DNA of 61,654 nucleotides from Girardia tigrina (lineage: Eukaryota). The translations under genes were made by a program, and so were the position numbers. This document shows, one piece after another, positions 1 through 61,654 of the stretch (position 1 is its first letter; each line of letters starts with the position of its first letter). The DNA is taken from assembly GCA_001938485.1 (NCBI GenBank), contig MQRK01232893.1, forward strand, positions 1 to 61,654. Reading direction: 5' to 3'. The notes below the pieces were generated by a model. The model was not told the DNA's origin and made no database searches. It saw only the letters and a list, made by a program, of their open reading frames with translations.

Positions 1-1880
1 ACCGCCTCCTAAGAATAAAAAAGAACTACAGACATTTCTGGGCCTATGAAACTTTTACAACAGTTTCCTCCACAACAAGTCTTCCTTGGCAGAACCACTA
101 CACAGACTGCTGGAAAACAGGCAAACATGGTGTTGGAAACCTATTCACCAACAAAGTTTTGAAACGGTAAAGAAGCTTCTCACATCCGACAAAGTGTTCC
201 GACCTCTCGAGACACACTTACCGATTACCGTCACGTGCGATGCATCACATAAGCGCAGTTCTGAGTCAAATTCAAAAAGATGGCCGATTAGCTCCAGTGG
301 CTTTTGCATCTCGAACCTTGACGTAGCTGAACGAAACTATATTCAAATCGATTCGGAGGCCCTTGCACTGATATACATCGTTAAGAAGTACCACCATTTC
401 TTGTACGGACAGGAATTTACTTTAATAATTGACCGTAAGTCCCTGCTGGGTCGGTTCACCACCGACAAACAGACACCTGAGATAATTTCTCCGAGAATGA
501 TGAGATGGTCAGTGCTACTACAAGCTTACAACTTCTGCCTTGTATACCAGCAAGGTAATAAAATGGGTGATGTCGATGGTTTGAGTAGATCATCCACCAC
601 TGCACTGAAGAGACTCGAAACAAATACGGACCCTACACATGTTTCTCGGATGAGATATCACAGCAACCAATGTTGGCCGGTAAAATTGCAAATTTAACCA
701 GAAAGGACTCATTTTTCTCGAAAGTCCTCAGTTGGGTAGAAAAGTTGTGGCCAGTTCGAACAAAAGCCAGTTTCGAAGCATTTTTTGTTGTTGTTATTTG
801 TTATGGTGACAAGTATAATAATTCCTCCAATTGCTAGATCAAGGGTCTTAAAATCATTAATTGTGGCATATCCCAGAATGACTCGGATGAAGGCTTTAGC
901 GTTTGGTTGCCAAAACTGGACGAAGAGATCAAACTCCAAGTGAGAGCTTGCGAACTTTGTCAGGTGACGCGACACTCGCCACCGCGAGCTCCCATCCACC
1001 CATGGGAAGTTCCTAGACAACCCTGGTCGAGACAACATATCGATTTTGCTGGCCCTTTTCAAGGAGAAACATTTCTTATTGTTGTGGATACGTACTCCAA
1101 ATGGATAGAAGTACGCAGGACCCCAAACATGACGAGCGTAGCAGTCATTAACGTCCTGCGGAAACTATGTGCCACACACGGGCTGCCAGACTTGGTGGTG
1201 TCAGACAACGGCACACAGTTCACCTCTGAGGAATCCCGCCAATTCCAAGCTAGCAACCTCATCAGACAGATTTGGGTAGCTCCTTATCACCCAGCTAGCA
1301 ACGGTCTAGCGGAGTGGGTGGTTCAGACTACAAAGGATGCATTGAAACGGTTCTTGGCAAAAGCGATTAGAGCAATTCTTGTTAACACAACACTCGACGG
1401 CGAGTACATCATCGGGTTTCAGCCCTGCGGAAATGTTCATGGGACGGAAGTTGAGAATCTTACTGGACAGAATCCATCCGGATTTCACACTGGAAAAACA
1501 ACTAAACAAAGATGCAGAGTTAGCTACAAATAATGAGAAACGGAAGACGTGGGAATTCTTAACCGGAGATCAGGTCCTCATACGCAGTTTCAGACCAAAT
1601 TCAAAAAGGATGCCCACCCAGATCCCAAGGCAGACTGGACCTCTTTCCTACGAAACAGTCAAGGCCAAAGACCACACCCAAGCGATGAACCTGGACGCTA
1701 TCCGTGATTGCGACGTGGCCTCTTCTTCCGCAGACAAATTTGGCACAGACGGAGACAACTCTCATCCGCAAGAGGCAATCGAAAAGATAGCACAAATTGA
1801 TAAAATACCGGACTTTTCCCGCGTCCTCAGAATACACACCAGGGGTCGAAATACCTGGAGGAATATGTTCCGCGCTAGGG
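1..1880 (+). mobile_element. Ty3/Gypsy LTR retrotransposon pol 3' part (RNase H + integrase), frameshifted
   Basis: ORF 86-697 has TCDAS, ERNYIQIDSEALALIY and DVDGLSR (RNase H). ORF 907-1533 has CELC, HIDFAGPF, VSDNGTQF and PYHPASNGLAE (integrase). Several frameshifts and stops. Confidence 0.93.
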
Positions 1881-1889
1881 GTAAAGGGG

Positions 1890-2050
1890 TGTTGTATATT
1901 TACAATTGTTTAAATAACTGTAGTGAGCGCTGAATATAAGCGAAATAAATTCGTGTAATATCTGCTATATTCGTGCGTTGGATTACTGTTGTCACGCACC
2001 TGGCCGACCGATTTGTGATTAACGCTATGGTATATAACGACGATGACAAC
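1890..2050 (+). repeat. Probable short 3' LTR of the preceding Gypsy element
   Basis: Purine tract AGGGGTAAAGGGG (1877-1889) is followed directly by TGTTGT. The right boundary is approximate. Confidence 0.55.
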
Positions 2051-3678
2051 TATTGTAGAAATATAATTTTGGAGTGATTTTGTTATCTTTGAGATTTGAC
2101 AGTAAATTTCACAGTTGATATTAAGACCAAATTGTGTTATAAATGTAATGCTTTCATTTAATATAAAAATCTGGACACGTTTATTTAGAACAAGGCATTT
2201 AAAATCAAATGAAAGCTTCTCATAATCTTTTATTACTAAAAAAATGTAAATGTTAATTAAATTAATTGTAATATTTAGGCATGATGCATTAATTCTCAAT
2301 GATAACTACAGTTAATTATACAATAACAAAAAATAATGTGGATTTCGAATAAAATAAATAATAATGACACAAATTATATCTATTCGTGTTATTTTACGGT
2401 CAGATAAATTTAATGGTAGTTTTCAGTATAGTCAAACAAAAAAATATTTAAATAACTGAAATTTATTTTAATTAAATAAATTATTAATATTGAACACTCA
2501 TTCACATTTTATAAAATTAATTTTTTTATCAAATCTCAATATAAATCTAAATTTATTGCTTATTTTATATATAAAACTTAAATTGATTTCAAGTTATAAT
2601 TAGCTAAAAATATGAATTAAATCTTTAATATATTTAGTAACTTATATGAATTATTCTCAGTAATTATTACTGTTTATTTACTTTACTACATTGGAAATCT
2701 TCTTGTCAAATGGGAATACTACAGAAAGTCACATCATACATAATTAATTTTTACCTAAATCATCCATGGTTATTTTTTCTCTCAAACTTGACTGCGAATT
2801 AAATAGGTATTATATCAAAATTAAGTCTTTAAAAATATATTTGGGATAATAATTACAGAAAAAAATTTCGCATATTATTGTTGCTGAAAAAATTAATTAG
2901 AAAGCTAGTATTATTTATTACTTTGTTTGCAAATTTATAAATTTAATGTTCTTTGATTATATGTGCTGAGATATGAACAGTGTGTTTCGACATTTTAGGT
3001 AACTCGATAAATGCGGATATGAACAGTTAATTACAATTTTCAGTTTTCCAAATAACTTAAAATTCTAACGAAAAATAAATAATTACGTAAAACATCAAAA
3101 ATTCATAAAGTTTATTAAACTAAAAGAAATTAAAAATAGGATTTAAAAAACAGCCAACAAAAATTAAATAATTATTTAAAACCAAAAAGTAAATAAGGTT
3201 TAAAAATCTAAAAAGTAAATAAGGGATTTTTTAATAACTAAAAAACTGTATAATAAAAAAAATTAACAAAAATTGTAAGTTAAAAAAGTTTAGATTAATT
3301 AAATTCGAAATATTTTAAAAAAAGAAAATATTTAGTAAAAAATTTAAAATAATAAATAGGGACAGTAAATTGATTTAAAAAAACAATAATTCAGGTACAA
3401 TTATGAGAACAACATTATTTTAAAAGAAATTAAATTTAAAGTTAAGTTGAATATTTTTTAACAAAAGTAGTACATTTCAGAGATAAATTTTAATAGTGAA
3501 AGTTTAATAAATTTATACAAAAATAGAAAATTTAATCAATGGATTATGGGTAGATGATTGAATTACGGAGAAGATATTTGTTTAAATTTGTATCTAATTT
3601 TCATTATAAATCTTTATATGAAATTATTATTTCTAGTTTTAAATCAAACATCATCGAACATTATGTCAATTCAAACTA

Positions 3679-5075
3679 TTGGGTTGTTGCATAAGTTCCC
3701 GCCGTTACATGAAACTATTTGTTCTACAAAGACTTTGATGTTTGGCGAAGTGTTATATACCATTAGAAAGCCCGTGCTATGCTCTACAAGATTAAAGTAA
3801 TCGTTTTTGCATATATTATTTTTTTGTCTTTTTTTAGAACCGTCAAATGGATTGTCAAGTTGACAAAAAATCGCATTTTCGACACCTCTTTCTTTTCGCC
3901 TTTAATCGAGGTCAAAAAGCGACCGAAGCTACCAGAGATATTTGTGCCGTGAATGGAGAGGACGCTATAGCTGAGAGAACTGCTCGGGATTGGTTTGCCA
4001 GGTTCAAACACGATAATTTCGACCTCAACGACGCTACTCGTTCTGGAAGACCAGTTGAGATGGACGAGGACCACCTCGGGGATTTTTTGAAGGAAGATGA
4101 CCGCCAGATATACAGAGAATTGACCAAAAGATGAATTGTGATTTTACGACAATTTCACGTCATCTTCAGTTGATAGGTTTCATTCAAAAGCTTGGAGATT
4201 GGGTCCCACACGAACTCACCCAAAAGAAGGATAAGCGGCTTTCAATTGCTGCTCAAAATCTCGCTCGACACCAAGGAACCCATGGCTACAGGCAACGTTT
4301 CTTATATAGAATCGTCGCTGGAGACGAGAAATGGTGTCTCTATGTGAAATTGAAGCAAAGGAAAGAGTGGGTGAGTCCTGGAGGAAGCCTAAACCCAGGA
4401 TCAAGAAAGACCTGCACCCGATGAAGACAATGATTTGCGTATAGTGGGATTGGGCAGGTCTAATCCACTGGGAAATGCTTGGAAAGGACATGATAGTAGA
4501 AAAGAATCTCTATAAAGCTCAATTGCATCGAGTCAATGAGGCAATTCAACAAAAAAACCGGATCGACAAGGCCAGGTGATCCTACTCCATGACAATGCTC
4601 TACAACACACCGCAAAAACTGTCAAGATGGCACTCCAAGAGATCGGTTTGGAGGTCCTNNNNNNNNNNNNNNNNNNNNNNNNNNNNNNNNNNNNNNNNNN
4701 NNNNNNNNACATCCTCCCTATTCCTCAGACCTCGCCCCGATGGATTACCATCTCTTCCGCTGCCTTTCAAATGAAATGAGGGGTCTTAGCTTCGAAAATC
4801 AGGATCATCTTGAGAATTGGCTCAACAGCTTCTTCGACACTCGACCTATGGATTTCTGGCGAAATGGAATCAACAAACCTGTGGAAAGATGGGAAGAAGT
4901 AGTGAACAATGAAGGAGAGTACATAATTGATTGAAATGTTATTATTTTTGCTGTTAAAATTTTATGATTTCATTAAATATATAATTAACTGAGTAATTAT
5001 TTTGGTTGTTAAAATTCTTTGATTTCTTTGAAAATAAATGTTTAAAAAACGGCGGGAACTTATGCTTCAACCAAA
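3679..5075 (+). mobile_element. mariner transposon (mellifera-like), defective
   Basis: 28-bp TIRs TTGGGTTGTTGCATAAGTTCCCGCCGTT / AACGGCGGGAACTTATGCTTCAACCAAA with TA on both flanks. Transposase motifs WVPHEL, GDEKW, HDNA and DYHLF are split by frameshifts. N-gap at 4659-4708. Confidence 0.95.
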
Positions 5076-5472
5076 TACAATTAACATTATAACATCTTGT
5101 GACTCTTAATCTATTGCAGGACAGATATATCCAAAAATATAGCGTTACTCAATAATATCAAAACTCATTAATGTTGCTGTGAGATGCATCTTCCTCAAAA
5201 AGTTGCTAGCAATTTAGAAACAAATTGGACACATGCAAATTTCGGATTTAAAGACCCACAACAGACAGAAAATCTATTTATCAGTGGTAGGACTTATAAT
5301 AAAAGTCTACTTTTAATTATAAAGGAAAAATCTTAAGAGATTGTTATGTAGTAATAAATGAATAAAAATTATCTGACTTTATAAATTTTATTATCTAACA
5401 ATAAACGAAAGGATGATAAAAGAAGTTTAGACGAAACTGTCAGTGTTTCGTCAATAAAAAGAAACGGGAGTA

Positions 5473-6247
5473 TGTGGAAGTAATTAATTTTTGGTTCGCT
5501 GATCAAAATTTAAATAGTTTTAAAAAGATTATTTTGAATTAAAATCAAATTGAAAATTTTAAAAATCAATTTCAATTTTAAAAAAACATTCTTAATTAAA
5601 AAAACATTTATTAAAAACATTAATTAAAAAACATTCTTTATTAAAAATTTTTTATTACTCCTTCCGTCCGGAAATATGGTATACATTTTAGTACACCTTT
5701 TAGTATACAAATGTATACCATATTTCCAGACGGAGGGAATAATATTTGTTAAAATATATTTTCTAATTTTGAATTAATTTAATGATATGATTAAAAGATT
5801 AAATATTTAAACAATAAAAGATTGAATATTAAATGTAACGTATTTTCAAAATTTCTAAAATAATAAAATATTAAAAATGGTTTTTTAAAAAAAACGCAAA
5901 AGTAAAAAAAACAGCATATAAGATTTCAGTTGAAAAACAAAATTATAAAAACAGGATAAAAAAATTAAAATAAAAAAAACATTTAAACATTAAATATTTT
6001 TTTGAAAAATTTTAATTTATGTAAAATCATTTAGATAAATATTTTTTTTAAAAATTTAAAAAAAGTTGAATGTTGTTTTGACTTAATTAAAATTATAAAT
6101 ATATGAAAGATTATTTGAAAATAGAGATCAGCAGATTAATTATTAATTAGGAAAATAGTTTGAAAATTTGTTTGAGAGTTGTTTTATAACAAAGATATAA
6201 TTTGAGTAAAATGAATTCTGATATTGACATCACAAATACTTTTAACA
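5473..6247 (+). repeat. Probable Gypsy LTR upstream of gag; homologous to the inverted copy at 28746-30235
   Basis: Begins TGTGG after purine-rich AAAAGAAACGGGAG and ends ...TTAACA before the TGGCGACT PBS-like motif. Aligns by eye with the reverse complement of 28746-28960 plus 29947-30235. Confidence 0.65.
5658..5739. mobile_element. 82-bp Stowaway-like MITE
   Basis: About 30-bp TIRs CTCCTTCCGTCCGGAAATATGGTATACATTT / AAATGTATACCATATTTCCAGACGGAGGGAA, TA on both sides. Confidence 0.85.
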
Positions 6248-7555
6248 TGGCGACTAACGCTGCAATGGATATCTTCACGGGTCAACTGTTACCTGAAAAG
6301 TACAGGAAAGGTGATAATGTGGAGACATTTATTGAAGAATGTGAAACATTTTTTTAATTTTGCAGGAATAGCGAAGGCCAGACAAGAGACAGTAGTCATT
6401 TGTTTATTGGAGAGAGATCTGAAAGATTGATGCAAAGCGATAGATAAGACAATAGTAGATCATAAAGACCGATTGAGAAAGGCATTCTCTCGAACTTCCT
6501 CACTATTCGAAGATCTGACTGAGGCATGCCGGCACAGGATGAAGGAAGACTTACCGGAATTACTTTTTTTAGAAAGTAGTAAAGCTCGCAGTCAAGATCT
6601 TGAAACATAGCTTGTCAAAAGAGGCCCTCAGGGAAGCATTATTGTTACATTGTTGTGATGATGTGGACATAAAAAGGAAATGCAACTTAACAAAGTGAAA
6701 GGAATAGATGAGATAAAAGAAAAGATAAAGGTAGTACATGACGTCAAAAGTGTGACAGAAGACGTGAATGTAGTAAGAGACCAGGGGATACAAAACAAAA
6801 CCTTTAGTTACAGAGACGTAGTAACAGAGACAGTAAATACTGAAAAAAATCAGACAGGGGTTGGTAGAAATACTACATAATACGATCAAGGCATGAAAGC
6901 GGTCAAATGTAAAAATTGTGAAAAAGTAGGTCACACATGTGAAACATGTAGACAAAGAAAACCAATCAAGTGTTTCGGATCTGGAAAAGAAGGACACATG
7001 ATAAGAAATTGTTCCGAAAGGAGATCAATAAAATATTATGGTTGTGGACCACAGAGACACGTAAGAAGAAACTGTCCAAACATCGAATGCAAAAGATGTC
7101 AAGATAGAGGTCACAGTGAAAGTGAATGGTATGCAAACCTAAATGGCAGAAGAAGACAGCAAAATCAGATGACAATAACTATCAAGGATCGGGCTACAAT
7201 CAACAAAGATATAACGATAGAGAAAACAGAAGACGAGGAGATAATCGCAGATTCGTAAATATAATTGAAGAAGAATATGAAGAATCGGTGACAGGAAGTG
7301 AACATCCAAAAGGCAACGCCTAGACAGAAGTTAGCAAGTCGGGGCAATAAATTAAAAGATACCAGCGACTCCCAAGGTATTGGTATTTATAGTAGAAGTA
7401 ATATATCAAATTTTATAGACGTAGTGATAGACGATGAAAGAAATGTTAAGATAAGTGAAGCAAGAGTAAATGATAAAGAACGGAAATTTATAAAGAAAGA
7501 AACTTTTGAGGACAAACTTGGACGAAGTTTAGTAGGAATAATTTTTTACGATCGA
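6247..7555 (+). pseudogene. Degenerate Gypsy gag with four tandem CCHC-type zinc knuckles, truncated near the gag/protease junction
   Basis: The start MATNAAMDIF...VETFIEECE resembles the gag at 50764. ORF 6893-7258 has CKNCEKVGHTCETC, CFGSGKEGHMIRNC, YYGCGPQRHVRRNC and CKRCQDRGHSESEW. Confidence 0.85.
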
Positions 7556-7559
7556 GAAT

Positions 7560-10500
7560 ACTATGATGTGCACGCAAACCAGACCCCTTCCGTCCATTGC
7601 GCCACCCCGCGAGCACAGAATTGTTGTAGCGTTCGGGAATAGTCCAACTCGACTATTTCCGGTTATGTTTAAATGTATTTCGTGCTTCAGCGAGGTAGTG
7701 AAAGTCCAGAGGGGTCTGTGAGTTTTACGAAACCGATTGTAAACCCCGCAGTGACAGAAGACGTACTGGAGACTTTGGGAAACCTTTTGGAAACTTTCTA
7801 AAATGAAAAAAAAATTAAAATTTTAATTAAGATAATTAAAATTACCATGATGATTCAAAACTCCATTCGAATGTGATAAGCGAAAAACCATATCGCATAA
7901 ATAGTCGTCTGTTTGCGAACACCAGGCTGGATGGATTGAGGCGCCGCCATGGTAGGATGTTGCCTACAAACATAAACAATTATGAAGGACGAGAGAGAAT
8001 AATAAATAATTACCGAGTGTAACGACCAATCCAGTACACAGCACCTCGAAACAGAGAGACCAGGAGCGACAGATAAACAACTGTAGATGAAGGATTCTGA
8101 TTATAATCAAATTTCGGTTTGTCAGGACGTCGCAACATCCTGCCTCAAATTAACCAGTATGCCGAGCCTACCGCAGATTGTGTGTAGTTGATATGGTATA
8201 AATACCCAATTCGGCTTGCACATTAGGCGCACATTGCATACCCCTGCTTATATTGGCATAATTTATAATACTAAACATTTTGAACAAGTTATTTTGACTG
8301 CAACCAACCTTAACCATTTACTGATTGACGATTATATTGCGACGATAGATTATCCACGTCTAAAAAGTAAATCGTTTATGATTGTTGGCTTATTTAAATA
8401 TTGATTTATACATTTTCTTTTTTATTTTTTTATATTAGTTATAATTTGATTTCGTCTTGTTTATGGTGTTTTATTTGTGGGTAATCCTCAAAGAGTTTTA
8501 GTATATCATCAAAAATCTTTTGTGTGATTCCCGTCATATTTGAGTTAACAGTTCAGTTTGAATTATCGTTAATAAAAGTTTAATTATGATCTTATTAAAT
8601 TTTCTTTACTGTTGCGTTATGTCTCGACTTGGGGTCGATTATGTTTGCATTTTGAATCCGAAAATCACACTGTGGAAGCATATTCAGACCCTCATGAGTA
8701 GCGAGGTTAGCGGTTCGGGCGGACATAGATGCGAACACAGGTCACTTCGGTATCCAAGAGATCAGGAAGAATGGTTCTTGGACTCCGATGTGTAGCTAAG
8801 CCGCATGCGGGACTTGTAAATAGTATACATAGTAGATTTGCGGAAATAATTAGAATTGATGAAGACTCAATTATAACCTTATTTTTGCATCTATCATTAT
8901 TAATGAATCTATCGCCGGTTTATTAAAATTATTATTATTTCATTATTTCATTCCCTTTCATAATTTTATAATTTCATAATTCCATATAATTTTGTCATTA
9001 TTCTTTTATGTAATTTTATTTAGTTACGGTTTTATTCCATTAATGTTTCATTATTTCATTTCATTTCATAATTTTGTAATTTTATAATTACATATAATTT
9101 TGTCATTATTCTTTTATGTAATTTTATTTAGTTACGGCTTTATTCTATTAATGTTTCATTATTTGTTCATATCAACAACAGGTCTTTCAATTTACAAAAT
9201 AACTAAAAGCATTGTATATTATTATTGCTGTACTGGCGTTTAAGGTATTAGAAAATACGTTGGACGAAATTAGTATTAAGGAAATAGCTTGACACAAACA
9301 GCGGTGACAATTTTATTATGCACAAGCCATGTCGATTTAGTCTCAAATCTGATTAATGAAAATACTCCTCTCATCAGCGTCACCTAATAATTCTAACTCA
9401 CCATCTAGGCATACACTTTCTCTATCTACCTCACATTATTAATTACTCGTTTCAATTTCCTTAACCGCGTTGCCACTAGATGGTGTGTTGTTTCTGCCTA
9501 CACACGGCGCTGCTGCACTCGATTTCGGAGACATTTCTATTTTTAGTAGTAATTCTAACTGAAGATTATTGATTATTCTCGTAGTGGGATTCACTCTTAT
9601 TCTACTGCTTATTGATCTGGGATGATATCGTAATGCTAGATGTGGACTCATTCGGACCTCTACGGCGAAGCTGGGGATTTCTCTCTGTCTAGTCTATCGG
9701 TATCAGGTGAAATTTAAGGTTAGGTATAATTAAATAACAATAAAACATCATTATAAAATATATTCATTTTTCAGAAATCGATATATGATACAATAAGAAA
9801 TTTACAATGATAATGGAATCCGGAGGCGGGTTCTTAAGAATGATTTCGCGGTACTCGGATTTCGTCGATTGACACATCGGAATTCGAAATGTCGGTCTCG
9901 ATATCGGTCCTAGATTTGCAGTTGCTCGGTTGACTCGTCTCTAACTCCGTGCAATCTCGTGTCGGAATTTTTTATCGATCCGTGCCCTGCAGATTCTCTC
10001 GTCGAATGTTTTGTGTGGTAGTAATATCATCTTTTGTCTTATTATCGCAATGTAGTATGATGCGTATTTGCGTGTTTTTTTGTGTTCGGGGTTCTGGAAT
10101 TATCCGCGACTTTTATATTAGAGTTCCAATATGCCTCTGCTTTGTCGTCTCCAATCACAATCCACCAACGAGCCATTCTACAATTTTCGTTCTACTGGTT
10201 GGTCGGTTATTGGCATTGTCGGGTTGTATTCGTTGGTATGCCTCTAAAAATTTTTCGGTAATTTTGATTTTATATAGGAATTGATGACTGTGTGCTTGCA
10301 GGCTGCTGGTGTCACACGGTTCGTGAATCATGGGTTAATGATCGTGAATAATCACGCGGTGATTTCTCGTGGATTTTTTGCTGACTCACGTAAGTCTTAA
10401 TTAATTTCTTATATTTGTTAATTAATTCTTCTAACTTTACAGGGATATATCTCTGCTCAGGAACTTACCATCGGCTCGTGGATAGAAAAATCGGACTCGG

Positions 10501-10770
10501 GGCGCGAAGACCTCTCCGGGGAGGGCCAGTTACTTGATTTCTGCAACTAGGTAAGTTTTGACCCGACTTTATCTATTTTGTTCACTTATGCGGTTGTTTT
10601 TAGTCCCAAAGCGATATCCACAACGCTCCATGACCTTCGAGGGGATCGAGAACAATTCATGTAATCCTTATGCTCGTTTGAATTTGTTTTACAGTTCAAA
10701 TATATGTATAAAGTGTCAATTTTCTTCTATCTGTCTTTATAATTCATGTGTCGGTAGCTCTTTATAACTC
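7560..10770. other. Unclassified block with GC-richer patches and divergent micro-intron structures (possibly a long LTR or an unknown transcription unit)
   Basis: Minus-strand GT-AG introns at 7798-7845 and 7964-8013. Plus-strand GTAAGT..AG introns at 10390-10442 and 10551-10603. No recognisable protein family. Confidence 0.45.
8938..9164. repeat. Two-copy tandem repeat, about 108-bp period
   Basis: GTTACGG occurs at 9023 and 9131 and the flanking sequence is near-identical. Confidence 0.9.
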
Positions 10771-10790
10771 ATGTATAGATAATGTATAGG

Positions 10791-13700
10791 CAGGCTCACA
10801 AGGTTACGACCGCAACAGTAAATAAATTGATCCCTTAAATTACATAAGTTAATAGAATAATCCTTTAAATTACCATAGTAAATAAAATTACTCTTTAAAT
10901 TACAGAAGTAAATAAATTGATCCTTTAAATTACAAAAATTAATAATATAATTCTTCAACTTACACGAATATATAAAATAAATAATTCTTGTTAAAGTGAA
11001 AGTTAAAATGATTGTTTAATTGGCGTTATGGCTCATACAAATATAACAGCAGCGCGCAGTATTGTTGAATTTTGAAATGAGAGGTTATATGAGGATGGAG
11101 GTGTCTTAATCTGTTGGGTCTGCAATAAGTGAGTAGACCACATTCGCCGTGACCCAATAAAAAATTTTGAAGGGAAGAAGCGCAAAGAAATTGCTGAATC
11201 GATAAAAAGATGCTCTACAACTTTAGAAATGGAATTCAGAGTACCAACAAATCAGACGTCAATCTCTAGATGTTTTCAGCGACATGAGTCGGCAAAGATG
11301 CATCAAGACAATATTTGCAGAGTAGTGACGAAGGTTTTTTCTGTCTGCAACATCTGACTGGAAAAACTAGACTACCCATTAATGAGAAACTTTTTAAGTG
11401 ATCATATTAATGATGGTGGTGCTGTTCCCGCTGCTAATCAACTCCGGTATACTTATTTGTCAAAACTGGCAACTGAGGAGCATGATGGGATTGTTTCCGA
11501 TTGATTTCTAGCTGTCGGTGTGGACGTGACTGCAGACCTTATGAGCTGCTCGATTGCTCATGTTATATTTTATTCATTTGAATATGAAATTGTGCATAAT
11601 GGTCCAGTTATACTAACTCCTTATTTGAAACTCGCAAAAGAAGACTTTTTAAATATTGTAGATCCCCGCTCATTATCGAACGTGGTTTTAAGGAAATTAT
11701 ATGGATACAGAGTAGAATTAAAGAATGTTAGAGTTTTCTTATCGGATAACGCCTCCTACATCTGGAAGGCGTTTCGAGATGTACTATCGGTTTCTCTCAT
11801 AAAATCTAACACTTCACTTGCATCGCTCATATTTTAAACATAATTGAGGAAGAATGGTGTAAAACGTTTGGTAATGTTGATAAGTTATTTTAACTTGTAA
11901 AGACGATTCTGATTAAGGCTGCTGATCGATGTATACAGTTTCTAGCGTTTCTTCGTCAGCAGAATATTGAGTAACCAACTCCACATCCAGAACCATGTAT
12001 AACACTTTGGGTTATCTGGTTTTGATCAGTTGACTATTACTCAAAAATGTTGAAGTATTACCTAGGATTCGTGTTACGAGCGAGGGAGAATGAATTTGAT
12101 ACTTCTTCTATTCAGCAACTTCACTTGTTGCTGTCTACAGATAAGGCATCCTGCAGTCTACTACTACCTTTAAAATAAAATGTGCTGCGAACCGATTTAT
12201 TCTCCAACTGCATCTCTATACATCAGAAGGTCAGAAACAACCTGGTTTCAAAATTTTGAGAGCTCTGAAGTTATTCTATTACCACGTTTTTATTAGCTTG
12301 CTTTCTTGTCTGTTTGTCTGTCTGGAACAAATCTTGCGATTGATTTTTCGACCACTTTCAGTCATCCAATTGAGCTGAATTTTTTTATACAGNNNNNNNN
12401 NNNNNNNNNNNNNNNNNNNNNNNNNNNNNNNNNNNNNNNNNNTGTCTTAATCTGTTGGGTCTGCAATAAGTGAGTAGACCACATTCGCCGTGACCCAATA
12501 AAAAATTTTGAAGGGAAGAAGCGCAAAGAAATTGCTGAATCGATAAAAAGATGCTCTACAAATTTAGAAATGGGATTCAGAGTACCAACAAATCAGACGT
12601 CAATCTCTAGATGCTTTCAGCGACATGAGTCGGCAAAGATGCATAAAGACAATATTTGCAGAGTAGTGACGAAGGTTTTTTCTGTCTGCAACATCTGACT
12701 GGAAAAACTAGACTACCCATTAATGAGAAACTTTTTAAGTGATCATGTTAATGATGGTGGTGCTGTTCCCGCTGCTAATCAACTCCGGTATACTTATTTG
12801 TCAAAACTGGCAACTGAGGAGCATGATGGGATTGTTTCCGATCGATTTTTAGCTGTTGGTGTGGACGTGACTGCAGACCTTATGTGCTGCTCGATTGCTC
12901 ATGTTATATTTTATTCATTTGAATATGAAATTGTGCATAATGGTCCAGTTATACTAACTCCTTATTTGAAACTCGCAAAAGAAGACTTTTAAATATTGTA
13001 GATCCCCGCTCATTATCGAACGTGGTTTTAAGGAAATTATATGGATACAGAGTAGAATTAAAGAATGTTAGAGTTTTCTTATCGGAAAACGCCTCCTACA
13101 TCTGGAAGGCGTTTCGAGATGTACTCTTGGTTTCTCTCATAAAATCTAACACTTCACTTGCATCGCTCATATTTTAAACATAATTGAGGAAGAATGGTGT
13201 AAAGCGTTTGGTAATGTTGATAAGTTATTTTAACTTGTAAAGACGATTCTGATTAAGGCTGCTAATCGATGTATACAGTTTCTAGCGTTTCTTCGTCAGC
13301 AGAATATTGAGTAACCAATTCCACCTCCAGAACCATGTATAACACTTTGGGTTATCTGGTTTTGATCAGTTGACTATTACTCAAAAATGTTGAAGTATTA
13401 CCTAGGATTCGTGTTACGAGAGAGGGAGAATGAATTTGATACTTATTCTCTTCAGCAACTTCACTTGTTGCTGTCTACAGATAAGGCCCCCTGCAGTCTG
13501 AAATTGATTTTATTGCTCGCAACTGCTTCTGTATTGCAGATTTGATGTAGAAATTCATGGGAAGAAATGTTGCTTTAGTTATTTGTACGTGTCAGTTGTT
13601 TGACTTACTTGCTTCACTTAAATAGATGCAACAAGATACTACTACATTTAAAATAAAATGTGCTGTGAACCGATCTATTCTCAAACTGCATCTCTACACA

Positions 13701-14509
13701 TCAGAAGGTCAGAAACAACCTGGTTTCAAAATTTTGAGAGCTCTGAAGTTATTCTATTTTATTGGTGTGAGTGCAAGGGAAAACACATCCACAAATGAGT
13801 GTACCAACATTCTTGGTTTAAATCACAATGAAGTAACCAAAGTATCGCCAACGTGCTTTTTTGNNNNNNNNNNNNNNNNNNNNNNNNNNNNNNNNNNNNN
13901 NNNNNNNNNNNNNAAAGCAGTAAAGAGGAAATAGCAGTTACTAATAGCAGTAATTCAGAAATCCGCCCCACGTTTTTGGTTAGGTATAAATTTCTCACAT
14001 GTCTAGAAAAAAATTATTTTCCTCTTTTTAGTGCATTAGTTTTTATAAAAAAATTTTTTATTAATAATATTATTTTTTATTGGTGTGGGTGCAAGGGAAA
14101 ACACATCCACAAATGAGTGTGCCAAAATTCTTGGTTTAAATCACAATGAAGTAACCAAAGTATCGCCAACGTGCTTTTTTGAATTCCTCTACTATCCCCA
14201 TTTGTGCGTTCTGGAAGTCAGTCGCAGATTAAAGACCCCTGTTGTATCCGCGGGCAGTTGAATTTTCGCTATATCCAGTTCACGTTATAGACGTAGAACG
14301 TTCGTTTAGTTGCCACAAGGCAATTTTAGATCCCCATCGTACAACCTTCACAGCAGATAACCTCCAAACTATCAACATGTTGTCATTGAATTATGCAGTC
14401 AAATAAACAATTTATTTTGGTTGACAATTTTCTTCTACTAATACTACTAGTGATTTATTAAATCGCACCTTTGATTTCCAATTTTTTAGTGTTTCCTTGT
14501 CAGAGCGTG
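10791..14509 (+). mobile_element. hAT-type DNA transposon with CGGBP1-like transposase, decayed; internal part represented twice across N-gaps
   Basis: EDGGVLICWVCNK*VDHIRR and NI*LEKLDYPLMRNFLSDHINDGGAVPAANQLRYTYL resemble CGGBP1. FLSDNASY is present, and DVERSFSCHKAILDPHRTTF (hAT dimerisation) lies at about 14290. Imperfect termini CAGGCTCACAAGG / CCTTGTCAGAGCGTG. About 30-bp subterminal repeats at 10818-10965. Confidence 0.8.
12443..13760 (+). repeat. Near-identical duplicate of 11103-12280, probably the alternative haplotype
   Basis: Starts exactly at a gap edge, differs by scattered SNPs, and carries 138 bp (13500-13637) missing from the first copy. Confidence 0.8.
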
Positions 14510-14949
14510 ATATATAACATATTTTATAATTTTAGATCATGAATACAGTTAATATTGCAAAGAAACTGTTAAACTGTTTTAAAGAAAATTAAATTTATCG
14601 ACAGATAAGGCGACCCAATTCTAGATGGTACAATAATTCAAGCATCTACCCTATTTTCAAGTATATTGAAGTCTGTTTTTCATTTGAAAACATGAATTCC
14701 TCATACTTTAAGTACAGTGGAAAACTGGCACCGAAGATTACAATTTATAATTGAACAGATGTATGTTGAAGTTTTCACTGTTATTAAAACTATCTTCAAC
14801 AAACAGTAGAAAAATGAAAATTTAATATTCTAAGATGTGGTGAATCTGTTTTTCAATACAAGAAAAAATTTAATTAATAGAAAAATGAGAATAATTTCAG
14901 TAGTAAATAATAACGGGAACGAGTCATTATTTAAGAAGAATGTATGTGG

Positions 14950-16900
14950 AAGGTTTTAAAATGAGGCGGACAACCCCTCATTGACAAACTGAACCTCGAT
15001 TTTGAGATGATTTGGAACGGGGATGATCATCAGTTCCCAAAGGTTTGGAGGAGTGCAAAAGTGGTAACACTCTTCAAGGGAAAGGGTGCAAGGTCTGATC
15101 CGAATAATTATAGAGGAATCTTTCTCTTGGAAGTAACCGACAAAGTTTTAGCACGAATAATTGTAAATAAAATGACGCCGATGATGGAAGAAAGGTTAGA
15201 CCCTTGGCAGTTTAGTTTTCTACCGAAAAGAGGTACTATGCAAGTAATAAGTATACTCACGCTGATACAGGAAGAAGGTCGATATAATAACCAGAAGTTA
15301 TTTGTGATATTCATCGATTTGGAAAAGGGATTTGATAGTGTCCCTCGTGAAGTTCTGTGGGCCTGCCTGAAAAGATTCGACTTGACTGACAAGATTCTCT
15401 ACCTGATCAAGGAATTCTATGAGAGCTTTATTGCCTCTGTGGGGGATTGTGAGTTTTTCATGGAAAGATGTGTCAGACAGGGATGTGTTGAGACCTTGTC
15501 TTTTTAACTTGGTCTTCGATGAAGTTATCAAAACGGCGATACTGAAAAGATTCGGGAAGGAATTACCCTGATCGACGAGCATGGCGATGAATTTCAAGAC
15601 ATAGACTTGCTTATGCGGATAATCTAAGTATCATCGACTATGATATTGATCTTGCCTGTAAACAACTGGATATACTTAGAAGCACATTTTCAGAATTCGG
15701 GTTGACTATTAATGTATCTAAGACAAAAGTTATGTGCCTAACTGATGACTCGGCGACTGGAATATCGCAAGTCATGTGTGGTGATAAAGTCGTAGAATGG
15801 TTGAGCGAGTTCTGTTACCTCGGCAGTATATTGATCACATGTCTTTGCTGTAGTCGGGATATCGGTCAGCGGTTGCGTGTGGAATGAGTAAGTTACGAGA
15901 GTTGCAGCCTGCGATTTAAAGTAACCGAGTTCCTATAGCGCTGAAAAGAAGACTAATCGAATCAAGCATTTTTCAGGCAGTGTATTATGGGAGTGAGTGC
16001 TGGGTAACACCTGAAAAAGAGGTAGCCCAGCTAGAAGCTTTTCATAATACCTGCACATGAACTGCTCTTGGTAAAACTAAACTTGACAGAATACGTAATA
16101 CGGATATGTCAATTGGTTTGTGAAACGGCGTATTGTATTCTTTGAGAAGAATAGACGAAAATGTATACGTGAGGTAAAAAGAGTATTAAACTTGGAAAGG
16201 GCCTCAGGAAATAGAAAAGTCAGCTGCCGTAAAAAGCAGTTGATAAAAGAGCGTATCGCCCGCAATATGCTCTGGTTATTCGGCGGCCAAGAAGATCTGT
16301 TCGAATTCCAGGAATGCTTGGATGAGAGATGAATCCTCGACACTGAAGAGAAATTCAAACACCTAATCAAAGGAACTGTGTCAGAAAAGCTTTTGTGGAA
16401 CAGAAGGAACTAAGAAAACCCATCAAAAACGTGCATACGGTCATGACGCCGGAGCGTCAGATTGGTGACAAACCTTTCCAATGTCCCATGGAAAATTGTC
16501 ACAAGACATGAAACGGATGGATGGTTAAAGAGACATTTATTGATCGATCACCGAACCCAAGGCAGTATTAGTGGTACTAGTGCTTCACAAAGTAACGCAG
16601 GTAATAGATGTACAAAATCTTAGAACCAGGTCGTGATGCATGATGTCAGGCCCCTCGACGGTACCGCGGAGACGGACCCAGGAGTGATTCCAAGGGTGGT
16701 TCTCGACTTTCGGTTAAGTAATACAAATGATATGCGGATATTTCGGTGTCCCTTTACTCATTGTACGAAACGTGTTTACACAGCCAAAGCTCTACAGAAT
16801 CACGGTACGAGGAATCATTACTGGTCCTTTCTGACTGGGAAACCAAAGAGTGCCTGTGCAGTGCAAGCTCGCATTCTTGCATCTAAAGGCGTGTGAGAAA
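14950..16900 (+). mobile_element. Non-LTR retrotransposon (RTE-like LINE), 5'-truncated and decayed, with C-terminal C2H2 fingers
   Basis: RT motifs LFKGKG..NNYRGIFLL, FIDLEKGFDSV, VRQGC, LAYADNL, INVSKTKVM and YYGSECW. Later DKPFQCPMENCHK..HLLIDH and CPFTHCTK..LQNHGTRNH. Confidence 0.88.
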
Positions 16901-18179
16901 GTCAGTAGGCTCTGTATTGTCTATTTTTGGTTTCTACCCGATACAGAATCTATGAATCTACAGAATCCCTTTACATAATGCTGGTACTGTAGTCTCTACA
17001 ATACTCAGTTATCCGATAAGATGGGGGAGGCATAATTATTTACGAAGAATAACACATAATTTATCTCTTTAAATAAAAGTTAATACACTGCAATATTTAT
17101 CAAAAATATTAATCATTAATTATATTTTACAAATTAAGTAACCAATAAAAACTATCAATTGGTTTTTATATAAAAATTAAAAGCAATGTTTCAAAAGTTT
17201 AATATAGTTAATTACAAAATAATTAATTTCGGCTTCATAGAAAATATGCGTTCTAAAATATTTCATAATTTCCGGAGTATTTCTGTTTTATAAAAACCTA
17301 ATTACATTCATAAAAAATGCCTTATATTATTTAGCTCATTTTGCCAGAAAATATTTTTTTCATGGAATTAAGATTGAGTTTCGAAAAAATTAAATGTACT
17401 CTAATAACAACTCAAAATACAAATTTGAATAATCATACATTTTCCTGTTCCACACAAAACGGTTGTAATCAACGCTATAATAAATAACCATCAAAGGGTT
17501 AAAATGAATAATAATCATAAAACCGATTTGGCATTAATTTGTAAAAGATCAATAATTTATTTTTCCATATAACTGAATTTAGTATTTAAGACGCGTGTAA
17601 TGAATTCGTAATTTCATTATGACATTTTGATAAATCGATCAAAAATCTGATAATAAAAATACAACATTCAGATGAATGGCGAAAATATATTTCAAATTAC
17701 AATAGATTAAAACTTTTTCGTGAAATCTATTCACGTTGTTCAATTTTTAGTTTCTTTTTATCAATATTTGATAATACAAATTAACCACTGACTTTGTCAA
17801 TTAATGGTGACCTTTGTTTACCATTCACAGTCGACGAAATAGACCGACTGGTTTATATATACATACACATAAAAAAATTGTAATATCTATCGAAATAAAG
17901 CGAATTAGTATATCTTAAAAATAACATCATCTTATCTTAAATATAAAATCCATAAATAAATATTTCATACCAAATTCTCTAATAACACTTTCCCCATACA
18001 CACCAAAACAATTTTTTTATTAATTTTCATTGTAGTATCATCGAGATAGCATGAATTTGTCATACTAATTTCTGCCGATTTCATTGGTCAGAATGAGGTT
18101 ACAACAAAACATTCTGATTCGTTGATTGAACAAAATATAAATCTTCAATTTGTTGTACTTGCTTTATTTAGTCGATAAT

Positions 18180-18296
18180 ATGAATTCAAGATTTTCCTCA
18201 AATCCTGATAAATATGGAATGTACGATTCCGAAAGGGAAAAGGATTCATGTGGAGTCGGTTTTGTGGTGAGCATTAACGGCAATCGGTCTCATAAA
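18180..18296 (+). CDS. GLT1: Glutamate synthase (GOGAT), coding exon 1
   Basis: MNSRFSSNPDKYGMYDSEREKDSCGVGFVVSINGNRSHK has the propeptide plus catalytic N-terminal Cys motif (E.DS/CGVGF). Donor GTCAGT at 18297. Confidence 0.95.
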
Positions 18297-18380
18297 GTCA
18301 GTGAATTTCTTTTTTTCAAATTTGAATTTATTTCCTGTTTAATTTAAATTTAATTTTTACATTTTAAATTCAATTTTAAG

Positions 18381-18511
18381 ATTATCGAAGAAGCGCAATT
18401 TATGTTGGTTAGTATGGAGCATCGTGGGGCTTGTAGTTGCGATAATGACACCGGTGACGGTGCCGGAGTTATGACGGGAATCCCTTACGAACTTTATCAG
18501 ACTTTTGCAAT
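18381..18511 (+). CDS. GLT1: Glutamate synthase, exon 2
   Basis: IIEEAQFMLVSMEHRGACSCDNDTGDGAGVMTGIPYELYQTFA contains the MEHRGA and TGDGAG motifs. AG acceptor at 18379-80, phase-2 donor GTAATT. Confidence 0.95.
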
Positions 18512-19460
18512 GTAATTTTTTTATAAATTATTGTTTTATAAAAATGGAAAAAATGAGCAAATTTTACGATAACACAAAAACCACTCCATGGCAAGCGTAA
18601 ACAGTAAAATATCCATAAAATGACGACTTTTTATGTATATTTAATATTAATTAATTGATTTATATATTTATGACAATTGACATTTTATTAATTAAAAAAT
18701 TATATTTGAACTTTAAAATTGTATTATATTGTTATATAATTAATTAATATTGTTTAATAATTATTATATATTTAATGTTAATTATTTAATTTGTATATTT
18801 ATGAAAATTGACATTTTAATAAATATTTTAATTGATATTACAATTTAATTAATATTTTTATTAATTTTAAGTTAAATTAATTATTAATAATTTAAATAAA
18901 ATTAATTAAATTTAATTAAATTATTATGGTAATTTAATTAATATTTTTATTAAAATTATTATATAATTTTTATATATTTAATAATAATTATTTGATTTGT
19001 ATATTTATAACAATTGACATTTTATTAATTAACAAAATATTTGAACTTTCAAATTGTTTTATGCCGTTATTTATTTTTAATTTTAAAAGTGATTTTCAAT
19101 TACAATGTTTTTAATTACAATAACAAATTTTTATTTTTATAATATCAGAATTTATTGGTATTAATTTCGACAGACTATTCGTCATCTGAGGACAACTAAC
19201 AATAATTTATTTACATTTTCGATATTCTTCTATATTGTCATTTATCAAGAAAATTTTTGTTCTCCAAATCTTAATTTTTTTTACATGATTTATCATTATC
19301 ATAAAAAAAAATTTTTCAAAAATATTTTTTCTTCAAAAAATAATGTTTTAATAAGTAATATTTACTGTACAACGGTTGAGTAAGTTCTATTTATCTCTCC
19401 AAGGTGTGGTGTTGTGTAGCAACATACATTGACAAAATGCTGCATGTAAAAAGTCTGAAG

Positions 19461-20734
19461 CAGGATGTTCCGTTTCAATTGAAACTAAATTTATCATTAA
19501 TTTAAAAATAATGTTTCCTTTTACATTTCGCAGGAATTGAAACTATTTTTTTCATACTTCACGAGTAGTTAATGAATATATTAAGCACATAATAAACAGT
19601 GCTATCTACTCGATCTAAGATCTCTCAGCTGCGATTACAGTGCATGGAAGTGATTGCATGCTCGGATCATGGCTGCTCAAAGCGAATCGACGATGGTTTG
19701 TATATGTTAATTGCGTTGTCGTTCGATGAAGCCACAGAAATAATAGTCCAACGGATTGAAATCAGGGCTACTGGGCTTCCACAATTTTTTTGGGCCAGAA
19801 CACATACAGTTCTTCTTGGCACCACTTCTGCACCATTCGGCTGTTGTGTGCCGGTGCGACATTCTGCAAAAAGACATGGGCAGCCAGTAGTGGTCTTGAA
19901 CATCCACGGCTTTACAACGTTGCACAAGTCATAAAGTTAAATCCTTGAATTTGCCCTCCGTCCCTTGACGAAAAAGATCAGTGCCGCCTTATCACCACCG
20001 CTGGAAACGAAGGAGAGAACATGAACGGACGTTGGATGCGTGGTCGTGCAGACAATGGTGATGCCTTCTGAATCGATGGCCAAATATTGATCGTTCTATC
20101 AGTTGATCTTGGCATCGACGGTGGAAACATAAATTAACAAAAATATCGCTGAAAATTCGGAGATGGCCAGGCATCTCGTGCTTCATATATGACAGCAGCA
20201 GGATGCACTGTGCTAGTTGTCGCTTATTAGTGATAAATATTAGCAGTTGAAGATCTTCAAACCGTATGAGTGGTAGTGCAGATCGTCATGAATGGTGCTG
20301 TGGATGCTCTAGACGCCAATCTGCACTCGTGTTGCAAGATCCTGCATCGACACTGGCAGATCGTCGTCGATTATCTGCTGAAACTGCTCCAGGTTGATTG
20401 CGCTTCCAACACTCTGACCGATCGTGTGACTTCTTACTGAACGTCTATGAGTCCTCTTTTTTATCATCATCAACCGGAAACTGCTCTACGATCCTGTACT
20501 CGATCGCTTTTTGCAGCTTGGTGAAGTTGATTATTTCAGTCGGTGTACGCCCGACGCGAAGGCATACCAAAACGGTAGCGCAACGCTCTCATTCTCAGGT
20601 GACATATCCGAAAGTTCAGTGAAAATGATTCTAGGGTGTAAGATAAAGTCTACCTAAAATGTTACTTCGTTTGCTCAAAAAATCTGGCTTTTACACAAAT
20701 TCAAAATTTGTCTCACTTTAAACGGATCATCCTT
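19461..20734 (-). mobile_element. maT/DD37D-type Tc1/mariner transposon, decayed
   Basis: Imperfect TIRs CAGGATGTTCCGTTTCAATTGAAAC / CTCACTTTAAACGGATCATCCT. Motif WKPSSPDFNPLDYY. N-terminal CLRVGRTPTEII. Confidence 0.85.
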
Positions 20735-21949
20735 TAAATAAATTTTTTTTCTATTATTTTTTTTTAAAATTTGTCTTAATAATTTTTAAATACTTACAAA
20801 GTATAATAATAATTACTTAATAATTATTTTCCAATAGTTATAAGAAATTAAAAAAAACATTTGAAAGTCTTAAAATAATTTTTTTATAATACTGGAGAAC
20901 AAATCTTCACTTTGTGTCGGCTACAGAAAGAAAACATTTTTATTAAATTTACTACTTTTGATCTGAAAACGCAATGGGATTTGTTCTAGACCCTGGGGAC
21001 CTGGATTTATTTCAATATACTGGTAATTTTTAATAATGTATTTGCTATATATTTTTAAGCTTTCTGTGTGAGTCTTTTTTTACTCTTTTTTTACTTTTAC
21101 TCTAATGTTTGTTTGTCTTATTTTAGAAAGACAAAATAATTATTTTCAAAAGGATAAAGGTAAAACGTGGTTGCTTGAATCATTTAGACAAATTTTGTTT
21201 CATCTTTGTTGACTTTACACCTTGTGATCAGTATACATATTTTTCTCACATTTTATTTTGATGTGACAAGTTTCAGATCAAGACATTTTATTAAAAGGAT
21301 GACAGAATGTGTTCAAAAATATTTTTCGAAACATTTAAATATCAAATCTAAACTATTCATGAAATAAATATTATAAAATAAATATGGTTTTAAGTCATTT
21401 ATCTATTTTTTGTCCTTATGTATATAATTTATCATTTTTATTAAAGAACAACCTCAAGTCAAACGAAACATGAATTCTTATGTTTTAAAAATATTATCTA
21501 AAAATAGTAAATTCAAACTTTTTAAAATGAATAAAATAGAGAAACTTTAATGTAATAGTTAGTTATATCAACTATTTAAGTAATCCCTAGCACAATTAAT
21601 ACTTTTTTATTATTATCAACAAAATCCAAACAAAATTTTTCTTCATTTACTAATTTAATACTTATTTCGCTGATTTTATTTTTTTTGATTATTTTTTATT
21701 TTAAAACTCAAAGATTTTTTATTTACAACTCAAAATTAAACATAATATTTAATGCTATTTTAATTAAAAGCCCTTGATATAAAACACTATTTTAATCTGT
21801 TTTAATTTATTCTTATTTATTCTAAAATAATATTTATTGTTAAACTATTTAAAATATTAATTATCAAATCATTTAAAACATAAAAACATATAAATTGTTT
21901 AAATATTTTAATTTCAAATAATTCAAATCATTTAAAATATTAAATATTA

Positions 21950-22549
21950 ACGGATAACATCAAATAGTAGGTGGACATGAAATAGTAGGTGTATCGTTTT
22001 TAAATGATGTGTATGGTGAACGTTTTGTAAAAAAGTATTTGTCGGAATCCCAAAAAGAAACTGANNNNNNNNNNNNNNNNNNNNNNNNNNNNNNNNNNNN
22101 NNNNNNNNNNNNNNNNNNNNNNNNNNNNNNNNNNNNNNNNNNNNNNNNNNNNNNNNNNNNNNNNNNNNNNNNNNNNNNNNNNNNNNNNNNNNNNNNNNNN
22201 NNNNNNNNNNNNNNNNNNNNNNNNNNNNNNNNNNNNNNNNNNNNNNNNNNNNNNNNNNNNNNNNNNNNNNNNNNNNNNNNNNNNNNNNNNNNNNNNNNNN
22301 NNNNNNNNNNNNNNNNNNNNNNNNNNNNNNNNNNNNNNNNNNNNNNNNNNNNNNNNNNNNNNNNNNNNNNNNNNNNNNNNNNNNNNNNNNNNNNNNNNNN
22401 NNNNNNNNNNNNNNNNNNNNNNNNNNNNNNNNNNNCAAGTTCAAAACAAAAGCACCAAATAGTAGGTGTAAACCAATATTGGGCGGCTTTTCAATTTTTT
22501 TCCACCTACTATTAAAATAGTAGGTGTCCTACTATTTCATGTTATCCGT
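21950..22549. mobile_element. Non-autonomous TIR element spanning an N-gap
   Basis: TIR ACGGATAACATCAAATAGTAGG / CCTACTATTTCATGTTATCCGT with TA flanks. Repeated subterminal AAATAGTAGGTG motif. Gap at 22065-22435. Confidence 0.75.
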
Positions 22550-24651
22550 TATTTCAATGCTTAAAAATTATTACTTTTAAAAATTATTATATATTTAAAT
22601 ATTATATTTTAGAAATTTTAAACATAATTTGCCATTATTATTTAATTTTTTGAATTTTAGAAATTATTAATTATTTAAAATCGATATCAAAAACTTTTAT
22701 ACCAAATTATAATTCTCAAATTCGTATTTAAAAAAATTACTTCATATTTTAAAATTATTTGAATTTCGACCAACAAAATAAAATTAATTAACTCATAATC
22801 ATAATTAATTAAATGAAAAGTTTCCAAATAAAAAATATCTATTATCTATTTATAATTTTTAAAATTTATTAATTATATTTTTTCGATAAAACCAGTTAAA
22901 AATATTTACTATTTACGAAATTATTGATTTTTATTTTAAATGGCGAATTCAATGGATATAATCAAATAAATATTATGATATGATAATTCTTTAACAATCT
23001 TGATTTAATTAATTGAAAAAAATGCCTACTGTTATTTGTTTCTAAAAAGGAAAAAATATTATACGAATGGGAAGACAATGCAGACTTCCGTGTTTGTTAG
23101 AGACTGAAATGATTTTTATAATAGAATTACTGGAGAAATATGGAGTCGAATGTAAAAACAAATAACTATAAAATAAATTTAATTTTTGATTTGTATTTAT
23201 GTTTAATTAATTTATAAATTTGCCTAAATTGTCTAAATAAATCACAAAATTTAATTTATATGTGTTGGTCTTTAGATAAAATACATTGGATACAATTATA
23301 TAATTGTCGACTGAAAACTATCGACAATAAACGATCATTACTGACTAATTTCAACTACTTTAAAAAAATTGACATGTTTTTCTGAGAATGTTTGACTTTA
23401 CCATCTTGTTCTATCAACACTGAATATAAAGAAAAGTGTAAATTTTTTTTTCTACATTTAAAAACCAAATTACTGCAACCAAGCAATCATTCCATTAGGA
23501 ACTTTGAAACATCACATTTTTTCTATTTAAAAGATGATTTTTTTTGATCTTGCATAATCAAAAATAGAAGAATTTTCATCTTTCCTAGCGGTTCTGGTAG
23601 ACTTATTTATTACCTTTGAGTATTTTATTTTCATGGATAATATTTTTAATAATTTAATTATCATAAGTTTTACAGTATATATAAATAAATTTCTGTTTAC
23701 GCCTTTTCCAAATGAAACGATATAACTAATATGTATAAAATTATTTCATAAACGTTTTAAACAAAGCCACAGGGTCCTCTTTCTTGTTTGAACCTTTAAG
23801 AAGCAATTTCAAGGGAAAACTTTCAGTCAAACGACTTTTTAAGGGTCATTGTGAAGTCTTTCTTTGATGAGTTCCTTCGGTATTCTTTAAACAAGTTTTT
23901 CTGAGTTTGAGGCTCGTTGACCGAAATATATGGAGAGATATAAGAGTTATGCACCGTATAGATGACAAGATTAAAATTTGAATACTAAAAGTATTAAGAA
24001 ATTATTTTATAAAAAATAAAAATTTGTAAGTAAAAATTCGCAGTCTCCTAATTCAGATTTGAATGTAATTTGAACTTTTAAACAGAACGTAGTCCGATCG
24101 GTGATCACTAAATGTTATATATACACGATTATCATAAACATATTTGACAGCCGTTGCTCAACCATAGTTCAATCTGTGATTAACAAATGCTATTTATAAA
24201 AATAGGATAACGATTTAAGTTAAAATCAAAAATCCAATTATAAGTGGAATAATTTTTCTTAAAAAAACTAAATATATATTTGAACATTTAAACTTTACTT
24301 TTAAAAAACTAAAATTCAGATAAAATTGAAGATAAAATCCTTGATTTATTTTCTCTGAGACATTTCATTTAATAAAATTTTTAAAAAACATTTTATGCAA
24401 TGTGATTTTTATAATTTATTTTTTAATGATTCTAAACTCATCTAACTTAAAGAATGTAATCGGTCACATGATATAACTCCCCTTGGACTACTCGGACAAT
24501 TCTTCCTAAAGATATTACTTGCCAAAGACGGATATCGCTTTTGTGTTCACAAGATATTTTATGTGTTCTAATACTAAACCTGTCCAAATTAATAAAAGAA
24601 AATTTATCAAACATTTATTAGAATAAATAATTATTTTATTATTTTATTATA

Positions 24652-24865
24652 CAGTAAAACCTCTCTATGAGGAGTTATTTGGGACCGAGAAAACTACCTC
24701 TCTATAAGAAAAGTTGCTTAAAGAGATGTAGTTTTTAATTGTTTATTAATCGTTCGCTTATTAATTTCATTGTTTAACATATTTTCTTTTTGTTAACATA
24801 AAAATATTGTTCCTTATAGAGAATTACATCTTATAAAGAGGAATCTTTATAGAGAGGTTTTACTG
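24652..24865. mobile_element. pogo/Tigger-type MITE (214 bp)
   Basis: TIR CAGTAAAACCTCTCTAT / ATAGAGAGGTTTTACTG, TA duplication. Confidence 0.9.
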
Positions 24866-25249
24866 TAGTGAAAAACGAAAAAAACATGTTTTGAGTAACC
24901 AATTATGATTTCATAATTTACGACATGGTTCGTTCTTAACATATCATGAAGTCCATCAATAAAAGATATTGTAAAACATTGAAAATCAAAACCAAAAGAG
25001 TCTGTATCAAAAACAGAATATCTGCCTGAATTCTAATTTGATATAAATAACTGTTAAAGACTAAACAGAATTATTTATAAAATACTAATATTTTAAATTT
25101 CTTAAATTGGAGTTAAATATTTTTTTAAAGAAGGCAACTGTTATAATTCAAAAAACATCAATTTAGTCTTCAAGTAATTATTTTATTTTTTTTAATTCTG
25201 AAAGTTAAATTCTACCAAAACCAATGACAAACAACTCTTATTTATATTC

Positions 25250-26630
25250 TTTGAAATTAAGCAAGACCGAATCAAAGTAAGGAACCATCGAGAAAGAAGC
25301 TGTGGAAATATTTTCTGCAGTGGAACATTTGAGATAATTTCTTTTTGAATGTCAATTTCAAATAATAACTGACCATTAAGGAATTTTATATCTATTATAC
25401 AAGTTATTTTAATAAAATTAAGAATACAAAGTAGTACCGCTGGTATACTGCACTTACTGAACATGTTTTTTATACCCTTTATCAACCGGGATCTTTTATC
25501 AGTTGGCTGTAACCTTGAATTGTTTATGTAGTGTGGAAGGCGAAGACAACACAAAAGTTCGAGACATTTATGTTTTAGTTAAGTCAATTCATTATAAAAT
25601 GGCCAATCCTGTGGTATCGCGAATTACTGAATTAACGAAGAGAAAATTTGAATTTAATAGATTACAGGTTATTGCAAATGGTTGTGTAAAGAACTACAAG
25701 ATTTTTCCCAAATAAGAACCTCATTTCTAACGGAAATCTACAAGTCATTTAGTTTTGTCACAAAGTTTCAAAGAATTTTGTGGGTACCAAAGACTTTGAT
25801 ACTGATAACATATATTTATTCATGGTAGTCGATGACTATTATCGCTTTCCATTGATATTTTCAGTACCAGACACATAATTAGAGGAAGCCATTCGATGTT
25901 TGGAGAAATTGATAACTAAATTCGTCTCCTAGTTGAGATTCATAGCGATGATGACAGATAATTTGGGAGGCGAGAGTTTATGCACTTCTTCCACAGGTTG
26001 AATATTTTGAAATCTTGTGGGGCATCATATCATCCTGCAAGTAACGACCAACGTGAGTAATATAAGGACATAATTTGGAAGATGATCCATTTTTGTAATT
26101 GTCAAGCAAATATATACGTGAACGATTGCGAAAATGAATTAAAATTGGTTTTTAACAGTATTAGGTTCTTCTTTTAAGAGTATTTGCACAATATGTACCT
26201 CATTACTCATTTTTGGCTGTTACAAGATAATCAACGTTGGGAGATCTATTTAGAGTACGCCGAGTTCAATACTCAGTCCAACCAGAACCGCTGGAGTAAG
26301 TTCTACCCGAAAACATATCTGAGTAAGGTGGGCCCGTTAGTTGAAAAAGTGATTCTTAAAGAAATATTATCTCCTCAAGTTGTCTTAAATGATCTTTCCT
26401 TTTACTAGAAGAAGTGACAGTTTCATCTCAATATTTATCATTCAACCCTCACACTTTAAACAAAATAAAGATGATGATAATAAAGCCGAAGACGAATGTA
26501 CAGTCTGACAATTTCAGTATGTGGAACATAATGAGGAAAGCAAGATTTCATAAAATACCCAACGCATAAAATATAATTTACCTTAATGATTGTGATTATC
26601 TTTTAATAAATTAAGGGAGAGTTAATTTGT
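25250..26630 (+). pseudogene. Highly decayed Gypsy RNase H/integrase remnant
   Basis: VVDDYYRFP, GASYHPASNDQ and SKVGPLVEKVIL are recognisable. Purine tract AAGGGAGAG near 26613. Confidence 0.7.
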
Positions 26631-26789
26631 AAATTTATTAATACGGACTTTCTATTACGCTATTTTTCATTGTTAAGTAAATATTTAAGAGGAATTTAGG
26701 ATTGTTTCTGTGCATCTGTTTTTTGGTTCGTTTTCAAAATACAATATACAAAACACAAATTTTCCACAAATATTATTTTAATTTGTTTT

Positions 26790-27275
26790 GTTTTTTTGTC
26801 ATTATCTTTTAACTATATAATTATTAGAAGGGGATAAATTTAAAATTTACAATTTTTAATTTTAATAAATGATCATTTAATTTTAAATTTATTAATTATA
26901 ATTTCATTTATATTAGTTTTTTAGCATGGATTAAATAAATATTTTATGAAAATTATATCATTTTCCTTATATAATAACCAAACACCATTTTATAAATGAC
27001 ATTTAAATTAATAAATTAAAAATTTAAATGATAATTTATTCAAATAATATTTAATTTTACTTAAATCTAAAATTATTCAAAAAAATATTATTTGCTTTTA
27101 CGTAAATCTAAAAATATAAGCTTCCATATATAATAACAAAACAAAAAACTCATATAATAATAGTTAAATTAACAATTTAAAAATTAAATGATCATTTATT
27201 AAAATTAAAAAGTGTAAAATGAAAATTTATCGCATTTTAATAGTGATATAGTTAAAACCTAATTACAAAAAATCA
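26790..27275. repeat. Degenerate foldback element with about 100-bp inverted arms
   Basis: TTTTAATTTTAATAAATGATCATTTAATTTT (about 26855) is mirrored at about 27180-27210, and the similarity extends outward on both arms. Confidence 0.65.
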
Positions 27276-27507
27276 AAAAAATACTGAAATATAAAAAATA
27301 ACAGTTTCCATGTATGATTTCCACCAAACAAAAAATAGTTAATAAAGTAATAATAAATTTCAATCGGATAAGTGTTTGGTTATATCAACAATAAAAGATA
27401 AATATTGCAACCATATTTGATCGGAAAACAAGCTTGTATATATCTTCTTTCAAATTCCAAAATTGTTTGAGAGCCTCGGAGCTAGATAACCACTGTACCT
27501 TGATATA

Positions 27508-28745
27508 CGAGGGGTGTTCCAAAAGTTCGCGGACTGATAAGTAACAACAAATTCAAAAAGTTTATTCAAGTTAACAAAATTGATCAATCCCCATCAGAAT
27601 CGCTATTTAACTTTTCAATATAATCACCATTCAGTTTCACACACTTTTCCCATCTCTGTGTCAACTTCCTAATACCATTATCGAAGAAAATACGCGGTGT
27701 CTCCGCAACCCGCGCACTGACTGCTGTTTTTATTTCATCAAAATTCGCGAAATGATGTACTCGAAGGGGTTTCTCCAATGCCGAGAAAAGGTGATAATCA
27801 CTCGGCGCGAGGTCCGGTGAATATGGGGGGTGAGGCAAAAGTGTCCAGCCGAATCGTTGCACGGTACTGACAGTCAACTTCGCTATATTGGGACGTGCGT
27901 TGTCCTGCTGCAATAATGGGATGGATGACAACTTTCCCGGTCGTTTGTTCTTGAGAGCTTTGTGCAAATCTTGGTCGAGCAGGTTCGTGTAATATGCACT
28001 GTTGATGGTGACCCCCTTTGGCAGGTAATTAATTTGAATTATCCCATCACAGTCCCAAAAACTGTAACCATTACCTTCCCGGCTGAAGGGACGGTCTTCG
28101 CCTTTAAAGGGGGTCTGTCACCTGGGCGGTACTATTGACAGGACTTCTCCTTGGTTTCAGGAAGATAAAACGGGAGCCACGTTTCGTCCACTGTCACAAT
28201 CCGTGACCAGAACGTCTCACCGAGATTATGAACCAGTTGCAGCAGTTCTTGACAAGCAGACTTTCGATTATCCTTCTCGTCGTTGTTGAGGAGGCGCGGC
28301 AACCACCTGACAGTCAGTTTCCTCATATGCAGCTCCTCTGACATTATGCGGTGCACCTGACTTTTAGAAACGCTTGTAATAGATGCTATCTCACGGATAG
28401 TGAGACATCTGTCACCAATAATGACTTCCTCGATAACTTTCACATTTTTTGACATCCGGACGTTGTTGGTCGCCTACTGCGTTCATCGTCCTCCAATGAT
28501 TAACACCCTGCCTGGAATCGTTGCACCCACTTAAAGACAGCCGTTCTTCCCATAGCGGCATCACCAAAGACGCAGTATAAACGGTGCAATATATCTGCAG
28601 TGGGGGTGTCTTCCTTCCAGAGGAAATAGATGATTGCTCGTTGAGATTTCACTGCCTCTTCCACACTAACTACAAGAGAGAAAAATGACAAATTAATACA
28701 TTCGTATGCCACACACATGCCGGCGGGCAGCCAATGAGAGTTCAC
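27508..28745 (-). mobile_element. mariner transposon (irritans-like), 5' end lost
   Basis: TA followed by TIR CGAGGGGTGTTCCAAAAGTTCGCGGAC. Motifs WLPRLL, VTVDETW, QDNARP and YSPDLAPSDYHLF. Internal stops and a frameshift. No second TIR seen. Confidence 0.93.
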
Positions 28746-30235
28746 CGTCGATCTCTATCTTCCAATAATTTTTCATTTTTTTTTAAATTGCAATCAAATC
28801 AATATCATACTTAATTTTTAAATTTTAAAATAAAAATATTTATGAAAATTATTATTTTACATATGGTTATTTTTTTATATATTTAATTTTTAAATTTGTT
28901 TTTAATTTTAAGCCTTTTATAATGTTTATTATAATTTCGTTTTTTAAATGAAATATTATAGGGCTTTTCGATCAATTTCAGAATTAATAAATTTATTAAA
29001 AAAATCAAAAATATTTTTAATAATTTTAATTTTTTAACCTTATGAGGTTAAAAATTCACTTCGGCGTACTCTTACTCTACGAGAACTTGCTACCTGGATT
29101 TTGGAAACTTTCTAAGTCAATTTGTCAATAAGCACCATCGATAGGGCGCTGAATGAATTCCATTACACCATAAAGAGAACCACTTTAGTTTCGGAGCGAA
29201 GAAATTCTCTGACGACAAACGAGCTCAGATTGAACTATGTTTCGAAATTCAAGTTATTGGAGATCGAAAATGATGATAGGAATCTAATTTTTCTCGACTA
29301 AGTTGGATTTTCTGTTGTTAGTAGACCAAAAAGAGGTAGAAGTAGAAGTGATAAGTCTGCTTACATTTCTTTTCCGGCGGCTAGAAGCAGAAATATTTTA
29401 GTTGTTGCTGCAATGAAAAGTATGGTATGATTTACCATAAAATTCATGAAAGGGCAGTAAATAGAGAAGATTTTAAGGTTATATTGAAGGCAATCAAAGA
29501 AGCTTGCAAGTAATCTGGAATTAATAATCTAATTTTTATCATTTTTATCATGCAAGGATACACCATTTCAGGGGTTTGCTTGAAGACAGAAATTTTTGCT
29601 TATAATATTGAGTATCTCCCTCCCTATGCTCCATTTTTAAATTCAATTGAAAATGTGTTTTCTGTTTGGAAAAATTTGATGTTTCGCAGAAATGCTAGAA
29701 ATGAAAACCAGTTGAGAGGGTTGATAAGTGGGAATTTTTATGACATAACTCCTGAGCATTGTGGTTCTTTTTTTCCGTAAGATGTTGAGGTATATCCAAA
29801 AGTGTGAGTTAAGAAGTGTAATCCTGGAATAAATGATTTGTTGAACTGTTTTTATTTTAATAACAGTTTATACAATATATAATCTTTTAATAAATTTATT
29901 AATTCTGAAATTGATTGCAACAATTCTGAAATTGATCGAAAAACCATATATATGCTGCTTTTAATTTTGCGTTTTTTTAAAAAAAACATTTTTTAATATC
30001 TTTGCTATTTTTGAAATTTTTGAAAGTATGTTATGTTTAATATTTTATATTTTTCTACTAAAATAATATTTTAATTTAAATAAATTTATTATGAATATTT
30101 TTAAATTCAAATTTAAAACATTTAAGAATTATTCTAATTAATAATTAAAATTTTCAATTTGATTTCCATTCCAAATAATATTTTTTAAAACTATTTAAAT
30201 TTTGATCAGTGAACTAAAATTAACTACCTCCTCAT
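28746..30235 (-). repeat. LTR-like repeat (copy of 5473-6133) interrupted by an IS630/Tc1-like element
   Basis: Reverse complement matches, for example, TTCGCTGATCAAAATTTAAATAGTTT, AAAAAACGCAAAA..CAGCATATA and ATAGAGATC in the 5.5-6.1 kb copy. Confidence 0.75.
28961..29946 (+). mobile_element. IS630/Tc1-like DDE transposon, internally deleted
   Basis: TIR GGGCTTTTCGATCAATTTCAGAATT / AATTCTGAAATTGATCGAAAAACCA with TA flanks. Motifs IFLD*VGF and YLPPYAPFLNSIENVFS. Confidence 0.9.
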
Positions 30236-31318
30236 ATGGACTATTTAAAACTCTGCTTTTTTTTATGTAACTATTTAATTTTTGTTATAATTTTAAATTA
30301 GAAATTATTAGAAAAATTGAAAATTTTAACTGTCTCCTCATAAACCAAAACCTATAAATTAAATATGAACACTTTGATTCATATCTATTAAAAACACTAA
30401 TTTGAATTTTCAATACATTTATTGGTATCACAACTTGAATTGCCACAAAACTCTTGTAACTAGTCATCGTTCTTGACTGATAAATTTTTTAATAATATTT
30501 CTAAACTTCTTATTATTGTAACAAATTGAAATTACAATTTAATTTACAATTCGATTACAAAATAATTTATAAATTAAATTACAAAATAATTTTTATTTAT
30601 TTTAAGAAAAATATTTTTAATATATTATTTATGATATATTAATTTAATTTTAAAGTTGGTTATTTAAATTTTAAAATTGATTAAATAATCCGACGTTTTA
30701 AATATTTAAAATATTAATCTTCCATCTGGGTGGGAGAAACACAATCCTAAGACAACATACCAAACTACATACAATAAACACCATTCAAAAATAATCCTCA
30801 CAATATCAACATGGTTTTTCCATTCACTAATGTGAGGGATATTGGAATGATGTTTAAATGATTTTGAGTGATTGTTGAATGAGTTTTATAATATGTTTGA
30901 GACTGGTTGTTGTTTGAAGCATGACATCTCTCCCTAGACAATTGAAGTTAAGTATTGTAGAATTTAAAAATATTTCTAAATCCAAAAAGACTTCTAAGGT
31001 ACCTGAAATTTGCTAAAATACGTAATACACTACTTAACTTCTTTTACTTATCATTAATGTACTTTAAATACATCGTTCTTATAAATTTTGTTATTTTCTA
31101 CATAGTAAATTTAATTTTTGACCGTAGATGTATATTTTTTTATTAAATAAAGTAATAAGATGTTCTTAATTTTAATATAACGTATGATAATTGTATATAA
31201 TTATTAAATTATATTCAAAAGGACATTTTTCTTCACAAATCTCTTACTTAGACTTATTTATTTTTGATTTTAAATTTTCCGTCAATTAAGAATTAAAAAT
31301 CAAATGTTTTAATTATAG

Positions 31319-31442
31319 TGAACATGGGACATCTTTACCTGAAGAAGGAAAATATGCAGCTGGAATGCTTTTTGTTGATCCAGAGAAAGTAGAAGTCATC
31401 ATGGAAAGATTTACCGATATCGTAGTTGAATGTCATTTAGAA
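31319..31442 (+). CDS. GLT1: Glutamate synthase, exon 3
   Basis: Phase-compatible with exon 2 (AT+T). EHGTSLPEEGKYAAGMLFVDPEKVEVIMERFTDIVVECHLE fits the LP..G.YA.GM.F motif. TAG acceptor and GTAAAG donor. Confidence 0.92.
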
Positions 31443-31531
31443 GTAAAGTTAATTGTAATATCAAATTAACTAATGAATATTTTTACATTTCATATCAACA
31501 AATATTTTATTTTACTTATTCATATTTTAAG

Positions 31532-33303
31532 CAAGGCTGTGAAAAAATACATTTATATTGCAATTAATTGTAAAGTGAGCAGTAAAAATAAGACCAGGTC
31601 AAGTTAACCGTAATTAAGGAATGGGTTTTTAAATTATGACGCATTAAACCAAACTCGATTAATATAATTATTAAAATAACAATTATTTTGTTTCAATATT
31701 ATACAGTTTAAAGGTCATTTATTATTTATTAATTTAAATCCCCAACTCAAATGACCAATCCAATTATTAGCAAGACTGAAATACAAAATTTTTTTAAAAA
31801 ATCGACAGCCGTGGGGGATCAAGATAGATGGAAGTGCCTACTGTGTCCGGAATCAAAAAATCCCATTCGACAAAAAGAAAAATCCGGCTTTACCAACTTA
31901 AAGAATCACATCAACAATGTGCATCCGGATTGGGTCACAAAGCAAACGGCACAATGCACATTTGAAAAGTATCTTCGTCCGAAATCTTCGAATATATATG
32001 GATGGATGAAAAAAGTCGTCTTGAATTGCCAGCCTTTAAGCATTGTAGAGAACCAAATAGAATTGGAATTTACAACTCTAAAGCCGGTTTGCAGAAGGAC
32101 CTTGAAATCTGCGATTTCAAAGACATACAGATTAACATTTGAACAAGTTATGGAGTTGCTACCACAGAGTTTTTGTTTGTGTTTCGATGCTTGAACGAGA
32201 AACTCTTTTCATTTCGTGGTGATTTATGCCATTTTCAATGATTTGGAGTTCAAAAAAAGAACAATTCTTTTAAGCTTTGGAACTTTACTTGATGAAAGCA
32301 ATTGGACATCCGCTAATTATGCAGATACGGTCATCGCATTGCTGGAGTCGATGAACAAGTCCATAGAGAACGTCATTTGTCTCAAATTAAATCTGGCCGT
32401 CGAGAAGTATATTAAATGTTTTCCAGAAATTCAAATAATAAACCAGCTAATGATCAAATTGTCGACGCCTTTGAAAATGGCAAAACTCAGACTACGAACG
32501 CCGTTACGACCCATTTCGAAAAATTTGACACGCTGGTCAAGTTGTTTCAATATGCTGGAAAGATTCTTTGAAATTCAGGAGGATCTTGATATCACTGATC
32601 CCGATTTGGCCTTATTGATGCCAAATTGTGTCCAAATACTGCAAATTAAAACTGTAATGAACGAGCTAAATTTATTGAACCAGTTAACTGTTTATCTGCA
32701 GAGCCCTTGATTGACTTTATTAGATGCAAGAAATTGCTTTGATCGGGTTATCACTACACATCCAGCCATGAAACAATAACTTGGATCGGATGCTAAAATT
32801 GTCCATTCACCTGTCTTCGAGAATTCAGTTGTCAAAGTTCTTTATGATAAAGAAAATGATTTGACTGTTGAAGAAAGACTTTCCCTAAAGAAGTTGGAAA
32901 AGAACTATTCGACGATTCCTGCTATTCTGTCTTTCGATAGAAATCCATATATTTGTGGACCCTCTACTACCATCAATAATCCGTCAAAATACATTGATCT
33001 AACTTTTTACTCCCGACATCAAACATTGTCGAACGCTTATTTAATTTGGCTGGAAGAATATATTGTGACAACAGAAAGAGTTTAGATAACTCAACGTTGG
33101 AAGAAATTATATTTTTTTAATGAGAGTGTCGTAGATAAGGCTATGGAATAAATAAAATTTTTCCTCGTTCTTTTGAATTATTTAGGAACTTTAAGATTTT
33201 TATTTTAAAAATTATAAATTATAAATGTTTGCAATTAATTGAAACAATTGCAATAATTCATTGTTTGCCTCCAATTAATTGCAATTAATTTTTCCCAGCC
33301 TTG
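31532..33303 (+). mobile_element. hAT transposon, full termini, disrupted transposase
   Basis: TIR CAAGGCTGTGAAAAA / TTTTTCCCAGCCTTG with an exact 8-bp TSD ATTTTAAG (31524-31531, 33304-33311). BED-like CLLC..NLKNH..H, then FDA*, TRWSS and NIVERLF. Confidence 0.95.
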
Positions 33304-33926
33304 ATTTTAAGTATAATGTTTCATATAATGTTTTATAAAAATTCGAGAATATTACAATATTACTTATTAATACTGACAGTTGTAATTTGTCTATTTCAAT
33401 AAATATTGATTTTAAATTCTGGTGGTTTTTAGAATTATCGTAAAATTCCACATTCTATTCGTAAATATTAGTAAAAAGGTTTTATAAAAAAGGGTGTATT
33501 GAAAAAATATTGCAGGGAAACTTTCGTAGAAAAAACATCGCAGATATTTGACAAATTTCCATCGCGAAACTTTTCCTAAATTATTGTTGAATTGTACATT
33601 TTCACCACAAGGTGATATCATCGCATGGACAAACATCACGGGTATTTTGATACTTCTTTACGAGAAAAAATAGAAAAAATCGAGATAATACTTTATTTAA
33701 CTGAATTTTTCATTTTACTTTTTGAAGCAAGATTAAACTATTTTTGTATCTGTAGAAATGATTTTAGATTTTTTTTGAGATTAGATTTTTATTTATAATA
33801 AATTAATGTACTATGTTTTTTTTAAACTTCTGTTACATCTATGACGTATTAATTTTTTTATTGCCATTTGATTGGTTATTTTATCACCAATTATCAATTA
33901 TGATTTAATAAAAATAATGTAAATTA

Positions 33927-35196
33927 TTGGGTTGGCCAAAAAGTCATTGCGTTTTTTTACTAAAATATTTATCATCAAAAAATGACATGCATGCACAAAT
34001 ATTTTTACACGATATACTGTCCATTATTTTCAATCACTTTCTTCCACCTTTCCCGTAGCTTCATTAATCCTGATTCATAAAAACCTTTGCCTTTGTCAGC
34101 AAAAAAGCCGTCTAGGAACGATTTGATGTCATCATCACTGGCGAATGTTTTTCTGTTTAAGGAATTCTGCAGTGATCTAAATAAGTGAAAATCAGAATAC
34201 GGTTGGTGCGGCAAAACCTCCCAATCCAGTGATAAGAGTTTCTGGCGAGTGGTCAAACTTGTATGCGGTCTTGCGTTATCATACTGAATTACAACTCCTT
34301 TTCGATTTGCCAATTCAGGACGTTCCTGTTGAATTGAATGAGCCAATTTCTGAAGCTGACCACAATATCTGTCTGAATTGATGGTTTTATTCCTCGGAAG
34401 GAGTTCAAAAAACACAATTCCTTTAAAATCCCACCAGACGGAAAGCATAACCTTCTTTTGGTGAATTTCTGCNNNNNNNNNNNNNNNNNNNNNNNNNNNN
34501 NNNNNNNNNNNNNNNNNNNNNNNNNNNNNNNNNNNNNNNNNNNNNNNNNNNNNNNNNNNNNNNNNNNNNNNNNNNNNNNNNNNNNNNNNNNNNNNNNNNN
34601 NNNNNNNNNNNNNNNNNNNNNNNNNNNNNNNNNNNNNNNNNNNNNNNNNNNNNNNNNNNNNNNNNNNNNNNNNNNNNNNNNNNNNNNNNNNNNNNNNNNN
34701 NNNNNNNNNNNNNNNNNNNNNNNNNNNNNNNNNNNNNNNNNNNNNNNNNNNNNNNNNNNNNNNNNNNNNNNNNNNNNNNNNNNNNNNNNNNNNNNNNNNN
34801 NNNNNNNNNNNNNNNNNNNNNNNNNNNNNNNNNNNNNNNNNNNNNNNNNNNNNNNNNNNNNNNNNNNNNNNNNNNNNNNNNNNNNNNNNNNNNNNNNNNN
34901 NNNNNNNNNNNNNNNNNNNNNNNNNNNNNNNNNNNNNNNNNNNNNNNNNNNNNNNNNNNNNNNNNNNNNNNNNNNNNNNNNNNNNNNNNNNNNNNNNNNN
35001 NNNNNNNNNNNNNNNNNNNNNNNNNNNNNNNNNNNNNNNNNNNNNNNNNNNNNNNNNNNNNNNNNNNNNNNNNNNNNNNCTGAAAATTAAGGTTTCAGAA
35101 TATATAATTGAATTTAAATTTTATCACATCGTTTTATATTTTCAAGCTTTTTATTAGGACGTACTAAAAAACGCAATGACTTTTTGGCCAACCCAA
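33927..35196 (-). mobile_element. mariner transposon (mellifera-like), young, spanning an N-gap
   Basis: Perfect 31-bp TIRs TTGGGTTGGCCAAAAAGTCATTGCGTTTTTT with TA flanks. C-terminal transposase at 34005-34448. Confidence 0.95.
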
Positions 35197-35299
35197 TAGT
35201 AAATCAAAAAATTAAAATTTTAATATCCATTCTTTATGCAGACTGTTAGGTTGGGAATTATCAACCATTCTAAATCAAAAAGAAATTAAGACTTGCAAA

Positions 35300-35830
35300 A
35301 TGTTATTAATCTACGACAGGTTAAATTTGTTATTTAACAAATTTTCATTTTTTTTATTTTCTTTTTTTTAATTCTATTTTCCATTATTTTTTTAATTTCG
35401 ATTATAATTCAAATTTTTTAAAAACCAAAATTCTTATTTCCGAAAATTAAAAAATTAACAACGACACTCTCTTACACCCCGCACGCAAGAATTTTTTAAT
35501 TTTCTCCACATTTCTTTCACATGTTTTACCAGACATATCACCAAGAACATATCTTCTATCATGTACTTTTCGAACGACATTATATGGCCCGTCGTATCTC
35601 CCTTGATCTTTTGTTCTAGGTCCTACTTTTACCAATACTTCATCTCCTGGGAAGAATTTTCTTCGCGTGATAGGCTCCTGGTCCCGCTCATATTGAAATA
35701 TCTTGCTATTTTTTTCCCATCCCATTTCTCCCTGCTAATGCGTCTTCCGAAAATGATTTCAGCTGGACTCATCCCGATAGTCGTCTGTAATGTGGCATTT
35801 AATGAGAACTCGATCTCCAGTGGAAAAATG
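35300..35830 (-). mobile_element. Gypsy integrase C-terminus, PPT and start of 3' LTR
   Basis: FFPGDEVLVK..RYDGPY..RNVEKIK. On the minus strand GCGTGCGGGG precedes TGTAAG. Confidence 0.8.
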
Positions 35831-38362
35831 AACTATTTTAAATGAACTATAAAAAAGATATTGTAAGATTTTAATATAAATAGTAAAGTAGTATGCATGA
35901 ACATTCTAATAATGTCTAAATGAATTCCTTGAGTTTTTTTTTGGTTATTCACTTATTTTTCCTACTATTTCTTTCGACACTCCACAAGTCAATACAAATA
36001 CCCTCGAACATATCAGTTACTTGTATTTTCACAGAATTTTCTTTAGTTCTCGTAAAAACCACTTTAAGTTTTGACACGCTACATATCTCTGAACGTCTTT
36101 TTGAATTATCTGTGTGACGCCAAACAGTGGACAGTAAAATCACGGATTTCAAGAATATATTGAAAAGGGCTTTTAAACGGCCATCATCCATAATCCTGGA
36201 TCTCAATGAGTTGATGACTTACAGGAAAGATGCCGACTCAGTGACAATATTTTTCGAAAAAATTAAAAAAAATGTGGATAGAGTGCTGTTACACACGTGG
36301 AACAAGCAGGAATTGATTACCTATTTCCTCACCCATAGTGTCAAGGATGTGTCAACCAGGACGCAAAATTTTATGCAAGAAGCGCAAGTTCTGGACTCCA
36401 TTCAAACGGTGATCGAGAAAATGGAGCACCTCATGGTGGAAGTACTATCCAACGAGATTGCGTTATTGCAACAGTAAAAGATTTTCGCGAATATATTGCG
36501 AGAGAAATCAAATTTCTGGAAACAACCCCGTTTCCAACAGACAAGGGAATTCCGACCGGAATCAATCAAACGAAATAAAATTTATGATCAAAGAAACCAA
36601 CAGAGATACCAGAAGCCGACGAGAAAGGTGACTGTATGTTTCAATTGTAGAAAAACTGGACAGATGAGACGGGGATGAAAAACGGTTTTACGGATGCCAT
36701 GCCAAAGGACATATCCGGAGAGAGTGGCCATATCTAAAATGTGCGAATTGCAAGGCACATTAAAATATTATGGTACCAATGCTTCAAACAAGAAGGCAAA
36801 CAGATTAATCGAGATCCGATCGGGTGATAATCGAACCGGTATAAATCGAGATTGGCAGGAATCAATGAAATGGAGGAGATAGATGGATGTGACCGAGACA
36901 TATCGGGAAATGTAAAAGCCTATCAGCCAAAAGAGGATAAGAGTCATAAATTAAAAAGTAAGAATATACTGGATCCGGTGATTTCTAATATTACTGATTG
37001 TAATTGAAATTTTAATTATATTAATAATTATAGTAATGTATGTAATAATGTATTTTAAGTATAATACTTATAATGTATGCAGTTTTAATGATTATAATAA
37101 ACGTATATGACAAGAAAAATTTTTATTGATAATTCAATTCAAGAGTATAAGATAATTAAATATGAGATTTCACCGAAGGAGAAACTAGACTATAGTGAAT
37201 TTAACGGTGGGCCCAGTATTACGGTTAGGATTGAAGGAATGGAGAATAACTGTTTATTAGACACAGGGGCCCGAATCAATGTTACTGTCTTGGAAATTGC
37301 ACAAAAGTTACAGGTTAGAATAAATAATAGGACAATATCATCGATAATATGTGCAAACGACAGTGGAATGGATATAGTTGGTACTTGTAGTTTTATAGTG
37401 GTATGGAAAAACACGATAGTTATTAAGTTATTTTATATGGCAAAAGCTGTTTTCCAAGCAATAATTTTTGGAATAACATTGACCAGAGCGATTGGTTTAG
37501 AACTGAGATGGAGTAGAGAGAATACAATAAAAGATTAGAATGATAGAACCGAACCTCATGGAGAAATTTGTGTTTTAAATATCTCTGTATAAATAAGTTG
37601 AAATATACCGATACAATGCAGTTTTTGAACGAAAAAGTACATTTTAAAGGAAGTAAATAAGTTATTTAAATGTATCAACAAGTTTTAAAATATATATTGG
37701 CTGGAAGATGGGATATATGTTAAGACGACGTTGGTTAAACACAAAATTGACACAACAGGACAACCGATTCTACGAAAACCGCGGAGGCAGCCAAACCATC
37801 TGGAACGACATATAAATGATGCAATCAGTAATCTGGAAATACATGGTAAAATAGAGAAATGCTCGTCACCATGAAATACACCACTGGTGTGCGTTTGGAA
37901 GAAAGAGACCAAAGAAATCCGTTTTTGTTTGAGTTTTAGGTGACAGAGAGACCTTCATTTCCTATACCGAACATTGACGAGATGGTAGACTCACTGAAGG
38001 GTATTAAATGGTTCAGTTCCATTGACCAGGCGAATGCTTACTAGTAGGTGGAATTAGAAATGTCATCGAAAGTAAAAACTGCGTTCTCAACTAAAACAAG
38101 ACAATATTGTTTCACGATAATGCCATTTGGTATTGCAGCAGCTCCGGAGGACATTTCATAAACTGATCGCGGACGTTTTGAAAGAAATATTGGGGAAGGA
38201 AGTAATGGTTTATTTGGACGACATCCTGCTATTTTCGAAAACCCAAACAGAACACTTGGATAGGTTTGAAAAACTATTTACACGGATATAAGCTGCGATA
38301 CTGAGATTAAATCCCGAAAAATGCAAATGCTTTCAAGATGAGTTGAGATTTTTAGGTCAATA

Positions 38363-38752
38363 GTTAATGGCCGCAATTGTGTACGCTGGATCTCGTTTGA
38401 TCTCCAAGTTAAGCAAGCAAGGCTGTGTTAGTACTTATATGGGTGACCGATAGGGAAATCGCTAGGTCATTGACTACAGGTCAGGTCAAACTAGCTGTTT
38501 GCTACAGGTATAATGTATACCTGTAATACCTGTCCCATAGTCAAATGGTTGGCGACTAAACCGGCTCCCTCACTCAGAGCAACCTGGGTGAAGAGGGTGT
38601 GTGGACACCTAGCAGGATGGAGCCAACGGCCATCAATATAGTCAATGACCGTAGTTGGGTACTGAGACACTCAAAAATATGCAAAACCAAGCCGTAAATG
38701 CTTGTGCATAATTGAGTGCACCCACGGCCCAACGGTTACGGTACCAAAAAAA
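38363..38752 (+). mobile_element. 5S rRNA-derived SINE (SINE3-like)
   Basis: Head GATCTCGTTTGATCTCCAAGTTAAGCA..GTTAGTACTTATATGGGTGACCG..GGGAA matches the 5S A-box/IE/C-box region. Unique body, then an A7 tail. It interrupts the Gypsy RT FLGHI|VNR motif. Confidence 0.85.
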
Positions 38753-39873
38753 GTGAACAGAGATAGAATCAAGACTGACCCGGAAAAGATAAAATCAATT
38801 ATGGAATTCGAACAGCCAAAATATATAAAGAAATTATGGAGTTTCCTGGGACTATGAAATTACTACAGAATATTTATACAAAATTAGTCGAAATTGACAA
38901 AAAATATTAAAATAAATATGTTGAAGCTCAAAAAATTTGATGCATTGGTCGGAAGTCTACTCGACATCTTTCATATTGTGCTATCTAGATTTTAAAAAAG
39001 AATTTATTTTAGATACGGACGCGTCCTTTGAAACCATACTAGCAGTACTATCATAGAAAAATGCCAAAGGGGAAGAACATTTTGATTGCATACGGATCGA
39101 AATCAGTTTCAAAACACGAGATAGGATATTGAAGCATCAGGAAAGAATTATTAGCTATCTTCAATTTTAAACAACATTTAAGCATCATTTGTATGGTGCC
39201 AGATTCAAGTAACGGACAGACCATAAAACGATCAAGTTTATGAAGACGAAGAAAAAGCCAATCACCCAACAATTTCAGAATTAGATGAGTTTCTTGAGTA
39301 GTCTGGACATGAAATTAGAATATCGAAAAGGTGAATTACACAAAAATGCGGCCACATTGTCTCGAAAGGATTGCATGGTATGTTTGTAATGTCTTATACA
39401 GCACGAGCAAGCTAAAACGGATAAATTCAAGACGTGATTGTTAGTAATAAAATGATGGTCTTCTTTCAGTTCCGCGGCAACAAGATAGTTAGGATATTAG
39501 AGAAATTATTAAAGCAATTGGAGAAGGGAAAGAAACAAGATTTAGGCAAAATGAATGATATATAAAAACAGTGGATAACAAGATATGGATATAAAATTGT
39601 ATTCTATTTTTGCATAAAGCCCTTTGTCACTCCGGGTAAAGAAAACTTACATATTCATGAAAGAAGAATATGATATAGAAGAGCTTAATAAAATAGCAGA
39701 GACAATAATACGGTCATGTAAAATATGTCAAACAGCAAAAACGTACACGGGAAAGACAAAAGAAAAAATAAAGAATATTATAGTATATCGATCAATTGAT
39801 GACATTTACATGGAATTTTGTGGACCGATGTCAATTATTAGCGGAAAAAGTATGTTCTTGGTATAAAAGACAG

Positions 39874-40402
39874 CATTAAGAATATTGAGACAAGTCTCAT
39901 TTGAATTTTTATTACTACACATTTAGAGTCATTACAACTCTAAGAAGATCTTTCATCGTTTGATATCGCTCCAATTGGTTTCGTTATTTCTCTCTTTAAT
40001 CATGATTATTCGAACAATTTTTCTAAATATTTTTACAATACTTAATTTTTAGAAATAATAATTAAAAAATAATTATTTAAAACATTTCTAAATCAAAACA
40101 CAAAATTATAAAAGAATGTTATCAAATTATTGAAATGACTTTAATTTAAATCTTATTAAATTTATTTAAATTTAATTAAATGCTTTCTTTTCTTAAAAAA
40201 TATGAAATTTAATTTAAATTGTTAAATTAAAAAAAATAAAAACTTATTATTTTAATTATGTTTGAATAGTCAATCACTTTAAATTTAAAAAATACCAATT
40301 TCCATCTGGGTGGGAGAATCACCATTCTAAATTCAGCATACTCAAATCAAAATACATCATCACTACATTCACTCATTCAAAAATTTTAAAATATTCCTCA
40401 CA
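39874..40402 (-). repeat. Solo LTR inserted in the Gypsy integrase
   Basis: 5-bp duplication GACAG (39869-73, 40403-07) splits the D-RFSRY integrase motif. The minus strand starts TGTGAGGAATATT. Confidence 0.85.
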
Positions 40403-40957
40403 GACAGGTTTAGTAGATATGTCAGCCTTACATCAGTTATATAATCAAGCTGAGACGACAACAATACAGACGGTAAAACATAAGTGGATATTTCGGTTTG
40501 GAGCACCAGCGTACATTCATGTGGACCATAGAAAAGTATTCGAATCTCGGTTATTTGGAGATTTCGCGAAATCGCGATTGATTAAGATAGCATTTTCGAG
40601 TTCATACTACCATAGTTCGAACGGAATTATAAAGACAATTCAGAACCGTTCGAGATACATTAAACGCAATACTGAAAGAAAGAGAGTAAAATTTGGGTAG
40701 AATTAGTACCGGAAATAGAGTTCAGTATGAACGCGTACAATTTGATATAGTACGGCGGAAATAATTTTTGGAAAACGATTGAACTCTTGATTGCCCCCGA
40801 CATTACGAGTTGGATAACTAGAAGATCATTGATGAAATTAAAAATATTTGAGATGCAAACGCCAATTACAACTACTATAAAACGGGATTTTCAGGTTGGA
40901 GACTGGGTATTAGTGAAAATAGAAAATCGACAGAAAGATTCGGATCGTTATAATAAT

Positions 40958-42890
40958 AGTAGTGGGAAAATTGGGATTCTACATCAATCGATAATTTACC
41001 CCCCATGGGGGTACCCATTTCCATGGCAGCGGCTACTATGGCAACGGTCGTGGTTACCATGGCAGGGGCTACGGTTACCATGTCAACGGTTCCGGTTACC
41101 TTAGCAACGACCACGGTTACCATAGCAACGGAATATTTGAAATATTGATTTTTCAGCACTTTTTCGAACATGTTGATATTGAATCTGACTATTCATATAT
41201 GAGTTTCTATACATGTGTTCAGACAGATTTTCGGTATTTTGTTTTCTTCGACCTCTATACCCTATGAGAGTTCTCCACCACTTTACAATATAATATATAG
41301 CATGTCAATAATCGATTTCTGGTAACTTTTCGGATAATGTTAAAACAGCATCTGGCTATATACATATGGGTTTCTATCCATGTGTTCAAACAGATTTTTC
41401 ATAATTTGCTTTATTCACCCTCTGCTTTACACTATAATACACAAATATCAATAATCGATATGTGTGCGTTTTTTCAAAATTCTAAGATCATATTCCGACT
41501 ATTGATTTATCGGTTTCTATCCATGTGTTCAGACAGAATTTTGATATTTTGCTTGCTTCGCCCTCTATACCCTATGGGCATTCGACACCACTTCACATAT
41601 TATATAAAAAAATATGAGTATATTGCACTTTGCACAATTGTGATTTGCACACTCGCACTAATCCTAGGCAGACTGAACATGTGCAGTATTGATTAGCACA
41701 AGTGTAGTACATGTACAGCACTGTGCAGACGAGTGAAGTATTAATTTTTAGCACTTTTCTTGTAATTTTGGTGTTTTTTTATGTGTTTTCGATGATTTCT
41801 AAGGTGTTTTTCATGATTTTTAAGGTAACGATGATGGTTTCTAAGGTGTTTTTGATTGTTTTTATATATAATATTAAAATAATATTTTATATATAATATG
41901 GTTGATGTCTAGGCTCAGGTACTTTAGCAGATTATATAGATGTTATGTATAATGTCTATGCACGTTTTAAGTATAATAGGAGTTTTATGCATATAGTTTT
42001 TATATATAATAGAAAATGTTATTTATCTTGGTTACGGTAACCAAGGTACTCGTGATTGTTGATGAGGTACATAAGACGATTCATGAGGTATTGTTTGATG
42101 GTAAATAACATACATATATCACATGGCTTTCATATGTATACGAAAAAAATCGATTTTTAAGCACTTTTTGAGAATTGCAGAAATATTCGAAAAAATGAAT
42201 TTTCCAACACTTTTTTGAAAATGTTGATATGGAATCTGAAAGCACGTATATGGATTTCTATTCAAGTACATCAGCATATTTTTAATATTCTGCTTCCTTG
42301 TACCTCTAAAATCGATGTGCATTTTGTGTAAATTTTTACATTATGTTAATTATAGGAAAAAGTAAAAGTAATCAATATATAAAAATTCTAATTGTACATT
42401 AAGTTAGAGAATCAAAATGTGCATCAAACACATGATATCAATTTTCGACACTAGAACTTTAAAAAATTTTTATGTATTGACTTTCGCACATGTGCAACGT
42501 AAAAAGGACTCTGCTAGCACATTAAAAATGTGCGGCACAATGTGCACTATCGATTGTCACTTTGAAAATATCGATTAGCACACTTGTACACTGTTCAGCG
42601 ATCGATTAGCACTTTTTCTACGGTTGTGAAGGAAGGGGTTACGGTTGCTATGGATACGGTTACCTTTACCATGGTTACAACCACCTTGGTTTACTGTATC
42701 CGTTGCTAAGGAAAAAGGTCCCTTGGTTACAGTTGTTAAGGGAACCGAAACCATTGCTAGGATACCGGGATCAAATAAGAAGTGTTTCCAAGTGAACCGG
42801 AACCGTTGCTATGGTAACCAGAACCGTTGCCATGGCAACGGGTACCTCCCGGGGGGTCAATTATCAATTGATGCAGAATCCCCATTCCCC
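40958..42890. mobile_element. Non-autonomous long-TIR element, Polinton/Maverick-like terminus
   Basis: Left end AGTAGTGGGAAAATTGGGATTCTACATCAATCGATAATTTACCCCCC is mirrored by GGGGGGTCAATTATCAATTGATGCAGAATCCCATTCCCC. 21-bp tandem units occur in both arms, with about 150-bp internal repeats. No coding capacity. The right terminal ACTACT and a TSD are not seen. Confidence 0.7.
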
Positions 42891-43365
42891 TTTTTAACCT
42901 TGTGAAATCGTTTATAAAAAACATGATCAGTGCGGGAAGATGCGAAATAAAACGGGTCAAATAGTACTCAGAAATATCGAATGGCTGAAGCCTTTTAAAG
43001 AATGGGAGTGTAAGGATAAATAATTAATTGATATTTATATTATATTTATTATACTTAATATATTACAATAACGAATCCAGAATATTCAAATTAATCTCTT
43101 GAAGTTATTTAAACAATAATTAAAATAAGCTCAGTTGTTATGGAATTCTCTTACAACAGTAATAAAAAAATAAAATTGTTACAGAAGGTTTCAAAAATAA
43201 AGTTTCATGTAAAAGGTTTAAAATATGAAGACTATAAACCATTTATTTGAAAATATTAAAACTTATTTAAAATTTTTTTATAAGTCTATTCATTTTTTCA
43301 ACTAATAGCATTATAAATTAAAATTATATTATTAAAAATTATTATTAAAATTACTTAAAATTAAG

Positions 43366-43446
43366 GTAATATTTTGGAGAAGAGCCAATGTAAATAACTT
43401 ATCAATCGGTTCTTTGGCGATATCTACAGAACCAGCAATAATTCAG
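43366..43446 (+). CDS. GLT1: Glutamate synthase, exon 4
   Basis: VIFWRRANVNNLSIGSLAISTEPAIIQ fits the WR..V....G..A...EP.I.Q motif. AAG acceptor, GT donor, phase 0. Confidence 0.9.
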
Positions 43447-43493
43447 GTTATACTAACTTCAAATTTAGTGTTAATCACGTTATTTATGTTTAG

Positions 43494-43547
43494 ATCTTTA
43501 TTAAATCAAAAGACGATGTCATTGAACCAAAAGTCTTAAAAAGACAG
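43494..43547 (+). CDS. GLT1: Glutamate synthase, exon 5
   Basis: IFIKSKDDVIEPKVLKRQ follows a 47-nt GT-AG intron. Donor GTATTT. Confidence 0.85.
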
Positions 43548-43944
43548 GTATTTTTGATCTATTATAAATACTATTATACTATCTATTAATACTATCTTAT
43601 AAATATCTATCTTAATACTATCTATTATAAATTATTATCATAGTATATTATGAAAATATATCAACATATAAATGTTCCGAAAAAGCATACCTTTATCACC
43701 TCGGCCAGTATAAAGAGTTTAAGATATAGTCCCCAAACAGGATAAAAATGATTTTAATTGATATAATCTATCTAACAATTGGAAAAGTTTATAAAAGTGT
43801 GGAATTGTGTAAATAGGTCATATATCAAATTTATTTTCAAAATAAATCATATAAATTAAAAACAAGTGAATACATAATATTAAAAAACCATAAATAATTA
43901 TTTATCACAATGAGCAGGTGCAAAATAACTAATAAAAAATACTA

Positions 43945-44152
43945 CAGGGTGGCCCAATGGGTACACAGCCTCTAATTTTTGCATATTCTAAATCTACTCG
44001 TCAAGACGAGTATTTTGATATATAACATGTGAGGTGTAAAAATTCCAGAACTTGACCTTTTTGTGCAATAAAGGTCAAATTTTGAAACTCAGAATTTTGT
44101 TATAAAAATGTATTAAAAATATTAGAGGCTGCGTACCCATTGGGCCACCCTG
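43945..44152. mobile_element. Tc1/maT-type MITE (208 bp)
   Basis: TIR CAGGGTGGCCCAATGGGTACACAGCCTCTAAT / ATTAGAGGCTGCGTACCCATTGGGCCACCCTG, TA duplication. Confidence 0.92.
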
Positions 44153-44863
44153 TAAATAAAACTAGGTAGATAAAAGAAATAAAAATTAAGAATATTTCCC
44201 AACAATAAGTATTCCAAAAATATAGAACATTTTCAGCAAAGATATTAAGAAAAAGATAAAGATTTAACAAAAGAATTTTCAAAAAGCAAGTATTTGGACA
44301 AATAAATTTCTTCTTAGTAAATTATAATTTATTTTAATATTTCAACAATTATAGACTGCAATATTAGCTAATCTGGTTGTTGTAAAATGTTTTACTGATA
44401 CATTAACTGATATGTTAACTATAATTGTTAAGAATCTTTGATGTTTTGTACTTGGATGTTGTGTGTTGATTTGAGATTGACTCTCCTACCCCTATTGATG
44501 GTTAATATTTTAATTCTTATAATCTGAAACTAATTTGATTTAAATTTAATTGTAATATTTAAATTTATTTTTATTTAATATCCTAGTAAAATTTTAAATG
44601 ATTATTTTTAGATGTTTTTTAAATATATATATTTTTATATATATTCAATATTTAAAGCTAACATCAGTTTTTCAAGTTTTATTTATCTACAAAAAATGTC
44701 TAATACATTTTATTTAATCAAATTTAATCAAAATTAAATTCATTTATTTTTTTTAATTTTGAGGAACTAATTATTTCATAAATCTCAAATAAAAATAAAT
44801 ATTGTGAATAAATTGAAATAAAATAGGCAATTTGTCAAATACAAAATTTTTAAGCCAATTAAA

Positions 44864-44902
44864 GTTTATTAATTTTGACGGTTTAACCGTCATCGTCAGA
44901 AC
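44864..44902 (-). ncRNA. Minimal hammerhead-ribozyme-like motif (G12>A, probably inactive)
   Basis: Minus strand reads GTT-CTGACGA-T-GACGGT-TAA-ACCGTC-AAAA-TTAATA-AAC: stem I GTT/AAC, core, stem II, palindromic stem III. Confidence 0.6.
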
Positions 44903-44939
44903 AAATGATTTTTCAAACGAAATTTACCTATATAGTGCA

Positions 44940-45480
44940 GTTAATGATTATGCCATCCATACTTAATCACTACATCATTTAAAAACTATCAACAAAAATT
45001 AACGTTCAAATTGCATTCTCTACAACTTTGTTGATTACTGGCAGCCGTTAAACTAATATATCTACTAAATCTATTTATGATTCCTAAGATATATTTCTTT
45101 CCTTTTATAATCGGCATCGGTCCGTAAAAATCAATATAAATGTCATCAAAAATGTTTTATCTTTTAAATGTTTCTTTATCAATTTCGGTCTCTTTCGTCA
45201 ACATATTTAAATTCCGATAGTAGTTTAAATAAATTAACAAACTTATTAAATAAGAATGGTTGGTCAAAATCATTTATCGAAAACTTATCTCATCAAACTT
45301 TCGATAAAATATTAAATGAGTCAATAAATGGTAATAATAAACATCTTAATAATATGATAATAAGGTCCTCACAAAATAAAGTACACAATCATCATACGCA
45401 ATTGATTTTGAAAAATAGTATTCAATTTTTTTAATGATTTTAATTTGCCATCGTTTTTTATATTTCTTTAAAAAAGAATT
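44940..45480 (+). pseudogene. Penelope-like element RT C-terminal fragment
   Basis: FLYQFRSLSSTYLNSDSSLNKLTNLLNKNGWSKSFIENL resembles the PLE 'R...S......E...L...L..NGYP..FI' segment. An inverted hammerhead-like motif is adjacent. Confidence 0.55.
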
Positions 45481-45754
45481 CAGTATTATTATAAAAATTG
45501 AAATTTTTTTAATATTATTATTGGATTAATAATAAATTTTTAAATCACTTCTGTTAATTTTTACTGCATCAATTAACCATTTTGGTAAATGAAAGGTAGC
45601 TTTTCATAACAACAAAATTTGTCATATCAAACGACACGAATATATTCATCGCAATAACAATACCAGAGATAATGATAACATTTAATGAATTATTTTTTTC
45701 ATTAATTATAATTCTTAATGTTTTGTCAATATATTTATAATAAAATATTTGTAG

Positions 45755-45850
45755 GTGTTTATTCTGAGAAAATATGGTGATCGGATAATGCGAGAAGAAA
45801 ACTATCGGTTCTACATTTGCTCGCTGTCTCTACAAACGGTTGTATACAAG
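45755..45850 (+). CDS. GLT1: Glutamate synthase, exon 6
   Basis: VFILRKYGDRIMREENYRFYICSLSLQTVVYK contains the FYICSLS..TVVYK motif. TAG acceptor and GTATAA donor. Confidence 0.95.
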
Positions 45851-46039
45851 GTATAAGTTTATCAACAGTACTTTTGTATAATTGATCCAATCATTAAGAT
45901 ATAAATGGGTGTAAAATTGAGTTGAAAACAATTAGTAATTTGTACGTATAAAGAGTAGAAAATTATGATTAATATAAATTTTATTCTGTTGAGAATTTTT
46001 TATATCATTCATTTTTTTCTATTGTTTACATGTAGTATA

Positions 46040-46399
46040 TTAGTGGAGGCGGTTTTAATTACATAATCCTGAAAATCCATTTATTATAACATTTTTCAGG
46101 TCAATGTTTTGTAAAAATGATTAATTCAATATTTCTACTTGCAGTATACATTAATCAAACAATTCAATTGTAAAGGGTGCCAAATTTACATCATAATTCT
46201 ATTTTTAGTTTTTTTTCTAAGAATTCCAAGAATTGCCATTATCCATGGACTTTACTGCTATACAGCGTACGCAGATAGTGACTTTGCAACCCACACATCG
46301 CATACACGAGTTGAAATTGCTGCAAATGTGGGCTGCTCCCAATCTGCGATGTCCCGTCTGCTAAAACAGTATCAACAGACTGGGAGCAATGCAAATAAA
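46040..46399 (+). pseudogene. Tc1-like transposon 5' fragment (HTH)
   Basis: EIAANVGCSQSAMSRLLKQYQQTGS is a typical Tc1 N-terminal HTH. Confidence 0.65.
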
Positions 46400-46401
46400 T
46401 A

Positions 46402-49400
46402 AAGATCTACTTATAAATTATAAGTAGTTTATATTACTCAAAAAAATTTAAAAATAAATAAAGTCTAGTAAACCGATTTAAAGTCTAAGTAGTAAATCAA
46501 AAATATTTTTTTATATCCATGCTTTAAGCGAGCAGAACTCTGTTGGCCTATAGATTTTTTTAATCTTTTATTGTGTTTATTTTGAAAATATTTTTTAAAT
46601 TAAAATTCCTATAAATTAAACAAAAAAAGCAATAAAAACATTTTAAAATTGAAAAAAAAATCTTTCTCTTGAAGTGATTCGAATGCTCAACTATCACTTT
46701 CACACGAGAAACTAGTAAATCAAAAAAATTTTTCATTTCCATTCTTTATGCAGACAGAACTCTACTTGGCCGACAAAATTTTAATTAAAATATTTTCAAA
46801 AAAGCAAAAAAAAATAATAAATTCTGTGGGCCAAGCAGAGTTCCTTTCGCATAAAGCATAGATATAAAAAAAATTTTTTTGATTTACTAGTTAGACTTTA
46901 AATCGGTTTACTGGACTTTATTTATTTTTCAATGGGAATAAATTATTTTAGAAGATAAATGTATTATTCTAGAAGATAAAATATTATTCTAGAATATAAA
47001 TGAATTAAAGTAGAAGATAATTTTTTGAATTATACCAGCAGATAAATAAATTAAAACTGAAGATTAATGTTTTTGTTTTAAATTTTAAAATTAAAGTTTT
47101 AATTTAAATTTAAAATTAAAAAGGTAAAGATTTAACTAAAAAAGGTAAAATAAATTGTATTACTATTATTTTTAAATATAATTTTAATCAAAAAGCCATG
47201 AACTTAAAAAATTTCAAATTACCGGACCAAGATGATTCCAGTGAAGAATTCATCGAAATCCCAAAGCAACCGAAAACATCTCAGTAAGTAGATAAAAATA
47301 GTGCAAGATCCAACAATAAGCGTGGAAAAAATATAACGTACGAAAAGATAAAAACATTTAGTGATAAACACGATGCTAAAGACTATGCAATGCAAGACAA
47401 TTTATGGGTGAAATTAGATTTACGGGACTGCCAAATTGAAGGAATGAAGCAATTCTACAAATGTAAATTCAAAGCTTCTTGTGGATGCCCAGTCAAAATG
47501 TTCATGTTTTTCACCACGACAAAGAAATTGTACCAGTGTATCGATCAAAGACAAACCACAATTAGCTTGTGAAGCTAAACAATCGTGGAATACTGCATGA
47601 GATAAAAGAAGCGATTGAGGTCATATTTGTGGACTTTCAAAAGCCAGCTCAAATAAAAGAAAAACTGGAAAATAAATTTCCTAATAGACTGCTGCCTAAT
47701 TGGATTCAAATACGCAACTTCACCCAGACAATCAAGAAAAATAAGTGATCCAAAACATGCATTGATTTAGCAGAATTAGATGAATAGTGCAGTGCGAGAA
47801 GCCAAATCCCAGATAACCAATGTTTAGATCATATTTAAGTAAGGCATCAATGTGGCAGTGAAGTGAACCCATCAACAGGTAAAATGGAACCCAAGTTCAA
47901 TATCTGGATAACAAAAAGACGATTGACCTCATTATGCCAAAAAATCAAAACACCTTTGTGCCGATACAACATACAAACTGATTTATCAAGGATATCCAGT
48001 GTTAATGGTTGGATAACAACAACAGATAAAAAGAAAAGCTTTCATCTGTTCGGTATAGCAATTTGCACAAATGAACGCAACCAAGATTTCGAATTCATAT
48101 TCAAATCAATTAAGACATGTGCTAAACAATTTGACAATTTTTATTATGAACCTGACACTTTAATAGCAGATGTCGCAGACGCAACTACCATTGGATTCAA
48201 ATCAACATTTGATGAAAATTCCCTAAAAAAGAGTAATGGTTCCACATGAAAAAGGCGTACGAGGGATCAGACTCACAATCAAAATCACCATTCAAAGCGA
48301 TCGACAAAGACAATAAAGCTCGGTTGCGATACGATATCTCTATTCTACAGCTATTCGAATCTAAAGAGATATTCGACAAAGGATTCCAGTTGTTTAAGAA
48401 AAAGTGGAATGATCTAAAGGACAATACAATTAATCAATTCCTTCAATATTTCGAAAAAAGAGTGGTATACAAAACATTCGGGTTGGTATGAAGGATTTGT
48501 GCCAGGATTAACAAGCAAATATAATGGCATAGAATCAACTAATGGTGTGATAAAGAAAGATGGAACAACTCGCAAGCGTTTATCATTGGCTCGCTTTCTG
48601 GAATTAGTTGAGTATAAAATTGTCAAAGATTGGTCAATCAATAGGAATCCGGAAAACCCAATTAATCCGATTTTGTTTGACGAGGTTCCACCAATTAGTC
48701 ACGAACTGTGGCTTAAAACGTACAACACCACTCAAAGAGAAATGACAGCAGTGATGTCAAAAAACAAAGAGAAGATTTATTACATGGCGTCAGGTCAAAT
48801 TGCTACAAATTTCAAAGCAGATTTAAAAGAATATAGAAGGCTAAAAGATAAACTCAACTGGACTGATTTTGATTCGTTCAAGGACATGCAGTCGCGTTTC
48901 TGGGAACTATGTTTAATGGAAGATAAGGACAATTGGATATTTAGCACATGCAACTGAAGAGAATTCCAAAAAAAATATATCTGCAAACATTTATTACTGG
49001 TTGCCTGCCGTTATGAATATACTTCAATACCATTGAGAGCGCAAAATATGCCAATGGGTCCAAAACAGCAGCGTGGTCACCAGCAGAAATCACATTTTCT
49101 TTGGAAAAAATGCCTGTACCAGTGCCGAAGAAGCGTAATACAAATGAAGTGTTGCCAACTAATAATTTAAAAAAATGTAAAATGTAATTTTTATGGATAA
49201 AATTTGTTATAAAAGTAAATTTAATTAATTAAAACATCTTATCTTTTTTTTGCAATTTATCTGCTGGTTTAGTTTATTTTATTATAAATTAATTCATTTA
49301 TCATTTAATTTAATACTAATTAAATTTATCTTTTGGAATGATTTATTTATCTTCCGAATTAATTCATTTATCTACTGTGTTTATTCATACCCTTTTTCAA

Positions 49401-49450
49401 TTTATGTTTTTAGCATAATATAAACTACTTATAATTTATAAGTAGATCTT
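46402..49450. mobile_element. Foldback/MITE element (about 0.6 kb alone) interrupted by a MULE
   Basis: Perfect terminal inverted repeat TAAAGATCTACTTATAAATTATAAGTAGTTTATATTA at 46400 and 49416-49452. Inner arms 46450-46555 and 46820-46930 are inverted. Confidence 0.85.
46934..49392 (+). mobile_element. Mutator/MULE transposon with SWIM-finger transposase, disrupted
   Basis: 9-bp TSD TTTTTCAAT (46925-33, 49393-401) and GGG..CCC termini. Motifs LIADVADA, WYEGF..YNGIESTNGVIK and TCN*..ICKH. Confidence 0.93.
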
Positions 49451-49889
49451 TATATACGAATATTTTTCAGGAACTTCGATGGCACCGTTTTGTTCCAATT
49501 TAGTGACCTTAAAAAGTTTTTTTTGATCAAATTTTGACATTATCATTTATTGTCATCGAAAATGAGTAAGTGTGCCAAGTTTAGATAAAATTAATTAAGT
49601 AAGATGCTTTCGAAAATAGGTTTCTAAATTAAATAGATAGAAAGAAAGCTTATATAAAGCATGAAAAAAAGGTTAAATGAATTATTCTAAAAAGAATTGT
49701 GATGAATATTTTAATTTATGAATGCTTGTGATATGATAGTTTCAAATTTGAAATTGTTATTCTCCTACCCAATTGTGAACAGTCCCATCTGCCACTATTA
49801 GGCAGGAAAAGATCCTCGTTTTATCCGTAAAATATTGTAGAATCGACATACAGTAACGGTATAGGGTCGAATGACTTCAGATAGATTTG

Positions 49890-50540
49890 TGAATTCATTT
49901 ACCCTTTGTGATACTATGAATTCCGAAATGTAACTCAATATGTTGAGAAATGAAGTTTTTCCAATTATCAAGGCTTAGGAGCATATTGAAGAGTTGATTT
50001 TCATTCAAAATGGGGCACCTCCACACTGTGTTTACATTGTTCGAGAATCGCTGAATGATCAATTTCCTGGAAGATGGATGGATCTTAATAGATTGCACGA
50101 ATGGCCAGTCGTATGTCCTGAATTAACACTCTACGACTTTTTACTCTGGAGTTTTTTTAAAACAGCAAGTCTACTTAACCAAACTAAGAAATTTAGAAGA
50201 ATTCGAAGAGCGATTGCGTGAAGTTGGGGATTTTATTCTGTAAGGGTTTCTCTTGAAATCAGTTAGTGCGATTCCTGGACCAGCCCATACTGTTACCGCA
50301 GACTGATTGTGTCGATTAACGGCACCCGATAATATAAAGTGTACTTCGTCAGACTATACAATTTTGTTTATAATGCCTTTATTCCCAAGTTCCTCGCTCA
50401 GGATATTTCCAGCAAACTTTGAACTATGATTCGAGTCATCTTCTAATAAATAATGTATTATTAATATCAATCAAGGTGTATGCATCTTTATTCCTGCATG
50501 ATTCATCAGGCGCCCCAATGATGTACGCTCAATATTAAGT
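49890..50540. pseudogene. Rearranged rosa/DD41D-type transposase fragments
   Basis: FIQNGAPPH..VRESLNDQFPGRWM..WPVVCPELTLYDFLLW on the plus strand, with N-terminal pieces on the minus strand. Confidence 0.7.
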
Positions 50541-53500
50541 TCAGATGTGTGAGAATAATTAATAACTATATATTTATAAATTAAAATGCATATAATTATT
50601 TATATCAAAATCATATTATATCCAAGGATCCTGAATATATAAAAAACAATCCTGAGATTGTTTAAATCAATCAGTGTAATTAATTTTAGACACTCTTTAT
50701 TAAATTATGTAATAAAATTAAACGTTTATCATTTTTTTGATTTTTAATATGGAAAATTCTTATATGGCGACCACGCCAAATGTTATCAACAATTTGGCGT
50801 CAACAATATTCGATGGACACAAAGATTTGGAGCAGTTCATTACCGAATGCAACAGATTCTTTCAAGTTTCGAAAATTCAGGAAAGAATTCAATCGTTATT
50901 CTTCAAAGCATTCATCAATAAAGATTTAATATCTACTTATGAAGCACTAGATGAGAAAATCAAGAATTTCGCGGATCGGTTACTGAAGGCATTCGAACGT
51001 CCAACATCGTTAATTCAAGATTTGTAGGAGCTCATGAATTACAGAAAAGAAACAGCAATTTCTTATGTCAACAAAATTGAGAAGATGGTAGAAAAAGTTT
51101 TATTCCACAAATGGAATAAACCGGAGCTAATGGCATATTTTTTAACTAATGTATAGAAGATGTCAGTGTCAAAACTCAAATTTATCTTCAAGAAGCTAAA
51201 TCTCAGGATTCAATCAAAGCAGTTATAGAAAAGATAGATATTATTAAAACAGAAATCCGAGCAGTTGAAGCTGAAGGTCACTTCCGATATCAATGTTTCA
51301 AAAAAGATGAAAAAATACAACCCAAAACAAGATCCAGTATAACCGATGAGAAAATCAATATCGTCATCCAATGGTTGGAATTGACGAAACTGACGGGATA
51401 TGATGCAGAGAAGGCATCAAACTTCGAGGCTCCGTCACGTCAGGAGATGATTGGGGTCATACATTAAAGGGTAATAATATTCAGAATCCTTATATTTATA
51501 ATATATATAATAATAATACATTAATAATAATTTCAATAATCATATTTATAATAATAGTAATGTTAATAATGATATTAATTATCAAAATAATATTTGTAGT
51601 TTAAATAGTAGTCATAATAGAATAAATTCATGAGTATATAGGTAATAGAACACAGAATGAATATTATATTGAGGAGACAATGGAATTTGTTATGGGTGCA
51701 AAAGGGAAAATAAACAATGAGATTTTTAATGGAAGACCGAGTATGTTGACAGTTATAGGGTGTATTAAAATGAATTGTTTATTAGACACTGGGGCCCGTA
51801 TTAATGTAACATATGAAAAAACTATTAAACAATTACAAATACCAATGAGTAAGCACACCGTAACATCAGTTGTATGTGAAAAGGGCAGTGGGATGGAGAT
51901 GAGTTTTACATTTCAAATTAAGGTAAAATTTTATAATATAACACTGTATCCAGTCCTTTTTATTGTGAAAACAGTTTTTACATCTATAATCTTCGGAATT
52001 GAATTAATTTGATCATTAGGTCTCGGTTTAAGGGGGCGATTTGATACCAAAAATATAAAACAAGAATCATTTACACCTGATAGAGTGTGTGCGGAAATAT
52101 GTGCTTTAGATCCATATATCGATAAACTTATTTATACGGACAAAGACAGATTTTTGAAAGCCAAAGAAATATTAAATCTACGTGATGGTACAAATTTATA
52201 CAGATGTATAGATAAGTACAAGAACATTTTTATGGCTGGAAAATTGGATATTAGGAAAACTACATTAACCAGACATGAAATAAAAAGATCTAGTGAGCCA
52301 ATTTTACAGAAGTCCCGTAGACAGCCGCTACATTTGGAACATCACTTCGAAAAAGCAATATTGAATTTAGAAAGACATGGAATAAAAGAAAAATGCTCTT
52401 CCCCTTTGAACACACCAATGGTTTGTGTATGGAAAAAGGAGAAAAGGGAAATCCGTTTGTGTTTATATTTTCGGGTCCTAAATCAAGTAACTGAGAGACC
52501 AGCTTTCTCTATTCCAAATGTGGATGAGATGTTGGATTCTTTAATTGGAATGAAGTGGTTTAGTTCCATAAATCTGGGTAATGAAGCATTACCAGGTGGA
52601 GTTGGAAAAATCTTCAAAGATGAAAACGACTTTTTCTACAAGGACCGGACGATTTTGCTTTACAAGAATGCCATTCTGCATAGCAGCGGCACCGACTACT
52701 TTCTAAAAATTAATGAATGGCATATTGAAGGATATGCTATGGAAAGAGGCAGTGTTGATTTTTTTCAGAAACAGAAGACGAGCATTTAAAAAGATTAGAC
52801 CGGTTATTTTCGAGAATTCAATCAGCAGGCCTAAGAATTAACCCAGAAAAATATAAATTTTTCCAGAAGGAAATGCGTTTTCTTGGATATATTGTGAATA
52901 GAGAAGGAATCAAAACGGATCCTGAGAAAATCCAGACAATAGTAGATTTTGAACAACCAAAATGTGTACAAAATTGCGCATTTTTTTAGGACTGTAATTA
53001 TTATAGAAAGTTCATTGTAGAATATTCAAAACTAGCAAAACTGTTATAAGCAATGTGTTGAAGTTCTAAAGATAGACTATATTAGAACGTTTCTCATCCA
53101 GAGGCTTTTAAAAAGTTAAAAACAGCCATGATAACTGCCCCTGTATTATGTTATCCAAATTTAAAAAAACAGTTTATTTCAGACACAGATGCATCTTTCG
53201 ATAAAATTGGCGCGGTTCTTAATCAGTTAGATGACAAACTTGAAGAGCGAGTCATCGTGTATGGATCAAGGTCGATGTCGAAACATGAAATAGATTATTA
53301 TATAACAAGGAAAGAATTGCTAGCAATATTTCATTTTACACAACATTTAAAACATTATCTTTACGGTGCACATTTTAAACTGAGAACGGATCGCAAAGCA
53401 GTTGTTTTTATGATGACAACAAAAAAACCAATTACTCTGGAATTTAAAAACTAAATGAATTATTTAAGCAGTTAAGATATGAAATTAGAATATAGAAAAG

Positions 53501-53694
53501 GAAAAATACATCAAAATGTAGATGCTTTGTCTCGGAATAAATGTACAGTATGTTCAAAGTGTATGATTCAACATGATCAGCCAAAATTATCGAAATAGAA
53601 AGTAAGAATGTTGGCAATAAATGAAGAGAAATCTCCCATACCATGGCAACAGAAGAACACGAAAATTATGGTAATTATTGGACAAATAAAGAAC

Positions 53695-54737
53695 GGTGAT
53701 CCGACAAATGCGCGCCGACAAATGCGCACATTGACAAATGCGCTAAAAGGGAATTGCAAAACTTTTTTTAATTACTTAATATTAAATTTATTTAATGTAT
53801 GAATACATTGTCTTTTGTGTTTCCCAATGTTAACATATTTGGTTGTCTATTCCATCTTGGGCAATCTTTGTGGCACCGAAGACAGAACGATGGCTTATGT
53901 AACCTTTATCGTAACGACGAAAACGTGAAATTATATACAAAAATGATGATAGCACTAAGCTTTGTTCCTCCGGAAGATGTTGGGGCAGCATTTGATGACT
54001 TGAATGACTGTAGACTTGAGTGTCTTGAAAATATGAATAATTACTGGGAAGATAACTATATTGGGCGCTTGAGACGCAATCGACGTGGTATACCTCTGTT
54101 TCTTATCACAATGTGGAATATGCGAGAACGTGCTGCTGAAGGTTTGCCTCGAACTAATAATTCAGTTGAAGGTTGGCATAATGCATTTCAGTCATCTGTT
54201 GCTTGTCATCATCCTACAATTTACAAATTGATCGATCATTTCCGTCGTAAACAAGACTTGACAGAGCAAACTATAAGTCGTATATTTAGTGGAATTTATA
54301 CTCAAACAGCCAGCAAAGCTAAGTACGTACAATTATCCAAACGTCTTGCTGCAATTATCCCTACTTATAATGGACGTGAATTTAAGGAGTATTTGCACGC
54401 AGTGGCTCTTAATATTGACATTTAGATTGTCTTGTTTGGATAATTGTTTAACTTTTTTTTAAATTTGTGTTTTTTAATCTTTTGTTCAGTATATTAAATT
54501 AACATTCGCATTAAGATTGATATTGACATTAAATATTTCTAATATATTTTAAATAAGTCATTACAATAAAATCCAATACATATAATTTGACAATAACTCA
54601 AAATATCTTTAGCAATATGTAAATAATAATAATAAATTTTCAAAAAAATCTATTAATTTTATAATTCCAAAATATCTTAAATATTAAATAATTAAAAAAA
54701 GTTTTGCAATCCCCTTTTAGCGCATTTTTCGGGAACC
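53695..54737 (+). mobile_element. Mutator/MULE element, internally deleted
   Basis: 9-bp TSD ATAAAGAAC (53686-94, 54738-46) and long imperfect TIRs. ORF 53799-54425 has GCLFHLGQSLW and RTNNSVEGWHN. Confidence 0.95.
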
Positions 54738-56344
54738 ATAAAGAACAATACTTATCAAACATTCCAATTATCCAAAGGATTTGTCAGAACCCTAAATGAC
54801 AAGATTTGGATTCCAAAAAGTGAACGACAGGCTTGTATAATCTTTTCCCATAGATACTTATGTCATGCTGGATTTATGAAAACGTTTTCATTTATGCGAA
54901 ATGGATATCATATGGAATATTTCATGGAACAAGTTAAAATAGTAACAGAAAGCTACATTGCTTGTCGGACAGCGAAAACTTACACAGGAATAACTATAGA
55001 AGAAACAAAGACAATTACATCGAAAAGACCGTTTGATGACATTTATATTGATTTTTGTGGACCGATGCCGATTATAAAAGGAAATAAATATATCTTAGGA
55101 ATTATAAATAGATTTAGTAGATATATTAGTTTAACGGCTGCCAGTAATCACGATGAGACTACAACGATGCAGGCATTATTACTATGGGGAATGTTTTGAA
55201 TTGCGTGTTGATATTGTGCATGTTGTATGTTGATTCGGATTGTGCCTCTCATACACAGATGGATGATTGGTATTTTCTATGATTCTTACTAATTAAAAAT
55301 AATTTAATTTAATTTTAAAGTAAAAAGATTTAAAATAATTTTTGAATGTATTATTTATTTTTTAATGTAATTTAAAATTTTAAAATATTAATTTATATAT
55401 GTTCTTTTTTAAAAATGTTTAAATTTAATTTTAACCAATTAGATTTTTTATAATTAATAATTTTTATTAACAGATTTTCATTTATTGAAAATAATTAGTA
55501 TGAACTCAGAAATATATCGATCAAGAAAAATGTCAAATAGTGAATGCGCTTGTGATATTAATAAATTTTGCAAAACTCATATTGATGTTGTTAATAATTA
55601 CGACAATGGATATTTAGGTTCGGAGCTCCGGCTTGCATTCATATTTATATAGCGCTTTATTTTATTGTGTAATAAAAATAAATTTTTATCATTTTTTTGA
55701 TTTTTAATATGGAAAAATTGTGCGATTATTGTTTTAAAGTATTTTATTCACTACTATGATACCAATGATAATTATACTTTGCATTATTATTATTAATTTT
55801 TGAGTCTTTCAGGTTACTAAGAGAGTTTGAATTTTCAAAAATCTTTTTTAAGACTTATTTTAAGACAAACACGTGTCATCACAATTGCTAAAGGGGTTTA
55901 TTTATTGAAAATCAATAAATTTATATTTGTAGAAAATATTAGAAAATAAACATTCCTAAATATGCATGAGTTATATTGTAACGGCGAGGGAGCGTTATTA
56001 ATAATTTTGATCTTTTAGTGCTGTTTAAACACTAAAATTGAGTTATTACACGGAAATATGTCAATCGATTTCACTTATCAATTCACTCTAATTATTTGTC
56101 GTCAAAAAGGAATGAAATATTGTGTCTTCATAATAATATTTCATTTAACATTTTGTCGATTATAATTTTTATTTTTATCTGATTTCATTCGATTTGTTTA
56201 ACCTAATTAAAATATCAGTTTAACAAATAATTAGAAAGTAGAAAAAAGTATTTTAAGTTACCGCTTTCTAGATGATGTATAATTTTTATAACTTAATTTT
56301 TTCTTTTTGATATCTATCTATTCACTTTGTATGTTCTTTTAGAT

Positions 56345-56920
56345 CAGTGCCCCCTCAAGCTTTTTAGCTACAGCGCCCACTTTTTGTATATTTTTTCAAC
56401 CTACGATGTTCCAGCGCCCCCTTTGAAATCCTTGGAATCAAAGAATTATAAAAACTTAATTCTTACAGACATTACATTATATATTATTACAGACATTACA
56501 GATATTAATTAATGTTAGTTGCTATTTATTAGTGTGAAACTTGATGCTGGTGCTTGCGGACTAATTCTTCCACATTGCGCTTTAGACTGGCGAGAGAAAG
56601 GCGCAGGTCACCTCGGTTAAGAATATCCAAATTGTTTCTTTGTTTTGTAAGTAATTGAGAGATGCAGCTAAATCTGTACTCTAACAAATAAGAAGTCGGG
56701 AACGCCAGAAGTAGCAAATAAATTTTGCTCTACAATATTGGGTATTGTTACGACATTTGCTTCCTGTCCCACAGCTGCAAATAGCCACCTTTATTGAAGT
56801 GCAACCGAGACTCCTCATCGTTACGCAAATCTAAGAGTTCTTCTTAACAATCAACTTCAATATCCTCTATAATTACAAGAAATGGTTGTGTCATCCATGA
56901 GGGAACATTATGCTAAACAA
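56345..56920 (-). mobile_element. hAT (Buster/Charlie-type) 3' fragment
   Basis: FPTSYLLEYRFS..KQRNNL..GDLRLSL..QHQVSH with a CAGTG-type terminus at 56345. Confidence 0.85.
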
Positions 56921-58574
56921 AATATTTCTCTTTTGTTTTGAAGATTCTTTATTTCCATTTCAGAAATCAATCAGAATTTGATATACCAACTTTATATATT
57001 TTAGGTTAATACTTCTATACTTGGAATTGCAGAAATGACGAATTAAGAACCTAAAGAAAGAGATTGTAGAAACTATGAATTTGAATAAAGCCAATTAAAG
57101 TTTTGTAAATTCACGATGTATTTAAACTTTAAAAATTGAATTCATTTCTGATATTTTACTATTTAAAAGTTTTTAGTGTTATACAAAATAATTGTCTGTT
57201 TTTGAATTATTGTGAGACTATCAATAAATAAAATTAATCAGATTTGTTACTATTCGATTTTAGTCGTCAAGCGTCGTGTAACGGGTTCAAGATGTCTGGT
57301 AAGTCTAACCGTCACAAAATAGATGAAGGATACAATTACTAAATACTTGATGACTGGCAAACAAACTTGCTTGTCAATGAGGGCAAGCAATATTTGTAAA
57401 GTGTTCTCGAATGGTGTACATGGTTGTCCTGTAAGATAATTTCTCAAAGTTATAAATAGCCTAAAAATTATTGGGCCAGCAATATGTGCTTTGCCTTTTG
57501 AAGACTGCTTTTATATAAAATTTAATCGCTTTCTTTTTAAACTTTATTTAATAAATTATTTATATTTCTTCTTTCGAAAATAATATAATATTTGAAATAT
57601 AACTTCATTTACTATTTGTTTTGGTCAACACAAATGTTGACCTAAAACCAAAAATAAATTGTTTACATTTATGTTCCTTTTTATTGATACAAAATTTATT
57701 ATTGCTACTCGTTTTTTTTCTTTTCTAATTAAGTTAAAATTGAAACTTATTTTACACTGAAAACGATAAGTTAAAAATAATTATTAAATCATTAAGATAT
57801 GAATAAATTCTAATTTCAATTTTTCGTTTTAGATTTTAAAATTATTGTTGACGAAAATTATTCATAAAATATTTGGTAAAAAAATTTGGTAACATTCGGA
57901 TTTTATGTTTTTAATTTAAATTTAGGGGAGTCTAGTGTTTTTACAAATATTTCTTAAAGAAGATTTATTTTTATAAATTGAATGTGTTGCTTCATCATTG
58001 CCAAGATTTATACTCTTTATTGAGAGGTAATCATTCAATTATAGTATATATTGGTATATCATAAGTAAACTTAATTGAGGTTTAATATATTGGATGAAAA
58101 AAAACGCAGTCACCACCGGCATAATAATGTCACAGACCATAACCGTGTTGATATAGTGATTCTAAATGTGTATAGGCAGATAATGTCATGAAGACTTTAT
58201 TCTTCATGATATTTTACCGGTGATCCATAGCTAAAGTTTTGTCCATAATCCAATGTAATAGCTGGCTTGTTGACGGGTATAATGCCTGTTGAGTGCTGTA
58301 CTTCTGATTATTTTGCCATGACACAAATATGCATTTTTTACCTGAACCATTTAAGAAGTAATCAACATCGAAAAAATAAATTGCAACAAAAAATAGATTT
58401 ATTAATATTCAATGTTTTTTTCTGTAAATGAAGTGCATATCTTTAAAATTTTGCTTCTCACAAATTATTGATTCTGTAAAATAGATATTATAGTATATAA
58501 CGATGTCAAAATAATATAATCAACTAATTTAATTTTAGCATATTAAAGTAAATACGTAAATTAATTAATTCTAG

Positions 58575-58742
58575 GGACAATTTACTGCAAGACAATTATG
58601 GGAATTTTATACTGATTTACAAAATCCAGAATATAAGACGCACATGGCGATTGTTCACAACAGATTTTCCACAAATACATTTCCTTCCTGGGAACGAGCT
58701 CATCCACAACGTATGTTGGCCCACAATGGAGAAATAAACACT
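58575..58742 (+). CDS. GLT1: Glutamate synthase, exon 7 (runs into N-gap)
   Basis: [56 protein letters not shown] contains the [10 protein letters not shown] and AHNGEINT signatures. TAG acceptor. Confidence 0.97.
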
Positions 58743-58787
58743 NNNNNNNNNNNNNNNNNNNNNNNNNNNNNNNNNNNNNNNNNNNNN

Positions 58788-58816
<29 letters not shown>
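58788..58816. repeat. (TA)n microsatellite at gap edge
   Basis: Direct reading. Confidence 0.95.
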
Positions 58817-58822
<6 letters not shown>

Positions 58823-59099
58823 AAAATTTTAAAAAATCATTGAAATATTATTAATATAAATCTCGTGGTTATTTCTATATTGTTTGTGGATTTATTTTCG
58901 GACTTAATGCAACACTTGGTTGCAACAAACCCTAATTAATTCCAATCTCTATCCCAATCCCTCGAATCCATTCTCACTCGTTGTCATCGGCCGTTCCTCA
59001 ATATCAACGACGATAATTCCACCAAAACCCAAAAACCAATTCTTATCTCAAGAGTCTCTCGAGCTCGATTAATAATTGAGCGAAAAAATTATTACAAAA

Positions 59100-61560
59100 C
59101 AAGGTTTTTTATTTGCCCAGACGGAACTTTATCTGATTGACTGATCGGCTTTGTTTGTCTTCAGAATCATCGGTCGCCACCTCGGTGATCACTGCAAGCT
59201 GCATAGGACAGCTACTTCGCAGGCTTTATTCAGAGCTCCTCAGCATCATCGGCATCCTCGAATATTGGACCTTAAATAACAGGGGCTCTTAGATTCTGGG
59301 CTGGATCATCTCGGAATTGGGATATACTGCTTGTGTCTCTCCCATCACATAAGGCAGCCCATTGACGAGCACTCCATCGAATATTGGATCTGATGGTTGC
59401 GTTTGCAATGGCCTTCTCCCTATCTGAGAGAAAGATGTCCTTGAGAGGTTTGTGGTTCTCTGGGAACCAGGATCCTAAAGTTCCTACAATGAAGGTAAAC
59501 AATAGCACGTTGTGGTCGTTGTATTGATTCCTTGTGAATTCCGCCAGTGGATCATAATATTCGAGATTGTCCTTATTAGCCCGTTCCAAATTTTTTTCCT
59601 ACTCAAAAGGACACTTAACATCTATTAAGATAATTCTCTTTTTCTCAGGGAAGTAAATCTACAAGTCACCTTTGAGTAGGGAGTAAACAAAACGACATTG
59701 AACGTTGACAGAGTTCAACGTTGCAGCACTCGCGAATTTCCGAAGCAAGAATGTCAAGAGAGGTATCATGCCGAGCATTAGTGTAGGACATGAGGGTAGG
59801 ACAGGAACAGAGGACATGTTTGAGAGTTTCCACATGTTCACGGCATCGCCTACAAGGAGCAGTTTCCCCAAACCGAAATTTAACTGGGAGAGTGTATGAA
59901 CGACCCTTCTGAATGAATTGCCATTCAAACTCGGATAGGTGACTGTTGTACACAACAGAAGTCGTGTATGTAAATAGGGAGAGGGTAGATGCAGACCGAC
60001 CCGCACTCTATTGTCCATGAATGGAGATAATGGAGGGAAAGACCCTTTCTGAAAAACACAGCAACTTTATCCTTTTCAGACGTCTGGATGGTGGAAGAAA
60101 TTTGATATTCAGCATTAGAGAGTCTAATGGTGATGTAAGTATAAGGAAAGTCATCACCGAAGCGGATAGTAATGCCACGACCCTTCAAGACAGAGATTGC
60201 GTGCTGAATTTTGTTCCACCAGTTCTTACAGGCAAATGGTGAAAACCCCTCATTAATTCATTCAAAAATCTCAGCTCTGGAAACTTTTTGGGATGTATGT
60301 TTTAGGGTAATCCACACAGCCTCCTTCACAAAGTTATCGGAAGAGTTAAGAAGGTAGAAGCTATGGGTAACGGATTGCACCAAATACTCATCAAATACAG
60401 AAGTCAGGCCAACACCACCATGTTGTTTGTCCGTGTAAATATAGTAGTTCGAGGGATGCAGAGAAAGGTTCAAAAATTCTTTGTGTTCTTTCCGGACAAC
60501 AATTTCCCAACTTTACAAGCTGTAATATCAGGAAAAGGAATATAAGTATTGCGGAAAAAGAATACCCTTTTCGGGTGAACAAAAGTTTGGTAGGCGTGAA
60601 GTTTCTGAAAGAGAGTAGACAGAGTTTTTTATAATGACAAAATACACCAGAACATCTTCAATAACTTGCTCAGGTGTGTGACGGAAAAGACGATAAATAA
60701 AACTACCCAAGTAAACATAGCCTTGATCAGCCTTCAAATGGGGAATTAGTTGATAATTTAAGAAGATCATGTTGTCAGCATTATATGGAAAATCCATATA
60801 TGTACATTTAGATCGTCTGAATTCCATACCCACAGTTTTAACGTATTTGGAGGCACAGCCCACAAGAGTATTAAGAGCAAATTCGTAGAGGTCAAAAAGC
60901 ACAAGATAATCTGCATAAACCATACAAGAAATGGTGAAAGTACCAACCGTAACTTGGTTACGACACCGGATAGAATCAAGTTTGTTAAGGATCGGAGTGA
61001 TACTTATATTAAACAAGAGCATTGACAGGGGACACCCCTGTCCAACTCCAACAGTGATTGCTAACCGGTCAGTTACTTCGCCTTCATATATTACCCTGAT
61101 GTGGCAGTCACGATACAATTCCTTGAGTAGTCCAATAGATTGCTGAAGGAGGCCCATCTTTTCAAGAACAAACAGGATGTAATCCACAGAAATTGTTTGG
61201 AATTCCACAGTGAAGTTCGGAATTTTTCTCGTTGATCAATAATAGCTCGCAAGAGAAATGTATGTTCCGCACTGCCATCCGCAGGTCCAAGGCTCTTTTG
61301 GAGTGTATGAAGAAGTTGATTTACTTTGATCCAAGCCTTCAGTTGCCAACAAAGGAGTGTAGTGAGAAGTTTATAAAGACATTCTTGAAGTACAATGCCC
61401 CTCATGAAAAGGGAAGGTGATATTCGCCCTCCTTTCCCGATTTAGGAATCATGAGAGTGTCAAACATTTTCCAATCAGAAAACAGTGTTGGTTTCAATGA
61501 TCTTTGCAAAAATTTTCTCACAAATGACTCTGTCTGGGTCAGAATATAAAATATTATGAT
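59100..61560 (-). mobile_element. RLE-type non-LTR retrotransposon (NeSL/R2-like), 5'-truncated and decayed
   Basis: RT motifs GVGQGCPLSMLLFN, VYADY and YVYLG, and GGVGL. CCHC CRRC..ETLKHVLCSC, NARHD, IDVKCPFE and FIVGTLGSW. AATAAA on the minus strand near 59108. Confidence 0.9.
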
Positions 61561-61627
61561 AAAAGATTCCGTTTTGGCCAGGGGAGGAGGGAGAAAAATG
61601 TTAGTGTCGGCATAATTACTTCCCCCA

Positions 61628-61654
61628 ATATATATATATATATATATATATATA
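61628..61654. repeat. (TA)n microsatellite at window end
   Basis: Direct reading. Confidence 0.95.

Follow-up and report, generated by a model that had tools for sequence, protein, structure and literature searches.

A 1.9-kb stretch of the Girardia tigrina genome, lodged within a glutamate synthase (GOGAT) intron, is a non-coding insertion in an older Gypsy-type retrotransposon relic, bearing inverted arms assembled from 21-bp units that contain the palindromic X-box motif of RFX transcription factors. The element itself is of an ordinary kind, a non-autonomous foldback transposon; its repeat unit is the unusual part. It represents an aged, decayed member of a foldback-type family that is very high in copy number, modular and structurally fluid, and we tentatively favour a reading in which the arm arrays would dock the host's own RFX protein. 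The window analysed comprises 61,654 bases (contig MQRK01232893.1, GenBank assembly GCA_001938485.1); an earlier note, made from these letters alone, had described the stretch as a Polinton-like element with helically phased arrays of RFX X-boxes at both ends.

An insertion in a Gypsy relic within the GOGAT gene

The element spans approximately 40957-42894, its left end falling at about 40952-58 and its right end at about 42890-97, limits drawn from the points at which a Gypsy reading frame breaks off and resumes and at which paralogous contigs stop. To its left (37101-40951, +) lies a decayed Gypsy-type LTR retrotransposon whose motifs for protease, RT, RNase H and integrase lie at 37257, 38211, 39015, 39216 and 40518, and which also gives a weak aspartyl protease match. 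Comparison with a paralog shows the integrase tail interrupted at 40951 and picked up again at 42898: in the Gypsy paralog at 35704-35471 both integrase blocks are present, two residues apart, and the continuation aligns by tblastn to 35587-35471 of that paralog (E 0.001). The segment at 42898-43117 (+) accordingly holds the rest of the integrase tail, followed by a purine tract and a probable LTR start. In two paralogous Gypsy contigs the alignment ends at 40950. The element is an insertion into this older relic.

The whole nest lies inside an intron of GOGAT, a metabolic, non-ciliary gene of at least 40 kb (18249-58722) whose introns hold nested Gypsy, mariner, hAT-like and Mutator relics. 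The identity of the gene is given by the match of 18381-18512 to PF00310 (E 3.4e-13); besides this exon, others occur at 18249, 45756-45851 and 58722, and the next exon to the right of the element (43366-43446, +) is some 470 bp away. From the CGVGF motif at 18249, the first coding motif of GOGAT, the element is separated by about 22.7 kb; being intronic and roughly 22 kb into the gene, it therefore does not occupy a promoter position, and its X-box arrays are not near the start of a ciliary gene. The earlier note placed it about 0.5 kb upstream of GOGAT exon 4, a position that is intronic and within the Gypsy relic; the exon itself starts at 43366. An enhancer role at GOGAT has no support. 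No Pfam match was found for the longest reads of four of the six frames of the element, or for three flank frames, and Rfam gave no match in the element, which is non-coding, as had been proposed.

Inverted arms built of 21-bp X-box units

The left arm opens with a tip (40957-41016, +) that begins TAG, or AGTAGT when read from 40958, and continues into an array (41017-41131, +) of five 21-bp units, at 41032, 41053, 41074, 41095 and 41116, in exact 21-bp register, together with a decayed unit at 41017. The right arm comprises inner, decayed X-box-like units (42620-42783, -; at 42644, 42665, 42702, 42732 and 42753) with breaks in register; outer 21-bp units (42784-42839, -), of which that at 42784 is decayed, that at 42805 matches the strict consensus and that at 42826 is a perfect palindrome; and a right tip (42840-42894, -) that repeats the left tip in inverted form apart from its last five to seven bases. 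Inverted alignment of tip to tip pairs 43 of 50 bases and scores 66, where shuffles reach at most 20. Tandem Repeats Finder (TRF) delineates two period-21 arrays, one of 4.9 copies at 41030-41131 and one of 2.1 copies at 42795-42839. Unit numbers are unequal between the arms, only the outer 170-270 bp or so of the element is mirror-image, and the left arm folds as a single strand no better than its shuffles (z -1.09).

The strict pattern GTNRCC-N0-3-RGYAAC occurs at four sites (41095, 41116, 42805 and 42826; five strand hits), all in the arms and all of the form GTNRCC-N2-RGYAAC, with no match in the remaining 59,713 bases of the window; 2,000 block shuffles of the element yielded a mean of 0.013 and a maximum of one. 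Allowing up to two mismatches, the sequence GTTRCCATRGYAAC gives 21 strand hits across the window, where 1.71 are expected, and 9 of the 12 distinct sites lie within the element. These matches, the TRF arrays and the inverted tips bear out the earlier description of both arms as 21-bp units with X-box-like 14-mers. All six 14-mers quoted there are present at the positions given for them; those at 41095, 41116, 42805 and 42826 satisfy the strict RFX consensus, and those at 41053 and 41074 fall short of it. Because 21 is the commonest TRF period in the window (9 of 57 rows), helical phasing of the units counts as weak evidence.

Interior modules

Between the arms, a module (A) of about 145-170 bp occurs in three tandem copies (41132-41615, +) and in a fourth (42182-42330, +), the four showing 72% mean column identity; the fourth has the same orientation as the others, and the interior is therefore no mirror image. 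A second module (B; 41625-41758, +) is weakly similar to 42517-42617, at a marginal score of 35 against a shuffle maximum of 33. TRF further identifies a GT-rich 21-bp repeat of 3.5 copies (41783-41856, +); kinship of this 21-mer with the X-box unit is not borne out, the alignment score of 26 equalling the shuffle maximum.

Termini and superfamily

The AGTAGT previously noted at the left end is present at 40958 and, with only 20 occurrences on the + strand of the window, its position at the junction is not trivially due to chance. Vertebrate Mavericks are described in PMC8097293 as ending in 5'-(AGT)2...(ACT)2-3' or (AG)3...(CT)3 with 6-bp duplications. Here an ACTACT-type right end is lacking, with at least three of six positions mismatched at all 15 candidate ends from 42886 to 42900, and the junctions of this copy contain no exact 6-mer pair that could be a target duplication; one 6-mer pair has a single mismatch and does not adjoin AGTAGT. 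The Polinton-like assignment is not sustained by these ends.

The base preceding AGTAGT is T, giving TAGTAGT and hence a TAG start at 40957. Exact duplications near both junctions are limited to 3-mers, which are common by chance in AT-rich DNA; TAA alone abuts TAG, providing a weak candidate target duplication (40954-40956 and 42895-42897) that leaves five bases as against the six implied by paralog spacing. In these respects the element may be compared with Academ: in a curated bivalve library (PMC10294476, supplement file 24) all seven Academ consensuses shown begin TAG, one of them TAGTAG, and AcademX target duplications measure 3-4 bp according to PMC10045372. It differs in that its right end is without CTA, a terminus (5'-TAG...CTA-3') deduced for Academ from the symmetry of terminal inverted repeats (TIRs), and in that the curated bivalve entries are without X-box arrays in their first 400 bases. 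An Academ-like TAG start with a 3-bp duplication is the best fit for the ends, and a weak one. No exact duplication of 8-10 bp, as in Phantom or Mutator, was found at the junctions; two 8-mer pairs occur with two mismatches each, one of which would delete Gypsy codons. Two further candidates were set aside: a similar 10-mer in both flanks (40944 and 42907), which as a duplication would remove Gypsy codons that the paralog keeps, and a Kolobok-type TTAA, found on the right side only, with one mismatch on the left. As neither terminus nor duplication is clean, transposition of the element as a unit is something we infer.

Representation of the family in sequencing runs

Contigs from two public runs of one study, both of which contain the stretch, were aligned at 80% likeness onto 2.8 kb around the element, to which 73,332 and 57,612 contigs mapped, most of them 90-95% alike or less. 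Summed depth rose to 9-11 million over the interior and to 2.7-6.0 million over the right array; near-identical flank contigs summed to 129 and 185. The ratio of element to flank depth, roughly 10^4-10^5, is to be read as an order of magnitude and not as a copy number. Depth at the tips was only about 2,000-2,900 (summed), and some interior positions also dipped to about 7,000. Contig joints, of which 15 are shown among 438, skip or repeat modules, with the caveat that at 80% likeness repeats can misplace short contigs; none of these 15 spans the whole element as an empty site would. Beyond 42839, 190 and 151 contigs have loose ends (agreement about 0.5) that lead into further units of a box plus seven bases; arrays in other copies mostly run on rather than into a tip. 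Among 40 letter differences listed of 468, two fall in left-arm boxes: at 41033, where the other letter takes up 99% of the depth, and at 41066, where it takes up 96%, other copies bring two units nearer the X-box. From a third run, X3, derived from another organism, eight reads aligned, none of them on the element.

Conservation of the box and its recurrence elsewhere

Within this copy, differences from the unit consensus affect 9 of 84 box positions and 10 of 42 spacer positions (Fisher p 0.05), a contrast that yields p 0.07 for the four full left units alone. Positions fixed in the RFX consensus (5 of 48 differing) show no better preservation than its degenerate positions (4 of 36), and bases flanking the box are also conserved, in 10-11 of 13 units.

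A scan of metagenome contigs for two X-boxes 21 bp apart, with four centres allowed, returned 43 loci, which are thus selected for the box and for one pitch. Twenty-four were judged eukaryote-like, five of them by protein domain and the rest by composition and the lack of prokaryote-style genes (L025 stands outside the 24), and about 15 groups with unrelated spacers could be distinguished. An AT centre in each of the two boxes is seen in 23 of the 24 eukaryote-like loci and in 4 of the 19 others, and the commonest metagenome box is the variant found at 41116 and 42805. Across ten metagenome array segments, differences affect 25 of 672 box positions and 25 of 336 spacer positions, figures biased by the selection and in no segment significant alone. 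The eukaryote-like arrays look like free minisatellites, and comparison of the element's tips and interior with all 46 retrieved loci gave no match.

These minisatellites (L009, L012/L017, L016/L040, L022, L026, L031, L032, L036 and L046, all on eukaryote-like contigs) consist of up to 15 units of an X-box 14-mer joined to a lineage-specific 7-base spacer. Those of L026 and L031 adjoin genes for Na/K-ATPase-like and RRM proteins, L026 carries an additional array at 20-bp pitch, and one group has an E-box-like CACGTG in its spacer. A hairpin repeat family of about 67 bp (L009:31-108 and 795-861; L031:2288-2355) adjoins X-box minisatellites.

Bacterial contigs contain intergenic pairs of a perfect 14-bp palindrome 21 bp apart (L044:10001-10035; also L004, L045 and L042). 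The L044 pair lies 45 bp ahead of a gene encoding a Rieske oxygenase, next to which comes one for a MarR regulator, and is probably a MarR operator resembling an X-box. Viral contigs gave no match to the tip pattern and no variable-gap X-box pairs; pairs at 21 bp occurred at three viral loci, all unrelated to the element: two are repeats in phage coding sequence, and the third is a non-coding pair near a helicase-like gene. A non-coding palindrome pair on a phage or satellite contig (L003:844-878; also L020 and L034), near a DUF5906 helicase-like gene, could represent origin iterons. In the curated bivalve library, sampled over the first 400 bases of each entry in 14 of 33 supplements (PMC10294476), and hence short of inner arms and right ends, five X-box 14-mers had no exact match and six X-box 10-mers had three single matches.

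Discussion

The composite inverted arms with unequal tandem subrepeats, and the heterogeneity of the copies, are the structural hallmarks of foldback elements. Galileo (P superfamily), Tetris and Tm1 (Phantom/Mutator) share with the present element arms composed of a unique tip and tandem units, unequal unit numbers and many rearranged non-autonomous forms, and Tm1 also has asymmetric terminal bases outside its inverted part. The present element is unlike them in that its unit is the palindromic motif of a host transcription factor at 21-bp pitch, and unlike Tm1 in that a 9-bp duplication was not found at its junctions. Conversely, its four consensus-matching sites liken it to the X-boxes of ciliary promoters, from which it differs in presenting tandem arrays far inside a metabolic gene's intron in place of one or two promoter sites. 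The open-access literature yielded no paper tying X-boxes to transposon arms or minisatellites.

Our preferred reading, to which we assign somewhat less than an even chance, is that of a non-autonomous, foldback-type cut-and-paste transposon whose arm arrays would dock host RFX. A DDE transposase from an autonomous partner would cut in trans at the tips; the arrays would offer docking sites to a multimeric protein, as for Galileo, and the unit palindrome would be an X-box because dimers of host RFX bind it. Several such dimers, loaded on one face of the helix immediately within either end, would hold the ends open. In autonomous copies, RFX arrays would also activate the transposase gene; both would take place in germ-line or ciliated cells rich in RFX, where opening of the ends would benefit the transposon. 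Host RFX is favoured as the reader because the 12-position word recurs on unrelated backgrounds and because RFX proteins are nearly invariant in the residues that touch DNA; this recurrence suits a conserved host reader better than a single transposase. The cited sources describe binding of the consensus GTNRCC-N0-3-RGYAAC by RFX dimers with nearly invariant DNA-contacting residues (PMC10530576) and link RFX to germ-line and ciliated cells (PMC2797782); they also indicate that the presence of an X-box is by itself no predictor of RFX control (PMC2375033) and that multiple X-boxes can tune or repress (PMC3245922). Counting against a reading of the arrays by RFX are the fixed positions that are no better kept, the conserved flanks and the palindrome pairs in bacteria that lack RFX. 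The X-box sites of this particular copy would be decaying neutrally and probably have no effect on GOGAT.

The same foldback anatomy would accommodate units that bind the element's own transposase, or an RFX-like winged-helix domain encoded by a partner, with host RFX a bystander, and we regard this as an unlikely but serious contender. It has precedents in Galileo, whose THAP domain binds the tandem repeats of its long TIRs (PMC3688188), and in the arms of Tm1, made of tandem units of about 14 bp; it would also account for conservation of the unit beyond the box, and identical palindrome pairs are carried by RFX-free bacteria. Against it, a repeat unit is unlikely to match a 12-position consensus by chance, the X-box word recurs on unrelated backgrounds, and X-box arrays are no general trait of DDE arms in the first 400 bases per entry of the bivalve library. 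The earlier note had named a classical DDE transposon as the alternative that would undo its own reading, and the anatomy is that of such an alternative, a foldback-type cut-and-paste element.

A rather improbable account sees no single mobile unit here: the 1.9-kb stretch would be a patchwork of minisatellites and satellites that no longer moves, or never moved, as a unit, its X-box units having been amplified neutrally. The contrast of tip depths of about 2,000-2,900 with the millions in array and interior bins is in keeping with such a patchwork, as are joints that skip or repeat modules, arrays that seldom lead into a tip, interior modules arranged as direct repeats, the free minisatellites of X-box 21-mers in the metagenome and the seeding of satellites by Tetris repeats. 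However, the inverted 50-bp tips lie within a few bases of the points at which the Gypsy frame breaks and resumes, as a single insertion predicts, and interior dips to about 7,000 make the low tip depth non-decisive. Still more doubtful, in our estimation, is descent from a Polinton/Maverick that underwent internal deletion, retained its arms and used RFX at its termini. AGTAGT, the commonest Maverick end motif (PMC8097293), stands at the left junction, the arm length lies within the Maverick range, and the right end might have decayed; yet the element has neither a right ACTACT, a 6-bp duplication nor any genes, neither the tip pattern nor X-box pairs retrieved a Polinton-like viral contig, and Academ starts in TAG or TAGTAG explain the hexamer equally well.

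Should host RFX read the arrays, as in the reading we prefer, this would put a name to a host factor by which DNA transposition is timed to ciliated or germ cells, and would reveal how a single repeat family scatters clustered RFX sites by the thousand. A bolder generalization, which we consider unlikely, is that unrelated animal DNA transposons have repeatedly built arms of phased RFX sites and exploit the host's regulator of cilia and germ line as a cofactor in opening their ends. The family would then have spread some 10^4-10^5 such arrays in this genome, enough to soak up RFX or to provide the seeds of ciliary enhancers, and minisatellites of 21-bp X-box units found across marine eukaryote DNA would have been shed from such arms.

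Other features of the window

A broken non-LTR retrotransposon occupies 59272-61441 (-); 59275-59598 has no Pfam match, and the last frame is presumably that of the type with a restriction-like endonuclease, which it resembles. A mariner-type element at 33925-35198 has perfect 33-bp inverted ends and an interior partly filled with N. Two more AT-rich inverted-repeat elements, at 26774-27291 and 46396-46933, are without X-boxes, as is a 212-bp MITE at 43943-44154, in the next GOGAT intron, which has 38-bp inverted ends (95%) and TA at both termini. Finally, 11102-12159 and 12443-13499 form a direct duplication of 1,058 bp whose copies are 97.9% identical.
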